A stretch of 64,000 nt of DNA from a virus (Duplodnaviria; Caudoviricetes): positions 17,577 to 81,576 of IMG/VR virus record IMGVR_UViG_3300028832_000122. The stretch is one strand, 5' to 3'. The notes below the pieces were generated by a model that ran no database searches, was not told where the DNA came from, and saw nothing but the letters and a program-made list of their open reading frames with translations. Below are positions 1 through 64,000 of the stretch, one piece after another (the stretch's first letter is position 1; the number at the start of each line of letters is the position of its first letter). Position numbers and translations under genes: made by a program.

Positions 1-2495
1 CCTTCTCCAAGAACAGACTCCACTATTGTTCCGGCTAAATAATCTCCAACAATATTTGTCAAAACGTCTGCGACAAGCCAACCTGCATCTCCATCTTTCA
101 AATATTGTTTGTCAATTATATTCGTCGCTTCCCACGTAAACGTAATTATGCCAGCTGCTGCAGCAAGCGAACCGATCGTTCCAAGGACTCCTTCAAATAC
201 CTTGCTTATTTTCCATCCAAGAATTGCTGCACCTATATCGATAGCTGCACGCTTTACGGAATCTAAGTTTTCTTTAATGGTATCAATAATGCTCTTTAAT
301 TTATCGTTGAACTTGTCAACCTGCTCGAACATGTTCATATAATCTTCTGCTGCGGTTGTTGTGCCTCCACCGCCGCCTCCGCCGGCTTCGCTTTGGATTA
401 TGTTCAGTTCATCCCAGTCGGCAAGCAAATCTTTTACAGCTGCAGACGCTTTTTTTGCAGACTTTGTTTGGTCATCATATGCTTTTTTTGTTTTCTCAAC
501 AGCACGAGTCCATGTTTTTTGTCCGCGAATCAATGCAAAGAATTGATTTACATAATTTATTATTTCAATAAACCATTTTACAATACTTTGCAGAATCGGA
601 ATCAGTGACTGCAGCAAAGGCGCAAATGCTGCACCAATGCTATTCTTCATTTTTTCAAGAGAAGAAGCAGCGCTATCCATTGCTAGCGCGAATTCTCCGC
701 CTATCGCCTGTGAATAATAGTATACGTTTTTTATTCCTTCGCTTAATCCAGATGCTAACTGCCTAATTGCGTAACGCATCGTGCGCATAATTATCATGCC
801 CTTAAAACGTTTTGCAAGTCCGGTAAGCGTAGGGAACAAGGCTTTCATATTCGAGCCAAGGTTCTTAATTCCGCTTTTTATTGCATCTATTGAATGGCTT
901 AATGTAGGGCCAACTGCATTTGCAAAACGGTGCAAAAGCGAAATATGTTCAGACATACTCGCATTTGTTTCTTGTATTGCTGGGTTTTCTTTTGCAATTT
1001 CTTCACCAATTGTAAACCTAAAAGAAGACCCTTCTGCCTCAAGCAACTCATTTACCTTTGCTTTAACATCATCAACGGTCATTCCAAACATCCTGGCGGT
1101 TTCTTTAAATGCATACAGTTGTTCTCTTTCTGTTCCGTTTCCATGCAACCAATTAGACATTAAATCGTTTTCCCTTTGGCGTCCAAAGCTAATGCCTTTA
1201 AAAGCATCCTCAATAGATGCATAAGGCTTTACGTCAGAAAGTTCTTTTTTCACATCCTGTACATTGTTGCGAAGCGTTTCTGTGTTTGCAGCTGCTGTTT
1301 CAATTCCATTAGAAACTTTTTCTTCAATAACTTCACCTGCAGATTGTACTTCATTCTTAACTTGAACAAGATCATTCTGCATTGTTTTCATAGAACCAAG
1401 CGCATTGTTTGTTGCTGTTGTAATTGTTGCAAATACCGCTTCAGATGATATCTTTGCCGCAACACCATAATTCTCTTTTGATACAGAACCAACAAGGCTT
1501 TTTGTAAAATCTCCCGCCTCTTTTGCTGCACTTATAATAGTGTTTTTAACGGTGTCAGGAAGGTCAATACCTTCCATCATAGTAGCTATTGTACTTTTAA
1601 TTGCGTCTGCTACTTCCTTTGCCGCAAGCGGAGCGTTATCTTTTGCGGAAAGAATAGCAGCATTAGTCATATCAGAAAGCACTTTTGCAGCGTCGCCAAT
1701 TCTACTTCTTACACCTTCTATAAGTCCTTCAACAGTATACTCGCCAACCTTCTTAAATTCTGTTGACGGCGACGCAATTCCAAGGACTTTTTTTGCGGCA
1801 TCAAGCATTGCAAGCGCCATTTGCCTTGCAGCCTCAATTGCCTCACTATCATTGCTGAATATTCCAATTGCAGCACCAGCGGGAATATTTGCGCCCATTG
1901 CACTTGCTGTTGCTGATATTTGAGATGAATCAATAGCAGAAGATGCAGACACACCTCCTGTTGCAGCGGCTTTTAACTCAGCTATTGATTTTGCATATTC
2001 AGATATTGACGTGGCCATTGCACTGAGGTTTTTTGCATGAGAAGCAAGACTTGTCCCAGTAAGTGATTTTGCTCCTTCACCAATTGCGGAAAGTGCAATT
2101 CCAGCCTGATACGCATTATCAGTCTTCCACTCACCTTCGAGTGCAGCACGAAGATTGTTAAGTTGCGTGCCTGCCTGACCTATTTTTATGCCGTCGCCAA
2201 CAGCATCTTTAAGTTGCTTAATAGGCTCTGCATTGAACTGTACACCTTCAAGATCCTTGAAAGCTTTTTTATAACTTGCGATAGAATTAAGGAACGTACC
2301 GATGTTCGCAAGTGATTTGCTATCATTAACGGCTTTTGTCAGTTTGTTAAGAGGACTGACAATGCCCTTTAAATTCAGTTCTGTACCAACGGCGGTCTGA
2401 ATACTTTCAAGCGCGCCAGCAAGTTGGTTAAGACCTTCTGCTGCTTTATTAGCATTGCTTTCAATTGTTAAGCTAAGAACTCCTACATCCGGCAT
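1..2495 (-). CDS. Tail tape measure protein (N-terminal part; runs off the window edge)
   Basis: Translated by hand from ATG at 2495 (MPDVGVLSLTIESNANKAAEGLNQLAGALESIQ...). Open to position 1, Ala/Ser/Lys-rich helical composition, directly downstream of the tail chaperones. Absent from the ORF track because it has no stop in the window. Confidence 0.9.
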   Translation of the reverse strand, partial: MPDVGVLSLTIESNANKAAEGLNQLAGALESIQTAVGTELNLKGIVSPLNKLTKAVNDSKSLANIGTFLNSIASYKKAFKDLEGVQFNAEPIKQLKDAVGDGIKIGQAGTQLNNLRAALEGEWKTDNAYQAGIALSAIGEGAKSLTGTSLASHAKNLSAMATSISEYAKSIAELKAAATGGVSASSAIDSSQISATASAMGANIPAGAAIGIFSNDSEAIEAARQMALAMLDAAKKVLGIASPSTEFKKVGEYTVEGLIEGVRSRIGDAAKVLSDMTNAAILSAKDNAPLAAKEVADAIKSTIATMMEGIDLPDTVKNTIISAAKEAGDFTKSLVGSVSKENYGVAAKISSEAVFATITTATNNALGSMKTMQNDLVQVKNEVQSAGEVIEEKVSNGIETAAANTETLRNNVQDVKKELSDVKPYASIEDAFKGISFGRQRENDLMSNWLHGNGTEREQLYAFKETARMFGMTVDDVKAKVNELLEAEGSSFRFTIGEEIAKENPAIQETNASMSEHISLLHRFANAVGPTLSHSIDAIKSGIKNLGSNMKALFPTLTGLAKRFKGMIIMRTMRYAIRQLASGLSEGIKNVYYYSQAIGGEFALAMDSAASSLEKMKNSIGAAFAPLLQSLIPILQSIVKWFIEIINYVNQFFALIRGQKTWTRAVEKTKKAYDDQTKSAKKASAAVKDLLADWDELNIIQSEAGGGGGGGTTTAAEDYMNMFEQVDKFNDKLKSIIDTIKENLDSVKRAAIDIGAAILGWKISKVFEGVLGTIGSLAAAAGIITFTWEATNIIDKQYLKDGDAGWLVADVLTNIVGDYLAGTIVESVLGE

Positions 2496-2528
2496 GGTCT
2501 TTTCCTCCTCGCTGACGCGCCCGTATTC

Positions 2529-2996
2529 TTACTGCCCAGATTCCGCCTGCTTTTTTTCCATGGTCTTATTGAACCTTGCGGTCATTGCCTGGAACATAGC
2601 CATAGCAAGCTTGGACTGGTCTTCCTGTTGTTGTTTGCGAGCCTCTTCCTTCTTCTGCTCCTCGTGCTTCACAAAGAACGGCTTATCCGGATAATCCGGA
2701 AGATTCGCTCCCTTTGTGTTGAAGCCTGCTACGAACAGCGGTACGGCCTGTAGCGCGGCAGCGATGTACTGCCCCATGTACCAGTTATTCGTATCAGCAA
2801 TCCTCTGCTCGTTTTCGACCCGAAGCTGATAGGCTTTCCGAAATGCTTTCTTCGTTCCGTACTCGCCGTCCCAGAATATGTCATACGGCATTCCGATTGC
2901 AAGGTATTGCGGAAGTGCCTCGTCAAACATATCTCCATACGGGGTCGGACTCGTCTGCTTGGACTTCTTTTCTTCCTCTGTCAGACGGTCTCCCAC
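2529..2996 (-). CDS. Tail assembly chaperone, downstream (GT-like) ORF
   Basis: Lies between chaperone and tape measure; 'YLAIGMPYDIFWDG' resembles Firmicutes gp15-like chaperones; overlaps the upstream ORF in the -1 frame. Confidence 0.6.
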   Translation of the reverse strand: MGDRLTEEEKKSKQTSPTPYGDMFDEALPQYLAIGMPYDIFWDGEYGTKKAFRKAYQLRVENEQRIADTNNWYMGQYIAAALQAVPLFVAGFNTKGANLPDYPDKPFFVKHEEQKKEEARKQQQEDQSKLAMAMFQAMTARFNKTMEKKQAESGQ

Positions 2997-3385
2997 GTAG
3001 GGGGTTCGGTTTCCTCTTCGCCTTCAGGCTCTGCCATCAGATCCTCCAGCGGTTTCATGTAAAGCTTGGTTAGGATACCGAGCAGCTCATCCTTATGGCT
3101 CTGCTGCTTCCATATCTCCTTGACCTTTTCGGGCATCATGCCCTTGTGATGCATCTGGAACGCACCGAGGAACAGATCCTCAATCATCGTGTGCGGGAAA
3201 TCAGTGTTCAGCTGGAATCCCCTGCGCTCCATGTTCTTAATCACCCTGGCGTTAAATTCAAGGGTGTACTTTTTGCCGTCCTTATCGGCGATGATTACCT
3301 TGGTGAAATCCTTCTCAGTTGTCGCAGCCATTGGCTTGCCTTCCTTTCTCGCCTGACTTGCAGGCACACTTTTTCTTGTTGCCAT
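2981..3385 (-). CDS. Tail assembly chaperone
   Basis: 134 aa, immediately downstream of the major tail protein; 'KKYTLEFNARVIKNMERRGF'. Confidence 0.7.
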   Translation of the reverse strand: MATRKSVPASQARKEGKPMAATTEKDFTKVIIADKDGKKYTLEFNARVIKNMERRGFQLNTDFPHTMIEDLFLGAFQMHHKGMMPEKVKEIWKQQSHKDELLGILTKLYMKPLEDLMAEPEGEEETEPPTWETV

Positions 3386-3453
3386 TGTTTTTTCTCCTTA
3401 TATAAGTTTGGGTCGGGAGAGAGGCTGTCCTCTCCCCCTTCCCTTACTCATCA

Positions 3454-3903
3454 TCAGGTGGAACTGAACACAACGACCGTGCTGGGGGTGACGTTGATAG
3501 TCATACCGACAGCCTCGTTCACGCCGCCGCCATTGATACCAGCGGAAATTTCACCGGTCCAGCTGAACTTCCCGTTGTGACCATCGGGGGTTTCTGCACC
3601 GGCGGAACCGGTAGCGCCGAACCATACAGCCATGTGCAGTGTCTTACCTTCCTTGGCAACAACAGCAGCATAGTTTTCGGGGGTGTAATTGGCCCCGAAG
3701 CTGAACTCGGAGGTGTCGCCGATGCCCTGGATGTAGACGCGCATATAGTCGGACAAGGAGGTAATATCGATACGATCCTTCGGAGGAATCAGATCCGGGA
3801 AGGAAGTGATATCGATAAGTTTGTCAGCCGCTGTAAGCGCACTCGTTGTGGTGCTGCACAGCAGATAAGTCTGATACGTGGAAATACCTTTCTGAGCAGG
3901 CAT
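3454..3903 (-). CDS. Major tail (tube) protein
   Basis: 'IDITSLSD...YIQGIGDTSEFSFGANY', 'FSWTGEIS' are typical siphovirus tube motifs; synteny. Confidence 0.85.
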   Translation of the reverse strand: MPAQKGISTYQTYLLCSTTTSALTAADKLIDITSFPDLIPPKDRIDITSLSDYMRVYIQGIGDTSEFSFGANYTPENYAAVVAKEGKTLHMAVWFGATGSAGAETPDGHNGKFSWTGEISAGINGGGVNEAVGMTINVTPSTVVVFSST

Positions 3904-4005
3904 AGTCTTTTCTCCTTTCGTCAGTTATTGAATGTAAAAACGCATGAATGCGTGGGTAGAACCCTAACTCGCAATCATGCGTCTTTATGTTATTCTGTTT
4001 CACCG

Positions 4006-4401
4006 TCAGCTTATACGGTAGATATTTCCTTCTCGGTCTATCTCCGCTTCGTATCTGGCGGTGTATCGGAATATGTTGACGTTGTCGGAATTATCAAGAT
4101 AATCCCCGCCAACCCTTGTGAAACCCATGGAAATCATTTCGTCGTCCGCTGCATTCAATACGGAACGCGCCTCCGCCTTTGTCTTTGCATATATATCAAG
4201 CTGATACATAACCACTGCAAAGTTTTCAATCGGCGTTGAGCTTTGACGTTTTCTGACCGTTCTGTTAGTCAGTTCCATCAGGGATCCTGCAGGGAATGCG
4301 GTTGGATCTGGGACATATACACTGACGAACTTTCCTTTTGCACACATCGGTGCAACCTTCCGATAAACCCTGTCAAACACATTGACCTCATAGTCTATCA
4401 T
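4006..4401 (-). CDS. Tail completion/terminator protein
   Basis: Position before the tube gene; 'FPAGSLME...YQLDIY...MISMGFTR...FRYTARYEA'. Confidence 0.7.
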   Translation of the reverse strand: MIDYEVNVFDRVYRKVAPMCAKGKFVSVYVPDPTAFPAGSLMELTNRTVRKRQSSTPIENFAVVMYQLDIYAKTKAEARSVLNAADDEMISMGFTRVGGDYLDNSDNVNIFRYTARYEAEIDREGNIYRIS

Positions 4402-5102
4402 CAGTACGCACCTCCGCCTGGAAGATATTCAGCAATAATATCTGCACCATTCCTTTGGGCTTTATCCATCAAATCCAATAGCGTGTTATACATAAACGGC
4501 TTTGGCGGCTGACCGCCCCTTACAGTATAAAACTTCCCTGTCCATCTGTCCTTATATACCCATCCGCGAAACTGACCGCCCTGTGCGTTCTCAATCATCT
4601 TGTACTCTTTAGACGGCCTGTACTTTCCTTTTTTTGAAGGATGGTCGGATGTGCGGCCTTCTGAGCGTGCAACAAGCCCTTGCGATTTTAATACGTTGTA
4701 GGCTTTTGAGCTATTGATGCGCGACCCGTCCTGTCTGTAATGGTTTGAAGTGCCGAATCCAAACTCAAAGAACACCGCATAACTGACATTGCTGTAAAGT
4801 GGATTGTCTGACATATGGTCGTTTGGATAACCGGCCATCAGATATCCCTCTCCGGACTTTCCGTTAGCCATTTCATATCGGATGCTTCTCAAAAGGTTTC
4901 CCTTGTTTGCGCCGTCACCCTTTGTGAAATATCTCCTAAGATTAAGCCTTGCAATCATCACGCCGTCTTTAAGAAGTGATTCGCACAACGCATCCAAAGC
5001 CATTTGCAAATCAGTATTCAGATTGCGCACATCGTCAATTGCATGCTGGATTGATTCAGGGTCAAGCGTCATTTTTATTTCTTTAAAAATGATTTTGCCC
5101 AT
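4401..5102 (-). CDS. HK97 gp10-like neck/tail component, longer than usual
   Basis: 'GNLLRSI', 'YAVFFEFGFG', 'GQPPKPFMYNT' motifs; basic internal insertion. Confidence 0.65.
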   Translation of the reverse strand: MGKIIFKEIKMTLDPESIQHAIDDVRNLNTDLQMALDALCESLLKDGVMIARLNLRRYFTKGDGANKGNLLRSIRYEMANGKSGEGYLMAGYPNDHMSDNPLYSNVSYAVFFEFGFGTSNHYRQDGSRINSSKAYNVLKSQGLVARSEGRTSDHPSKKGKYRPSKEYKMIENAQGGQFRGWVYKDRWTGKFYTVRGGQPPKPFMYNTLLDLMDKAQRNGADIIAEYLPGGGAY

Positions 5103-5117
5103 CAGTCACAATCCCCT

Positions 5118-5474
5118 TCAGACCGTACATTCATTGTCAACGGTGTCAGCAAGAAGTGCTACGGACAGAACATTTATGCTCGGACGCACAGCGGTAATCG
5201 CATACATATGCCCCTTGTATCGAATCTTCCCATACTCGCAGATATCCGCTTTAGGGTTGTCCATAATAAGGACATGCGAATACCGAATCTCAAGTCCGTC
5301 AAACGCCTGTATTGCACTTCCGCTTGGTGACGAAATGTTTCCGGTATAAGTAATCGGATCGCCGTACACAGGCTGCGGAACGCCTGTATGAAGGCCGTTA
5401 TCGTCAAGATCTGACTCAAGGCCTGTGTACGGCATGTACTCAAACTCAGTGCAGTTTCTCTTCAGCAGCTTCAC
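5118..5474 (-). CDS. Head-closure/head-tail adaptor protein
   Basis: 118 aa beta-rich protein between connector and gp10-like gene. Confidence 0.6.
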   Translation of the reverse strand: MKLLKRNCTEFEYMPYTGLESDLDDNGLHTGVPQPVYGDPITYTGNISSPSGSAIQAFDGLEIRYSHVLIMDNPKADICEYGKIRYKGHMYAITAVRPSINVLSVALLADTVDNECTV

Positions 5475-5488
5475 TTCCGCTCACCGCC

Positions 5489-5824
5489 TTATCGGATTGC
5501 CTGTGCGTATGAGTACACATCCTTCAGCATGGCATCCGGCACGTCAGACGACCCGTAATTTCGGTGGATTCCGTTTTCTATATGCTGGATTTCGCCTTCT
5601 GCGCCGCGTTTATTCAACATGTAAACGCATATGTTCAGCTGAATCATCGCATACCGATCAGGGACTTCCAGCCCGTCGTAGTTGTCTTTGTACGGATACA
5701 TGCGGTTAAGGATTTTCTGAGCGGCGATTTCAAGGTAGGCTTCCAGGATGCCTTCGTCCGTATCGTCCCCGTCCATCATCCGGCGGAGCAAATCGATTTT
5801 CTTTTCGTTGGTCATCCTGATCAT
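5489..5824 (-). CDS. Head-tail connector (gp6/gp15-like)
   Basis: 'LNKRGAEGEIQHIENGIHRNY' motif; synteny after the capsid gene. Confidence 0.8.
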   Translation of the reverse strand: MIRMTNEKKIDLLRRMMDGDDTDEGILEAYLEIAAQKILNRMYPYKDNYDGLEVPDRYAMIQLNICVYMLNKRGAEGEIQHIENGIHRNYGSSDVPDAMLKDVYSYAQAIR

Positions 5825-5829
5825 CTCCC

Positions 5830-6039
5830 TTACTCGCTGATCTTTTTGCGCCTCGTTCCTGAGGACGCACGTGCCTTCGTTTCCGCCTTCGGCTCTTCCT
5901 TCGCAGGTTCTTCCATCGCCGGAACTTCAGGCACTTCCGCAGGCTTCTCAGTCTTCTTCGGAGTTTCTTCCTTTTCGGGAATCTCCTCACCGGCGCGATA
6001 CCACCGGCCGTTCACCTTGATGTTATGAGTCGCAATCAT
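5830..6039 (-). CDS. Small charged protein after major capsid gene
   Basis: 'IKVNGRWYRAGEEI' followed by a Lys/Glu/Pro-rich tail; type often found after capsid genes. Confidence 0.6.
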   Translation of the reverse strand: MIATHNIKVNGRWYRAGEEIPEKEETPKKTEKPAEVPEVPAMEEPAKEEPKAETKARASSGTRRKKISE

Positions 6040-6102
6040 GGCGAACTCCTTTCATATGAAATCTGTCCCGGGCGTCCGAACACAGACGCCCAGGATTATT
6101 CA

Positions 6103-7173
6103 TCAATAAACCTTCAGCAGGGCAACCTCGTCCATGCGCTCGTAGCTGGGCAGCACGATCTCGGAAGCGAAGGTGTTCAGGTTCACGGGATGCGGGTCGA
6201 GGATCTGAGTCACAGCGACGCCGGTCTCGACAATCTGAACGGAGGCGATGCTCTTGCCCATCAGGTCAGCTTCTTCGGGAGTCGTGCCGTAGCAGGTTTC
6301 TCCGAGAGCGCCGGTTGGAACCAGGGCCACATAGCCGTCCGGTACGAACTTCGCAGCGACCTTGCTCTCGTTCCTGTACTGCTTGTCGTACAAAACGATG
6401 CCGTCCAGGTCGTTGGTGTCCTTCAGGATCTGAATGATTTCAGCATCCGTCAGGTAGCCGAACGCAGTGCCGGACTTGGTCAGGTAGCGGTTCTTGATGT
6501 TGGCATTCGTCCGCAGGTTCTTGAAGGTGTTCTTGTTCATAATCATGATGCGCAGATCAGAACCGGTCTTCGCGGCAATCGCATCCTTCGCATCCTGAAT
6601 GTCACCAAACGGATCAGCGGTGGCGGGGGCATTCCACTTCGCAGTGTCGTCTGTCAGCTCAAAGTAGTTGGAAGCCCTCCAGGATCCATCCGGGTCGTAG
6701 TTGTAGGTGTAATCCACACCGTTCGCAGTGATGGTGATGCCGACGTTACCGTTCTTGGCGAACAGCAGCTGCATCCTCTCACGCTCACCAACGACCAGAG
6801 CGCCTTCGATCAGTTCACGGGCGTCATCAAAGACGCGGGCAATCGCGGCGTTCACATAGGGGTCATTGGCACTCTGGGCACGCAGGATATCCTGACGATC
6901 CCGTTCCTTAATCTTAAAGCCTTCACGGAAGAACGGCATCTCGGTTTCGACTTTCTCGACACCGATCCGATCACGGAAGGTCGCTTTCGCATCAAAAGCA
7001 CTGGGCATCAGGGATACCGGAATGCCCTTGCTGCCTTTAATCCATTTCAGATCCAGACCAGCCTGCTTACGGGCGGGGAACAGACCTTCGCCCAGGTAGG
7101 GAATCCGGTTGCTGACATTTTCAGTCCAGTTCGCACCGATGGCGGCAGGACTAAACAGTCCATCAAACAGCAT
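6103..7173 (-). CDS. Major capsid protein (lambda gpE-like/Phage_cap_E type)
   Basis: 356 aa; 'YLGEGLFP', 'EMPFFREG', 'GETCYGTTPEE', 'IVLPSYERMDEV'. Confidence 0.9.
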   Translation of the reverse strand: MLFDGLFSPAAIGANWTENVSNRIPYLGEGLFPARKQAGLDLKWIKGSKGIPVSLMPSAFDAKATFRDRIGVEKVETEMPFFREGFKIKERDRQDILRAQSANDPYVNAAIARVFDDARELIEGALVVGERERMQLLFAKNGNVGITITANGVDYTYNYDPDGSWRASNYFELTDDTAKWNAPATADPFGDIQDAKDAIAAKTGSDLRIMIMNKNTFKNLRTNANIKNRYLTKSGTAFGYLTDAEIIQILKDTNDLDGIVLYDKQYRNESKVAAKFVPDGYVALVPTGALGETCYGTTPEEADLMGKSIASVQIVETGVAVTQILDPHPVNLNTFASEIVLPSYERMDEVALLKVY

Positions 7174-7214
7174 ATTGGTTATCTCCTTTCATTTTTTGTT
7201 TCTTGTTATGCCTG

Positions 7215-7862
7215 TCAGACGGGCCACTGCACATGCCTGAGCAGGTGACCGCATCCGACTCTTACGTCCGCATAAATCCGAATCCCGCTTGCCCTGCACA
7301 GGGAGCAGAAGTACAGGTCTTCACTCAGCATCCCACGGTTCTTGTCCCCGTAATTCACCCAGTCGTACCACGGGTACTCGAGTTTACGGAACACTTCCGT
7401 TCGGATCAGTGCACATCCCATACCTCCGCCATGAACCTCAATCTTCGACGTCACCGTACTCAGTGCCATCTCATTCAGTTCCTCAGCGGTATACTCGGAT
7501 TCCAGCGGATAGTGGTAATACTCGTTGCCGTCATCATCGTACAGTTTGCAGATGCATGTCCTGCCGTGATAAAGGTTGTCAGTTCCCCTGTGAGCGTAGA
7601 AGCCAAGGTTGACTTCGTGTGCGTCCTCAAGAAGCAGTTTCAGTGCATCCTTCGGAAGCACCACGTCGTTGTCGACCATCAGCACATAATCCGTTTCCAG
7701 ATCAAGCGCCTTCTGAGCAATCTTGTTCCGTGCCGTAGCAACGTCATAGCCACGCACGGATTCAAACAATACTTCATGCTCGTCCTTATCCAAATCCCAC
7801 AATGACTTGTAGGTGTCAGGATAAATCGTTTCAAATGTAGGAACTGCAACGAGTATTCTCAT
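7215..7862 (-). CDS. GT-A fold (GT2-like) glycosyltransferase inside the head operon
   Basis: 'ILVAVPT', 'ARNKIAQKAL', 'VLMVDND' (DXD), 'GGGMGCALI', 'SEDLYFC', 'VGCGH'; has its own RBS (GGAGG). Confidence 0.8.
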   Translation of the reverse strand: MRILVAVPTFETIYPDTYKSLWDLDKDEHEVLFESVRGYDVATARNKIAQKALDLETDYVLMVDNDVVLPKDALKLLLEDAHEVNLGFYAHRGTDNLYHGRTCICKLYDDDGNEYYHYPLESEYTAEELNEMALSTVTSKIEVHGGGMGCALIRTEVFRKLEYPWYDWVNYGDKNRGMLSEDLYFCSLCRASGIRIYADVRVGCGHLLRHVQWPV

Positions 7863-7876
7863 CGGTTACCTCCCGA

Positions 7877-8224
7877 TCAGGTAGCCCCGGTCGCACCCTG
7901 CTGAGCGCAGATGTTGGTACGGAACACAATGCCGGGAAGCGCTTCATACAGAGCGGACACATAGGTCACAGTGCTGTGAGCCTGCGCCTTGGTGGCGTCG
8001 ATAATGCCCTGCACAACGGCAGCACCGTTCGGATTCTTGGTGGGATCCACATCGTACAGCAGGATACCGACAGCACCGGAACCGGTGGTGGATTCACCCG
8101 CAGCAGTCAGGGGCGTGCCAGCCTTCAGAACGCTGCTACCGGCCACTTTAACCGGGATCGCCTGGAAGTCCTTGCTGGCCAGAATTTCAATCGTTCCGGC
8201 ATAAGCAGTCTTGGCAAAATTCAT
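7877..8224 (-). CDS. Head decoration protein
   Basis: 'LKAGTPL...AVGILLYDVD...GAAVVQGIID' is a gpD-like decoration pattern; lies between scaffold and capsid. Confidence 0.75.
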   Translation of the reverse strand: MNFAKTAYAGTIEILASKDFQAIPVKVAGSSVLKAGTPLTAAGESTTGSGAVGILLYDVDPTKNPNGAAVVQGIIDATKAQAHSTVTYVSALYEALPGIVFRTNICAQQGATGAT

Positions 8225-8291
8225 ACCTTTTTCTCTCCTTTCACGTTAGTGAATAAATATTTCCTATCGGTCAGACTGACCGATTTCAGTC

Positions 8292-9008
8292 TCACCGCAT
8301 ATAGGCACTCATGGCTTTCTGAGCCTGTTCGTTCTGTGCGTTCCGAGCCTTGCCGATTTCAGCGGCGCGCTTGATCGCCTGTGCCTCCGGGCTGTTGCTG
8401 TCCGCTCCCGCACCGGGACCTGTGATCTTCCCGTACTCAAGCTTCAGTGCTTTTTCCTTCGCCTGCCATGCTTTCTGAATCTCAAGCAGGGCATTGTCAA
8501 TATCCGATGCGCCGTACAGATGATCCGCAAGATTGCCTGCGGTCCCTTCATCAAGACCAAGCTTCCCCATCACGGACTTTACGGTATCCGCCCGGGCAAC
8601 CTGTCTTTCAAGCTCGGCAATGCGCTTTGCCTGTGCCTCCTCCGCCTCTTTTTTTTCGGAGGCGTCAATCTGTTCCTGGGTCATCTTGCTCCGCAGTTCT
8701 TTCCGAAGGTTGCCCGCTTCGCTTGTCGCCTTGTCGAGCGACGCTTTTTGACGCGCCATTTCAGCCTTCAGACGGGCGATTTCAGCGTCCTTTGCGTCAG
8801 GCGTGCTGTCAGTCCCGTCTTCCGCTACATGGGCGTTTATGGCCCCTTCTGTGCCGTCTGCTGATACGTCTGTCGTATCTGCCACATCGCCTGCAGGAGC
8901 GGAAACGCTTCCGCCCATTCCGGCATCCCCGGCAGAACCGCCGTCGCCCGCGCTCATAAAGAACTTCGGACCCATCCAGAAACAATTCCGATTACGAATC
9001 ATGCTCAT
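8292..9008 (-). CDS. Capsid scaffolding protein
   Basis: Acidic N-terminus, coiled coil 'EIARLKAEMARQKASLDKATSEA', position upstream of decoration and capsid genes. Confidence 0.8.
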   Translation of the reverse strand: MSMIRNRNCFWMGPKFFMSAGDGGSAGDAGMGGSVSAPAGDVADTTDVSADGTEGAINAHVAEDGTDSTPDAKDAEIARLKAEMARQKASLDKATSEAGNLRKELRSKMTQEQIDASEKKEAEEAQAKRIAELERQVARADTVKSVMGKLGLDEGTAGNLADHLYGASDIDNALLEIQKAWQAKEKALKLEYGKITGPGAGADSNSPEAQAIKRAAEIGKARNAQNEQAQKAMSAYMR

Positions 9009-9016
9009 ACTCCTTT

Positions 9017-9102
9017 GCGTTTTTTACCGTGCTTCTCTGCACCTGTTTATTGTGCGTTTTAACGTCTTCTCTGACGGTTCGCGTTTTAACGTCTTCTCTG
9101 AC
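9017..9102 (-). repeat. Three direct repeats upstream of the scaffold RBS
   Basis: gcgttttaacgtcttctctgac at 9054-9075 and 9081-9102 (identical); degenerate copy at 9017-9040. Confidence 0.8.
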
Positions 9103-9137
9103 ATTTATTTCAAACAGCTTTACGCCGTCTAAAACCT

Positions 9138-9782
9138 TTACTCAATCGGTTTCAGCATGCACCTGCATCCGTAGTGAGGTTTCGGCGGGATCTCGTTTAT
9201 CGGGAATTCCATGCCGTGCAACTCATTACATGCGTGGCATGTCCGCTCGTCTTCCTCGGTTATCCACTGCACCCGTTTCACACCTGCATCCTTAAACGCC
9301 TGCACAACAGCCTCGTCCGTGAACTCGATGGCGTACTGCCCGAGCTGCTTTGTCCAGTCCCGAAGCCCCCTGTCAATCAGCCTGTTCCTGTCCTGCGATA
9401 CTTCCAGCTGTTCGGCGAGCCTGTACGCTTTCCGCTCCGCCTCGCTTGTAAACCTGTACAGTGTTACGAAGTCCGTCTGGTCGAGGATCTTGTCCACCCA
9501 CTTCATGGTAATGGCTTCGTCTGCCATCTTCTGGGCTTTCTTCATATCCTCGCCGAGCATTATCATGGCAAGGATGTACGCCTCGAACGCAACCTCATAG
9601 TACCGCCTGCGTGCCTTCTTCACGCTCGTCCTGTACACTGTCACGACCGTGCGGATGATGTTTACCCTTTCCCACTTCGCCATCTTCAGCTGACCGAACG
9701 CTTCCACGCTCTCACGGTCCATTGCCTTGATAGCCTTGTCACACGGCTGGTAGTAGTTCAGTTCGCTTCTTTTCATGCTCAC
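9138..9782 (-). CDS. Minor head protein (Mu gpF/SPP1 gp7-like)
   Basis: C-terminal 'WITEEDERTCHACNELHG...PPKPHYGCRC'. Confidence 0.85.
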   Translation of the reverse strand: MSMKRSELNYYQPCDKAIKAMDRESVEAFGQLKMAKWERVNIIRTVVTVYRTSVKKARRRYYEVAFEAYILAMIMLGEDMKKAQKMADEAITMKWVDKILDQTDFVTLYRFTSEAERKAYRLAEQLEVSQDRNRLIDRGLRDWTKQLGQYAIEFTDEAVVQAFKDAGVKRVQWITEEDERTCHACNELHGMEFPINEIPPKPHYGCRCMLKPIE

Positions 9783-11503
9783 CGCCTGAACCCGATGCCG
9801 TTATCACGCCGTGCCTTGTTGGCGCAGGACAGGGAGTCGTAAATCTGCTTGTCATCGTGCTTTTGGAATCTCTTCCCGCACACGGGGCAGATTGCCCACT
9901 TGCCCTGTGACGAACCGCTCCCGCCTCCTCCACCACCGGAGGATTCTTCATCACCCGCAGCCGCTACGGCTTCCGGGCTTGTCGGGTTCACGGTGTCGTT
10001 CTCGTCAAGTGGCAGGCCTTCCGTAACGCCGTTCAGCCTGTCCAGTTCATCAGCCAGTTTCTGCTGATAATCGTCATATATAATGGCGTCGCTCTCAGGA
10101 TCCCTGCTCAGATGGCTGAATGTGAACGCCTGGATTGCAGGCATACCGCTCGTCCTCAGCGTGCTGAAGCTTTGTGTCTTCACGAGCAGGTCCTCGTAAC
10201 TCTGCCGCCAGAACTTCGGCTCAAGGTCGGAAATCTTCAGCCCTTCAAGCACATTGCGCTGGTCACATATCTTCAGCACGACCTTGAGGAACTCCGTTTC
10301 CGCAGCCTTCCACATTGCCTGTGTTTCCTGCATCCGCGCCTCGGCATCCCACCAGCCGTTTTTCATAATGACCGCGCCGTTATTACTGCTATCGCCCGTG
10401 TTTGCGTCGCCCTGGCTCGGCATACCTACAATCCGCAGGATCTGCTGATACATATTGTCAATCAGCGTCTGCGTCTGGCTTTGGTCGAGCTGTTCATTCA
10501 GGTAGTACAGCTTACGTCCGCCGTTCGCACCCTGTGACGCAGGCAGTTTGATCGCACCAAGATCTTTCAGTTCAAGGAAGTCCTCCCTGCTGATGTCAAC
10601 ACCGTCGAACACCATCAGTGCCTGGATGAACTGATCCACGCCGTCAAGCCTGTTGCTCTGTGTAAGGTTAATGGCGTCCAGGAGCGGCACGACAGGCTCA
10701 AACGCACCCATATAGTTCGGGTTACACGGGTATTCAATCAGGTTGACCATTCCGAAGTTGTGCTTCTCCTTCGCAATGATCTTCATTTCCTTGTCCACAC
10801 CGTTGATGACGTACTTCGTGTTCGGCGTGTAGACCGTGTACTCCGGGCTTTGGTTGTTTTCTTCCTTGAACACGTACGTGACGCCCATAAGCACACGCTT
10901 CGTGAAGTCGCTCCTGCGGACAACAAACGTGTTTTCGCTGTCGAGCACGTACATCTCGAAAGGCGCTTCGTCAAGGAACTCTTCCTGTGCGTTGTTCTGA
11001 TTGTGGATGGCAAGCCTGTACGCCACGCCACAAGTAAACATCTCATGGGCCAGGGTCAGATCCTTTGTCTGCTTGCCTTCACTCAGCATCATGCTGTTGA
11101 CCGCGGCAACCTTCTCTGGGATTGTAACCTCGCCTTCCGGCACTTCCTCACGTACGCCGCTCGCACGGCTCACGTACTGGATAGGCTCTCCGGCAAACTC
11201 GGAAGTCTTGAACGTCACAATCTGGTTGGCGATATTCACGACAACCTTGTTATTCACCTCGGCGTTGTAGTTCTTCTTACGGAACAGCACAGGCTGTTGC
11301 CCCCGTACATACTTCTTGAGGAAGATTTCCTCACGCCGGTTCATCTCATGAATAGGCAAAGCTTTCGTCAGCACTTCAATCACGTTCTCATCCGTGATCT
11401 CCTCAGCCGAGTTAAAGATCTGCCTTCTCCCGCGAAGGTTTTTTGACATTTCAAGATCTTCAGGCGTCAAACCGACGGTAACGTCGTAAACCTCAAGACC
11501 CAT
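9779..11503 (-). CDS. Portal protein (SPP1 gp6-like) with acidic/Gly linker and C-terminal Cys motif
   Basis: 'NNKVVVNIANQIVTFKTSEFAGEPIQY', 'IEYPCNPNYMGAFEPVVPLLDAIN'; start placed at ATG 11503 on RBS grounds. Confidence 0.9.
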   Translation of the reverse strand: MGLEVYDVTVGLTPEDLEMSKNLRGRRQIFNSAEEITDENVIEVLTKALPIHEMNRREEIFLKKYVRGQQPVLFRKKNYNAEVNNKVVVNIANQIVTFKTSEFAGEPIQYVSRASGVREEVPEGEVTIPEKVAAVNSMMLSEGKQTKDLTLAHEMFTCGVAYRLAIHNQNNAQEEFLDEAPFEMYVLDSENTFVVRRSDFTKRVLMGVTYVFKEENNQSPEYTVYTPNTKYVINGVDKEMKIIAKEKHNFGMVNLIEYPCNPNYMGAFEPVVPLLDAINLTQSNRLDGVDQFIQALMVFDGVDISREDFLELKDLGAIKLPASQGANGGRKLYYLNEQLDQSQTQTLIDNMYQQILRIVGMPSQGDANTGDSSNNGAVIMKNGWWDAEARMQETQAMWKAAETEFLKVVLKICDQRNVLEGLKISDLEPKFWRQSYEDLLVKTQSFSTLRTSGMPAIQAFTFSHLSRDPESDAIIYDDYQQKLADELDRLNGVTEGLPLDENDTVNPTSPEAVAAAGDEESSGGGGGGSGSSQGKWAICPVCGKRFQKHDDKQIYDSLSCANKARRDNGIGFRR

Positions 11504-11704
11504 ACCGCTCACCTCCGCTTCGTAAATGTAGAAAAAGACGCTGAAAACGATCTCTCGCAATCAGCGTCTTCCACTGTCCCGCTGGTGTCGGTTCCGTTCG
11601 CCCCGTAAATGTGGTCGAAAAGAAAGCGGAACAGTATCCTACGAATGCATTATATAGTGCATATCGTAGTTCTGTCAATACTAAATGTCGTATGCGTAAA
11701 AAAT

Positions 11705-13345
11705 TTAAAACGGCCTTGAAAAAACCTGCACCTGCCCCGCAGTGAACCACTGGATATAATCTGCAAACATTGCCATACTGTCTGGCGCATCATCGTGCTT
11801 TGCTTTCCCGTTCATTGTCCAGCTGCACAGGTTGTCCATGAAGGATCTGTATTCCTTGTCTTTAATCACTGACGGATCCTTGAACAGAAACCGTTCCTTC
11901 ACGTACGGAGACGCCATGACGATCTTTGTCTCTTTATTCTGCGTCGTGAATTTCGTGGTCAGTTTTGTACGCCCACCACGCCGTTTTACCTCTGCCTGCA
12001 CATCCTGGGCAACCCTGCCGCCAGCACTGTTGGACTCAAACCGTCCCATATGAACATTATGTTCCAGGAGCTTTGACACAATCTCTGCTTCTACGACTTC
12101 CGGATTCGCATTGTTAAACACCACGTCTTCCACGTAGAAGTCCTGGCCGTACTGATACGCAATAGGCATAGAACAATAGTCTGCACCTTTGTCTTTTGTA
12201 TCACACACGCACAAGATCGCATCAGGTTCCCTATCAGGCAGTTCAAAGTACCGTCTCAGTTCATCCGGATGATACAGCAGGCCTTCTCTCTCAATCGGCT
12301 CGTTCATGTACAGCGCGCGCCATGACACATCGTCCATAACTTTCCGCTGTTCATGGTAAAACTGCGTGCTGAATCCTACGCCAAACTGATAGTCGAAGTT
12401 GCTCTCATCATTCTCATCCAGCGCAGGCACAGCAATAAACTCAGCCCTGTTGTTTCCTTCATATTGGCGTTTAAGTCTTCCAAGTATATCTGCCACAGCC
12501 CACCTTGTCGCAACGTGAAGTTCCTTGCAATGATCTCCAATCTTTCTCTGCCGAAGGTCTGTAGTGTAGATTTCCCATAGTTTGTCCAGTCGTTCTATAC
12601 TCAACGCAACCTCCAACCCACTGATTAAGTCGTCGCAATATAGCAGACGCATGGCACGATACAGACCTGCATTCCCAGAACCTATACTTGTAAACTCAAG
12701 TGTTTCAAATCTTTTTCGTTTCCCTAAATCTATCCGATAATCCTTTGCATTTGTGTTTGTAACGTTCACGTCCGGAAACACGTCATGCCACAGATATTCT
12801 CCGTTCGGATCAAATATCCTCAAGCACTCATCATATACACCACGTACAAATGCGTTACTGTGCGATCCAGTAAGATCCGGTTCTTCCGGCCATTTCCCCG
12901 CCACCCATGTCAACAGGAAAATTGCCAACGTCGATTTTCCAACACCTGGAGGCAGACTGACCCCAAGTATATCAAGTTCGTCGTCCATTAACCTTTGGAA
13001 CGCATTCACAACCTTCAGAAGTTTTTTCCTCCTGGGAAGATAAAACCGCTTCCTCGGCTCTCTGTCCCGCTCAATGTACTGGCAGTATGCGTCAAAGTCC
13101 ACACGTGCATCCGCAAGCAGGCTCTTGTAGTACGTGTCGTTCATTATCTCAAGAAACCGCGTGTCCTTCGGATGCGCTCTTCGGATCTCATTGCTGATCT
13201 TTCTCCGAAGTTCCTTATTTGCTTCGTGCATCCCTGGCTTCCCATTCTGTATCCCTTCATACAGAATCGAAAGAGCGTCCCTGTATATCAGCGGGTCATA
13301 AGGCCGTAACTCTATGTTCCGCCGTATAATCTTTAACTCGTCCAT
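11705..13345 (-). CDS. terL: Terminase large subunit
   Basis: Walker A 'SLPPGVGKS', Walker B 'LLYCDD', nuclease 'CDTKDKGADY' and 'HDDAPDS'. Confidence 0.95.
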   Translation of the reverse strand: MDELKIIRRNIELRPYDPLIYRDALSILYEGIQNGKPGMHEANKELRRKISNEIRRAHPKDTRFLEIMNDTYYKSLLADARVDFDAYCQYIERDREPRKRFYLPRRKKLLKVVNAFQRLMDDELDILGVSLPPGVGKSTLAIFLLTWVAGKWPEEPDLTGSHSNAFVRGVYDECLRIFDPNGEYLWHDVFPDVNVTNTNAKDYRIDLGKRKRFETLEFTSIGSGNAGLYRAMRLLYCDDLISGLEVALSIERLDKLWEIYTTDLRQRKIGDHCKELHVATRWAVADILGRLKRQYEGNNRAEFIAVPALDENDESNFDYQFGVGFSTQFYHEQRKVMDDVSWRALYMNEPIEREGLLYHPDELRRYFELPDREPDAILCVCDTKDKGADYCSMPIAYQYGQDFYVEDVVFNNANPEVVEAEIVSKLLEHNVHMGRFESNSAGGRVAQDVQAEVKRRGGRTKLTTKFTTQNKETKIVMASPYVKERFLFKDPSVIKDKEYRSFMDNLCSWTMNGKAKHDDAPDSMAMFADYIQWFTAGQVQVFSRPF

Positions 13346-13574
13346 ACCATACCTCCAGTAAAAAACGGGAACAAGCCTTTCGCTCATTCCCGCAATCATG
13401 CGTGTTCATTATTCGCTTAGTATCTCGTCCGCCTGTGACTCTCCATCATAGAACGCTTCCCATGTATCACACTTCTCCGGATCACAGCCGTCCTTGTACT
13501 CTTTGCACAAGCCCGCGTATGCACACTCGCCTTCATGCCTGTATACGTCGTCTCGCTTCCAGAAAACAGGAGCA

Positions 13575-13784
13575 TCATTTCCCATTGCGATTGTCTCCGC
13601 CGTCCTTCCAGTAATCAACAAAGTTGTTGTACGCCTTATCCCCATCGTGCCACGCACTTACAAACAACCCTAACAGAATTACTATCAGCACAGCTAACGC
13701 AATCACGCCCGCCTTATCCCCAAGGTCTGTGCCTATCCAGTACACTATGCCTATCAGCAACAGTAACTCAAGCATCAGCACCAC
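13575..13784 (-). CDS. Small membrane protein
   Basis: Two hydrophobic segments; part of a coupled run of small ORFs upstream of terL. Confidence 0.5.
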   Translation of the reverse strand: MVLMLELLLLIGIVYWIGTDLGDKAGVIALAVLIVILLGLFVSAWHDGDKAYNNFVDYWKDGGDNRNGK

Positions 13785-13989
13785 CTTCCTCTGTACTTTC
13801 GTTGATGCTCTCTGTCATAAGGTTCTCGTATGCTATCGCTGCCTCACGCTCACATGCGTTCACCAGTATATCATATATCGACATCCAGTCACGTATCTTC
13901 AGCACACCGTTATCATACAGTTCATTTATCCGCCTGATCAGCTGGTCACGCTTCTCTTCGTCAATCGCCTCGTTCAGTCGTTCTTCCAA
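13768..13989 (-). CDS. Hypothetical protein
   Basis: Coupled to neighbouring ORFs; plausible helical sequence. Confidence 0.55.
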   Translation of the reverse strand: MEERLNEAIDEEKRDQLIRRINELYDNGVLKIRDWMSIYDILVNACEREAAIAYENLMTESINESTEEGGADA

Positions 13990-13994
13990 TCACA

Positions 13995-14312
13995 TCACCC
14001 CAACATATTCATCAGCTTTTTCAGTTTCTCAAATACCGGCCAGTACGCAGACGCCTTCGCATCCTTCCACGCCGTGTACTCCTCGCTGAACTCCACCGCA
14101 GGCTCGCTCCCGTTCTCAGCCAGGAACGCATACAGACTGTCCTTCGATACAGTCAACTCCAGCGTGTCATACTCCTGGGCCAGCACGTACAGGATCTCAC
14201 CGCCGTTATCAACCTCAGCTTCCGTTACAACCGCCCACGCACCAGGGCACGCCATGACTTCCTTCGCCTTCATTCCAATGATCTTCATTGCTTTCTCCTC
14301 CTTATTAATCAT
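13995..14312 (-). CDS. Hypothetical protein
   Basis: RBS present; overlaps the stop of the recombinase gene. Confidence 0.55.
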   Translation of the reverse strand: MINKEEKAMKIIGMKAKEVMACPGAWAVVTEAEVDNGGEILYVLAQEYDTLELTVSKDSLYAFLAENGSEPAVEFSEEYTAWKDAKASAYWPVFEKLKKLMNMLG

Positions 14313-15018
14313 TCAGTATCGCTTCGTGCTTTCCCTGCACCCACTCATCAGTTCCTTTGATCCTGTAGTAGCCGTGGTAAAACCTCTCGTTGTTCCAGAT
14401 CCCCTGCACGGTACCAATCGTGAACAGTCCGCCCTTCCGGTTTCTGTATCCGTTTGCGTTCAGTTTCTCCATCGTCCCCATCATCGTCCGCCCTGCATGC
14501 TTCTCCTCCATAATGAACTTCACTACAGGTACTTCAGATTCGTTCACTAAAAGCTGTCCGCCTGATACACGATAACCCATCGGCGCATTCCCACCAATGT
14601 ACTCCCCGCGTATCTCCTTCCGCTTCCGACCGTCCGCATTCCTGATCCGCTCATGCTCCAGTTCCATCCTGCACAGCGTTTCGGAAAACCTCTCGAGTAC
14701 GCTCCTGTACGCCATGTACCCCGCATACTCCTTCCATTCCGCTACAATAAGCATGCTTCCGCGCATCTGAAGCCTGCACCTGTACGCATAAAACTCAAAC
14801 ACGTTCCCCGTTATGTCCAGGTTCGACGCAGCAACAACAGCATCAATCTTCCTGTGACCTTTCCAACTGCCGTAAACTACGTCGCCAAAGTCGCTTACCT
14901 CCTCTCCGACCCAGTCCACAACCTCATACCCTTCATTGTCACAGTATAACTGCACAGTACGCTTCTGCTCCGCTTCGCTTCCATCCCCGTACCGTATGTA
15001 TCCTACCGCCTTCTTCAT
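14305..15018 (-). CDS. Serine recombinase (resolvase + Recombinase domain, no long C-terminal coiled coil); catalytic region degenerate
   Basis: 'KAVGYIRYG', 'ERIRNADGRKRK...GGNAPMGYRV', 'LNANGYRNRKGGLF...VQGIWNNERFYHG'. The canonical YxRVS serine is not evident. Confidence 0.75.
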   Translation of the reverse strand: MKKAVGYIRYGDGSEAEQKRTVQLYCDNEGYEVVDWVGEEVSDFGDVVYGSWKGHRKIDAVVAASNLDITGNVFEFYAYRCRLQMRGSMLIVAEWKEYAGYMAYRSVLERFSETLCRMELEHERIRNADGRKRKEIRGEYIGGNAPMGYRVSGGQLLVNESEVPVVKFIMEEKHAGRTMMGTMEKLNANGYRNRKGGLFTIGTVQGIWNNERFYHGYYRIKGTDEWVQGKHEAILND

Positions 15019-15219
15019 ACACTCACCTCCTCCAGTTTCGCTGCGGTTCTGTTTACGCCTAATATTATACCACGTTTACGGCAACTTTGCAAAATATTTT
15101 ATTTCAAGTCCTTTTTTATTTTCGGGGGATTTTCAGGACGTGAACAAGGTAGGCCTTTTTTATGCTGCGGATGCTGGGAGGGGTTACGGCTCTGCCGGAA
15201 CACCTCAAAAAATCCCCAT

Positions 15220-15272
15220 GGGATGCTGAAAAAATGTAGCATCCTGGCGGGATGCTGAAAAAAAGTAGCATC
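15220..15272. repeat. Tandem palindromic repeats
   Basis: gggatgctgaaaaaatgtagcatcc (15220-15244) and gggatgctgaaaaaaagtagcatc (15249-15272). Confidence 0.75.
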
Positions 15273-15625
15273 ATATCGATAAAAACAGAACAAAAAAGTC
15301 ATGAAAAGCCCTGTAAACGCCTTGTTTCCTTTAGGTTTACGCCGTTTTGTGGTACAATATAGGCGTAGGGAATAACCGCTGAACAGACGACGCCACGGGG
15401 CGTCATGACGGAGCACGACGCAAGGCGGGTAGCACGTCGGAAAACAACCGCCCGTGATCATTGTCAAGTCAATAGAAACAATCCGCTTTACCTCACGGAA
15501 AACACGTCATGACTGAACAAGGCAAGACGGGCGACAACGTAGGCGAAAACGTCACGCAGAACAGGACGGGCGGAGGAAACGCAAAAAATCCTGTACACGT
15601 TGGGCAATGTTTGAGAATTGCGGAG

Positions 15626-16038
15626 CGTGTACGGGAATCAGCACGGCAGGCAAAAAACAATTATTGAAAGTGAGGAAGTAAAAAAATGGAAAGCGTAACT
15701 ATCAATATTCTGTCAAAGGAAGAAATAAAAGCTTTGCGGAAATCCGATATCTCAATAACAAAAAACCTTGCGTCACATATGAATAAATGTAATCGGATTG
15801 CGTCGGCGTTAAATGCCGAAATGAAGGCGGTAAAAGACAATCTCAAAGAAAAGCACGGGGAAATTGACAACGCAATTGTCACGATTGAAAACCGCCCCGA
15901 ACATTACTTTAGCAAAGAAGAATTTATCGCCGTATACGGTGAAGAAGAATATAACAGATTCTATCTATTACGGGATAAATTCTATGTGACGTTCCACTGA
16001 TAAAGCCCGCCCCGCCTGCCTGCTGATTCCCGTACACG
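15626..16038. repeat. 25/26-bp inverted repeat pair flanking ORF 15686-16000
   Basis: cgtgtacgggaatcagcacggcaggc (15626-15651) versus gcctgcctgctgattcccgtacacg (16014-16038); one-base indel. Confidence 0.85.
15686..16000 (+). CDS. Hypothetical protein
   Basis: RBS gaaagtgagga; first gene of the plus-strand island. Confidence 0.7.
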   Translation: MESVTINILSKEEIKALRKSDISITKNLASHMNKCNRIASALNAEMKAVKDNLKEKHGEIDNAIVTIENRPEHYFSKEEFIAVYGEEEYNRFYLLRDKFYVTFH

Positions 16039-16076
16039 ATACGGAATAAAACAAATTGAAAGTGAGGAAAAAGGCA

Positions 16077-16865
16077 ATGGCAAAGCATGAAACACTGAAA
16101 GAAAGACGGACAAACCCGCTATATACAAACGGGTTTATATGGAGCGGAAACGGGAAATTGCTCGACTATGATTCCGACGACGGAGTAATACAATGGCGAT
16201 ATGCACAATTCAACGTACGGGCAATTGAAGATTGCCCGTGCAGAACAGCGGGATGTACTGCCGTCTGTTATGCGACAAAAGGCAATCATGTTTTTCCTTC
16301 TGTAAAGGCAAGCCGTGAGAAGTCGTACAATGAAAGCAGGCGGGCAGATTTTTCCGACGCCGTCGTGTATACGATTCGCACGGAAAAACAGAGCGGACGC
16401 TATAAAGACAAAATAATGGGCGTACGTATTCATGAATCGGGCGACTTTTATTCCGTGCAATATTTACGTAAATGGCTAACCGCATGGTATGAACTGAAAA
16501 ACGATGAAGGTGTATGCTTTGTGTTTTATACAAAGTCTTTTCCGTTTTTCCTTATGCTTAACGACTTAGAGCGGGCAATGTTAAACGAGTTATTAGAATC
16601 GGGAAAAGTCGCTATGAATCTTTCAATAGACGACACAACAACGCCCGAACAATGGAAGGCATACGTCAAAATGCGGAAGGCATTCCCAAAGGCGAACACG
16701 TACGCCGTAACGGAACACACAAAAGAAGGCGACGACGTTTGTGATTGTGCGGATTGTGCACGTTGCGGGGCATGCAATAAAGCGACGGGAAAGCGGAAAG
16801 TCGTTGTCATCCATTCCGCTAGTAATGCGGACATGGACGTATACAGAGCGAACGTGAACAAGTGA
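16077..16865 (+). CDS. GP88-like (radical-SAM-related, Cys-cluster) protein
   Basis: 'CPCRTAGCTAVCYA', 'RIHESGDFY', 'FVFYTKS', C-terminal 'CDCADCARCGAC'. Confidence 0.7.
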   Translation: MAKHETLKERRTNPLYTNGFIWSGNGKLLDYDSDDGVIQWRYAQFNVRAIEDCPCRTAGCTAVCYATKGNHVFPSVKASREKSYNESRRADFSDAVVYTIRTEKQSGRYKDKIMGVRIHESGDFYSVQYLRKWLTAWYELKNDEGVCFVFYTKSFPFFLMLNDLERAMLNELLESGKVAMNLSIDDTTTPEQWKAYVKMRKAFPKANTYAVTEHTKEGDDVCDCADCARCGACNKATGKRKVVVIHSASNADMDVYRANVNK

Positions 16866-16926
16866 AACGTGAACAAGCGGGGCGGGAATTCCGCCCCGCT
16901 CGAATAATGAAATGGAGGAAAGAAAA

Positions 16927-17229
16927 ATGGAACGTTACTACTTCAACAATGAAACCGACGAAATCGAAAGCCTCGACACAATCCGCTCAGACTACTATGA
17001 CCTTTTCGGCGATGATTATGACTCACTCGAGGATTATATCACCGCTTGTCAATGGTACAACAACGGAACACTGACGCCCGTTTCCGTACGGCTCGCACGG
17101 GTAAAGCGTGAACTCAACCGTAAGTTGATGCTCGCTCAGAAGTATGGCTATGACGAATATGCTGATGAACTCGCCGATCTGCTAGAGCAGATGGACGTGT
17201 TGAGTAAGTACAACAGGGAGCGGGAATAA
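16927..17229 (+). CDS. Hypothetical protein
   Basis: RBS ggagga; preceded by a GC hairpin. Confidence 0.65.
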   Translation: MERYYFNNETDEIESLDTIRSDYYDLFGDDYDSLEDYITACQWYNNGTLTPVSVRLARVKRELNRKLMLAQKYGYDEYADELADLLEQMDVLSKYNRERE

Positions 17230-17572
17230 CCCGCTCCCGCCATGCATGACACCGACGACAGCGGGCGGGAATCCAGCTCGCCCGCTGAGGTCGATGCCAT
17301 ACGGCACGAAGAACAACAAGGAGGCATACACACATGGTATACGACTGCATCGCATCTTCCCGAAAAAAACCGAACACTATTGTCCTGTTCGGTATTGTCC
17401 GCCCCGTTTCCCCGTACAGTGAAAAGCGGGTCGGTTTCCTTGCGGAGGAGGGGCTTTCCCGCTACTGCTCCGCTCGTGACCAATACGGGAACATGTACGA
17501 ACTGTACACCGACTATGATCCATGTCTGCGGGTATCGCACGCCGTCGCCCTGCTTGTCGAGGAGGTGACAGC

Positions 17573-17803
17573 ATGACACGTTCCTATCCGTACCGCATCA
17601 CGCTCCGCATGTATAGCGGACTGACCGAACGCCACTACATCGAAGCGTCCAACTATCGGGACGCATTCGATAAAGCCCACCGCTTCGCCAACCCGATAGC
17701 CTATAGCGGGAAGTATCACGGACACACCGACGGCGTGCAGTTTATCGACGTGGACAAACTGACCCGTTCCTACTGCAAAGAGCATGATATCAAACTTGAA
17801 TAA
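17573..17803 (+). CDS. Hypothetical protein
   Basis: RBS ggaggt; ATG at 17573. Confidence 0.6.
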   Translation: MTRSYPYRITLRMYSGLTERHYIEASNYRDAFDKAHRFANPIAYSGKYHGHTDGVQFIDVDKLTRSYCKEHDIKLE

Positions 17804-17815
17804 GGAGGTTTATCC

Positions 17816-18019
17816 ATGAACGCCACGATTAACGACCTCAATATCCATTCCCCGTACAGAGTGTACGACCTCGACACAGGGCACTACGTATTCTCATGGC
17901 TCGATACCAACGCATGGGGCGACATCCCGCCCGATATCGCAACCCTGCCCGTCGTTGGACTCCGTGCCATGAATGGAGTCCTGTACATCGACACCCGCAC
18001 GGGAAACCGTATCGACTGA
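17816..18019 (+). CDS. Hypothetical protein
   Basis: RBS aaggagg. Confidence 0.6.
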   Translation: MNATINDLNIHSPYRVYDLDTGHYVFSWLDTNAWGDIPPDIATLPVVGLRAMNGVLYIDTRTGNRID

Positions 18020-18076
18020 CCGCACGGGGCGGGGATGCCCGCCAGGTCACCTCCGCCCCCACTCCCGTTTTCCTCG

Positions 18077-18106
18077 TTGACACTTACGCCATCATAGTGG
18101 TATAAT
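18077..18106 (+). promoter_or_regulatory. Sigma70/SigA-type promoter
   Basis: TTGACA-18 nt-TATAAT, followed by a leader and RBS. Confidence 0.7.
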
Positions 18107-18136
18107 TAGGCATAAACTGAAAGAGGAGGAAACCCC

Positions 18137-18649
18137 ATGCAGAAGTACACATCATCCGCCACGAGCATCAACCGCTCGAAACTCCCCGCCGTATACGGCA
18201 GGGCGACCCTGTCCCGCACGACGCCGTTCGTCGTCGACTATGGCTGTGGGAAGTTCACCGACCACATCGACGAACACCTCCGCCGTCTGAGCAAAGTCCT
18301 CTACCCGTACGACCCGTACAATCAGCCCGACTACGTGAACCTCCACACGCTCGACTTCATTCGTTGGGCAATGGATAACCGCATCGAGGTCGACGTCGTC
18401 TGCTCGAACGTGCTGAACGTCATCGACTCCGACGGCGAGGTGTCCCGCATATGCCACGACCTCGAGCGGATTGCCACCACCACAGGCGGGACGGCATTCG
18501 TAACCGTCTACGAAGGCAACCGCTCGGGCGTCGGACGTCAGACGGGGCGTGACCAATATCAGCGGAACGCTACGCTCCGTGACTATCTCCGCTTCTTCCA
18601 TAACGCCACTATCAAAAACGGAATGATTATCATCAAAGGAGGAAACTGA
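18137..18649 (+). CDS. Class I SAM-dependent methyltransferase (small)
   Basis: Motif I 'VVDYGCGK', 'YDPYN', 'VVCSNVLNVI'. Confidence 0.75.
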   Translation: MQKYTSSATSINRSKLPAVYGRATLSRTTPFVVDYGCGKFTDHIDEHLRRLSKVLYPYDPYNQPDYVNLHTLDFIRWAMDNRIEVDVVCSNVLNVIDSDGEVSRICHDLERIATTTGGTAFVTVYEGNRSGVGRQTGRDQYQRNATLRDYLRFFHNATIKNGMIIIKGGN

Positions 18650-18650
18650 T

Positions 18651-19001
18651 ATGAAAATCACCAACATCCATACCGACGACGGCTACACCTTCACGCTCAC
18701 GCTCGAGGACGGGACAGAGGCGACTCTGTCCCCCGCCTTGGCGGGATGCCTCAAAGAGCAGATGCTCAAGCGTGAACTCCGTGACGCCATCACGAACATC
18801 ATCGATGAGGAAATCAGCTACGGCAACATCGACATGGACAAGCACGAGTATAGCCGTGATGACTTCGAGGAGGAAATCTACTGTGACCTCGAGGAGGAAA
18901 TCGAATACGGCGACTACTCCGCCCTGTGCAACGACGGCGAATGGATTCGTGAGAAGATTACCGACACGGCAGACTTCTATGAACTCTGCCCCGACGAGTG
19001 A
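18651..19001 (+). CDS. Acidic hypothetical protein (paralogue of 19741-20073)
   Basis: Strongly D/E-rich; shares an 'LR...I...IDM...YS...EIY.D.E' pattern with 19741-20073. Confidence 0.7.
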   Translation: MKITNIHTDDGYTFTLTLEDGTEATLSPALAGCLKEQMLKRELRDAITNIIDEEISYGNIDMDKHEYSRDDFEEEIYCDLEEEIEYGDYSALCNDGEWIREKITDTADFYELCPDE

Positions 19002-19014
19002 GAGGAGTGATATC

Positions 19015-19425
19015 ATGATTCCCGTTCTCTTCATTAACTGCCTGCGTGAGCAGTTCGTCGATTGGATTATCGGCGGGCTGAAACTGTATGAAACACGTAC
19101 GAGGAACACGCTCAAGAAACTGCTCGAGTCGTATCTCGGGGAGCGGATACTGATAGCGGAAACAGGGCGGGGCGACCCGCTCGTCCGCTGCTCCGCCGTC
19201 ATCGATGAAGTCATAGCCGTCTATGACCAAGCCACATGGGAGGACTACCTCGGACAGACTTGGATTCCTGTTGACTCCAAGTATGATTGGAAACCTACGA
19301 CTAAGGTCAAGTATCTGTATCATCTGACAGACGTCCACAAACTCGCTCGCCCGTTCCGCCTGCCGAAGTCGTGCCGGAGGCATGGGCGTGTGTGGGCTGA
19401 ATATGAATGGGGGTGTGCATTATGA
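19015..19425 (+). CDS. ASCH/PUA-like domain protein
   Basis: 'IIGGLKLYETRTRN' matches the GxKxxExR ASCH motif. Confidence 0.75.
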   Translation: MIPVLFINCLREQFVDWIIGGLKLYETRTRNTLKKLLESYLGERILIAETGRGDPLVRCSAVIDEVIAVYDQATWEDYLGQTWIPVDSKYDWKPTTKVKYLYHLTDVHKLARPFRLPKSCRRHGRVWAEYEWGCAL

Positions 19426-19679
19426 GTAAGAGCATCATCTCCCTGGCACGTGGCATCTCGACCCTTGGGATCGCTCGCCGTGAGCTGGACCGTGTGGAAC
19501 GGCTCACGGGGGTACGCCCCGAGGATTGGCTCATGGACGTGTACGACGAGGATATCGACGAGTTCTACACGGCCGACGGCTTCGATTGGGAAGCGTTCGA
19601 GATGCACATGGGATTCATCGCAGATTCCTACATCGACTTTTTCGACGACCATCAGCGTGACCTCGTCATGGATTTATAG
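19422..19679 (+). CDS. Acidic hypothetical protein
   Basis: ATGA overlap with the upstream gene; D/E-rich C-terminal half. Confidence 0.6.
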   Translation: MSKSIISLARGISTLGIARRELDRVERLTGVRPEDWLMDVYDEDIDEFYTADGFDWEAFEMHMGFIADSYIDFFDDHQRDLVMDL

Positions 19680-19681
19680 TC

Positions 19682-19710
19682 TTGCAAGTTACGTCATCAT
19701 GTGATATAAT
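19682..19710 (+). promoter_or_regulatory. SigA-type promoter related to the one at 18077
   Basis: TTGCAA-17 nt-TATAAT; spacer (ttacg.catcat) and leader (aggcata.a.tgaaag) resemble 18077-18130. Confidence 0.65.
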
Positions 19711-19740
19711 ATAGGCATAGATTGAAAGGAGGTATCCCGC

Positions 19741-20073
19741 ATGGATATCAAAGTTATCAGACGCACGCCCGACCTCATCGAAATCGAGTCAGCTACCCGC
19801 ACGAACAACATCACAACCGACGAACTGAATGCCCTGCTGAAGTTTAATCTGCACGAGCGACTCCGCTCGGAAGTGACCTACGTCGTCGACCACATGATTG
19901 AAGACGAGGACATCGACATGAATGACTACCCGTATTCCTATGAGGAACTGATTGACGAAATCTACATAGACTTCGAGGACAAACTCGACGCCGACGAGAT
20001 CCCGTTCCCCGCTGATGACGACGTATACGACGCCGTCAGCGACCTCATCGACTTCTATGTACTGAATAAGTAA
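19741..20073 (+). CDS. Highly acidic hypothetical protein
   Basis: About 31 D/E in 110 aa by hand count. Confidence 0.7.
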   Translation: MDIKVIRRTPDLIEIESATRTNNITTDELNALLKFNLHERLRSEVTYVVDHMIEDEDIDMNDYPYSYEELIDEIYIDFEDKLDADEIPFPADDDVYDAVSDLIDFYVLNK

Positions 20074-20086
20074 GGAGGAATCAGCA

Positions 20087-20632
20087 ATGGCTAAACTGAC
20101 GAACGTATCCTGTGTGTACACGGGCGGTGGCATCTACGTCTACACCGCCCAATTCAATGACGAGGTTTGGCTCGGCACGGACTTCGACCTCGTCGGCAGT
20201 TACGACACCCCGTGGGAAACCATCACCGACGAACTGAATTGTGATTACGATTCTCATTGGAAAGACCCGTCCGTTCCGTACCCTACATGGGGTGAGATCC
20301 TCGCCTCTGTCTACGAGAACTGCGACTCCGCTACCTACTCTGACGTCGCACGTACCATGGAGTACTACGGGGATATGCTCGGAAAGCGTATCCTTGGCGA
20401 CGACGAACCCGTCAGGCAGGCACGGGACGAGCATTCCGCCCGTTTGGAAATGCTCTGCGACATCATCGAGGTGTTCGAGGACTTCCTCGACGAGAAGGGT
20501 ATCGTCATCCCGAACGACGAGAAGGATCAAGATCCCGACGCTTCCAATATTTACGGCACAGATTACGGCAACCTTGAGAGCAGACTCGAATCGCTGCTCA
20601 TCAGCTTTGGACTCATGAAGGAGGAGAAATAA
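20087..20632 (+). CDS. Acidic hypothetical protein (probably two domains)
   Basis: RBS aaggagga; 'YTGGGIY' N-terminal motif. Confidence 0.65.
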   Translation: MAKLTNVSCVYTGGGIYVYTAQFNDEVWLGTDFDLVGSYDTPWETITDELNCDYDSHWKDPSVPYPTWGEILASVYENCDSATYSDVARTMEYYGDMLGKRILGDDEPVRQARDEHSARLEMLCDIIEVFEDFLDEKGIVIPNDEKDQDPDASNIYGTDYGNLESRLESLLISFGLMKEEK

Positions 20633-20633
20633 C

Positions 20634-20924
20634 ATGGATAACATCAGAACCTACTCCGTCGGCAACGGAGAGATTACGCTCACGGCTCAGGACGCAGAGG
20701 AACTCCGCATTCTGCTTCAGTCAGATTATATGGAGTATGTCATCAATGAACTGATTGATGCCTCGCCGAAAGCATACAAGTTCTATTCCGATAAGGCTCG
20801 TCGTGCTTTCGTAAACAACATGGTTCTTCGTCGCTCCGACATGCGGGACATCGAAGGATGCTTCGAGGAAATGCTCGAGGATTCAATGCTCGAGTACGCC
20901 GAGGATCTCGGCATAAGGGGGTGA
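20634..20924 (+). CDS. Hypothetical protein
   Basis: Coupled to neighbouring ORFs. Confidence 0.6.
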   Translation: MDNIRTYSVGNGEITLTAQDAEELRILLQSDYMEYVINELIDASPKAYKFYSDKARRAFVNNMVLRRSDMRDIEGCFEEMLEDSMLEYAEDLGIRG

Positions 20925-20929
20925 CGCAC

Positions 20930-21682
20930 ATGCTCCACTCCCTTCCACGTGCATACCGCACACCATCCGGTGCAGTATATACCCCGTTCCTCCGCCTTGC
21001 TGAACGTCCGCACCTGCTCATAGCGGGTGCGACGGGAAGCGGTAAGTCCGTCGCTCTGAATGGTATCATTCATTCCATGCTGATGACTCAATCCCCGTTC
21101 AAGTGTCAGTTTGTACTCATCGACCCGAAGAAGGTGGAACTCGTGCAGTATGAATCGATCCCGCACACAGCCCGCTACGCTTCGGATCATCCCGAGATTG
21201 TCCGTGCCCTGCAATGGAGCGTGGAAGAAACTGACCGCAGATTTTCTGCCATGCAGATAGCAGGCGTCAAGGAGTACGACGGTCCGCATCTGTACGTCAT
21301 CATCGACGAACTCGCCGACCTCATGGTTTCCATTAAGAAGGAAACGCTCCCGCTCCTGCAACGCCTCGCACAGATTGGACGTGCTGCCCGTGTCCATGTC
21401 ATCGCCTGCACGCAGAACGTCCTGGCGGTAACAATCCCGACCGTCCTCAAGTGCAATTTCTCGACCATCCTCGGCCTGCGTACATGCAACGCACAACAAT
21501 CCCGCTTCCTCATCGCATCGACAGGATGCGAGATGCTCCCCGATCCGAAGCGTGATGGCAAAGGCTATGGCTTCATTCGGGACGGGGCCGACCTCGAAAA
21601 GCTTCTCATCTATAAGTACCCCGACGACCAGGTCGACGCCGTCATCGACTGGTGGACATCCTCCTCCTGCATCGCATCATGA
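20930..21682 (+). CDS. Stand-alone FtsK/SpoIIIE-family ATPase
   Basis: 'HLLIAGATGSGKS', 'LIDPKKVEL', 'YVIIDELADL', 'QIGRAARVHVIACTQ'; no transmembrane or gamma domain. Confidence 0.9.
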   Translation: MLHSLPRAYRTPSGAVYTPFLRLAERPHLLIAGATGSGKSVALNGIIHSMLMTQSPFKCQFVLIDPKKVELVQYESIPHTARYASDHPEIVRALQWSVEETDRRFSAMQIAGVKEYDGPHLYVIIDELADLMVSIKKETLPLLQRLAQIGRAARVHVIACTQNVLAVTIPTVLKCNFSTILGLRTCNAQQSRFLIASTGCEMLPDPKRDGKGYGFIRDGADLEKLLIYKYPDDQVDAVIDWWTSSSCIAS

Positions 21683-21695
21683 AAGGAGCACAGCA

Positions 21696-22004
21696 ATGAA
21701 GAAAGAACTGAGAGAATATGCCAGGAAGATCCTGGCAGACCATGGGTGCGATGAGTTTTCATACGGCACCACATCAGGCGAACAGATTATGAGCGATCTG
21801 AAGGAAGCATACCCGGACGGCATGGACCATCCGTACATCGACGTCCTCCGCGATGAGGAAGAAGAAGCATACGAAAACCTGCCGGAGTCTATCCAGGAGT
21901 CTGAGCGCGGTGAAACGATGACCGACGCGATTGGCAACCTGGAGGATGCGATCTCTACACTGGAGGACGCTACCAGTTGCCTCAGTGACGCAAAGGGGGA
22001 ATAA
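21696..22004 (+). CDS. Hypothetical acidic protein
   Basis: RBS aaaggag; 'EEEAYENLPESIQESERGE'. Confidence 0.6.
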   Translation: MKKELREYARKILADHGCDEFSYGTTSGEQIMSDLKEAYPDGMDHPYIDVLRDEEEEAYENLPESIQESERGETMTDAIGNLEDAISTLEDATSCLSDAKGE

Positions 22005-22006
22005 CA

Positions 22007-22261
22007 ATGAGTCAGAACAAGCATTACTTTATCAGACGCACATGCCTGCGGACCGGCCGCATTGACTACAAAAAGAACAAGTGTGTCGATGGGTGGGTTA
22101 ACAAAAAGTCTATGTGCTGGCAGTTTTCTCTGACCGGCGCAACGGATCTCGTCAAAGAGTTTCAGCGCCACGCTGACAAAAACGGCAATTTTTATCAGTA
22201 CTTCTACGACCTGGTTGAAGGTACTCTTCCCTACTCCGGCCGCGATCCACACTGCGATTAA
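22007..22261 (+). CDS. Hypothetical protein
   Basis: RBS ggggga; followed by a terminator-like hairpin. Confidence 0.55.
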   Translation: MSQNKHYFIRRTCLRTGRIDYKKNKCVDGWVNKKSMCWQFSLTGATDLVKEFQRHADKNGNFYQYFYDLVEGTLPYSGRDPHCD

Positions 22262-22488
22262 TCCTCTCTCTCTTTCTTGGCCGTCCGGATCCGTTCCGGG
22301 CGGTCTCTTTTTTATACCGTTCTTTATGTCACAAACGAGCGTTTCTGACACGTTTTTGCAAGCTGTCCGTTCCGCTCATATCGCCCGGGTGTTTTCGTAT
22401 CAATATCCGTATCAAAATCATGTTGTCTAATACGTCCGTTTGTGATATAATATAACTACAGAATCATATGAAAGGTGGCAGATGCCAA

Positions 22489-23049
22489 GTGAAAATCGGA
22501 TATGCTCGCGTGTCCACCCAGGACCAGAATCTCGACCGTCAGCTGGATAACCTCCGCGCCGCTGGCTGCGAGAGAATCTTTAACGAGAAGATGACCGGAA
22601 CGAAATCAGACCGGCCGGAGTTGAAGACGATGCTTCTCACTCTGCGGCCGGGAGACGTCCTGGTAATCGATTCGTTCTCGCGCCTCAGCAGATCCACCAA
22701 AGACCTGCTGGATCTCGTAGAGAAACTGACAGCCATGGACGTCCATCTCGTCAGCCTGAAGGAAAACCTGGACACGACCACGGCGACCGGGAAACTGATG
22801 CTTACCATGTTGTCCGCGCTGTCTCAGTTCGAGCGGGATCTCATTGCCGAACGAACCATCGATGGACTGAAGGCCGCTCGTGCTCGTGGCCGGTGCGGAG
22901 GCCGGCCGGTGATCGGAACCGATAAGGACAGGAAGCAGGCGCTTGCGATGTATCGCTCAAACGCCATGACAAATCCGGAGATCGCCGAACGGTTTGGGAT
23001 ATCGTTGTCGACGCTGAACCGGTGGATCAGAAAGGAAAAGCAGGGGTGA
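22489..23049 (+). CDS. Small serine recombinase (resolvase/invertase) with C-terminal HTH
   Basis: 'IGYARVSTQDQNLDRQL', 'SRLSRS', 'FERDLIAERT..GL.AARARGR.GGRP'; upstream TG-TATAAT promoter and res-like inverted repeats. Confidence 0.95.
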   Translation: MKIGYARVSTQDQNLDRQLDNLRAAGCERIFNEKMTGTKSDRPELKTMLLTLRPGDVLVIDSFSRLSRSTKDLLDLVEKLTAMDVHLVSLKENLDTTTATGKLMLTMLSALSQFERDLIAERTIDGLKAARARGRCGGRPVIGTDKDRKQALAMYRSNAMTNPEIAERFGISLSTLNRWIRKEKQG

Positions 23050-23068
23050 TCGTTCCCCTGCTTTTTTT
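23039..23068 (+). terminator. Rho-independent terminator
   Basis: agcagggg-tgatcgtt-cccctgct followed by a T run. Confidence 0.75.
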
Positions 23069-23146
23069 ATTTCACCTTGGAGCAACCTGTCACGTCGTAA
23101 GACTATATATATATTATTTATCCGTAATAGTAGTAATATATATACG

Positions 23147-23713
23147 TCACTCGTCCTCGTCTGGTATCGCTTCGATCAGACGTTGACGTGCTGTGTCCGC
23201 ATCCAGCCCCTGCATCGGGTTGTTCGGTGTCACGACAACGTCCGCTACGTCCTTGTACCCGTACCAGTTCTTTGCGAGGAAGATCGCCGTGGGCGGAGAT
23301 ATCTTTCCGTACGTCATGTAGTCCGTCCACATTTCCTCCATAAAATTGTATGCTTTTTTAATGATGTCGCTGTGCGTATCAGCCCGTGTTACTCCTCTTA
23401 CCCATTCATTCAGCGTATCCCGGCTTATTCCCAGCCAATTGCACATCCCGATGATTTGCGGACGCCGGTCGTTATCTGAGCAGAACTTGAAGTACATACC
23501 TATCCGTTCCCGAACCTGTTCGGGGTCGGAGATATCGATAGGCGGAAGATCCCACGAAGCGAGTGCCCACCGGACGAACCGTGCGTTGTCACCAGGCTGA
23601 ACGTTTCCACCGTCTTCCGACAGTTCCTTCATCCAATCAGAGCCGCGGTTACGTTTCTTTTTCACGACCTGTTCTATCTGTTCGGTTGAGATTATGTTAT
23701 CTTTATCACTCAT
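23147..23713 (-). CDS. Terminase small subunit (P22 gp3-like DNA packaging protein)
   Basis: 'RPQIIGMCNWLGISRDTLNEW', 'AIFLAKNWYGYKD'. Confidence 0.7.
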   Translation of the reverse strand: MSDKDNIISTEQIEQVVKKKRNRGSDWMKELSEDGGNVQPGDNARFVRWALASWDLPPIDISDPEQVRERIGMYFKFCSDNDRRPQIIGMCNWLGISRDTLNEWVRGVTRADTHSDIIKKAYNFMEEMWTDYMTYGKISPPTAIFLAKNWYGYKDVADVVVTPNNPMQGLDADTARQRLIEAIPDEDE

Positions 23714-25151
23714 TGTTCTCGCCTCCATAAGCGTACTTAATGTCCTTCCAATCGAGATCCGCGTACTGTTTTACCTCGGGCCAGAAGTGGGGTTTTGATG
23801 TCGACACGAAGTGTTTAATGATCGGATTGGTGCACGGTTCGGACACGAACGAATCAGAGTAGCGTGACGGCAGACGGCGGATGCGCATATGGCAGAGGTA
23901 ATTAAGCACGTCCTGCTCGAGGTGTTCGTAGTGTTTAGTGTTAATCTCGTCGATTACTTCCTTGTCTTTACCGTCCTCGGAGAATTTCTTGAGGTTCATG
24001 AGCATGACGCCTGCGTTGAAGTACGGGCGGAGTGTGTGGTTGTGGTTGCGTACCTCTTCAACGGCAGCGAAGTAGCGGTGTGTGATATCCGTTGTCCACA
24101 GGTCGGATATATCATCGACGACGACGGTATCAGGATCCAGCCACAGGACTTTCTCGACGTAGAGCGGGAGGATGCGAGTCAGACCTGCTCGAAGGGTTGT
24201 CATAGTACCGTACCATGCCATGATATTCGGGCCGTTTGCGGGGAAGATAGTCTGGTTTGTGACGTTAATGCATTCTATCACAGGCGGGAGCGGTCCGTAC
24301 TTTGACGGGAGAGTGTCGCCGTCGATGAGGAAGAAGACTTTGTCGATGTGCGTGTGATACAGCAGGGATTTTGCCGCGGACACCATCATATCGTAGACTC
24401 TGCGGTCGCCAGCGTACACGACGTAGCGTGGTTCGGGCGTGGTATGTGTGAGCCAGTACTGCACCTCACCCATATCAGACCAGTCATCGAGTCCTGCAAA
24501 GTGCTTAATGATGGTACGTTTCGGGTTGCCGGTGACATCAAACGTCTGCTTTGTGACATTGTAGTCAGGCGGAAGCGGGTCGAAACGGTTACCGCAGATT
24601 TTAACGAATGCGTCCTGCTCGGGGTAGGCGTGGTAGCGTGTGTTTACTTCTGCGATTATCTCTTCGTCCTTGCCGGATGAACGGAGTTTGTTAAGGTTCA
24701 GCATAGCCACGCCGAAGTTCGGGTACGGAATCCCGCGAAGCTGTGAACCACGAGGCTCGACGACGGCTGCGAAGTATGCGTGTGAGAGATCCCACTCCCA
24801 AAGCGGGGATATGTCAGCGCACACGATTGTGTCGACGTCGAGGATGACAGCCTTGTCCGCATCGGGGAAGATCTTTGTGAGCGCGGTCTTAAGGAGGATC
24901 ATGTACGAGTACTTTGTGTTGTAGCACGGTCCGTCCTGGGGGAAGAGCGTCTGTCCTGTGACGTTGACGCATGTGACCTGTGGCGGGGTTTTAACGGGGA
25001 GTTTATCGTGCTCAATGAAGCAGTACACGTGGACATCTGGAGTGTATGCAAGCAGGGAGTTGTATGCTGCCGGAAGCACGCCGTACAGGGTCTGAGTGCA
25101 GAAGTACGACACGATTTTCTCGCCTGGTTGCGTGTGGATTACGGGAATCAT
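23706..25151 (-). CDS. Tandem double GT8-family glycosyltransferase
   Basis: Two copies of 'L(D/W)xDT(I/V)V..DIS.LW.....YFAAV.E', 'NxGV.xxNL', 'EQD.xxN/V' and 'I.HF'. Confidence 0.9.
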   Translation of the reverse strand: MIPVIHTQPGEKIVSYFCTQTLYGVLPAAYNSLLAYTPDVHVYCFIEHDKLPVKTPPQVTCVNVTGQTLFPQDGPCYNTKYSYMILLKTALTKIFPDADKAVILDVDTIVCADISPLWEWDLSHAYFAAVVEPRGSQLRGIPYPNFGVAMLNLNKLRSSGKDEEIIAEVNTRYHAYPEQDAFVKICGNRFDPLPPDYNVTKQTFDVTGNPKRTIIKHFAGLDDWSDMGEVQYWLTHTTPEPRYVVYAGDRRVYDMMVSAAKSLLYHTHIDKVFFLIDGDTLPSKYGPLPPVIECINVTNQTIFPANGPNIMAWYGTMTTLRAGLTRILPLYVEKVLWLDPDTVVVDDISDLWTTDITHRYFAAVEEVRNHNHTLRPYFNAGVMLMNLKKFSEDGKDKEVIDEINTKHYEHLEQDVLNYLCHMRIRRLPSRYSDSFVSEPCTNPIIKHFVSTSKPHFWPEVKQYADLDWKDIKYAYGGENNE

Positions 25152-26119
25152 GTGTTCACCTCCTCTATCAGTTTACATATGCGTTCACAGGCATGTCCGT
25201 CGAGCGATGCATCGGCTACGGTACGCAGGCAAGCCTTCTCTGTTTCAGTGAGGCCGTCGGCAGTGCGGAGCAGTGTGATGAGTTCTGCTTCCGTCCGTGC
25301 GTAGCGGGAAGAGTAGAACGCAGGGTACGGGAAGTACATACCGCGTGTCTGGAGGTAGCCTGGGTTCTTCTCGAACAGGACAACGGGCTTGCGGAGGATG
25401 TATGCATCGAACATCACGGAAGAGTAGTCGGTGATGACGACGTCTGCATCGTAGAGGTACGGGGCTGAAGGTTCGTCCCCGGGGACTGCGATGATGTGCC
25501 TGTACTGACTGTCGATAACTTTCCTCGACACGTACTGGTAGTACCACGGGTGCGGTTTGAACACGAACATCTCGTCGTCAGACAGGATACTGTCGATATA
25601 GTCAAGGTCGATGTATGGTAAAGGTGTTTCACCTTTGTCCCTGAACGTTGGCACATAGAGGTACGCACGCTTGCAGGAGAGAGGTGTGTGCCCGTCACCT
25701 TTATGTTTTCCGACGTACTGGTCAGTACGTGGCATTCCAAGCGGAAGGATCCTGTCATGTGGGACAAGCGTGCAACTCTCCCATATGCCGATTGTACCCG
25801 TTCCGGCTGACACGATGTAAGTTATCCTGTCTGCTACGGACGGGTGGTAGTACGGCGTACCTGGCTGATCCATACCGCAACACTTGCTTCCGTGGATTCC
25901 GTGACCGATGACGATGCATTTGCCGGGAGTGTAAGCTGGAAAGTCATCTATCACCATCAGGTCATACCGTCCGGATGTTACCTGTTCGCGGTAGTCGTCG
26001 TCATAGGAATGAATCAGTTGCTTGTCACCGTCGTATGCTTCATAGATGGCACGCAGGTTTTCAGCACGCTCGATTGGACGGAAGCATGAGAACAGCACAG
26101 GCTTAGGCATCGTTGTCAT
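25148..26119 (-). CDS. CDP-glycerol glycerophosphotransferase family (TagB/TagF-like)
   Basis: 'HG..G.K..G', 'LGMPRTD', 'LYVPTFR', 'KPHP', 'ADVVITDYSSVMFD..L.KPV'. Confidence 0.9.
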   Translation of the reverse strand: MTTMPKPVLFSCFRPIERAENLRAIYEAYDGDKQLIHSYDDDYREQVTSGRYDLMVIDDFPAYTPGKCIVIGHGIHGSKCCGMDQPGTPYYHPSVADRITYIVSAGTGTIGIWESCTLVPHDRILPLGMPRTDQYVGKHKGDGHTPLSCKRAYLYVPTFRDKGETPLPYIDLDYIDSILSDDEMFVFKPHPWYYQYVSRKVIDSQYRHIIAVPGDEPSAPYLYDADVVITDYSSVMFDAYILRKPVVLFEKNPGYLQTRGMYFPYPAFYSSRYARTEAELITLLRTADGLTETEKACLRTVADASLDGHACERICKLIEEVNT

Positions 26120-26456
26120 TCTCCTTCCGCTCGAGGAATCCGCACTCTTCCATCACGGTACGATTTGCACGGCGGATCACCATCCAAATGACCTTCGCAG
26201 GGATATTGTTCTTGAGGCTGTAGTCCTCGACGGCGTATTGGTCATCGCCCCAGCGTGTGGTGAAGTACATCTGCAGGATATCCTGATCAGACTTCACGAA
26301 GTCCTTGAGGTAGACATGATTGCAGATGGCATAGATACGTTGCTCGGGCAGTGTGAGTTTATCCCAATTGAATCCGTCACGCTGCATGGCGAAGTAAGTA
26401 CGCCACATGTGGTTGGATACGCCTCTCCACCACTCAATGTTCTTCATCGGTATCAC
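26103..26456 (-). CDS. Hypothetical protein (possible late activator-like)
   Basis: Coupled to the TagF-like gene; helical C-terminus. Function is a guess. Confidence 0.5.
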   Translation of the reverse strand: MIPMKNIEWWRGVSNHMWRTYFAMQRDGFNWDKLTLPEQRIYAICNHVYLKDFVKSDQDILQMYFTTRWGDDQYAVEDYSLKNNIPAKVIWMVIRRANRTVMEECGFLERKENDNDA

Positions 26457-26593
26457 CTTCCTTCCCTTGTGCGTACTCCTCGAGCCTGTCCGCGGCTTCC
26501 GTGAGGAGTTTAAGCCTGTCCCGGGTAAGCATCCCGCCTGCTGACGCCATCAGACGCAGGCGTGAGATTATCTTATCCGTAGGCAGACGTGGT

Positions 26594-27250
26594 TTACTGT
26601 TCATTCGCATTCCCCCTTTGCCTGTATGCCAGGAAGTCTTTCTCCGTGTACACGTACGGCCCGATGTGACCGCATGACACACGGCTGTCACACCATATCG
26701 GATACCCGAGCTGGTTTACCCGATGGCAGAAGGCAATGTCTTCCCCTGCCCACGGGAGCGGGCTGAATGCAGGTCCGCACTCATCCCACACCGCCTTCAG
26801 CAGTTTCACGGATGTAAGCACGACGCCAAACCCGCAACCTTTTACCTTGAACAGCGTGTCCCTGGGGAAGTCATCGTAGTTGTGTATCTTCCCTATCTTT
26901 TTCCCGTTCTCATCAAGGTATGGTTCTTCGAGAACGTCATAGATTACAGGCGAGTACGGAGGCCGGCGCTTGAAGTACACACCTGTGACCATGTCTGCGT
27001 TAAGTTTGTCCATGTCTTCCATGAGCAGTTTCATGGTTGACTTCGTGAACATCATGTCCGAATCAAACCACATCACCCTGTCGTATCCCTGTGTGATAGC
27101 ATTGATACTGATGAGATTCCGGCTGTCATACACGAGCGAGTTCGCCTGTTGGTTCACGAACACGTTATCACCCTTCTCAAGGTAGAGCAGGGACGTCTGA
27201 AACCCGACAGGCACGTCATCCATGCATGGGATTGCAATCATTGTCTTCAT
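26594..27250 (-). CDS. GT2-like glycosyltransferase (paralogue of 7215-7862)
   Basis: 'MIAIP', 'SRNLI', 'WFDSD' (DXD), 'GCGFGVVL', 'GEDIAFC', 'VSCGHIG'. Confidence 0.8.
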   Translation of the reverse strand: MKTMIAIPCMDDVPVGFQTSLLYLEKGDNVFVNQQANSLVYDSRNLISINAITQGYDRVMWFDSDMMFTKSTMKLLMEDMDKLNADMVTGVYFKRRPPYSPVIYDVLEEPYLDENGKKIGKIHNYDDFPRDTLFKVKGCGFGVVLTSVKLLKAVWDECGPAFSPLPWAGEDIAFCHRVNQLGYPIWCDSRVSCGHIGPYVYTEKDFLAYRQRGNANEQ

Positions 27251-27261
27251 GATTTCTGTCC

Positions 27262-27580
27262 TTTCTGCGTGTTTTGTTACGGTGTCGCACGTTTTGTTAC
27301 GGTGTCACTTTGAAATCCGTAACAAGCAAGAGCGTTGATTTATAAGGCTTACAGGATTTTTGTTACGGATGTTACGGATGTTACGGTGTGAAAATACCTA
27401 TTACGCGCGCGAGCACGCGTGCCTTGAATTCGGATTTCACAAAATATACGTCCAATATATAGGGTGTATGTCCGAAAAATCCGTAACATCCGTAACAAGG
27501 TACCTCAACTCCTTATGTTTCAAGGCTTCCGCTTGTTACGAACCACCGTAACAAGCCACTAACATCCGTAACAAGGTCAG
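27262..27580. repeat. Iteron-like repeats; putative replication origin
   Basis: About ten TGTTACG/CGTAAC(A) copies in both orientations in a non-coding gap downstream of the helicase gene. Confidence 0.65.
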
Positions 27581-27586
27581 GGAAGG

Positions 27587-27979
27587 TCAGTCTGATAATT
27601 TATAATCGAACCATCCGCTGATGATGTTCTGCGGGTAGAAGATAATTTCGTATTTGTATTTGCTGACTTCTTTTGTTTCGATCTGCTCGACGATATACGT
27701 CGTGTCCTGCGAGAGGTGGGCATAGTTCAGAACGTATTCGCCAGGGGCCTTTTCAATGGTGATATTCAGGTCGCCGTCCTTGTCCACGTCAATGGACAGC
27801 AGGCCGGTAATCTGCATCATAGCCTTGTCCGTACGCGTGTTCATGACGGTTATCCTTCTGCGAACGTTGAACTCTTCCGCCTCACGCTTGAGGTTGTACG
27901 TGACCTTATCCGACTGCGAGCAGGCGGACATCACAAACAGGAATGCAATCAGAATTGCGAAGACCAAAGAACGTTTCAT
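27587..27979 (-). CDS. Putative lipoprotein
   Basis: Basic N-terminus, hydrophobic stretch and lipobox-like 'MSAC'. Confidence 0.7.
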   Translation of the reverse strand: MKRSLVFAILIAFLFVMSACSQSDKVTYNLKREAEEFNVRRRITVMNTRTDKAMMQITGLLSIDVDKDGDLNITIEKAPGEYVLNYAHLSQDTTYIVEQIETKEVSKYKYEIIFYPQNIISGWFDYKLSD

Positions 27980-28149
27980 ACAGAATCCTCCTATTAATTA
28001 CTTCACATAAATGATTCCTTTGGCTGCGTATTGCCTTTGGAAATCATTCAGCATTCGCTGACCAAGTCTGTGCCAGCGTGCTTTCTTATATGACTTCCGA
28101 TAAATCTTCCATATGATTTTGCCATATGACGTCACGATAATAACCATGT

Positions 28150-28456
28150 TTAGCCTCCACCAGTCGGGTAATTATTCCTGATGACCGTCACAATTGCGTA
28201 GTTATATGCACGTTCACGGGCAAGATCCTTTTCAAGTTTCAGGTTTTGCTGGATGAGTTCAGAGTTTTCAATCCTCATCTTGTTCATATCTTTCTCAAAC
28301 TTATCTTCGATAAACGCCAAAGCGTCAAGCATCAGATACGAATCGCAGCTGATCTCCTTAGTTGACGAGCCATAGTACGGGCAGTTATCGCATCCGTTGT
28401 TGGATGAGTGAATGCAATGTCGCAATCCTTCGGCTACATTTTTTAATTCTCTCATG
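28150..28456 (-). CDS. Cys-containing hypothetical protein
   Basis: Start at MRELKNV; 'HC...GCDNCPY...C'. Confidence 0.55.
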
Positions 28457-28469
28457 CTGTACCTCTCTT

Positions 28470-30362
28470 TCAGAACGGCATGTCGGGATCGTCCACTGCC
28501 ACATAATCCTGATACGCCTGCTGTTCTGTCTTCTCTTCCTCCGTTGGCAGTTTGATTACAACGTGCGGGATCTGCTTTTTGTTCACCCAAACGGGCCATG
28601 TCGGGCGGTTGTTCTTATTACCCTGCCCATAGTACTGGCACTTCAGCAGGTTCTTCCGACGTGCCCAGTCCAGAAACGCACTCGGTGAGAAGCCTTTGTT
28701 CTTCACGATGTCATCGAACACGGTCTTGTTAATGAACACGTACCCGTCCTCGTACTTGCCCCACAGTTCACCGATACTGTTATCCTCTGAATCAAAACGG
28801 CGCGGGTTTGCTGCGCAGAATCCTATCAGCCACTGATAGCACCGCAGGTTCACGTCTGTTTCAGACCGGCTGACGAGGTAGCCTTTGATCTCGTCAACGG
28901 TAAGGGCGTGCTTGTCCTTGAAGATGGCTTTGGTTGCGAGTGCGTCGGCTGCAAGGAGGATGGACGCTGACAGCACCTGCTTGTCCTGCACATCCTCCTG
29001 CATAAGTTCCGTATAGAACTTCTTTTGCAGGGCCTTCAGTGCGTCTATTACGCCGTCCTTGCGGATCATCTGTATGAATTTCGGACCTGCAAATCCATAG
29101 TGTTCCTTGAGCGTATTTGCGGTCATACGTGCATCCTTGAAAAGCGGTACGCCGCCGAAGTTAACCTCGACAATACGAGCCACTGCACCACCGCCGGAGT
29201 TACCCTGGGTGATAGGCATCTCGCCTGTGGTAATGATGCATGATGACCATCGTTTCTGTGCCTGCAGTCCGCCTTCCTTTGCACCGCGTCCCTTGCTGAC
29301 CCCTTCGCACAACATGTAGATAATGTCGTCAAAGGTTTTTCTGTCAGAAATGACCTGCAACTCATCAAACAAGATAGGTAAATTGCAGCAGAACGATGCG
29401 TATAACTCCTGGGATACCTTTGTCCCGGAGAATGTCTTAACGTACCGGCCAACGTCCGGATTCCCCCAAACGGAAGCGGCCAACATCAGACCGACGGTCT
29501 TGCCACATCCGGTCTCGCCCCAGAAGTGTACAAAGAAAGGCAAGCCACCCAGGATTTGGACAAGCGGGGCCGCAAAAGACGAAGCCAGTGCAATCCGCGC
29601 CGGGATAGATTCTGCCTTGCGTACTTCCTTTGCGAGATTCAGCCATGTTTCCTCATCCCCCGTTGGTTTAAACTCTGTGTACATCTTAAGGAACTCTACA
29701 CTGTCCCCGTCATAGGAAACGTCGTTCACGTACGGCATGAACTGTCCGTCCTGCAACCATCCCATGTGCGATACGGAATTCTGCCTCGGCAGTGCGTCAT
29801 AGTTCAGTGACTCAAGCACTCCCATGTACTTAACGACTTCCTTTGCGTTCTCAGAATTGACAGCGACGCCCTGCTTTGACAGGCCGATTATCTTCTGAGC
29901 GGAAGCGAGCATCTCCCTGGACACGGTAAGGGATTTCCATGGATCCCTTCCACGGCAGTAGGCAATCTCCAGCTTTTCCTCGAAGGTTTCGATATTGGTT
30001 ACACGCTTCACAGGCATCAGTGGATGTGATATAACCTCAACGTCCGCACCCATCTCATTTGTGCGGTGAACACCGAACTCGTCTGCAAAGTAGATCCCGC
30101 ACTCAAGCTGCGTAGGCTGCTTCGGGAACATGGTCTGATTGCTTCCGAGGATGGTTGCCTTCGGGGACTTTGACTCAACGTATGCGTTCCATGTCTTCAT
30201 GAAACCCGTGAACTTCAGGTCTTTGGCGACGGTTTGCATCTTGTTCAGCAGTTGCTGGAGCAGGAACTTGTTGTCTTTCTGCTCATACAACCATGCATAC
30301 GGACGTTCTGTCAGGAAGTCATCATACGTCCAGTTCGGGATCAACTGTGTTGCTTCTGACAA
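28470..30362 (-). CDS. DUF927-type replicative helicase (primase-associated)
   Basis: 'LGWL' variant 'MGWL', Walker A 'GETGCGKT', Walker B 'LFDE', 'GRGAKEG', 'ITTGE'. Confidence 0.85.
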   Translation of the reverse strand: MSEATQLIPNWTYDDFLTERPYAWLYEQKDNKFLLQQLLNKMQTVAKDLKFTGFMKTWNAYVESKSPKATILGSNQTMFPKQPTQLECGIYFADEFGVHRTNEMGADVEVISHPLMPVKRVTNIETFEEKLEIAYCRGRDPWKSLTVSREMLASAQKIIGLSKQGVAVNSENAKEVVKYMGVLESLNYDALPRQNSVSHMGWLQDGQFMPYVNDVSYDGDSVEFLKMYTEFKPTGDEETWLNLAKEVRKAESIPARIALASSFAAPLVQILGGLPFFVHFWGETGCGKTVGLMLAASVWGNPDVGRYVKTFSGTKVSQELYASFCCNLPILFDELQVISDRKTFDDIIYMLCEGVSKGRGAKEGGLQAQKRWSSCIITTGEMPITQGNSGGGAVARIVEVNFGGVPLFKDARMTANTLKEHYGFAGPKFIQMIRKDGVIDALKALQKKFYTELMQEDVQDKQVLSASILLAADALATKAIFKDKHALTVDEIKGYLVSRSETDVNLRCYQWLIGFCAANPRRFDSEDNSIGELWGKYEDGYVFINKTVFDDIVKNKGFSPSAFLDWARRKNLLKCQYYGQGNKNNRPTWPVWVNKKQIPHVVIKLPTEEEKTEQQAYQDYVAVDDPDMPF

Positions 30363-30925
30363 TTTGTATCACCTCCCTTCAGCGGACACCAGTCTGGTGA
30401 CGATTCATACATACCAAGGTTCGGAGAATACATTTTTGCGAGCGTACATTCCCTGTATATCTGTCCGCAAAAGTAATCCGTATAACAATAATTGCATCCC
30501 ATACAGGAAATCACTTGTCCTGTGTCGGATGCAGTTGCGTTGTCATTCATGCTTTTTCCCCCTTACACAAGGTCTTTGATTCGTTTGTGTAGTTAGTATA
30601 CTACATATTGCAGTGTTATTCAATAAATAAAAATCAGTCTACTCCGATAAACTCCAAATGCACTTCCCTGTCGATACTGCCGACGATGTGCCTCGGTACG
30701 ACGGCACCAAGGGAGGAGACGTCCAGTGTATTCGGCGTGAATGTGATGCTTGCCATGTGCGGGATCGCCTTCATAAGGAACAGGTTGTTTGTCCCGGGCA
30801 TCTTCAGCCGGAGGATGCACGGCGTCCTGCCGTCCAGGTCCACGTCCGCCATGTCAAAGTATGCTGTCCCACAAAAGGGACACACGACCTGCTCTATGTC
30901 CTTTGCCGATCCGCAGTTCACGCAG

Positions 30926-31561
30926 TTAGTCTTGCTCATTTTCCTTCTCCACATCCGATGCTGTTACATCATATATTGTTTGTAGTTCTTCTACTGGCGG
31001 GAGCTGCTTGCCGTCAACAATCATTTGTTTAAGTGCGGTTGCTACTCTTTCATTGACCACAAGTCTTTGCCTGTATGCGGAGTTGTCGAAACTGCTGGAT
31101 GTTGAATAAAACGCAGAGTTCGGGTTGTAATATTTACCGTCACGTTCCCTGATCAGTTCCTCCCTGGACGTGTTGCGTTCGTAGCAGTACTCAGCAAACT
31201 TGTCCTGTGCGATCTTCAGAATCACCTTGCTGTTCTTTCCATACCGCATAAGGTTTCTATAAATCCGGTCGTCTGACAAAGAAAGCGTGAATTCAAACGG
31301 GTTTCTCCAGCCTTCGGAAATTCTCGGTTTTACCTGTTCTCCGCACAACGTGAGTTCAAGAATATCGTTATACTTATAATCATAGGACACAAACAGATAA
31401 TCACTGACAACATTCAATTCTAGGTCATCCACGTCGTACTCTTCCACCCGCCTGTCCTGATCGAGCAACGAATATATATGTGCTTTACTCCTGTTGGAGA
31501 ACACTTTTTCAATGCGATAATCAGAATAATCACCGGACGTCACTATATATACACGCTTCAT
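30926..31561 (-). CDS. Hypothetical protein
   Basis: 'VYIVTSGDYSDYRIEKVFS' is a recurrent phage N-terminal motif. Confidence 0.6.
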   Translation of the reverse strand: MKRVYIVTSGDYSDYRIEKVFSNRSKAHIYSLLDQDRRVEEYDVDDLELNVVSDYLFVSYDYKYNDILELTLCGEQVKPRISEGWRNPFEFTLSLSDDRIYRNLMRYGKNSKVILKIAQDKFAEYCYERNTSREELIRERDGKYYNPNSAFYSTSSSFDNSAYRQRLVVNERVATALKQMIVDGKQLPPVEELQTIYDVTASDVEKENEQD

Positions 31562-31867
31562 GCTTCAGCCTCCGCCTCCTTTCCTTTTCTTTCTGCCTTT
31601 TCTGCCACCGTATGTACCGCTGTGCAGCCTTTGTATACGCTCTGCCACAGAGAATATCAAGTAATCCTTTGCGAATTTGTCTTTTTAAAGAGATCGTGAA
31701 TGATAAATCCGTATTAAACGCAAGCTTGTCATACGTCACGGGCGGTTCGACTTCAACAGGATTCTGCTTAATGTCTTGAATGTTTGTGATTCCTGTGAAT
31801 GGAACATAGTTACCGGACTGGTCGCGGATGTATATAACAGATGATTCGTCAAGCAAATTCGGATGCA

Positions 31868-32359
31868 TCAGTCATCCCTCCTGTAAATGTAATGACTGAA
31901 CGGACACGTATCACAGTTGCTCACAAGTTCTTCTCCGTCGATTCTGTAATCGTCCCCGAGTCCACGACATTCATAACAGTGATCGTACTCATCCCATGCG
32001 GTTTGGTTGTCCAACAGGCGCTCATACTCTTCGCACCATTCTTTCGCTTCACAGTTCTTGCAGTCGTCAATGTCCGCATAGTCATCGTCACAGTAGAATC
32101 CAGCATCCCTTACCATGGCAACCCTGTCTTCCATGTTGTCCCAGTCCATGAACGTATTGCCATGGTAATGCTTGTCCAGGGCTGGTTCCCGTACTGCCTT
32201 CAGCTGCGTATAGTCCCATTCATACTTCGGGTATTCATCAGTTCCGATGGCATAGGAGATTGCCTTGCCCCTGGTTTCAGCAAACACAACGATGGAATAC
32301 GGACTGTATCCTTCCCTGTCGCTTACTTTATAGGCCTTCATAGGTTCTCCTTTCAGCAC
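31868..32359 (-). CDS. Cys-rich hypothetical protein
   Basis: 'IVFAETRGKA', multiple CxxC motifs. Confidence 0.6.
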   Translation of the reverse strand: MLKGEPMKAYKVSDREGYSPYSIVVFAETRGKAISYAIGTDEYPKYEWDYTQLKAVREPALDKHYHGNTFMDWDNMEDRVAMVRDAGFYCDDDYADIDDCKNCEAKEWCEEYERLLDNQTAWDEYDHCYECRGLGDDYRIDGEELVSNCDTCPFSHYIYRRDD

Positions 32360-32736
32360 GTAACCTGTCCCATGCTCCCGAGTGTACAGTTGCAGTTTCC
32401 GCTGCCGCCGTTGTTCGGATGATTGGAACAGTTTTTACAGTTGTCAGGGACGTTTTCTTTTAAATCTGTTCCGGTCAGTGTAATGGTTTGATTTTCCGCG
32501 GCCCGCTGTTTTGTCTTGACGACAATCTTATGGCACTCCGGGCAGGAGCAGACGTATGTGTCTGTAACGGTGGAAAGATACACATACGTCAGCGATGACG
32601 ACGTCGTGAAACTGGATCCTTTCTCCACATAGTATTCGTCATAGTCGGCGGTAAACTTACACCCACACTGACCGCACTCGAATTCTTCTGTCATCATGTT
32701 CTCTTTGGCTTCTTCTCCATGTTTGATGATGTTCAT
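32353..32736 (-). CDS. Zinc-ribbon hypothetical protein
   Basis: CxxC pairs 'CGQC' and 'CPEC'. Confidence 0.55.
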   Translation of the reverse strand: MNIIKHGEEAKENMMTEEFECGQCGCKFTADYDEYYVEKGSSFTTSSSLTYVYLSTVTDTYVCSCPECHKIVVKTKQRAAENQTITLTGTDLKENVPDNCKNCSNHPNNGGSGNCNCTLGSMGQVTC

Positions 32737-33807
32737 TACTGATCCTCCTCTCTTGGATGCTTATCCCTGAACTTATGCTTGCGGTTTTCCATGCACCATG
32801 GACAGCTTCCATGGTTTCTGCATGTACAGTCGATTGCCTTTGAACCTTTGTATGGTTTCCTGTGTTCTTTGCCGTGCTTGATGGCTTTATCAAGGCTCAT
32901 ATATTCATCTTTACCTGCCCTTCAATCTGTTTCATGTTCCGTACAACAGTCGGTTTCTCCGTCGTGAACCGCTTGCATTCTTTTCCCCCGTATCCTTTGT
33001 AGTCCATAAGATCATCGTACGGGAAGTACTTCTCATCCCACCTGGCTTTCTCCGTCATACGATACGTCCGGCAATATCCTTTCCGAAAGCGGGTGCATCG
33101 GAAGCAGTTGTGTTCAAGAAACCACTCGTACTCAGTACCATTGCTGAACATGGTCTTGCACTCAATCAGTTCAGCCATTCATCTTCACCGACCTTCCCAT
33201 CCTTTTCCGTACAGTATTCTTGCTCCTATCCGTATAAAGAACCAACCGAACCGCATCCTTGCACCACTTACAATCCGTTTCGGAGAATTATATGTGACGG
33301 TAACTGGCATCAATCCATTGTCTGCGACCATTGAAATTGTCATTTCATGGATTCTCATTCCACTTCACCTTCCTTGAGTTTGTTCCATGCCCAATTGCCA
33401 AAGTTTCTTAATTCTAACTGGAATGCATAGAGAGAATTGCGACGTGGAAAAGCTTCATTAAACTTTAGTTCACTGTACGTTGCGCCGTCTAAAATTCTTC
33501 GTTTTGCTTTTTCTTTGAAATCTGTTCCTTTGTAATAAAATGGTTCGTACTCATCCAACAATCGTTTTATATCAGTACGAGATAGATTATTAATCATCTT
33601 TCATCACCCCGTCCGCACAGAACCAATCCGGTCTTTTATATTTGTCGTTATAAATTGCCTTAATACAGAATATGTCCTCCTTTGAATTGCGTATTCCGTA
33701 ATGGCAATCCTCGCATCTGACCAGTGGCTCTTCCGAATACGTTTCAACATGCGGTTTCCCTTCAACAATTGTGATTGACCGTCTGACAATGAAATCTTTT
33801 TTCATCA

Positions 33808-34071
33808 TCAGAATTCCCCCGCGACAGGTCGGATCGACATGATGCAGTACCCATCCATCAGTCCGAACCTTTCAGCATTCCGCAGGATGTACGTGATCTC
33901 ACACTCGCAGGTATGTCCGGTATATTTCTCACCGTTCCATTCCCTGAGTACGAGGATATCGCCGACCCGGTAGTCCGCATCGTCATTCCGCAGCTCAAAG
34001 GTTTTCTGCCCTTTGTATACGGCCTTGTAATATCCGGGCAGGATCTTCTTCTCAATACGCTTGCTCATCAT
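33808..34071 (-). CDS. ASCH/DUF3850-like domain protein
   Basis: 'GQKTFELRNDDADYRVGDILVLREW'. Confidence 0.8.
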   Translation of the reverse strand: MMSKRIEKKILPGYYKAVYKGQKTFELRNDDADYRVGDILVLREWNGEKYTGHTCECEITYILRNAERFGLMDGYCIMSIRPVAGEF

Positions 34072-34329
34072 TCCACCTCCTTCAGCGTACCATCTTTCTC
34101 TTCAACCCAGGTCTTTTCAGCTTCGACCCGTCTGAGCATCCTGTCCATTTCGTTCAGATACTGGATCTCAGCGGCCCATAATTTGATTTGGTTGTGCTTT
34201 CCGGACTCAGTTGCGTTTCGCTTGATCGCTTCACACAGTTCGCATACTCTTGCCGAGATATGCACGCAATACGGAGAGCATCCAAGCTGTGGTTTTTCAG
34301 AATCATGAAAGTTCATGCTTATATTCCTT

Positions 34330-34977
34330 TCAGTCTGCTTTGTCTTTCTTCATATCCTCCGCAATGTTCCCCATGATGAACGCCACGCATGGCAGTGCGA
34401 CGCCGTTGCCCCAGAGCTTGTACATTGCAGAATCAGATCCGTTCGCACCGTCGCACCACCAGTCAGGGAAACCCTGGAGGCGTGCACATTCCGTAGGTGT
34501 CAGCCTGCGAAGCACATATTTCCTGTCGTTCTCCATAATGTCATCCTCCACTATTACTATTTTCTGATCGTGCATACAGTCAAGCGTGCCAAAGGTTTTG
34601 TCATCAACAACGGAGTTGGCAAGCTGACCGTTGCCTGTTGCGTGAAACTTAATCATCACATACTCTCTTTCTATCCCCTGCCTCAGTCCGCATCCTTTAT
34701 AGTAGCTTGCGTCAAGCGGAGCTGCGATACCGTCATCTGAACTGTTCATGACAAACAAGTCCTTCGCTTCCGTTCCCGCAGCTTCCGCCGTCGGCACGCA
34801 TACTTGCGACGTTGTACAGTTTCCATTCTGCGAATCTGCTTTCGTAGAAGTAATAAGGACGAACGGCGTGTTGTTTCCACCCGTTCCCATCCTCGACGAC
34901 AGGGTCTGAACAATGCCGTTCGGGTCTATCGTCACACGGCTGTCGTTCGGATGGTCCTCTATTGCGTAGCATTTCAT
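34330..34977 (-). CDS. C5-cytosine DNA methyltransferase, C-terminal part (TRD-like repeats + motifs IX/X)
   Basis: 'RRLTPTECARLQGFPDWW', 'YKLWGNGVALP'. Confidence 0.85.
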   Translation of the reverse strand: MKCYAIEDHPNDSRVTIDPNGIVQTLSSRMGTGGNNTPFVLITSTKADSQNGNCTTSQVCVPTAEAAGTEAKDLFVMNSSDDGIAAPLDASYYKGCGLRQGIEREYVMIKFHATGNGQLANSVVDDKTFGTLDCMHDQKIVIVEDDIMENDRKYVLRRLTPTECARLQGFPDWWCDGANGSDSAMYKLWGNGVALPCVAFIMGNIAEDMKKDKAD

Positions 34978-35663
34978 TGGTTCTCCTTTAGGATCGGATT
35001 CAGATAGTTATAACTGAATCCGCCGTTGCTTTTTGCCTGCAATGTGCCTGAAACTTCCTCGTTTGTACACAGATTCCTGCAGTCAACGCTGTAGCATACA
35101 CTGTGCTGTTCAATGGTATTCAATGTGTACATTGTTCCGCCGTCACTGTATCCGTTCCCCATGTGTGAAGGGCGGGCACCGTTCCCTTCCAATGCAATAA
35201 CCACCATGTGTCCGCCCTGGTTGCATGCAGGATCAAGACATCGTGTGTCAAGGCACTTAGCCACATCTGTTTCATGGATACCGCTATGCGGATTTGAACT
35301 CTTCATGCTGTTGGATGACAGTGCATCTATTGTGAACACAACTGCGTGCCTGTCCTGTGTGTTCAGCGTAGGGCTTATGTTCTCGCACCATCCTTTGCCG
35401 TTCTTTGCGGATACACGGTCAACGACATTGCCTTCGATTGCGTAGCATATGGCAGGCCGGTTATCTCCCATCTCGGCACGAAGTGTACCGCATAAGTCCT
35501 CAACAAATCTGCTTTCACTGCCTTCACGCTTAACAATCCCGGGTTCAAAACAGATAACAGGCTCATGCTGATGGGACTGGGCACGGAGTGTAGATGGTAT
35601 ATCAGATACACTCATCACGCTCCCGCCCTGATCATTCAGCACGATTACTTTACTCTTCCTCAT
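34974..35663 (-). CDS. Methyltransferase variable region: TRD-like repeat protein
   Basis: Repeated 'TL(R/N/Q)...(P/H)A(I/V)' modules; ATGA overlap with the downstream ORF. Confidence 0.65.
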   Translation of the reverse strand: MRKSKVIVLNDQGGSVMSVSDIPSTLRAQSHQHEPVICFEPGIVKREGSESRFVEDLCGTLRAEMGDNRPAICYAIEGNVVDRVSAKNGKGWCENISPTLNTQDRHAVVFTIDALSSNSMKSSNPHSGIHETDVAKCLDTRCLDPACNQGGHMVVIALEGNGARPSHMGNGYSDGGTMYTLNTIEQHSVCYSVDCRNLCTNEEVSGTLQAKSNGGFSYNYLNPILKENQ

Positions 35664-36126
35664 CGTATTCTTCTTCGGAATCTTCATCGTCGAAGTCGTC
35701 TGCGTCGTCAGTCACCGCACCATCTGAGCCAGCCACTTCCATCAGGGCGTCCCGCAACATAGGCGGAAGCGTTTTCCCACGCTTCTCTGCCCGTCGGAGG
35801 ATGCCATTGCATGCCTTCGCACTCAAAGAGTATTTCTCCGGCGCGTCCACCTGCAAGATCTCCGATAAGGAACACTCGGCGGCGTCGCTGAGCGACTCCG
35901 AAGTATTGCGCATTGAGGATTCTCCAGGCAAAACTGTAGCCGTCTCCCAGTACGCACCCAGCAGGTTTCCATACCCCGTCCGCAGGTCCAGGAACTGAAA
36001 CTCCTTCGTCAACGATGGAACAGAGTGACTGGAGGACTGCCTGGAAGTCTTTTCCTCCGTTGGAACTGAATGCTCCGGGGACGTTTTCCCACAGAGTGTA
36101 TCGAGGAAACTTATTTGCTGTTGCAT
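35650..36126 (-). CDS. Overlapping alternate-frame methyltransferase subunit (beta-like)
   Basis: 'CSLSEILQVDAPEKYSLSAKACNGILRRAEKRGK' is nested out of frame within the catalytic ORF. Confidence 0.6.
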   Translation of the reverse strand: MQQQISFLDTLCGKTSPEHSVPTEEKTSRQSSSHSVPSLTKEFQFLDLRTGYGNLLGAYWETATVLPGESSMRNTSESLSDAAECSLSEILQVDAPEKYSLSAKACNGILRRAEKRGKTLPPMLRDALMEVAGSDGAVTDDADDFDDEDSEEEYDEEE

Positions 36127-36442
36127 TTCGCATCTCCTTAATGATTCGTACAGCCTGGAAAAAGAGATTCGACCTTTCTCCTTCATGGATACCAGCCTGC
36201 TTTCCTGCTATCGACAAATCCTGACACGGACTGCCGAAGGTGATGATGTCAACGGGTTCAATCTCGGCACCGTTTATATTGGACACGTCGCCGAGGTGCT
36301 TCATGTTCGGGAATCTGTTCGTCGTGACACGGATCGGGAAGTCCTCAATCTCGCTTGCCCATACAGGCTCTATGCCGTACAGAGCACCCGCGAGCGGAAA
36401 CCCACCGGAACCGTCGAAGAGAGATCCAAGCTTCATCTGCAT
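35708..36442 (-). CDS. C5-cytosine DNA methyltransferase, catalytic N-terminal part (motifs I-VIII)
   Basis: 'LGSLFDGSGG', 'GSPCQDLS', 'WENVPGAF', 'YFGVAQRRRRVF'. Confidence 0.9.
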   Translation of the reverse strand: MQMKLGSLFDGSGGFPLAGALYGIEPVWASEIEDFPIRVTTNRFPNMKHLGDVSNINGAEIEPVDIITFGSPCQDLSIAGKQAGIHEGERSNLFFQAVRIIKEMRNATANKFPRYTLWENVPGAFSSNGGKDFQAVLQSLCSIVDEGVSVPGPADGVWKPAGCVLGDGYSFAWRILNAQYFGVAQRRRRVFLIGDLAGGRAGEILFECEGMQWHPPTGREAWENASAYVAGRPDGSGWLRWCGD

Positions 36443-37506
36443 CACCCCGCTACCCGCACCGGCAGGATAAGCCTGCATCCGTTGCTGCTCTTGCCCTGTA
36501 TCACGCACGGTGAAACGGAGGAGTTGAACTTCATCGTCATCGACTTCTCACTGACGGAAGCAATTGTTTCCATGAGGTACTTGTGGTTGAACGCAATCTT
36601 CAGACTGTCGCCGTTGGTAGCACACTTCACGTCGGCGTCGAAGTCTGCCTGTTCACTGTTGCTCATGACCTTGATTGCGTCTTCCTGCACTTCCATCTTC
36701 ACAAGGTTGTTGCTTGTATTCACGACGCTTCCGCACTTCAGTGCGTTCTGAATATCGTCAACCTCAACAAGGGATTCCGTCTTGAATTCCGTCGGAAGAA
36801 TCCGCTTGTAATCCGGGAAGTCGTCCGAGAGCAGGGTGCAGGACATCAGCACACTGTCCGTGCTTGCCTGTATCCGCTTGCCGTCTGTCTTCAGCGTGAT
36901 GCGTTCGCCAAGCAGCGTGCTTGTGGCTACGAGTTTCATGAACGCCCCGGGAACAACCATACGGATGTCGTCTGATTCGCATGCAACGTCCTCAACTGCC
37001 ATACGGAATCCGTCAAGGGACACCATCCGCATGCCGTCGTCAGTGGATTCCATCAGCACGCCTGTCAGAACGACACGCCCCTGATCACTGGAGATGGCGT
37101 AGGAAACACTGTTGTATCCTGCCCGGAAGTCCTCTGTCTTGACCGTGCATGTCTTGCCTTCCACATATTCAAAGGCTGGGATCTTCGCCTTCACAATCGG
37201 GATGCGCGTGCGGCCCGCGCCCTTGACCGTACATACCTTGCCGTCCGTGCTGACATCCACAATGTCATTGCACATGGCACACACACGGGCGAACATCGTG
37301 CCGTCAATGCAGAAGGATTCTCCGTTACCGCCGAGCACAGGCGCGCTCATCACGGCGGAGATCTGCCCGTTTGTTCCACGGATGGAGAACAGATTGTTGT
37401 CATAGATAATCTCGATGTTCCCGAGGTTCTGTGATTTCGGATCGATGCACTGCGTCATCGTCTTCATCATCCTGCTGAGTTCAGCACTGTGAAGTTTAAT
37501 GTTCAT
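36442..37506 (-). CDS. dnaN: DNA polymerase III beta sliding clamp homologue
   Basis: ~355 aa; 'LTGVLM', 'SLDGFRMA', 'FPDYKRILP', 'IAFNHKYL', 'LILPVR'. Confidence 0.9.
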   Translation of the reverse strand: MNIKLHSAELSRMMKTMTQCIDPKSQNLGNIEIIYDNNLFSIRGTNGQISAVMSAPVLGGNGESFCIDGTMFARVCAMCNDIVDVSTDGKVCTVKGAGRTRIPIVKAKIPAFEYVEGKTCTVKTEDFRAGYNSVSYAISSDQGRVVLTGVLMESTDDGMRMVSLDGFRMAVEDVACESDDIRMVVPGAFMKLVATSTLLGERITLKTDGKRIQASTDSVLMSCTLLSDDFPDYKRILPTEFKTESLVEVDDIQNALKCGSVVNTSNNLVKMEVQEDAIKVMSNSEQADFDADVKCATNGDSLKIAFNHKYLMETIASVSEKSMTMKFNSSVSPCVIQGKSSNGCRLILPVRVAG

Positions 37507-38363
37507 TGTATTCTCCTTACTACTTTTTGTATTATCCATGGGTACAAAAAATCAGTCGCAGGAACTGCCGATGTTTACATAGGCGTATTCGTTGTCGAAC
37601 CATACGCCGTAGATCCCATACCCGCATGCCCATGCGGTGCCCTCGCCGTTGTTGCGGGTGTTGAGCATGTCGATCAGTGCTTCCACGGCTTCCTCGTGGG
37701 CCATGCTCTTCAGCTCGTTCAGTTCTCCGTCGCTGAATCCGCTGATCCGCTGGCATGACATCCCCGGCCTGCCGGATGAGATTGATTCAGTCTTCAGTCT
37801 TGCCATGTTCTGTCCTCCTTTTATACTCCTGTCCAAGGTAGTTCATTACTCCGTTCAGCAGTTCCATGGCAAGGACGTTATTACCGGATGAATCGGACGC
37901 TATACCGACATCCTTTGCGGACTGTATCCACCACTCGTCATCCTCACCAGGCGGAAAGTGCGTGTTCAGAAAGTCGAAAGCAATTCGGAATGCTTTCTGA
38001 TGTGCCTTTGCGTATTCCTCGGGTGTCATCCTGTGTCACCTTCTTGTATGCTCGTCATACGACGCCTCCTTATATATGATGTGTAGTAATTATAACACAG
38101 ATTGTAGTGATTTGAAACTTAAAAAAACTGTTACGTTCTGTTAATGTAGATGCTTCTGATCCGTTGGCGTTGCTCAATAATCTTTCCGACCTGCTCGCAC
38201 TTTTTCAGTGCACGCCGTGAAAGCAGTTTCATGATGCTTGCGTACAGTTCAAACTCAGGAAAGTCCTTGCTTCTCTGTATTGTTGCTGTTGGTTTTACGT
38301 TGTATGATGCCTCCCATACGAGAGAGTACGGGATTTCATACTTCCTGGCAAACTCTTTCAGCG

Positions 38364-38669
38364 TCATGTCCAGTCAATCTCCTTCCCGCACTTGTGGCAG
38401 AACCGTGCTTTAATCTTCAGCGGGATTCTTTTTCCGCATGCCCCGCAGTACGCTTTTCCCTGCCGCCATGTCGGTTTCGCTGACGTCACTGGAAGATTCC
38501 CAAAGTTTTCTTTCGGGCAGTCGCCTGGAATCTCCATGAAATATGAATGCGGTATTGTCCTGTCACGGATGTTTTGCTGGTTTCTCATGCAGCTGGTATA
38601 AGTGCATCTGTCATCAGGGCAGAATGATATATCATCGCACCATAACCCGATAAAATTACTTGAACTCAT
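38364..38669 (-). CDS. Zinc-finger hypothetical protein
   Basis: 'CGACG...FCHKCG' double-ribbon motif. Confidence 0.55.
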   Translation of the reverse strand: MSSSNFIGLWCDDISFCPDDRCTYTSCMRNQQNIRDRTIPHSYFMEIPGDCPKENFGNLPVTSAKPTWRQGKAYCGACGKRIPLKIKARFCHKCGKEIDWT

Positions 38670-38940
38670 ATGTCCTCCGTTTTTATAGCCGCCTTTTAAT
38701 CAGAATCTTCACGTTTTCCGTTAGCGCAAAACCAATCTTTTGAGTGCCAATTATTTCTTCCGTCACCAATACCAATCCCACAAGAACCTGCGTTTTGACT
38801 TGCACTATTCCAAATAAAGTTCTCGCAATCCTTGCACCGGATTAGTTCTGGAGCATTGTGAGCATCAAACGAATCAATCGTTTCTTGTGCTATGGCTTGA
38901 ACGATGTATTCTTTCATTCATTTCACCGACCTTCCTGCCT

Positions 38941-39327
38941 TTAAGTGCGTAAATTGCATTGCATATTTTCCGGATGGTATTCCATCACACATGATGGATA
39001 ATAATCACCGACATCTTCTGTGCCTATTTTCAAAATGACGTTTGCCGTAAACGGGTTTTTAATAATCAGAATGTCAGAGTCATCGCCCATGAAAGAACCT
39101 TTATCAGTGTGATCGCAAAATACTCTTTCAGGTTCAAATGTGTTTTTGCACGGCGTTTCAGATATTCGTAAGTCCTTCATGTAGCTTCTATATCCATCGT
39201 CTGGATCTTCTTCTGCAATATATGTCACTCCATCAAGACAGAAAAGTATATTTGTTTCCCCATCTTTCCCTTTTAAATAATCAATCCCGGAAAACATATG
39301 CTCACCTTTCAAACTTTTGAGTTCCAT
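38941..39327 (-). CDS. Hypothetical protein
   Basis: 'EDPDDGYRSY', 'YYPSC' form a recurrent phage family pattern; start at MELKSL. Confidence 0.55.
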   Translation of the reverse strand: MELKSLKGEHMFSGIDYLKGKDGETNILFCLDGVTYIAEEDPDDGYRSYMKDLRISETPCKNTFEPERVFCDHTDKGSFMGDDSDILIIKNPFTANVILKIGTEDVGDYYPSCVMEYHPENMQCNLRT

Positions 39328-40340
39328 TACCTTTCCTCCGTTCTCGCTTATTGCATCATTTTTGCCTTTAAGTGCCTTGATCCTTTTCGTTTTTTGATGC
39401 GATTGCCCTTGCAATATTGCAAACCATGTTGTCGAGTATCACGCCAATCGCAATAACAATAATCAGTATTTGCCACCATTCCACATAATCACCGCCTTTA
39501 AGTCAGTTTCCATCATTTTCAACAATCTCATACGCCATTTTCAAACCGTTCCATTCTCCTGTCTTTTTTGCGAGTCCTTCTTCTGTTTCATATCCGGTAG
39601 GAGATACCGCAAGTTGATTGTCTGCAATATTCCGAAGTATTCGTTCTTTTGTTTTCTGTTGTTCTTTCAGCAGAGCAAGTACCGCTTTATGCATCTCAAG
39701 GACATAATCATCGCTTGAACAAAAGCATTCGTATTTGTCAACAAATTCTTCGTACTCTTTGATAACCTTCTCCTTGTCAGTCATCATCCGTCGCCACTTT
39801 CCCATCATGTCAGGACTTTCATCCCATCCTTTTTCAAGTTCAAGCTGTTCGATGCGTTCCTGTTTCTCTTTCAGCAGGGAAACCGCTGAACGGCAAAGCC
39901 ACGCATAAAATCGTATTTCATCATTCGTGATTGATCTTCGTTGAGGTATTTCCCAACCACAATATTTTAGTTCGGCAAGTGCATTGCATTGCTTAAAACG
40001 TTTATTGTCATGCAATGCCTGTTCTTCTGTTAATCTCATTCCCGTTTCACCCCAAATGATTTAAAGCTTCATTTACACTCATGCAGCCACATGCTGCCCT
40101 AACTTTGTAAGCTTCATTTGTTACTGTTCCTTTTCCCCGTCAGCACAGTACCAATCCGGATCCCTGCTATAATGATCGTTCTTGTTTCCGCACAGGATAT
40201 AAGATTTTTGATTCATTGCGTCAATGATTGTCGTCCCGTGCTTGCAGTTTGCACACCGAACAAGTTCACCATGGTTATCGTTCCACTCATAATCTCCGTT
40301 ACCAATCTTGATATATGATTCAATAAACTCTACCTTCTTT

Positions 40341-40913
40341 TTATCCATCCTTCTTCTCCTCATACTTCATACAGTACATCATGCAGTCTTCCGCAAACTG
40401 CCGTGCTTCCGGCAGTAATACAACAGCTTCACAGAAGTCTTTATCCCAGTCGCCGTACGTTCTCGGTCGCTTCTCGTCACGTATATTCTCGAGCCTTTCC
40501 ACAATCATGTCAGCCGTCAGTGCGAGATCGAACTGCATGCGCTCTTTCCACGCCTGGAACTCAATAGCGTTCTTTCGCCTTTGAAGGGCGATTTCCGCCT
40601 GTCTTTGTTTCGCCTTGTCAATCTTCCCGTCCAACGCCAGGCCCATGTGGAAGGTGTCGTTAAACCACGATATGGAGTCTTTAAACGACATATTGTAGTA
40701 TCGCTGGACAAAAGAAAGAACGTCCCCGCCGGACTTGCACACGTGGCAGTAGTATCCACGGTTGCCTTTGTACAGTACGCAGTTAAAATCGTTTCCGTTG
40801 TGGATCGGGCACTTGCATCTGCCTCGCCGTATCTCCAGCCCGATGGCATTGCCAACGTCCTGGGCGGATATGGTGTCCTTAATGGTTTGAGCTGCTATTG
40901 TAAGGTTGTTCAT
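40341..40913 (-). CDS. Stand-alone CHC2 zinc-finger (primase zinc-binding domain) protein
   Basis: 'CPIH......C...YYCHVCKSGGDVLSFV...SFKDSISW'. Confidence 0.85.
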   Translation of the reverse strand: MNNLTIAAQTIKDTISAQDVGNAIGLEIRRGRCKCPIHNGNDFNCVLYKGNRGYYCHVCKSGGDVLSFVQRYYNMSFKDSISWFNDTFHMGLALDGKIDKAKQRQAEIALQRRKNAIEFQAWKERMQFDLALTADMIVERLENIRDEKRPRTYGDWDKDFCEAVVLLPEARQFAEDCMMYCMKYEEKKDG

Positions 40914-42386
40914 AATATCCGCCTTTAAGTGCCTTTCCGTTCTCCGAAGTTACAAAACCAATCACCCAACTTGTTATACTCTGGATACATTTCACACTCC
41001 CCAAGGTTTGGACAACCATCATACTGTTTCCATGCTTTGCAGTGCTTACATTGAACAACTTCTTTTAATGGACACCATTCCGGTCTGCTTTGGTTGAAGT
41101 CTTTCACATCATTTTCACCCCATCCTCTGCCATCGCAAGGAATTGCACACATCAGATATTCATTACAGGCAGGACAATCAATGCAGTTCTTTGGCATCTG
41201 CATATCAATCTGTATCATTTAATCACCACCTTTAAATGTGAGCATATCCGACCCAGCCGCACTCACATTCATACTGATATTGTGCAGGATGTGAAGTCAG
41301 AACAATGTCGTTTCGTCTCCAAATCTTCTTGCCACACTTTGGGCATTCAACATCAACTTGCGTTTTGTGTTGCCATTCTTCTGGTTTTATAGGCATTTGT
41401 TTTTCGTACTGTTCCCATCTCATTCACTTCACCGACCTTCCTTGCGTTCTCCGTCAGCGCAAAACCAATCGTCATTGGTAAAAATGGAATTGAACGGGCA
41501 ATGTCCATTTGATTGTTCCCAATGCTTACAATCCTTGCACCGGACTATCTGCGGTCTGCTTTCAACAAATGCCTTTACATCTTCGACCAGTCCTATAGGA
41601 GTCATGTACTGTCCAATGTCTTCAATATGCTGAAGAAGGTTTCTGACGGTTTCATTCAGATTGTCTATTGTTTCTTTCTGCTCTTTCAGCAGTTCAAGGG
41701 CATCACGAACAAGAAGTGCACAATTTGGCATTATTTCATCAAGAACCATTGCCAATCGTTCAAGGCGTTCGTTCAATAATTCCGGTTCTGTTATCATAAT
41801 TCACCCCTGATTTATATCGTCATTGTTGCACTTTAATCAGTTCGCTTTATCATTCCATTAATAGTATTTTTGATTTCGTCCATGTTTTTTATTGCTATAT
41901 CTTCGGCGGTTGTAAATCCATAATTATACGCAGCACGCATCTGAAAGCATTCTCTTAAATCTACTTCTGTGCATTTCCTTACAGCACACATACAAACCTC
42001 ATCTTCTTCGCATCTTATCGGACAATTTGACACCCTTGGTAGTTCAGCCATACTCTCACCTCACTTAAAGCTTCAATTCCATATGTCCGTCGATTCGACG
42101 ACGTTAACTACAGCATATACGTCCTGCGGGTAATCGCTTTCCCCGGTGGACCGTGGCACCGTGTAATACGTAATCAGATTTTCTTCAAGCATCTTGTTGA
42201 TAAGCTTTGCAGCCAGTTCGTTTTTCAGCCATGACTCAGGCGGTTGCCTGTGCGGATCACTGATGCAGTACCCGGCTTTTATCTTTTTTATATGTGCATT
42301 GTTTACATGTACAACAGGCCTGCTGTATTTTAATACTTCTTCCTTTGTGTGTCCGCCCAATAAATGAATGAGCCTGTCTTTTATCT

Positions 42387-42887
42387 TCATTTTGCGACAC
42401 CTTTCACTTTGCCTTCGATCATCCTGTATACTGCAAGTCCTGCGATCATTGTTGTGGCGTCTGCAGCAAACGCCACAGTGTTTTTCGGTATTTTGACCAC
42501 GAGAGGGATACTGTACAGATAGCATTCGATTGACGTCTTAACAAGAATCATTCCAATGCCAACAGCAAACATGATAGCAGTGCATTTCGCAATCGTGTGG
42601 ACATTCTTATGCAACGTTCCTGCGGCAATCAGACCAATGGCAAGGTTCGCAAGCACCCAGCTGATCGAGAATCCGTACGCGGAGAACAAAATGCTCTCCA
42701 ACGCGCACCCGATCACACCAACGACCGTACCGTATATACCGTACATACACAGGGCAACCGTAAACACGATGTACCCAAGATCTACCATGATATTGCTGAA
42801 CAAAGTAAACTTCAGGAATGCGCTGAGTACGACGTACAACGCTGTAAGCATGCCGAGGATCGCAATCATCCGTGTTTTACTTTTCAT
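42387..42887 (-). CDS. ECF transporter substrate-binding (S) component-like membrane protein
   Basis: 166 aa, about six TM helices, N-terminal 'KTRMIAILGMLTALYVVL' with AxxxA-like motif, 'YGTVVGVIG..LESIL'. Confidence 0.7.
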   Translation of the reverse strand: MKSKTRMIAILGMLTALYVVLSAFLKFTLFSNIMVDLGYIVFTVALCMYGIYGTVVGVIGCALESILFSAYGFSISWVLANLAIGLIAAGTLHKNVHTIAKCTAIMFAVGIGMILVKTSIECYLYSIPLVVKIPKNTVAFAADATTMIAGLAVYRMIEGKVKGVAK

Positions 42888-44275
42888 TTTTCAATCTCCG
42901 CCCCCATCTTCCGGTAACTCGTACACCGCTTCTTATATGCTCCCATACAGAACCCGATTGCGTCGTCAACAAAGTCATATACAATGGGTGTTTCCTTCCC
43001 TGGGTTCGTCCTGCGTACACGTCCGACGGCCTGTGTGATGATTGCACTGTACTTGCACGGAGACGCAAGGAACAACCGGTCAAGGCACGGGACGTCAAGC
43101 CCTTCCTTTGCAAGCGAGTACGATGCAAACAGATACTTCTTCTTTCCTGTCCGCATGTCTTCCAGGGCCTGTGCCCTGGCCAGCTTTGCTTTCTTGCTCT
43201 GCATCTTACCGTTGATGAATACGCTGTCGGCAATCATCTCGTCCGGCAGCATGTTCATAATCTCTTCCAGCTGTGCAAGCCGGTCCGACAGGATCAGGCA
43301 GCTATGCCCGCTTTCGCTTTCAATGGCGTTCACAATCATCTTGTTCCGATACCAGTCTGTCGTAAGGCTTTCGATCAGCTTTACATAGTTAATCGTGCCG
43401 TCGTCGTTCAGGCAATCGTCGTCAATATCGCAGTCCGTGTACACGGTCCGCACCTTCACGTCCATCACCCTGTCAGCAACGTCACTGTCCGGCACTGTGT
43501 ACGCAATCTTCCCTATTAAGGCGAACGTTGCGCGTATTAATCCATCCGAACGTTCGGGGGTTGCGGTTAATCCGTACTTGTGCCGTGCGGCCAGGTGGTT
43601 CAGCACCTTCTCATATCGGGTGAATGTCGTTGCGGAACTGCTGACCCTGTGGCACTCGTCCACAATCACAACGTCCCAGTAATCACGGTAGTATGTCAGA
43701 TCCAGGTTAGCCATCGTCTGCACTGTTGCAAACGTAACGCCGACGCCGACGTTCACCTTACCTTCCGTGATTGTCCCTATCAGTTCCGGGTCGATAAACT
43801 GCAGTGCACGGTCCATGCTCTGCTTCAGAAGATCCTGCGTATGGCATAGCCACAGTGCACGCCTCCGCAGTCCTTTGATTATGGCAATCCCCATCTGCGT
43901 CTTTCCGCTTCCTGTCGTTGCCTTGAGGATGCCGTACTTGGCGGAGATCATAGCAGAAACGGCTGCCATCTGATAGTCGTACAGGTTCATGCTCTTGCTT
44001 CCGTAGTTGATGATGCTGTCCTGTCGGAAGTCGCAGTCAATACGTGTACCACGGAGCATGGGCATGATCTCTCTGCATATACCGAATGGAAGGATTAATG
44101 TCCCGCCGTTCCACTCGTACATCTGAAGTTCACGTGGCGTCCTGCCTGTCCAGAATCCCATCCGCTGCTTCTTCTCAAACTCTGGGTTCGGGAACTTCAG
44201 ATTCTCTTTCGCCCACCTGGAGATTTCAATCGATGGATCCTCAATGTATATCCTGTTTGCTATCTTTGTATTCAT
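42884..44275 (-). CDS. SF2 (DEAD/DEAH-like) helicase
   Basis: 'LYDYQ', 'ATTGSGKT', 'DECHR', 'GLTATPERSDG', 'EGLDVP', 'QAVGRVRR'. Confidence 0.95.
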   Translation of the reverse strand: MNTKIANRIYIEDPSIEISRWAKENLKFPNPEFEKKQRMGFWTGRTPRELQMYEWNGGTLILPFGICREIMPMLRGTRIDCDFRQDSIINYGSKSMNLYDYQMAAVSAMISAKYGILKATTGSGKTQMGIAIIKGLRRRALWLCHTQDLLKQSMDRALQFIDPELIGTITEGKVNVGVGVTFATVQTMANLDLTYYRDYWDVVIVDECHRVSSSATTFTRYEKVLNHLAARHKYGLTATPERSDGLIRATFALIGKIAYTVPDSDVADRVMDVKVRTVYTDCDIDDDCLNDDGTINYVKLIESLTTDWYRNKMIVNAIESESGHSCLILSDRLAQLEEIMNMLPDEMIADSVFINGKMQSKKAKLARAQALEDMRTGKKKYLFASYSLAKEGLDVPCLDRLFLASPCKYSAIITQAVGRVRRTNPGKETPIVYDFVDDAIGFCMGAYKKRCTSYRKMGAEIEK

Positions 44276-44703
44276 GTGTCCTCCGCCCATGTGTTGCTGG
44301 AGTCAAGCCATGCTTCCAGCGACCATGTTCCCGTCCGGATATCATCCTCTGTCAGTTTCTTTTTGCCCCTGTTCCTCAGCGTTTCACACCGCTCAAGGGA
44401 GATCATCCATATTGATTCATCCGGAAGTTTCAGTGCAAAGTAACTCAGTTCACCGCACTTGCGGAAGAATGTCTTCATTGCCGACCGCTGGTTGTCTTCA
44501 ATCCGGTCAAAAGAGAAAAAGCCATTGTCGCACACCTTGCAATCAATCAGCGTATGATATCTGCCCTTCACGGCGATGATATCCGCAGGCTGACCGGACT
44601 TGTTCTGCTGCATCACATGCACCCAGAACCCGTGCTCCGCAAGGATATGGCTCAGATCCTGCTCGAACCTTCCGCCGACGGATCTGTTGTCTGTCTTCTG
44701 CAT
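44272..44703 (-). CDS. Holliday junction resolvase (Hjc-like PD-(D/E)XK nuclease)
   Basis: 'GGRFEQDL', 'PADIIAVK', 'IDCK'. Confidence 0.75.
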   Translation of the reverse strand: MQKTDNRSVGGRFEQDLSHILAEHGFWVHVMQQNKSGQPADIIAVKGRYHTLIDCKVCDNGFFSFDRIEDNQRSAMKTFFRKCGELSYFALKLPDESIWMISLERCETLRNRGKKKLTEDDIRTGTWSLEAWLDSSNTWAEDT

Positions 44704-44768
44704 TCAGCTTCTCCTTTCGTAATCGTCTCCGGATGGCGTCTCACTGTCCGCCTTAATCCGGAGGAAAC

Positions 44769-44917
44769 TGGTGATGCGGGTGAGGACTCGAACCTCACAC
44801 GAGCCGGTACCTGCTCAGGTTAGTGGGATTTGAACCGCTGTGCCGAATCCTACCATCAGTCTTTAACTAATCGGCTTTCCAAACATTTCCCCGCGTCTGC
44901 CGTTCCGCCACCGCATC
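44769..44917 (-). ncRNA. tRNA-like RNA (class II/Leu-type frame) with greatly extended anticodon region
   Basis: Acceptor stem GATGCGG/CCGCATC + A-CCA, D arm GCGGAACGGCAGACGC, T arm GTGAGG-TTCGAGT-CCTCAC, variable hairpin GAGC...GCTC; 149 nt in total. Confidence 0.7.
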
Positions 44918-44927
44918 GTGCTACCGT

Positions 44928-45341
44928 TTAGAATGGAAGGCTTTCGGAATCGATGTCCACAACCGTTCCGCCACTCGGATCAGCAGCCGGAGCATGAGCA
45001 TTCTGCTGCTCGTTTCCGTTTCCGGACGACAGGAACTCCACGTCGTTTGCGTACACTTCCAGGCTCGCTTTCGGCGTCCCGTCCTGTCCGCTGAACGCGT
45101 GAACGGATACGCTTCCGGTCACGCCAACCTTCCGTCCCTTGGTGAGAAACTTCTGGCATACTTCTCCGGTCTTTCCCCAGGCTGACACCCGGAAGAAGTC
45201 GGCTACGGTGTTCCCGTCCTTGTCCCTCTGCCTGCGGTTGACGGCAACCGTGAAATTGCACACGGTCTTGTTGTCATTGGTCGTGCGGGATTCAGGATCA
45301 CGCACGAGGTTTCCGATAATGGTGAGTGAGTTCATATACAT
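44928..45341 (-). CDS. ssb: Single-stranded DNA-binding protein
   Basis: 'IIGNLVRDPE', 'ADFFRVSAWG', 'KGRKVGVTG', acidic tail ending 'LPF'. Confidence 0.95.
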   Translation of the reverse strand: MYMNSLTIIGNLVRDPESRTTNDNKTVCNFTVAVNRRQRDKDGNTVADFFRVSAWGKTGEVCQKFLTKGRKVGVTGSVSVHAFSGQDGTPKASLEVYANDVEFLSSGNGNEQQNAHAPAADPSGGTVVDIDSESLPF

Positions 45342-45347
45342 TCCTCC

Positions 45348-45917
45348 TTATTCTGCATCTGCCATCAGCTGGGCAGCCAGGTCGTCCTGTGATTCCTCGG
45401 CGGGCGCTTCAGCCTTTGCCTTTGCGTCCAGGTCTGCCTGTGCTTTCTTACCGCACTCGATGCACAGGCACTTGCCGTAGCGTTCCTTGTTCTTGTTGGC
45501 GACGAACTCCGGTCCGTACTGCCCCATGCCCTTGATAATCTTTCCGCAGGACTCGCACTTGATATCAGGCACCTTTGTATCGGTCACCTTGTTCTTCACA
45601 CGCACAGCGTCGGTTATATCGCCAAACGCTTTTACCTGCTTGACACACATGGTGATCTTCTTTCCGGCCCAGTTCTCAATGTACGGCGTGTTGTACAGCT
45701 TGCTGATCGTCTTGCAGTTCGTCTTGTTCAGGATCAGCGGCTTCAGGTTCTTCTCCTTGAAGTGGCAGACGATGCAATCCTCGCTCTTTCCGTCTGCGTT
45801 CATCACACTCTCGGACACGACGTGGTCAATCGTGCCGGTCTTTTCCTCACCCTGCTCAAAGGCGTACGCGCCAAGGTAGTTGGGGTTTGTGAGTTTCTTC
45901 CAATGTGTCATGTTCAT
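45348..45917 (-). CDS. Putative single-strand annealing/recombination protein
   Basis: Lies between exonuclease and ssb; 'KPLILNKTN...W.GKKI' motif. Confidence 0.6.
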   Translation of the reverse strand: MNMTHWKKLTNPNYLGAYAFEQGEEKTGTIDHVVSESVMNADGKSEDCIVCHFKEKNLKPLILNKTNCKTISKLYNTPYIENWAGKKITMCVKQVKAFGDITDAVRVKNKVTDTKVPDIKCESCGKIIKGMGQYGPEFVANKNKERYGKCLCIECGKKAQADLDAKAKAEAPAEESQDDLAAQLMADAE

Positions 45918-46969
45918 TCCTCCTCTTCATCCATATCTACCCATGCTGGGAGTTCTGTCCAGTTATAGCCACCGTTAATTGGAAGATATCCTGGATATTC
46001 ATCGAGTTCCTTGCAGGTATGCAGGCGACCGAGCAGGGTATGGAACTGCTTCACGCCGTACTCCATAACCTCGGGACTCACCTGCACGATGTTGATGCTG
46101 TACGGGGCCTTCTTCTCCTGCACCACGAAGATGAACCCTGGGCGGTACGGGAGATGGTATCCGATCATCACGGCTTCCGTGTACATCGCAGCCTGCAGGC
46201 TGTACCCGAACTTCATGATTGAGCGGTTGAACGCTTCCGTTTCAGCACACTGAGCGGTCTTGTAATCCACCACATATAACCTTCCGTCGAGTCCTTTAAT
46301 CAGCCTGTCAAGCTTTACCTTGCACTTCTCTCCGGTCTCACCGTCCGTCCAGAAGAACGGTGCTTCCGTCGCACCTTCGCCCCTGATCAGGTCGTTTGCG
46401 AGCGAGCACTTCTCGAGTGCTTCCTCCATGTCTTTCATCACGGCTGCGTCGTCGGCACTGATAATGGTCTTGCCTTCGTTCTCTTCCATGAATGTTTTCC
46501 ACATCAGCTTGCCGTCGCTCGTCCGCCTGTCGCACACCGGGGCGACTGCGTACTCATCGCCGAAGTCTGCGGGTTCGAGGATCATCTTGTGGCAGGCAGA
46601 CCCGAACACGAGCGTCGGTGTCGGCTCAAGCGGATGCTCCGTGAACCACTTGTACTTCTCGGGGGAATCGTTCATCTTCCACAGGTCGGACCGGCGGACG
46701 CCTTCCGCCTCGTTGTACTCTTTCTCTGTCATGTGCTGTACCTCAATCTCTGCTTGGGCAAAGTATTCCTCCAGAAATTTAATCGTCTTCTTTCCGATCC
46801 ATCTCAAATGATGTTCGCTGAAGAACCCGCTGGCGACATACTCGCCGAGTTCCTCTTCCGTTACTTCCCTGGGCGAGCTATGCTCGAACCTGTTTACGTA
46901 GCGGAACAATGCACTCATCGCCCTGGTCAGCATCTTCTTCTCGGATACGGACAGTTCAGTCCCTTTCAT
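45914..46969 (-). CDS. Exonuclease VIII/RecE-like PD-(D/E)XK nuclease (DUF3799 type)
   Basis: 'FGSACH..ILEP', 'KVKLDRL', 'VDYKT', 'YSLQAAMY'. Confidence 0.85.
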   Translation of the reverse strand: MKGTELSVSEKKMLTRAMSALFRYVNRFEHSSPREVTEEELGEYVASGFFSEHHLRWIGKKTIKFLEEYFAQAEIEVQHMTEKEYNEAEGVRRSDLWKMNDSPEKYKWFTEHPLEPTPTLVFGSACHKMILEPADFGDEYAVAPVCDRRTSDGKLMWKTFMEENEGKTIISADDAAVMKDMEEALEKCSLANDLIRGEGATEAPFFWTDGETGEKCKVKLDRLIKGLDGRLYVVDYKTAQCAETEAFNRSIMKFGYSLQAAMYTEAVMIGYHLPYRPGFIFVVQEKKAPYSINIVQVSPEVMEYGVKQFHTLLGRLHTCKELDEYPGYLPINGGYNWTELPAWVDMDEEEE

Positions 46970-47769
46970 CTTTTACGTTCTCCTTTTCTTCGTTCAATGG
47001 CGGAAGCTTAATTGTTACCATGTGCTTCCGCACCCACCAGTTTGCGTACATAAACATTGCCACCGCACCGGATATCCATCCGGCGATGAAAAACCATATC
47101 ATTCCTCTTCCTCACGCTCCCGTTTCATCAGTTCGTCAATCGTCATGTCGCCGAACTTTTTCATCCAATCTTCCACTTCTTTCTTTTTGTCGAACTCGCT
47201 TTTCATACGGAAGATATCAATCAGAACGTGAGTGTACAGTGCACACTCAATCTCCGTTCCTTCAGCGACAATGACCTCAAACACTTTTAACTTCATAACG
47301 TTTTCTCCTTACTACTTTTAGTAGTTATAATGGGGATTTAAAAACGGCTGTCCCCGACCGTCCGGCATAGTTCCCCTTTCCATTGTGTTCCACCTGATGA
47401 AGAAGGTCCGTATCGGAAGAAGTAAGTCAGTACGAAACTTTTTGAGAGGAACACATGGGGAGGATTACCATGTTCAGGCTTATAGCCTTTGCCCGTATGA
47501 TTATCGGCTGCCGCCGATTCACTTCTTTGCCCCGTGATGCGGATTCCACAGGTTTCTGCCGTAACGCTGGCTTCTCCAAATCGCTTTCCGCTTTGCGTCA
47601 CTTATGATGACAGTGCTGTCCGCCTCACGCTTCGCTTCCTTCTTCTTTTCCTCCTTTGCTTTCCATGCTTTGAACTGTTCACACCTGTCGTGGCATCCTG
47701 TTCCAGGCTTTCGTTCCGTGCATTTCTTGCACGGGCATCCGTTGTCGTAACCGCCCCAAACACTTCCGC

Positions 47770-48270
47770 TCAATTCGCCCACTCTCCCAAATTGTACGGG
47801 CATAGCATCCCGTCATGATAATTATCCAATGGAAGGAGCACCGTCAGCAGCTGGAACAGTCCGCACTTCTCGCATTCCTCGTCGCTGTCCATGCAGTCCC
47901 TGCACTTTGTCCGTGCAAAATCGACAAGCTCCTTGAACTCTTTCTTCTGCATGACGATGCTTGTCTTGCACGGGGCCGCCTTCGGACTGAGCCGGATCTC
48001 GAAGTCCTGTGCAGTGTTCTGCAGATTCAACCGTTGGTTCAGCGGGATCGTTACCCGCAGTTCGTTCAGCAGTGCGTCCGCTTTCCCGGATACTTCGTTC
48101 AGCCTGTCTGCTCCGTTGTCAATCATGCCGAGCCTGTCAGACAGATCCGTCTTCAGATCTTCAAGGATTGTGCACGCATATGCCAGGACAATCATCGCCA
48201 TCTTTTCGGATCGTGTTATCCGCACTGCGTCATCCCGGGAAGGAGAAAGCATTTCCCTTGTAATCCGCAT
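47770..48270 (-). CDS. Hypothetical protein with C-terminal Cys cluster
   Basis: 'CRDC......CEKC'; approximate start at MRITRE. Confidence 0.5.
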   Translation of the reverse strand: MRITREMLSPSRDDAVRITRSEKMAMIVLAYACTILEDLKTDLSDRLGMIDNGADRLNEVSGKADALLNELRVTIPLNQRLNLQNTAQDFEIRLSPKAAPCKTSIVMQKKEFKELVDFARTKCRDCMDSDEECEKCGLFQLLTVLLPLDNYHDGMLCPYNLGEWAN

Positions 48271-48274
48271 TCCA

Positions 48275-48775
48275 TCACTCTCCTTCCAACTCAAGATACT
48301 TTGTCTGAACATACCCGCAGTTGGTAACGCACCACTCGTCACTCCACCAATATACCTTAACGGATGCCAGAGGTTTTAACCATCTCGTACGTCTGCCCTT
48401 CACATACTTCCTTGCAGCAAGCCTTCCCTTGCTGACAATCACGGCAGACTGGTTCGTCCTTATCGGCTCATCATATACAAGATACCCTGCGAATACCCAT
48501 CCGTCCGACTCAAGACCCGTATCCACAATATGCCTGTACCCGTTTCGTTTCTTTCCGTCAAGATGCACCGTATCGCCGGACTCGAGTCTTCCGATTGGCT
48601 CGCCGTTCCGGTTCGGGAACGGGCGGACGTTCACGTAGTCAGCGCACAGAACGTACGCCTCTGTCGTGTCGTCCGACCGCTCCGCAAACCCGACGCTCTG
48701 ATAAAACCAAATGACGGCAAGGATGACCGCAATCAGTACGATGATTTCCGCAACGGTTTTACAGATTCTCTTCAT
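48275..48775 (-). CDS. Membrane-anchored SH3b-like domain protein
   Basis: N-terminal TM segment, then 'YVNVRPFPNRNGEPIGRLESGDTV' and a second SH3-like repeat. Confidence 0.6.
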   Translation of the reverse strand: MKRICKTVAEIIVLIAVILAVIWFYQSVGFAERSDDTTEAYVLCADYVNVRPFPNRNGEPIGRLESGDTVHLDGKKRNGYRHIVDTGLESDGWVFAGYLVYDEPIRTNQSAVIVSKGRLAARKYVKGRRTRWLKPLASVKVYWWSDEWCVTNCGYVQTKYLELEGE

Positions 48776-49233
48776 GCAGATTCCTCTTTCATCAGTTCGT
48801 CGATGGCATTCATAACCCCGGCGAGTTCTGTCAGCGTGCAGTACTTTGTCTTGAACGAAAGCAGTTCGCGCTTTGCGACTTCGAGCAGGCGGTCACGCTT
48901 TGCCTCGTCGCTCATGATGATTTCAGTGGGGATATACTCATGCGTGCCACGCTCGATGTTGAAGTATGCCCTTACAGGTTTCGGCTCATCCTGGATATCG
49001 TGCGTGACCACAATGCTTGCGATCATGACACGGCCTGTCTGTTCCCGCCACTTCTGCGCGGCTACGGTATCGTTCCACTCGAACTCCGAATGGAGCGGTG
49101 CGTCTTCCGGCCTGCTGACCTCCACCAAATCCATAGCGGAAAGCCGTCCTTCCGCTGACAGTTGATCCATCACCGCCTTTGCGACGTTCGGATCAGTAGT
49201 AAACCTGCTTCCTTTTACCCAAGAAACTCCCAA
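48772..49233 (-). CDS. Hypothetical protein directly downstream of the GGY-NN array
   Basis: RBS AAAGGAG right after the last array unit; 'SRPEDAPLHSEFEWND..AA'. Confidence 0.75.
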   Translation of the reverse strand: MGVSWVKGSRFTTDPNVAKAVMDQLSAEGRLSAMDLVEVSRPEDAPLHSEFEWNDTVAAQKWREQTGRVMIASIVVTHDIQDEPKPVRAYFNIERGTHEYIPTEIIMSDEAKRDRLLEVAKRELLSFKTKYCTLTELAGVMNAIDELMKEESA

Positions 49234-49255
49234 GTGATTTCACTCCTTTCATTAT

Positions 49256-49861
49256 TGAACCAGCCATAATCAACCAAGACCAACGCTGACGCAACTTGCC
49301 TTTCCCTGCCTGCCATAACTCGACATACACGGCCTCAACTTGAACCACCTAAGCGCAACTTACCTAGCCTGCCTAACCCCACAAAAACGCGCCAAACCTC
49401 ACCGCACAACAACTTACCCCACATTGCCTGCCATGCACTGCCTTGCCGACGCCGCGCCCCGACTCGCCATTCATTACCTCACCGTACGGAACCTTGCATC
49501 ACCTTGCCTGCCACGCCATACGTTACCGTTCCTTGCCGTGCCGTAGCATGCCGTGCCATACCGTACCCAACAACACCTCGCCTGCCTTACCGAATCCAAA
49601 CTAACCGAGCCAATCCAAACCCTGCGCTACCGGACAATACAACAACGCACCATGCCTGCCACGCCATGCCTGTCCACACAGTACCGCACAGTACCGAGAC
49701 TCAACTTGCCTGCCATACCTTAACAAACCAAGCACGGCCATAACAAACCATACCTAGACTCGCCTGCAGCAACCATACCTTGCCTGCGTTGCCGTACCGT
49801 AACGAGACACACCCTGCACAAACTAACCCAACAATACCATCCATGCCCACCCATGCCTGCC
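49256..49861 (-). ncRNA. Array of nine units, each GGCA + (GGY-NN)10-15; putative guide-RNA array
   Basis: Hand-parsed strict 5-nt periodicity; GGCAGGC anchors start at 49861, 49788 (variant), 49714, 49660, 49586, 49512, 49432, 49373 and 49314; unit lengths 73, 74, 54, 74, 74, 80, 59, 59, 59. Confidence 0.85.
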
Positions 49862-49865
49862 TTTA

Positions 49866-50591
49866 TCAGACGCCTTCCACATGGAACATGCCGTACTGAC
49901 CGTCACGCTCTGGACGCCACTCGCCGATTCCGCAGATATATCCGCCTGCGTTCAGCATCGTCAGGATCTGGTCAATGCTCTTGTCGCCGTTCTCGTTGAA
50001 GGAAAGGGTGAACTCTGCGGACCAGTTATCAAACTCGCCACGGTAGCGGATATCAGCACTGCCCATTCCGACCTTCACCATGTCGCGGCGCATCGTCAGC
50101 CGTTCATACTGAATCTCAATCATGGGTTCCGGATGGAACACGTTCGGGATAATGTCGATCTGCTTCTGATCGTCGGAGATTTCGAGGTCGCCTGCATAGT
50201 ATCCGTTCACATCCGGCTCGATGAAGAACGCACCGCGCAGGCTCATCTTGTCCTTGCTCCATCCCATGCGGAACGCAGCCGAGATAGCCGCCTGCTTCAG
50301 TCCTGTCAGCGGGAATCCGAACCGTGCGCCGTTGGCAATCGCCTTGTCCAGGGATTCCTTCGTGATCTCATCCGGCATCTTGTCGAGCCAGTACATGCTG
50401 GACGCAAAGTCCTCGTACGGATTCTTCTTCATCTTGCCGACCTTTTTAATCCCCATCTCCTTCTCGAGGATCTCACGCTGGGCCTTCACATCCCAGCAGT
50501 GTGTAATCAGCGGGGAATCGCCGACGATGCGTACCTTGACCAGCTTCTTCTTAATCGGTTCAATCTTGATAATCTCTTTCGCCTGTGCCAT
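49866..50591 (-). CDS. Cas7/RAMP-like RNA-binding protein
   Basis: N-terminal strand 'VKVRIVGDSPLI', helix motif 'GFPLTGLKQAAISAA', 'RYRGEF..W...FTL', C-terminal Gly loop 'GGYICGIGEWRPERDGQYGMFHV'. Confidence 0.7.
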   Translation of the reverse strand: MAQAKEIIKIEPIKKKLVKVRIVGDSPLITHCWDVKAQREILEKEMGIKKVGKMKKNPYEDFASSMYWLDKMPDEITKESLDKAIANGARFGFPLTGLKQAAISAAFRMGWSKDKMSLRGAFFIEPDVNGYYAGDLEISDDQKQIDIIPNVFHPEPMIEIQYERLTMRRDMVKVGMGSADIRYRGEFDNWSAEFTLSFNENGDKSIDQILTMLNAGGYICGIGEWRPERDGQYGMFHVEGV

Positions 50592-50721
50592 AATCATTCT
50601 CACTTTCTCTGCATATGCAGCCTTGATTTTTTTATTCGTTGTGCTTTACAATCTGATTGAATAAGTTTTCCTTTGGAACTGTTGACTGTTTGCGGCGGTC
50701 AGCAGTTTTTATTTACGGCAA

Positions 50722-50958
50722 TCAATCGCATCCACTTCCTTTCCACACAATCATCGGCGTCATGCCCTTTGCCCATGCAATGAATCCTTCGCGGGGAATG
50801 CAGTAACTGTGCCCCGCCTTGCAGATCGGAAAGCCGAGATACTTCGGCTTGCGTTCCGCCTGGTCACGGATCGTCTGTGGATCCTTTCCGAGGAACTCCG
50901 CAACTGTCTTCACGGTCAGCGTGTTGCATGTCATCTCTTCAATGTCTTTCAGTGTCAC
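50722..50958 (-). CDS. Excisionase-like HTH DNA-binding protein
   Basis: 'LTVKTVAEFLGKDPQTIR...GFP....G....IPREGFIAW'. Confidence 0.65.
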   Translation of the reverse strand: MTLKDIEEMTCNTLTVKTVAEFLGKDPQTIRDQAERKPKYLGFPICKAGHSYCIPREGFIAWAKGMTPMIVWKGSGCD

Positions 50959-51320
50959 GACCAGTCACCTTCCGGTGTCATGTATCCGCCATTCCGCCTG
51001 TACATGTCTGCAATTTCTTCCACTTCAAACGTGTGCGGTTTCGGCTGAACTGGATGATGCTTTTCATACTCGGCATAGAGCATCTTCACCCTGCGTTCTT
51101 CGGAAAGGATCGGAGCGTGCATGACAATGTAGGTCGTGCTTTCCTCGAACGTCTGCGTATGCTCCCCGATAAGGAAGTAAATCCCGTCAAGGATGTCACC
51201 CCAGATATCGAACCACGGCTGGTCATCCACGCCGATCTCAAGGTACTTTTCCTGCATTGCCTTTGTCTTCATTCCCGCACGTACCATCCGCAATAATGCG
51301 TCTTTGATTTCCTTCATCTT
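50955..51320 (-). CDS. Hypothetical protein
   Basis: In the early leftward operon after cro; approximate start at MKEIKD. Confidence 0.55.
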   Translation of the reverse strand, partial: KMKEIKDALLRMVRAGMKTKAMQEKYLEIGVDDQPWFDIWGDILDGIYFLIGEHTQTFEESTTYIVMHAPILSEERRVKMLYAEYEKHHPVQPKPHTFEVEEIADMYRRNGGYMTPEGDWS

Positions 51321-51328
51321 TACTCTCC

Positions 51329-51574
51329 TTATTCTGCGTCCCAATACTGTTTGTACTTATCATCTGTACAAAAAATAGACCCCACAGAAACGCCGTAATA
51401 ATCGGCAAGTTTCTGCATGTTCCTGCCGGACGGTTTGCGTTGCCCTTCCTCGTACGCCTGAAGCGTACTGTATGGGATGCCGGTTTCTTTTGAAACACCC
51501 GTCCTCGTACGGATTCCGCGCAGCGTCCGCAATCGCTTCCCTGCTTCCGCCGTATCGAATTGTCTGTTTTCCAA
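51329..51574 (-). CDS. Cro-like HTH repressor
   Basis: 'LRTLRGIRTRTGVSKETGIPYSTLQAYEEGQRKPS'; divergent from cI. Confidence 0.85.
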   Translation of the reverse strand: MENRQFDTAEAGKRLRTLRGIRTRTGVSKETGIPYSTLQAYEEGQRKPSGRNMQKLADYYGVSVGSIFCTDDKYKQYWDAE

Positions 51575-51743
51575 GGAATCACCTCCTTCTCAATTTCACT
51601 GTGCTTATATTATACTACAGATTTTCCGAAATGGAATACTTAAAGTCTTAACATTCTGTTACAAAAGTGTTGTAATTTACTACACTTTATGGTATCATTA
51701 GGCGCAGGACGAATAGAAATATCAAATATAAGGAGGATAAATC

Positions 51744-52109
51744 ATGTCAACATTCGGGGAAAACCTTCGCAACCTACGAAAGTCAAGAGGATACTCGCAG
51801 GACAAATTTGCGCAGGTCATCGGATCAAACCAGGCGAACGTCACCGCATGGGAACGCGGCACTCGGATGCCAGGGATTCCGACAATCAAACATATCGCAG
51901 ACATATTCAAGGTTCCCGTTTCATCTTTGATTGCACTTGAGGATTCCGGCATGAAAGACGATTACGCACACGAGGTTGCGGACATGCTCCATCAGAATCC
52001 AAAGTTCTGTATGCTTTTCGACCGTGCAAAGTACCTCTCTCAGTCTGACATTGACGCCGTCCTTTCCGTTGTGGACGCAATCACAAGGGAGCGCGTATCG
52101 GATGAATGA
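51744..52109 (+). CDS. CI-like XRE repressor
   Basis: 'LRNLRKSRGYSQDKFAQVIG......TAWERGTRMP'. Confidence 0.9.
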   Translation: MSTFGENLRNLRKSRGYSQDKFAQVIGSNQANVTAWERGTRMPGIPTIKHIADIFKVPVSSLIALEDSGMKDDYAHEVADMLHQNPKFCMLFDRAKYLSQSDIDAVLSVVDAITRERVSDE

Positions 52110-52308
52110 TGTTCACGTTATCCTTATGGATCTTCCTGTACGCATCCATGGTTTTGTCTGCCTTGGTTCTGATTATAACCCATGCATTGTTATTAATTCA
52201 AGGCTCACTTTTGAGCAACAGCAGAAAACTTTCCGACATGAGATGGACCATATCCTCTCAGGTCAGATGGATGATGAAAATTATTTTGAGTATGGAGACC
52301 CCGCATGA
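52102..52308 (+). CDS. ImmA/IrrE-like metallopeptidase (anti-repressor), short
   Basis: 'IVINSRL......TFRHEMDH' (HExxH) located between repressor and integrase. Confidence 0.75.
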   Translation: MNDVHVILMDLPVRIHGFVCLGSDYNPCIVINSRLTFEQQQKTFRHEMDHILSGQMDDENYFEYGDPA

Positions 52309-53369
52309 GAAAGACAAAAACACGCGGCAACGGGCAGGGCTGTGCGTACCGCCGGAGAAAAAAGGACGGCACGCTTTATCCGACATGGACGGCATCTGTC
52401 ACCATCGACTGGCGCTATCCGAAGGATCCTTCCAAACCGCGTATCCCGATCAAGCGCACAAAGGCAGGCTTCGCAACCAAAAAGGAAGCACTTGCCTATT
52501 GCCCTGTTCTCCTTGCCGGGAACTACGCAAAGCCGAAGCAGGCCCCGCGCCTGTCAGATTACTGGCGGACGTATTCCGAAAACGGCCTGACAAAGATCGG
52601 AAAGTCGAAACAAAGCGCCTACAAGACTGCATGGAACAAACTCAAACCAATCCACGACGCCCGCATCAACACCCTTACGCTGGACATATTGCAGGAAACC
52701 GTCGTCACCGTCGCAACCACTCATTACACCCAGAAGGACTGCCGGACGGTTCTGACAAAACTCTTTGAGCGAGGGTATGCTGACGGATACTGCCAAAGAG
52801 ATCTGCCTTCGCTGATAGAGATCGATTCGCTTGAGGAAAAGGAACAAACCCCGTTCAACAAAGAGGAACAAAAAGCACTCTGGCATGCGTATGAAAACGG
52901 CAACCTTGACGCTGGCATTCCGCTGCTCATGATATACACCGGCATGATGCCGGGGGAAGCGCAGCTCCTGAAGGTCGAACACATTGACCTGAAAAACAAA
53001 ACCATGTTCGGTATGAACCTGAAAACAAAAGTCCGCAAAAAGACACCGGTTGTCATTGCAGACTGCCTTCTCCCTGTCGTCGAGGATCTGATCTCCAGCG
53101 CACAGAAGTCAGGATTCATCTGGGCACGGAATGAAACAAGATGGTATGAAAGATACTATGCGGTTCTGAGCGCTTCCGGATGCCGTAAATTAACCCCGTA
53201 TTCCTGTCGGCACACGACGGCCACCGCCCTGGCTGTAGATGCAAAGATCGCGCCACAGACCATCAAGCGGGTCATGCGCTGGTCCACCTCAAAGATGCTT
53301 GACAAATACGCCCATCCGCAGATGAATGACGCTTTGGAAGCCGTCAACAAAATCAAGAAAAAAGGATAG
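52305..53369 (+). CDS. int: Tyrosine integrase
   Basis: Arm-binding N-terminus, 'YTGMMPGE', 'TPYSCRHTTAT', 'MRW......KYAH'; attP-like site directly downstream. Confidence 0.9.
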   Translation: MRKTKTRGNGQGCAYRRRKKDGTLYPTWTASVTIDWRYPKDPSKPRIPIKRTKAGFATKKEALAYCPVLLAGNYAKPKQAPRLSDYWRTYSENGLTKIGKSKQSAYKTAWNKLKPIHDARINTLTLDILQETVVTVATTHYTQKDCRTVLTKLFERGYADGYCQRDLPSLIEIDSLEEKEQTPFNKEEQKALWHAYENGNLDAGIPLLMIYTGMMPGEAQLLKVEHIDLKNKTMFGMNLKTKVRKKTPVVIADCLLPVVEDLISSAQKSGFIWARNETRWYERYYAVLSASGCRKLTPYSCRHTTATALAVDAKIAPQTIKRVMRWSTSKMLDKYAHPQMNDALEAVNKIKKKG

Positions 53370-53434
53370 CCTGTATTACCGACGCACAACCGACACTGAA
53401 CCGTACACCCCTTGATTTTACTGCATTGATGCAA

Positions 53435-53494
53435 CCCCTGCTAAGGGAGTAGTGTCAGTGATGGCAGCCCGGGTTCAAATCCCGGCTTCTCCGC
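53435..53494 (+). other. attP core: 3' half of a tRNA-Ser(GCT)
   Basis: ccctGCTaagggagtag (anticodon arm), variable arm tgtcagtgatggca, T arm cccgggttcaaatcccgg, acceptor 3' strand cttctccgc; no 5' half present. Confidence 0.85.
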
Positions 53495-53495
53495 T

Positions 53496-53530
53496 CAGAC
53501 CCGCAATCCATAAGCGATTGCGGGTTTTGT
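53496..53530 (+). terminator. Terminator hairpin after attP
   Basis: acccgcaatc-cataagc-gattgcgggt followed by TTT. Confidence 0.7.
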
Positions 53531-53663
53531 TATGCCGTAGTGCTTCCAATACAAATTGTCGTAAATTGCGAGAAGTGGCGATCTACTGCCGACACAACTA
53601 CCGACACGGCAGACTGATTCGCCGATGTGCTACTACCGACAATTACATATTGTATTGCTTTCA

Positions 53664-53692
53664 TTGACTATTGTAGTATCATCCGATATAAT
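53664..53692 (+). promoter_or_regulatory. SigA-type promoter for the GT moron
   Basis: TTGACT-17 nt-TATAAT; RBS gggagg precedes ATG 53723. Confidence 0.75.
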
Positions 53693-53722
53693 TGTCTTAT
53701 CAATAACGGGAGGAGAATATGA

Positions 53723-55429
53723 ATGCCTAAACTCGACCTCATTGTAACCCACTACAATGAACCTTGGGAAACAGGCGAAAAATTCTACGACATGCTATGC
53801 CTTCAGCGTGGCATAAATCACTCTGATGTCCGCATCATCATCGTCCAGGACGGCCCAGAAGGAACTCTGCCATGGGAAGATCACCTTGCGCCATACCCGT
53901 TTAAATTCAAAATAAAGACGATTCCGCACGGCGGAGTGTCAAGGGCAAGGAATACAGGACTGGAGATGTCGGACGCAGAATGGGTCATGTTTTGTGACTT
54001 TGACGATACATTCTCGTCAATCCATTCCCTGCGAAAATTCTTCGAGAACATGAACGATTGCTCCGACCTGGTTTTCTCGCACATCTGCGGTGAGGAAGGA
54101 AGCGGTCGCACGTACTGTCTTGAACTGTATCAGGACAACGACGTCTTTATTCACGGAAAGATCTTTCGCCGTGAGTTCCTTATGCAGAATGAACTCCGAT
54201 TTGAGCCGGACATAACCTTTTCCGAGGACACACTGTTCTGCAAGGTTGTCGATGTTGTAATCAACAAAGCAAGGAAGCGTGAGATCCCGGAAGTTCTTTA
54301 CACCCGTTGCTGGTACGCTGGAAGTGTGTGCAGGGATTACGACCACAATTTCTCCAACGCCATCGGGATCTTCCGTGGGCGCAAGGCACTTGTCCGTGAG
54401 TATTACAAGCACGGATGCCTCAAAAACTATGCAGGAACAATCGTCAAGACCGTCTTCGATTACTACTATGCCATCACAAGTGGTGGATATCCGGAACCGG
54501 AATGGTTCATGGAAGACTTCTGGCAGTTCTGGCAGGAATACCATAATGAATTCTACTCTGCTGACCGTGAACTTGTTATGTACGAGCATGACCTTTCCTT
54601 CCATGAGGCCGTACACAAAGGGTTTGTTTCCATTCCATCCATCTCCTTCTGGGATTGGATTGATGAAATGGAAAAGCAATTCGGCGACAAGGAACATCCG
54701 AACACAAACACCCGCTACCCACGCATCGCCGTCTATCACGGTACCCGCAATGTGTATGCTGATATGTACACTGCACTGAAATCGCTTGTAATGCACTCCA
54801 ATGTCGAGAAGGTTTATCTGCTGATTGAAGACGACGAGTTCCCGTTTGAACTGCCTGAGTGTGCGGAAACAATCAATGTATCGGATCAGCAGTACATCCT
54901 GCCGGACAGTCCGAATTACAACTGTTGCTGGACATGGATGGTTATGCTACGTGCTGCCTTCCCGAAGATTTTCCCGCAGCATGATGTTGTTCTTTCCCTT
55001 GACATCGACACCATCGTCACAAAGAACATTGACGATATATGGGACACAGACCTAACCGACGCATATTACGCCGGTGTGCGTGAAACAAGTTCGTCTGACC
55101 TGCACCGCATGACATACACAAACATGGGCGTATGCCTAATGAACCTGAAGAAACTCCGGGAAGACGGAATAGACAGCAGGATCCTCACTGAACTGAACAC
55201 CGTCTTCTATCCGTACACGGAGCAGGATGTCTTCAATAAGCTTTGCCAGGGTCACATCTCCATGCTCCCGTGTGAGTACAATGTCTGTGACCATACGGCG
55301 TATAACGGTCATGAAAAAATCCGGCATCTCGCCGGATACAAGGAAAAGGATTCACGGCTCATTGACAGGTATAAACTTGAACGCTGGCCTGCCAATGTGC
55401 GGATGAAAAATAAAAAGGAGGAATCGTAA
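53723..55429 (+). CDS. GT2-GT8 fusion glycosyltransferase
   Basis: N-terminal 'GGVSRARNTGL...WVMFCDFDD'; C-terminal 'LSLDIDTIV', 'NMGVCLMNL', 'EQDVFN', 'IRHLAG'. Confidence 0.9.
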   Translation: MPKLDLIVTHYNEPWETGEKFYDMLCLQRGINHSDVRIIIVQDGPEGTLPWEDHLAPYPFKFKIKTIPHGGVSRARNTGLEMSDAEWVMFCDFDDTFSSIHSLRKFFENMNDCSDLVFSHICGEEGSGRTYCLELYQDNDVFIHGKIFRREFLMQNELRFEPDITFSEDTLFCKVVDVVINKARKREIPEVLYTRCWYAGSVCRDYDHNFSNAIGIFRGRKALVREYYKHGCLKNYAGTIVKTVFDYYYAITSGGYPEPEWFMEDFWQFWQEYHNEFYSADRELVMYEHDLSFHEAVHKGFVSIPSISFWDWIDEMEKQFGDKEHPNTNTRYPRIAVYHGTRNVYADMYTALKSLVMHSNVEKVYLLIEDDEFPFELPECAETINVSDQQYILPDSPNYNCCWTWMVMLRAAFPKIFPQHDVVLSLDIDTIVTKNIDDIWDTDLTDAYYAGVRETSSSDLHRMTYTNMGVCLMNLKKLREDGIDSRILTELNTVFYPYTEQDVFNKLCQGHISMLPCEYNVCDHTAYNGHEKIRHLAGYKEKDSRLIDRYKLERWPANVRMKNKKEES

Positions 55430-55621
55430 ATGCCTGAACGTATCCAGCTTGTCATCGACACACTCCAGGACCTCGACATCAAATCCACCTACGACAACAT
55501 GAGGAAGATCCTCGGATGCATCAATGAACTGATTGACATCAAGCGCAGTATTCCTGTCAACGAAGAGGCTGAACCGCGGATCGAGATAGTAGAAGACAAA
55601 GAAAACGGGACTGCGGAATAA
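55430..55621 (+). CDS. Hypothetical protein
   Basis: Directly follows the GT gene with RBS aaggagg. Confidence 0.55.
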   Translation: MPERIQLVIDTLQDLDIKSTYDNMRKILGCINELIDIKRSIPVNEEAEPRIEIVEDKENGTAE

Positions 55622-55637
55622 CCGCAGTCCCTTGATT

Positions 55638-55958
55638 TTATCTCCAGCCACCGTAATCGTAGCTGGGATACCGGTCGTACATCGGCGGGTAATGACCGGA
55701 ATAACCGTCCATATCCCTGCTGACATACCGACCCATGCTGTCCCTGCCACGCCGGTAGGAACGACCGGATGCGTCCTTATCTTCCCATTCGGCGTCCTTC
55801 ATGGCGTAGTAGGTCTCAGCACTCTTCAGTGCGTGGTACAGAACGTCAGCCCGTTCCACGTCCTGAACTGACATTTCCGGAACGTCTCCGTCGTACTTTT
55901 TGTCCAGCTTTTCCAGCTCCCTGCACATTGCCTTTTCCAGATTCTCGTAGTGTTTCAT
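55638..55958 (-). CDS. Hypothetical protein
   Basis: 'RRGRDSMGRYVSRD' motif; last gene of the minus-strand block. Confidence 0.7.
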   Translation of the reverse strand: MKHYENLEKAMCRELEKLDKKYDGDVPEMSVQDVERADVLYHALKSAETYYAMKDAEWEDKDASGRSYRRGRDSMGRYVSRDMDGYSGHYPPMYDRYPSYDYGGWR

Positions 55959-55972
55959 CGTTTTCTCCTTTC

Positions 55973-56425
55973 TCAGGCAATCCTGGATACGGTCATGTTT
56001 GCGTTCTGGACATTAATCTCTGGCGCAACACCGTCCACAATTGCTGAAGTATTCTCAACGGCGACAGTAAAGCAACATCCACGCGGCACAGTAATAATTG
56101 CCGTGCTTGTGACGTTGAAATACTCGTCAACCGCAGCAGGAGTCACAATGGCCCTGCTTGTTTGCACAGGTTCACCGTCAATGGCAAGCGAAACGCTGAT
56201 CGGCGCAACAACCGTTGCGTCCTCAGGCAACGCAATATTGCCATTAAACGTCACCTGATACCTGGCAAAACAGTTGTTGGTGATTCCCCGGAGAATTAGA
56301 ATCCCGCTCTGATCCCTGTGAAAAACATACCCTTTGTTACACGGAATAACCGTGTCAAGAATAATGTTCTGATTCGGCTCAACGAGCTGGATAGGGTTAA
56401 ACGCAAATTCAGCCACAGTTATCAC
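55973..56425 (-). CDS. Beta-sandwich (C1q/BclA-C-like) hypothetical protein
   Basis: Alternating beta pattern, 'YQVTFNGNI', 'VPRGCC..VAVEN'. Fold is inferred. Confidence 0.6.
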   Translation of the reverse strand: MITVAEFAFNPIQLVEPNQNIILDTVIPCNKGYVFHRDQSGILILRGITNNCFARYQVTFNGNIALPEDATVVAPISVSLAIDGEPVQTSRAIVTPAAVDEYFNVTSTAIITVPRGCCFTVAVENTSAIVDGVAPEINVQNANMTVSRIA

Positions 56426-56428
56426 CCC

Positions 56429-57238
56429 TTACGCCACGAACGCGCCGTTGCACTGTCCGCCGCATGTGAAGATGGGCGTCCTGCCGTACACGGGAGTGCT
56501 TGGCACAGGGCAATTGTTCAGACGGTTGTATAGAGCGTCGACTTCATCGCTGAATCCCTGCTGAATGAAAGCGTTCTGAGCCGTCTGGGATTCGCGCAGG
56601 GTCGCCATGTTCAGCTGAGTACGGAGCTGATCGTTCTCACGCTTATAGCCGTCCAGTTCAAGCTGGCACAGTTTGTCCATCACAGTCTGCACTGTGGCGG
56701 CATTAGCCACACGGGTATTCGCGCTTTCCGTTGCAATGGTGTACTTCAGATCGGCGATGTTGCCGGACGTAGTGTTAAACCCTCCGCTGATCGCGTTCTG
56801 AAGTGCAAAGTTCTGCTGCATGTCCGCCATCTGCCTGCCGTTCGCCGCGATCTCAGCGCCGTAAAAACCGTTATTCAGAGCAGCTGTAATTCCGTTTCCG
56901 GTCTGGCAAATGTTCTGATTGATTCCGGCGATCCCAAGCTGTACGTCACCGAAACCGCTTGTAACCGCGCTCTGGATCCCGGTCAGTCCGCTCATCACGG
57001 CAGCCTGATCAAACCCGCGCTGTACATCATTGTTGCTGTTCGCCTGTCCGGCCATCATCCACGGGAAAGCGCCGTTGCCCATGCCACCGAAACCGCCAAA
57101 GTTTCCGCCCCAGCCACACAGGACGATCAGGAGCAGGATAAAACCCCATCCACCGCCGAAACCGCCAAACATGTCACCGCCGCCATTGCCGCCATAATAC
57201 GGAGCAACAGGCATAACCATAGAATTGGAGTCTGTCAT
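56429..57238 (-). CDS. Gly-rich, TM + coiled-coil hypothetical protein
   Basis: GG(F/W)G repeats around a hydrophobic segment, followed by a Gln/Asn-rich heptad region. Confidence 0.75.
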   Translation of the reverse strand: MTDSNSMVMPVAPYYGGNGGGDMFGGFGGGWGFILLLIVLCGWGGNFGGFGGMGNGAFPWMMAGQANSNNDVQRGFDQAAVMSGLTGIQSAVTSGFGDVQLGIAGINQNICQTGNGITAALNNGFYGAEIAANGRQMADMQQNFALQNAISGGFNTTSGNIADLKYTIATESANTRVANAATVQTVMDKLCQLELDGYKRENDQLRTQLNMATLRESQTAQNAFIQQGFSDEVDALYNRLNNCPVPSTPVYGRTPIFTCGGQCNGAFVA

Positions 57239-57363
57239 TGTCTTTGATTCCTTTCGTTTTATTTATCCTTAATCGTCTATGCGCACTCGACGAAAAGAAT
57301 CAGTTTTGCATATCTGTACATATATGAAACCCATCGATTTCATATACATGTACTTGCATTAAA

Positions 57364-57660
57364 TTATCTTCCACACATCTGCCGGGCCATCTGCACCATC
57401 TGCGGGCTGACCATCCCGCTTTGCTGCAGCCAGTTCGCCAGCATGTCCGGATCGTTCCTTACCTCTTCCGGTGCGTTCGGGAAAAATTGCTGAATCATCT
57501 GCTGTGGATTTTGCAATGTCTGAGCTAGCTGGCTGGCACGTTGCATAACGCCCTGTAAGGCCCCAAACGGCCCGTTCGCCATCGGATGGGCAGATTGTCC
57601 TGCCATGCTGTTTGTCGGGGTAAAAGCGCCCATTATTGCTTGCATAGGATTCATGTTCAT
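57364..57660 (-). CDS. Gln/Met-rich hypothetical protein
   Basis: 'NDP...NWLQQSGMVS.Q' motif; ATGA coupling. Confidence 0.7.
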   Translation of the reverse strand: MNMNPMQAIMGAFTPTNSMAGQSAHPMANGPFGALQGVMQRASQLAQTLQNPQQMIQQFFPNAPEEVRNDPDMLANWLQQSGMVSPQMVQMARQMCGR

Positions 57661-58142
57661 TCCCCCTTCGTTGCGGTCTTTCTCACGCCGGTTCCGCTCG
57701 TCTGCATCTGACCGATAGTGTCGATCAGATCCTGCTTCATCCGCTCCAGGTCTTCCTTCCTCACGTAGTCAGTCATGTCGTGCTTCTCGTCGCCTGAGTA
57801 TCCGCTCGTCTTCTCTCCGCTTTTCGCGCCTTCCAATGTGTAGTGCGCACGCTGGAGTGGGTTCGGCATGCCCATTGGGTTCGTGCTCTTGAGATAGATC
57901 ACGGTATCGTTCGTGTCCCACAGCGCCACCGGCTGGTTCGCAGGCCATCCGGCAGGCAGCTGATACGCCTTCGCACCGACCTCGCCGTCCACCCAGATCA
58001 TCCCGGGCGTGCCCTGCGTTGCCGTCGGCTGAGGCGTCTGTGCCTGCTGTGCGTATGTCTGCTGGTACTGCGGATACAGCTGCGATCCGATCCCGCTGCC
58101 GTATGCCCAGTTGTTCTGATAAGGTACAGGATAGTTTGCCAT
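57657..58142 (-). CDS. Gln/Pro-rich hypothetical protein
   Basis: 'WVDGEVGAKAY......VALWD......YLKS'. Confidence 0.7.
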   Translation of the reverse strand: MANYPVPYQNNWAYGSGIGSQLYPQYQQTYAQQAQTPQPTATQGTPGMIWVDGEVGAKAYQLPAGWPANQPVALWDTNDTVIYLKSTNPMGMPNPLQRAHYTLEGAKSGEKTSGYSGDEKHDMTDYVRKEDLERMKQDLIDTIGQMQTSGTGVRKTATKGE

Positions 58143-58143
58143 C

Positions 58144-58524
58144 TTATGTTCCTCTCTTTCTGAAGAAATATGTCGGCGTCTCTCCGCCGCTGTCCCACGC
58201 GTCTACATAGTTTCCCGAAATCACGGCGATTGCGTGCGTGCCGGTTCCGATCACGTACGTGCCGTCCGGATACCGCTTGCAGAACTCGCGCACTGTCACG
58301 CACTCCGGGCATGCGTCCGGAAGCAGGAACTTCTCAAAACCGTTCCGCTTCAGGTACATCTCCCAAAGCCAGTTCACACTCGGCATCGTGCAGTGCTCAT
58401 GGCTTAACCTGCACAAATCCCAGTGCACCTCGTCCCATGTCTTCCCTGTGGCAATGGCAATGGCTCGCACCACACAGTCCGGTTCCTCACGCCTGCACGG
58501 ATTCGGGTTGTCAAAAATCCACAT
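58144..58524 (-). CDS. Putative papain-like (Cys-His-Asp) peptidase-fold protein
   Basis: 'DCVVRAIAIA' ... 'HAIAV' ... 'DAWD'. Confidence 0.55.
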   Translation of the reverse strand: MWIFDNPNPCRREEPDCVVRAIAIATGKTWDEVHWDLCRLSHEHCTMPSVNWLWEMYLKRNGFEKFLLPDACPECVTVREFCKRYPDGTYVIGTGTHAIAVISGNYVDAWDSGGETPTYFFRKRGT

Positions 58525-58829
58525 CAGTCCTCAATCCCGCAGTCCCGGAGGATCATGTGTACGACCTCGTCGTCTTCTGGGCGCAGATCCATCAGCAACG
58601 CCGTCATAAGGATCATGGCGTAGGCTGTTTCCACGCTCGCTCCGACTTCGTTCACAATGGTTTTGATTGACCGCCTGCATTTCTTTGGGTACATAATGGT
58701 TGCGTCCATGGTCCGCACCTCCTTTTCGCTTAAAATTCTGCAATAAAAAAAGGCTTCTGACGATGTCAGAAACCTGTAAGCATATTGGCATTTTCATGGC
58801 ATTTTGCCGTAAAAAAATCCCGGCGTATT

Positions 58830-59051
58830 TCAGCCGGGTAGGTGGCGGAATAGTTCTCGCTCACCCTTGTGCAACCGTCTCCAGACGGTCTTGTCGTCCA
58901 TACCGACCTTGGATGCGATCTCCCCTATGGTGTCGCCGTCCACCAGCCGGAGGTAGAGCATCCTGCGGTCGGTCTTATCATGGATGTACTCCTTGATAAG
59001 AGCGGTAATCTGCTCGTTCCCGTACTCAGGGCGGGGCGATGCCTTTGGCAC
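58830..59051 (-). CDS. Sigma-region-4-like HTH protein
   Basis: 'LRLVDGDTIGEIASKVGMDDKTVWRRL'. Confidence 0.65.
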   Translation of the reverse strand: MPKASPRPEYGNEQITALIKEYIHDKTDRRMLYLRLVDGDTIGEIASKVGMDDKTVWRRLHKGERELFRHLPG

Positions 59052-59355
59052 TGGCTAACTGTACGATAGCGGCGTTCATTTCTCTGATCAGGTTTACGAA
59101 CGTGTTCATGCGGATGGTGTACGCAACCACAAACGTGAGTGCGAACAGCAGGGCGAACATGCATACAAACAGGGTTGAACGGTGAGCGCGTTCGTTGTCC
59201 AGGTCCTTGTGCATCATGGCGTCTTCATGGGCGAAGAAACTGATGCAGGCCGTTTCCTTTTTACTGCATGTCTTGCAGTGGTCCATGACTTCTTCTTCAT
59301 TCACCGCACGCATGTTCTCTCCTGGACGGGTTTCGATGAACTTCTGCTCGCTCAT
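59026..59355 (-). CDS. Membrane protein in the lysis region
   Basis: Single hydrophobic segment near the C-terminus; coupled to the holin gene. Confidence 0.6.
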   Translation of the reverse strand: MSEQKFIETRPGENMRAVNEEEVMDHCKTCSKKETACISFFAHEDAMMHKDLDNERAHRSTLFVCMFALLFALTFVVAYTIRMNTFVNLIREMNAAIVQLASAKGIAPP

Positions 59356-59675
59356 GCGGTTTCCTCCGCCTTCGGGCCGCCCTGCTCAATCCGCAGTTCC
59401 CGTACAGTCGCTTCGATCATTGCGTCTACGGCGGTTGCATCAACCGTATAGCCGTTTTCTTTGAGCAAATCCACCACATACTGTTTCTTCTCCTTCCATT
59501 GTGCAGAAGTGAAAAGCTGTTCAGCTGCGTAGACTCCGACGCGGATCAGTGTAGCGAACGTGTCGTACTGCCTGTCATCCATCTTGCCTTTCAGCCAGGG
59601 GATAACGAAGCCGGTCAGTACCGCACTGATCAGGGTGATGATTGCAAGGATAATCTGGGTAAGGTCGATTGTCAT
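59352..59675 (-). CDS. Holin (LL-H family)
   Basis: 'IIL.IITLISAVLTGFVIPWLK', 'VYAAEQLF....G/W..KK.YV...L', 'IDAMIEA.V'. Confidence 0.85.
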   Translation of the reverse strand: MTIDLTQIILAIITLISAVLTGFVIPWLKGKMDDRQYDTFATLIRVGVYAAEQLFTSAQWKEKKQYVVDLLKENGYTVDATAVDAMIEATVRELRIEQGGPKAEETA

Positions 59676-59792
59676 GTTTATTCTCCTTTCAATAAAATTA
59701 GACACCGAACAATGAGCCGTACTCACCGTTCGGTGCCTTCGTGTTTTCTTCCGTCTTCATCATATCACAGACAATCCAAAACCGCAATTGTA

Positions 59793-60779
59793 TTATGCGG
59801 AATACTTCATGTACGAACTCTTAATCTTCGCACTGCTCGCCTTGTAGTACTTCATGGTCGTATCCACCTTGTCATGTCCGACAAGTACGGCGACCTCCTG
59901 AATCGGCATTCCCCTGTTCAGCAGGCGGGTGATTAATGTCCTGCGGAATCTGTGCGGGTGCACGTTATGCACGCCGGACTTCTCCTCGACGCCCTTCAGC
60001 ATGGCCCGCACGCCTCCGCTTGTCATCCGCTCCATCCGCTTCCCGATGAACAGAGCACAGGATCCGTCACGCCTCTGTGCAAGGTACTCTCTCAGCGTCA
60101 TGATTGCAACGTCGTCAAGATAAACCATCCTGTGCTTGTTGCCCTTACCGCGTACGATGCACTCTCCGCTTTCGTAGTTGATGTCGCCCCTGTCCAGCTG
60201 GGTAACCTCGCTGATCCGGCATCCTGTGGAAAGCAGGAAGCAGATAATTGCAACGTCCCGTACAGTCTTGCAGCTGCGTTTCATCTTCTCAATATCCGCC
60301 ATCGAGAAGATATCCTTCACCTTCTTTTCGCATTTAATGGGTTCGACATTAAAGGCAGGGTTCATGCGGATCATCTTCTCGTGTTCGAGCCAGGAGAAGT
60401 ATGCGTTCAGAATCTGCCGTGTTCCTTCCAGTGTACTGTTTAGTACGCCCCTGTCGTGTTCGGCTTTAAGGTATGCCCGGATATGCTGCGTGTTCACTTC
60501 CCTTGTGTTCACCTTTGCCCATAGCAGGAAGCGTGTGATGATGTAGGCATAGCGGATGATAGTCTTTTCCGATCTGCCTTCAATCTTCTTCACGTTCAGG
60601 TATGCCTCGAGGCAGTCCTCGTTTGCTGTGCCGTCCATGTTTGAAATGTGGATGACGTCAAACTCGTCAAGCGTAACGGTGAACTCCCGCATCGCTTCCT
60701 CAAGGTAGTTGGCAAACATCCTCGGTTTTAAAGTTTCTTCGACCTTGTGCATCAGTAAAACTTTGTCTTGAATCGGCAT
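59793..60779 (-). CDS. Second tyrosine recombinase (XerD-like)
   Basis: 'STGCRISE', 'GKGNKHR', 'HPHRFRRT', 'VGHDKVDTTMKY'; N-terminal 'EGRSEKTI'. Confidence 0.9.
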   Translation of the reverse strand: MPIQDKVLLMHKVEETLKPRMFANYLEEAMREFTVTLDEFDVIHISNMDGTANEDCLEAYLNVKKIEGRSEKTIIRYAYIITRFLLWAKVNTREVNTQHIRAYLKAEHDRGVLNSTLEGTRQILNAYFSWLEHEKMIRMNPAFNVEPIKCEKKVKDIFSMADIEKMKRSCKTVRDVAIICFLLSTGCRISEVTQLDRGDINYESGECIVRGKGNKHRMVYLDDVAIMTLREYLAQRRDGSCALFIGKRMERMTSGGVRAMLKGVEEKSGVHNVHPHRFRRTLITRLLNRGMPIQEVAVLVGHDKVDTTMKYYKASSAKIKSSYMKYSA

Positions 60780-60978
60780 ATGTATGCCCTCCTTTATTTT
60801 GTTGTAGCTAATTATAACACACTTTACTACATTGTGCAATATTATTACTACAGTAATAATTAAAAAAGAAGACCGGCGCGTTGCCGGTCATTGATTTATT
60901 ATTTCCGTTCAAAGTTGGTTCTCTATCTACATCCATTGACTGCCATGCTACAATGAAATCAAAAAGGAGTGAATACGC

Positions 60979-61176
60979 ATGGGTATCAATGGTGGTCGAA
61001 ATCGTAGGGGCATTGAAGGCGATCCTGCTGAAGAAGGTCTGTACATCCGGGTCAACGTTTCAATGCCACCGTCACTCATCAAACGCTTGGACAAATACAT
61101 GAAGGCTGAAGATCGTCCCCGTTCATGGTGCATCCAGAAAGCGGTTGATGAATGGCTGAAGAATAAGGGTTACTGA
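60979..61176 (+). CDS. Ribbon-helix-helix (CopG/Arc-like) regulator
   Basis: 'RVNVSMPPSLIKRLDKYM......RSWCIQKAV'. Confidence 0.75.
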   Translation: MGINGGRNRRGIEGDPAEEGLYIRVNVSMPPSLIKRLDKYMKAEDRPRSWCIQKAVDEWLKNKGY

Positions 61177-61403
61177 TCTTGGTAAAATCGAACAATATTT
61201 TCCATGTTTCTGCAAAATTTCTTCACGAACTTGGAAAATAATGCTGATTTTTTCCAAGTTGGCGGGATCTTCATCCCGTCTGCCGTAGTGTGTATTGTTA
61301 CACACCGTTACACACTAATTATTTCCTTTAAAACCGAACCGTTACTTTGTTTTGATGACCCATAGCAGGATCAGCAGAATAACAACGTACCAATACCATG
61401 CCA

Positions 61404-61643
61404 TTAGGTTTCACCCTGTTCCGGTTCGACTTCCTTGACATACAGTTTGCGCTCGATAACCCCGTTCTCAATCGTTCCCCACTCACAGACATCCATGTCA
61501 TTGCGAGGATTATTGGGGTCAAGGACATTCGCACAATTCAGATGAAACTGCCGTTCCATCTTGTCCCTGTCGGTGTCCGTGTGATAGACGGGAGCAACAG
61601 CTGCTCCGTTGTTAACCTTTTTGCGCTCCGAATAGTACATCAT
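61404..61643 (-). CDS. Hypothetical protein (tail-fibre associated)
   Basis: Directly downstream of the fibre gene. Confidence 0.55.
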   Translation of the reverse strand: MMYYSERKKVNNGAAVAPVYHTDTDRDKMERQFHLNCANVLDPNNPRNDMDVCEWGTIENGVIERKLYVKEVEPEQGET

Positions 61644-61666
61644 GTTTGTTTACCTCTCTTTCTTTT

Positions 61667-63532
61667 TTACAGAAGTCGTGTAATATATGCTTCTACTGTT
61701 GTTCCTGCTTTTACCGTTCCATTTGCGGCAGACAATGCCATCCATCTAATTTTGTCAACATAATCCAATGATCTTGGGAATACGCTTGTATAGCAACTGC
61801 CATCATTTATGAGTTCCGCAGTAACAGCACACGGCAAACGTTTTATTCTCATTACTGAGCATTTCTTTGTTCCTTTGAAATACATTCCGCTCACATTGAT
61901 ATAACCATTATTTACTGCATCTCGAACGGTAAGATATACAAAATCATTACTTGCAAATGCTGCCTGCGTTGTATCTGATTGATATACGCTGACTACGAGT
62001 TCCTCATAAATATTCAGTTCTACATCTCCAAACGGCAAATTATCAGAACCGATGTTGCTTGCATCCTCATCAAGCGTGTATTTCAGATAGAATTTCGGTG
62101 TCCACAGCCCCAGCATCTGCTGGATTTTCAGCTTGGCATCGTCTGTGTAAACGCCTACGGCATTGGAGGAACTGCTCTGATCAGAGTTTCCTGCTACTTT
62201 GGCTAAACCGTAAAATACGGCTTTGTGCTGATTGTTTGGTGTAATAGGGAAGAACGAATCGTTTCCTGCTTTGATTTTTTGTTCACTTGCAGTTGCGATA
62301 TACATAACTCCCGTATTCAATGTTTGAATGCCATAATCTTGACTTGATTTTACTAAGCCAAGCTGACCACCGCTTTGTGTAGCAATCGGAATATTTGCTA
62401 CTCCGCTTGTGACAACGGAAGTCCCATCGACCTTTACATCAGACACACCTCCACCGCCGCCGCCCTGCACGGTAGTCCAGCTCCGACCACCGTTCCCGTC
62501 CGTTGTCAGCACCTGTCCGCTTGTTCCCTCAGAACTCGGCTCATTGACTTTCCCGTTAACGGCTTCCGTCAGGCTTGTGCCGCCCGTGCTGTTAGCGTTG
62601 CAACCAACGTACACATCACCGTTAAAATGACCGTTTCCGTATACATCAACGGCAAATGCGTTTGAGCGGTTATTGTTTCCGTATCCGTTACCAACTGTCA
62701 GCAAATGATTGAAATTTACATAGGCAAATGCCCATTTACTCGCATCCCATGACGAGTCTGAATTTGCTTCAATACAAATATATCCACTTCCGCTTTTTAA
62801 AACCCTGTCACCAACTGCATAGCTTGTATTTGCTGACCATGTTGGAAGTTTTGCACCCGGATTATTGTACGCACCTTCTGCATGAGAAGCATATCCTTTT
62901 GTAGTCGTTCCAACTCCTTCAGTATGTGATGCGACTCCTACTGCGTTACCATAATACAAATTGCATGATTCGTTGGACAATTCTTCTCCGAATGAAGAAT
63001 CCAGCGTGATTGTATTGTTTACAGTATCTACAGATACAACATTTCTATATTCCTTTTTGCAAATTATGGTAGAATTATTATCGTCTGCCGTAACGTTTCC
63101 ACTCGTAACTGTATATGTTGTTGCGTTTTCTGCGCCCGTTATAGAAATTGTTCTGCTCGGTCCAGACGAACCTTCTGCATGGGATGATTGTCCAAGAGCA
63201 ACCGCACTACCTTCAGCGTGAGAAGTGCTTCCATAGGCAACTGATGTACTTCCTTCGCTATGAGAATTCTGTCCTATTGCTTTTGTTAGCAATCCTTCTG
63301 CGTGTGATATTTTTCCAAATGCAGAATTTCCTACACCGTGAGCAAAAGCAAACACATCGCTTGCATTATTTGAATAACCATAATACTCTCCGTCAAGCAC
63401 GGCAGAGTTATCGGCACTTCCTTTTTTCACGGTTATTTGGCTCTTTAACTCATTAACTTCTGCCTCGATTTCGGCACTGCTTCCACCAGCAACAGCCTTC
63501 GCCAGGGCAATGATTTTACCGGTGTCACTCAT
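61667..63532 (-). CDS. Tail fibre/adhesin with YadA-head-like (SHAEG) repeats and a carbohydrate-binding-like insert
   Basis: Repeated 'SHAEG/SHSEG/SHTEG'; 'WSANTSYAVGDRV....Y.C' resembles a CBM5/12 module; collagen/neck-like 'GTSGQVLTTDG'. Confidence 0.75.
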   Translation of the reverse strand: MSDTGKIIALAKAVAGGSSAEIEAEVNELKSQITVKKGSADNSAVLDGEYYGYSNNASDVFAFAHGVGNSAFGKISHAEGLLTKAIGQNSHSEGSTSVAYGSTSHAEGSAVALGQSSHAEGSSGPSRTISITGAENATTYTVTSGNVTADDNNSTIICKKEYRNVVSVDTVNNTITLDSSFGEELSNESCNLYYGNAVGVASHTEGVGTTTKGYASHAEGAYNNPGAKLPTWSANTSYAVGDRVLKSGSGYICIEANSDSSWDASKWAFAYVNFNHLLTVGNGYGNNNRSNAFAVDVYGNGHFNGDVYVGCNANSTGGTSLTEAVNGKVNEPSSEGTSGQVLTTDGNGGRSWTTVQGGGGGGVSDVKVDGTSVVTSGVANIPIATQSGGQLGLVKSSQDYGIQTLNTGVMYIATASEQKIKAGNDSFFPITPNNQHKAVFYGLAKVAGNSDQSSSSNAVGVYTDDAKLKIQQMLGLWTPKFYLKYTLDEDASNIGSDNLPFGDVELNIYEELVVSVYQSDTTQAAFASNDFVYLTVRDAVNNGYINVSGMYFKGTKKCSVMRIKRLPCAVTAELINDGSCYTSVFPRSLDYVDKIRWMALSAANGTVKAGTTVEAYITRLL

Positions 63533-63737
63533 CGCTTCCACCCACCTTGTGCCATTCGGAGTTAACCTCATCGAACAGGTACACATCACCGGTGTCTACC
63601 TCGAGGAACGTGCTGCCCGTTGAGATGACCTTTCCATCTTCCAGGGATGTCGGTTTCTCATCGTCTTTGGTCCCCGAATACTCCATGTAAATAACCTTAT
63701 CGGTAACCACATCGTGGGCGTCGACCGTCCTTATCAT
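63525..63737 (-). CDS. Small tail-associated protein
   Basis: 'DDEKPT......STGSTFLEVDTGDVYLFDE....W'. Confidence 0.6.
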   Translation of the reverse strand: MIRTVDAHDVVTDKVIYMEYSGTKDDEKPTSLEDGKVISTGSTFLEVDTGDVYLFDEVNSEWHKVGGSDE

Positions 63738-63787
63738 GATATATCACTCTCCTTTTCCTTTCTTTTTTATTTCCTTTAACGCTGACC

Positions 63788-64000
63788 TTATGTTCCGATC
63801 AGGAACTCAATCGTTATGCTTGAAGCATAATTTTCCCCACTTGTTCCTGCTGACACACCACCACCTGTTGCAACAGCAAAGCACACAGAATCAAGTCCGC
63901 TTACATTTGTAGGTATATCAAACGTATAAGGACCAACACCACTTGATTGCTGATCGTAACCGGACGAAACACCCTGCACACTCCACGCACCAACATTCGT
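63788..64000 (-). CDS. C-terminal end of a probable tail protein (begins outside the window)
   Basis: Open reading frame from the window edge to stop 63788. Confidence 0.5.
   Translation of the reverse strand, partial: TNVGAWSVQGVSSGYDQQSSGVGPYTFDIPTNVSGLDSVCFAVATGGGVSAGTSGENYASSITIEFLIGT

What the first reader, a model, noticed from the sequence alone, without database searches (positions are those of the whole stretch)
48772..50591. Cas7/RAMP-like gene + GGY-NN repeat array + accessory gene: a candidate non-CRISPR RNA-guided system
Seen: a 241-aa ORF (49866-50591) has RAMP-like motifs (N-terminal 'IVGDSPL', 'FPLTGLKQA', C-terminal Gly loop 'GIGEWRPERDGQYGMF'). A ~600-nt non-coding array starts 4 nt after its stop codon and ends exactly at the RBS of a third gene (48772-49233). 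No cas1/2/3/5/6 genes or classical CRISPR array occur in the window. Established: Cas7/RAMP proteins polymerise along guide RNAs with a fixed nucleotide period. Inference: the protein oligomerises on each array unit, binding the constant GGY triplets and displaying the NN dinucleotides to read a target. From memory this architecture matches recently reported phage 'VIPR'-type systems; I cannot verify that here.
Basis: partly seen in the sequence, partly recalled or inferred. Interest (0 to 1): 0.95.

Follow-up and report, generated by a model that had tools for sequence, protein, structure and literature searches.

The report
Phage VIPR guide-RNA system, staggered array
A temperate phage of gut or rumen Clostridia carries a VIPR system, a CRISPR-like but CRISPR-independent RNA-guided silencer first described in 2026, and four of its guides match essential genes of rival phages.

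Summary
The 241-aa protein (49866-50591, minus strand) is a sequence homologue of the solved SUSP1 Vipr protein. It has a Cas7/Csm3-like RAMP fold and keeps the residues that read GGY.

The 632-nt spacer after it is the only 5-nt-periodic tract in the 81.6-kb phage record (z = 16). It parses into about ten guides of 10-15 GGYNN units. Each guide is set off by a 4-nt GGCA step, so unit lengths are 5k+4. This fits the "staggered array" variant described in a figure legend of the VIPR preprint, whose figure I could not see.

The 153-aa downstream gene is a conserved partner, found in 43 of 47 related loci. It is unrelated to SUSP1 vap1 and its fold is unassigned.

Under the published 1-nt-skip code, four window guides match genes of other phages: a DUF2800 nuclease, DNA polymerase A and two terminase large subunits. 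They match tens to more than 100 IMG/VR contigs each, always in codon register. Five other guide patterns gave zero hits. Skip-0 and skip-2 readings gave nothing, and there are no self-targets.

A guide in a sister phage matches this phage's own vipr gene at 19 of 20 positions.

Verdict: a new member of a known kind. It is useful mainly as computational support for guide boundaries in staggered arrays.

The parts
49866..50591 (-). vipr gene: 241-aa RAMP (Cas7-like) protein, the guide-RNA-binding filament subunit
49261..49861 (-). vrRNA array: about ten guides of GGYNN pentamers, separated by 4-nt GGCA steps (visible as GGCAGGC)
   Evidence: Lag-5 autocorrelation 0.45. z = 16.3, and unique in the record. 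Viterbi parse. GGCAGG spacing is 4 mod 5 in 95 of 133 cases across 34 arrays. No Rfam family. Fold z = -0.64.
49789..49838 (-). guide g1, 10 units, no target found
   Evidence: Parse. Best 1-nt-skip match 15/20 in the loci held. Not scanned in the public collections.
49715..49784 (-). guide g2, 14 units, no target found
   Evidence: Parse. Zero exact hits for the 3' 12 NN in IMG/VR and for the 5' 11 NN in metagenomes.
49661..49710 (-). guide g3, 10 units, no target found
   Evidence: Parse. Zero exact hits in IMG/VR.
49587..49656 (-). guide g4, 14 units; predicted target is the DUF2800 PD-(D/E)XK nuclease gene of other phages (guide sequence equals the template strand)
   Evidence: The first 11 NN are exact in at least 116 IMG/VR contigs. 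The full guide matches 25-27 of 28. 107 of 116 sites encode YEKKLLGITAM in codon register. PF10926 at E = 8e-152.
49513..49582 (-). guide g5, 14 units, best GGY conformity, no target found
   Evidence: Parse. Zero exact hits for the 3' 11 NN in IMG/VR and for the 5' 11 NN in metagenomes.
49433..49508 (-). guide g6: 11 clean units, then a unit with a 1-nt insertion, then 3 more units; predicted target is a terminase large subunit gene
   Evidence: 22/22 NN exact in at least 116 IMG/VR contigs. 105 of 116 are sense, frame 0, with peptide KEKSTEKIDGA. The next residue is V in most sites (I in some), so the GT of the insertion unit fits the V codon there. PF20441 and PF03354.
49374..49428 (-). guide g8, 11 units; predicted target is a conserved stretch of a family A DNA polymerase gene (motif B from my own knowledge, not tested)
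   Evidence: 22/22 NN exact in 43 IMG/VR contigs, all sense, frame 0, peptide KGKVAELALGY. PF00476. 66 of 115 DUF2800-target loci also carry this site at 19-21 of 22.
49315..49369 (-). guide g9, 11 units; predicted target is a 464-aa terminase-like gene
   Evidence: 22/22 NN exact in 15 IMG/VR contigs, all sense, frame 0, peptide YKAYGKERIEM. The TerL_nuclease match is weak and below the Pfam cut-off.
49261..49310 (-). guide g10, 10 units, degenerate, no target found
   Evidence: Parse. Best match 16/20, the same as the skip controls.
48772..49233 (-). conserved accessory (vap-like) gene, 153 aa, function unknown
   Evidence: phrog_15946. Co-occurs with vipr in 43 of 47 loci. 227 homologues with an invariant PLH..F core and no Pfam family. 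AF2 pLDDT 88.5. No significant fold match. No similarity to SUSP1 vap1.
50431..50459 (-). site inside vipr (codons 45-54, EMGIKKVGKM) matched by a guide of a sister phage
   Evidence: Guide L001:4793-4842 matches 19 of 20 NN in codon register. L001's own vipr matches only 15 of 20.

Best explanation
This is a VIPR (Viral Interference Programmable Repeat) system in a temperate phage of Clostridia. The layout is a three-part unit on the minus strand: vipr, then the vrRNA array, then a conserved accessory gene.

Shown here:
- The protein is a Vipr homologue with a RAMP fold and conserved GGY-reading residues.
- The array is built of GGYNN pentamers grouped into guides of 10-15 units, separated by a 4-nt GGCA step.
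- The NN dinucleotides of four guides, read with one skipped base between them, match coding sequences of other phages exactly and in codon register.

Inferred from the SUSP1 and P. fulva work:
- The array is transcribed with vipr.
- One Vipr protomer binds each pentamer, hides GGY and displays NN.
- The filament pairs with every first and second base of a 3-nt period in double-stranded DNA and blocks transcription.

The predicted targets are a DUF2800 nuclease, DNA polymerase A and terminase large subunits. The likely role is therefore to silence replication and packaging genes of competing phages in the same host. How the tail-less guides get their ends, and what the 153-aa partner does, are not known.
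For: Homology to the solved SUSP1 Vipr: phmmer E = 1.8e-8 and hhalign probability 98.5%, E = 2.6e-15.

RNA-contact residues H17, R138, D177, W178 and R179 of SUSP1 correspond to H31, R184, E224, W225 and R226. All but W225 are invariant or more than 90% conserved in 60 homologues (paper 10.64898/2026.04.26.720927).

Periodic array: z = 16.3 and unique in the record. Arrays sit next to vipr in 38 of 41 viral loci.

Targets in IMG/VR: 43, at least 116, 15 and at least 116 exact gapped matches for four guides. Nearly all are in frame with the skipped base at the wobble position. The target genes were named by Pfam.

Chance controls: five other patterns of 20-24 specified bases gave 0 hits.

Skip-rule controls: skip-0 and skip-2 readings reach only 17 of 22 on the same 1.47 Mb. 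Among 122 independent guides from related arrays, 8 reach at least 95% under skip 1, against 0 under skip 0 and 0 under skip 2.

Convergence: two guides fall on the same phages in 66 of 115 loci.

Self-avoidance: no self-target in the phage's own 81.6-kb record, and no homologue of any targeted protein in it.

DNA rather than RNA: three of the four guides have the same sense as the mRNA, so they cannot pair with it. This fits DNA targeting.
Against: - No expression, processing or binding data exist for this locus or for any staggered array. The preprint says only the ribozyme and single-guide architectures were confirmed by sRNA-seq.
- Five of nine guides have no identified target. Strict GGY conformity is only about 36-71% per guide (64-86% with G[GT]Y), so part of the array may be decaying.
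- The target hits within each set are homologous sequences, so each guide counts as roughly one independent event, not dozens.
- The array has no 3' tail or pseudoknot of the kind that caps SUSP1 guides.
- The accessory protein is unrelated to vap1 and gave no DNA-binding fold match.
Confidence: 0.9

Rival explanations
1. It is a genuine VIPR locus, but it acts by destroying or nicking the target rather than by silencing. The 153-aa partner would supply or recruit a nuclease, or would be the enzyme that cuts the array into guides.
For: The partner is unrelated to the DNA-binding vap1 of SUSP1. It has invariant polar residues (H48, R63, R88, Y100, E123, K130, Y131) that could form an active site. 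The preprint reports nuclease-type vap genes in types III-V. This partner family travels with GGCAGG-delimited, tail-less arrays in both gene orders.
Against: No nuclease family or fold was detected by Pfam, PHROGs, a PDB profile search, Foldseek or VIA. The weak, non-significant fold rows lean to winged-helix regulators. Nuclease-type VIPRs are reported mainly in cellular defence islands, not in prophages.
Confidence: 0.15
2. It is a decaying or inactive VIPR remnant. The array is a fossil whose matches reflect past activity, and the locus no longer works.
For: Degenerate units (GTY, TGY, a 1-nt insertion at 49448-49453), degenerate boundaries (CGCA, GGAT) and five guides without targets.
Against: vipr and the partner gene are intact, with all key residues kept. 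Three guides match at 22 of 22 positions and a fourth at 25-27 of 28, which would not survive drift. The preprint describes internal degeneracy as common in working vrRNAs. G[GT]Y units are frequent in the related arrays too.
Confidence: 0.06
3. The periodic tract is not a guide array. It would be a G/T-rich structural or regulatory spacer (for example G-quadruplex-prone DNA or an attenuator) that merely lies next to a RAMP-like gene.
For: The tract is G-rich with GG every 5 nt. No promoter or terminator consensus was found inside it.
Against: It cannot explain exact 22-base gapped matches to conserved codons of other phages' genes that appear only under the 1-nt-skip reading. It also cannot explain hypervariable NN with conserved GGY across related arrays.
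Confidence: 0.02

Closest known systems
VIPR systems (Vipr protein plus vrRNA plus vap), type II as in Escherichia phage SUSP1 and the Pseudomonas fulva prophage (bioRxiv 10.64898/2026.04.26.720920, .720927, 2026.10.15.759431)
   Same: Homologous Vipr protein with the same G-loop (CG.G[DE]WRP) and the same thumb arginine. GGYNN pentamer guides of 10-15 units (published range 9-16). The 1-nt-skip code, with skipped bases on wobble positions. Targets in competing mobile elements, including another phage's vipr. No self-targets. Viral location, with no cas genes and no CRISPR array.
   Different: There is no 3' tail or pseudoknot: guides abut and are separated only by a 4-nt GGCA step. The array lies between vipr and the accessory gene rather than after both. 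The accessory protein shows no similarity to SUSP1 vap1 (hhalign probability 0.2%). The host is an anaerobic Clostridia lineage. Predicted targets are replication and packaging genes rather than a satellite recombinase or lysogeny regulators.
'Staggered vrRNA arrays' mentioned in the VIPR preprint (fig. S18 legend)
   Same: [quoted passage not shown] A GGCAGGC junction (units GGCAG and GGCNN sharing one G, or equivalently a 4-nt GGCA unit) fits that description.
   Different: I could not see the figure or the supplementary tables, so identity of architecture, VIPR type number and vap class is inferred from one legend. The preprint states that this architecture was not among those confirmed by sRNA-seq.
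Class 1 CRISPR-Cas backbone subunits (Cas7 / Csm3 / Cmr4)
   Different: The period is 5 nt with 3 hidden bases, not 6 nt with 1. The window has no repeat-spacer array and the record has no Cas1. The pairing is gapped, with 2 of every 3 target bases read.

Membership tests
VIPR system | Vipr protein homologous to an experimentally characterised Vipr | tested here: met
   phmmer against PDB: 36pp_D 'SUSP1 Vipr protein', E = 1.8e-8. Profile A1 against SUSP1 gene KT454805.2:28474-29061: hhalign probability 98.5%, E = 2.6e-15.
VIPR system | Residues that read G1, G2 and Y3 of the GGY motif are conserved | tested here: met
   SUSP1 H17, R138, C173, D177, W178 and R179 align to H31, R184, C220, E224, W225 and R226. 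R184 and R226 are invariant. H31 and E224 are at least 90% conserved in 60 homologues. D to E is a conservative change.
VIPR system | Adjacent non-coding tract of at least 4 tandem YNNGG/GGYNN units | tested here: met
   About 110 pentamers in 49261-49861, z = 16.3. Strict GGY holds in about 36-71% of units per guide, and G[GT]Y in 64-86%.
VIPR system | GGY conserved and NN hypervariable among related arrays | tested here: met
   Across 164 boundaries in 34 arrays, the pentamer positions read G 0.85-0.89, G 0.76-0.89 and Y 0.82-0.91, while the NN positions are mixed. Guides differ between phages whose Vipr proteins are 78-83% identical.
VIPR system | Natural targets obey the 1-nt-skip (NNx) code and are absent from the own element | tested here: met
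   Four guides have exact matches in 15 to more than 116 viral contigs. Skip-0 and skip-2 controls are negative. The best self match is 64-75%, equal to the controls.
VIPR system | Conserved accessory (vap) gene in the locus | tested here: inconclusive
   A conserved partner is present in 43 of 47 loci. It is not similar to SUSP1 vap1. Sequences of vap2-6 were not available, so its class could not be assigned.
VIPR system | Conserved structured 3' tail on each vrRNA (a feature of type II only) | tested here: not met
   Guides abut at GGCA steps. No Rfam match. Array fold z = -0.64 against shuffles. The preprint does not treat the tail as defining for all types.
VIPR system | vrRNAs are expressed and co-purify with Vipr; the complex represses matching DNA | not testable with these tools
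   This needs sRNA-seq, a pull-down and reporter assays.
CRISPR-Cas (class 1) | Repeat-spacer array and adaptation genes (cas1, cas2) with several cas effector genes | tested here: not met
   No direct-repeat array in the window. No Cas1 in the record, while 7 control genomes were positive. The locus has two protein genes only. Other cas families were not searched individually.

The most novel reading that the evidence does not exclude
In this clade the 4-nt GGCA step, not a structured tail, would define where each Vipr filament starts and stops. The conserved 153-aa partner would be the factor that recognises or cuts that junction. It is unrelated to vap1, has invariant His, Arg, Tyr and Lys residues, and travels with GGCAGG-delimited arrays in both gene orders. 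This would be a new maturation route for guide RNAs, functionally like Cas6 but with an unrelated fold.
Probability: 0.15. Interest if true: 0.6.

Novelty: new member of a known kind. Interest (0 to 1): 0.4.

Why it matters
VIPR was described only in 2026 and tested only in Proteobacteria phages with tailed guides. This locus extends it in three ways.

- It shows by computation that the same gapped code holds in a large clade of Clostridia phages: about 3300 sequence-cluster representatives, and 2316 clusters at 50% identity.
- It suggests that guide ends in tail-less staggered arrays coincide with the GGCA steps. Two guides match over exactly the 11 units between two steps.
- It shows that these phages aim at highly conserved codons of rivals' replication and packaging genes, where wobble-skipping makes escape by synonymous mutation useless.

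It also gives a concrete set of natural guide-target pairs for bench tests of the one array architecture the preprint did not confirm by sRNA-seq.

Tried and rejected
- **Pfam on the two proteins:** no family for either.
- **Rfam on 48500-51000:** nothing, so no hammerhead-type spacers.
- **Promoter and terminator consensus scan:** counts at the level of shuffles and no minus-strand promoter; the one terminator-like row inside the array is G-U-rich and probably spurious.
- **Guides g2, g3 and g5:** five collection scans gave zero hits.
- **Profile search of IMG/VR with the 60-sequence alignment:** The single protein was used instead.
- **The phage's own candidate terminase (11705-13399):** no Pfam family, so I state only that it is not similar to the targeted terminases.
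- **Do target matches continue across a GGCA step into the neighbouring guide?** By eye on the polymerase and terminase-like sites they do not. This was not quantified.
Full report
**What is in the sequence**

Three elements follow one another on the minus strand:
- a 241-aa ORF at 49866-50591;
- a 632-nt tract without a credible ORF at 49234-49865;
- a 153-aa ORF at 48772-49233 that starts with TTG behind a GAAAGGAG ribosome-binding site.

Upstream lie an HTH_17 excisionase/Cro-like gene (50722-50958), two divergent HTH repressor-like genes and a tyrosine-integrase-like ORF (52305-53369). Downstream lie an SH3 membrane protein, a DUF3799 PD-(D/E)XK nuclease, an SSB-like ORF and a helicase.

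The window is part of an 81,576-bp IMG/VR virus record that CheckV rates as complete.

**The periodicity is real**

On the gene strand the tract is 40% G and 15% C. Identity between bases 5 or 10 apart is 0.45, against 0.19-0.27 at lags 1-3 and 6-8. The periodicity statistic is 0.242, against -0.001 +/- 0.015 in 2000 shuffles (z = 16.3). The highest value anywhere else in the record is 0.059. An HMM for G-G-Y-N-N units marks 600 nt in the whole record, all of them here.

The motif GGCAGGC occurs eight times. A Viterbi parse shows that each occurrence is a 4-nt unit GGCA followed by a normal pentamer. The array is therefore a chain of guides of 10, 14, 10, 14, 14, 11(+4), 11, 11 and 10 pentamers, after a short 3-unit start.

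Two boundaries are degenerate (GGAT, CGCA), and one unit carries a 1-nt insertion.

**The protein is a Vipr**

- Pfam finds nothing, and PHROGs gives phrog_4652, of unknown function.
- A phmmer search of PDB sequences hits one relevant chain, 36pp_D 'SUSP1 Vipr protein', at E = 1.8e-8.
- A 60-sequence profile hits the SUSP1 gene, which I located at KT454805.2:28474-29061, with hhalign probability 98.5%.
- The cryo-EM paper (10.64898/2026.04.26.720927) names H17, D177, R138, W178, R179 and C173 as the residues that hold G1, G2 and Y3. They align to H31, E224, R184, W225, R226 and C220 here. R184 and R226 are invariant, and H31 and E224 are at least 90% conserved across the family.

The family is large: 3300 cluster representatives in one search, and 2316 clusters at 50% identity in another.

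**Relatives carry the same arrangement**

- Of 41 IMG/VR loci with a homologue, 38 have a 5-nt periodic tract next to vipr. The other three end at a contig edge.
- In the clade with at least 49% identity, the order is vipr, array, partner gene. This clade comes from viral contigs and from MAGs of Acutalibacteraceae, Oscillospiraceae, Ruminococcaceae and Lachnospiraceae.
- In a clade with 36-41% identity, which includes a Methylobacterium genome, the order is vipr, partner, array.
- The partner is found in 43 of 47 loci.
- Across 34 distinct arrays, the spacing of successive GGCAGG is 4 mod 5 in 95 of 133 cases. The modes are 44, 49, 54 and 59 nt. The pentamer positions are G, G, Y at 0.76-0.91, while the NN positions vary.
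- One lineage uses AACAGGC instead of GGCAGGC.

**The guides predict targets**

The preprint (10.64898/2026.04.26.720920) shows that the NN pairs are read against DNA with one skipped base. I wrote each window guide as NNxNNx... and scanned IMG/VR for exact matches.

| Guide (window coordinates) | Exact matches in IMG/VR | Orientation and frame | Peptide at the site | Target gene |
|---|---|---|---|---|
| g8 (49428-49374) | 43 contigs | all sense, frame 0 | KGKVAELALGY | proteins of about 620-690 aa with PF00476 DNA_pol_A |
| g9 (49369-49315) | 15 contigs | all sense, frame 0 | YKAYGKERIEM | 464-aa terminase-like protein; Pfam match below cut-off |
| g4 (49656-49587) | at least 116 for its first 11 NN; 25-27 of 28 over the full guide | antisense, still in codon register | YEKKLLGITAM | DUF2800 PD-(D/E)XK nuclease (PF10926, E = 8e-152) |

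I recognise the g8 polymerase site as motif B from my own knowledge; this was not tested.

**Controls**

- Five other guide patterns with 20-24 specified bases gave zero hits in IMG/VR or in the larger metagenome collection. This sets the chance level.
- On the 1.47 Mb of retrieved target loci, the same guides read with skip 0 or skip 2 reach at most 17 of 22.
- On 2.56 Mb of target loci, 122 independent guides from related arrays were scored. Eight reach at least 95% under skip 1, none under skip 0 and none under skip 2.
- In the phage's own record the best skip-1 matches are 64-75%, no better than the controls.
- The record holds no homologue of any of the four targeted proteins.

**Convergence and counter-targeting**

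- 66 of 115 loci with the DUF2800 site also carry the polymerase site at 19-21 of 22. Two guides therefore aim at one phage lineage with a DUF2800, Enc34-type SSB and PolA module.
- Contig L112 is a deletion remnant in which a PolA N-terminal fragment abuts a TerL C-terminal fragment. It keeps both the g4 and g6 sites, which suggests that the targeted terminase belongs to the same kind of phage.
- Conversely, a guide of L001, a phage whose Vipr is 83% identical, matches codons 45-54 of the window's vipr at 19 of 20 positions in register. L001's own vipr matches only 15 of 20. With about 1e8 guide-position trials, my estimate of the chance expectation for 19 of 20 is about 0.006.

**Mechanism**

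Shown: homology, fold, conserved contact residues, array grammar, and gapped in-frame matches.

Inferred from the SUSP1 and P. fulva structures:
- one protomer binds per pentamer;
- the GGY bases are flipped into the protein;
- the NN bases pair with the target strand in an R-loop triplex;
- transcription of the target gene is blocked.

Three of the four guides have the same sense as the mRNA, so they could not pair with it. This fits DNA recognition.

The array begins 4 nt after the vipr stop and runs to the partner's ribosome-binding site. No promoter or terminator signal above background was found. Co-transcription is therefore the simplest reading, and it remains an inference.

**What remains open**

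- The array has no tail. There is no Rfam hit, and the fold energy is no better than shuffles (z = -0.64). The legend of fig. S18 in the preprint describes staggered arrays with a 1-nt overlap, which a GGCAGGC junction fits. The preprint says this architecture was not among those confirmed by sRNA-seq.
- The partner protein models well (pLDDT 88.5). It has no significant structural or sequence relative and no similarity to SUSP1 vap1.
- Its class among vap1-6, and the VIPR type number, could not be assigned, because the supplementary data are not held.

**Verdict**

It is a bona fide VIPR locus of the staggered, tail-less kind, in a Clostridia phage. The kind is already published, so it is not categorically new. 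The natural guide-target pairs and the boundary evidence are useful additions.

This scan's other first-reader notes on the same stretch (e1-5797422, e1-5797423) describe the 5n+4 rule and the position after cro/xis. I reached the 5k+4 rule independently before reading them.

Noticed in passing
L001:4793-4842 against window 50431-50459: A guide in a sister phage (Vipr 83% identical) matches the window's own vipr coding sequence at 19 of 20 NN in codon register. Its own vipr matches only 15 of 20. This looks like VIPR-against-VIPR targeting between close relatives.
   Followed up: partly
L112:2739-3217: A 12-kb viral contig in which an N-terminal fragment of DNA polymerase A abuts a C-terminal fragment of a terminase large subunit. 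It looks like a deletion remnant that still carries two sites matched by window guides. It also encodes a large serine recombinase and a STAND NTPase.
   Followed up: partly
L007:3858-3922 and L008:3803-3857: Two relatives carry an extra periodic guide-like tract upstream of vipr, as SUSP1 does. The window has none upstream.
   Followed up: no
L024:4640-4900 (same in L025): In this lineage the array boundaries read AACAGGC instead of GGCAGGC, so only CAGGC is common to both boundary types.
   Followed up: no
phage records NC_031249.1 (32768-33319), NC_023580.1 (37021-37563) and 28 others: Cultured Gordonia and Mycobacterium phages (UmaThurman, Pipp, ODay, Saal, Quico and others) encode homologues of this protein at 28-35% identity, all annotated as hypothetical protein. 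They could serve as tractable laboratory models.
   Followed up: no
   Followed up: partly
window 15220-15272 and 9054-9102: Two pairs of near-identical 22-24-nt direct repeats 27-29 nt apart, possibly operator or terminator-like sites.
   Followed up: no
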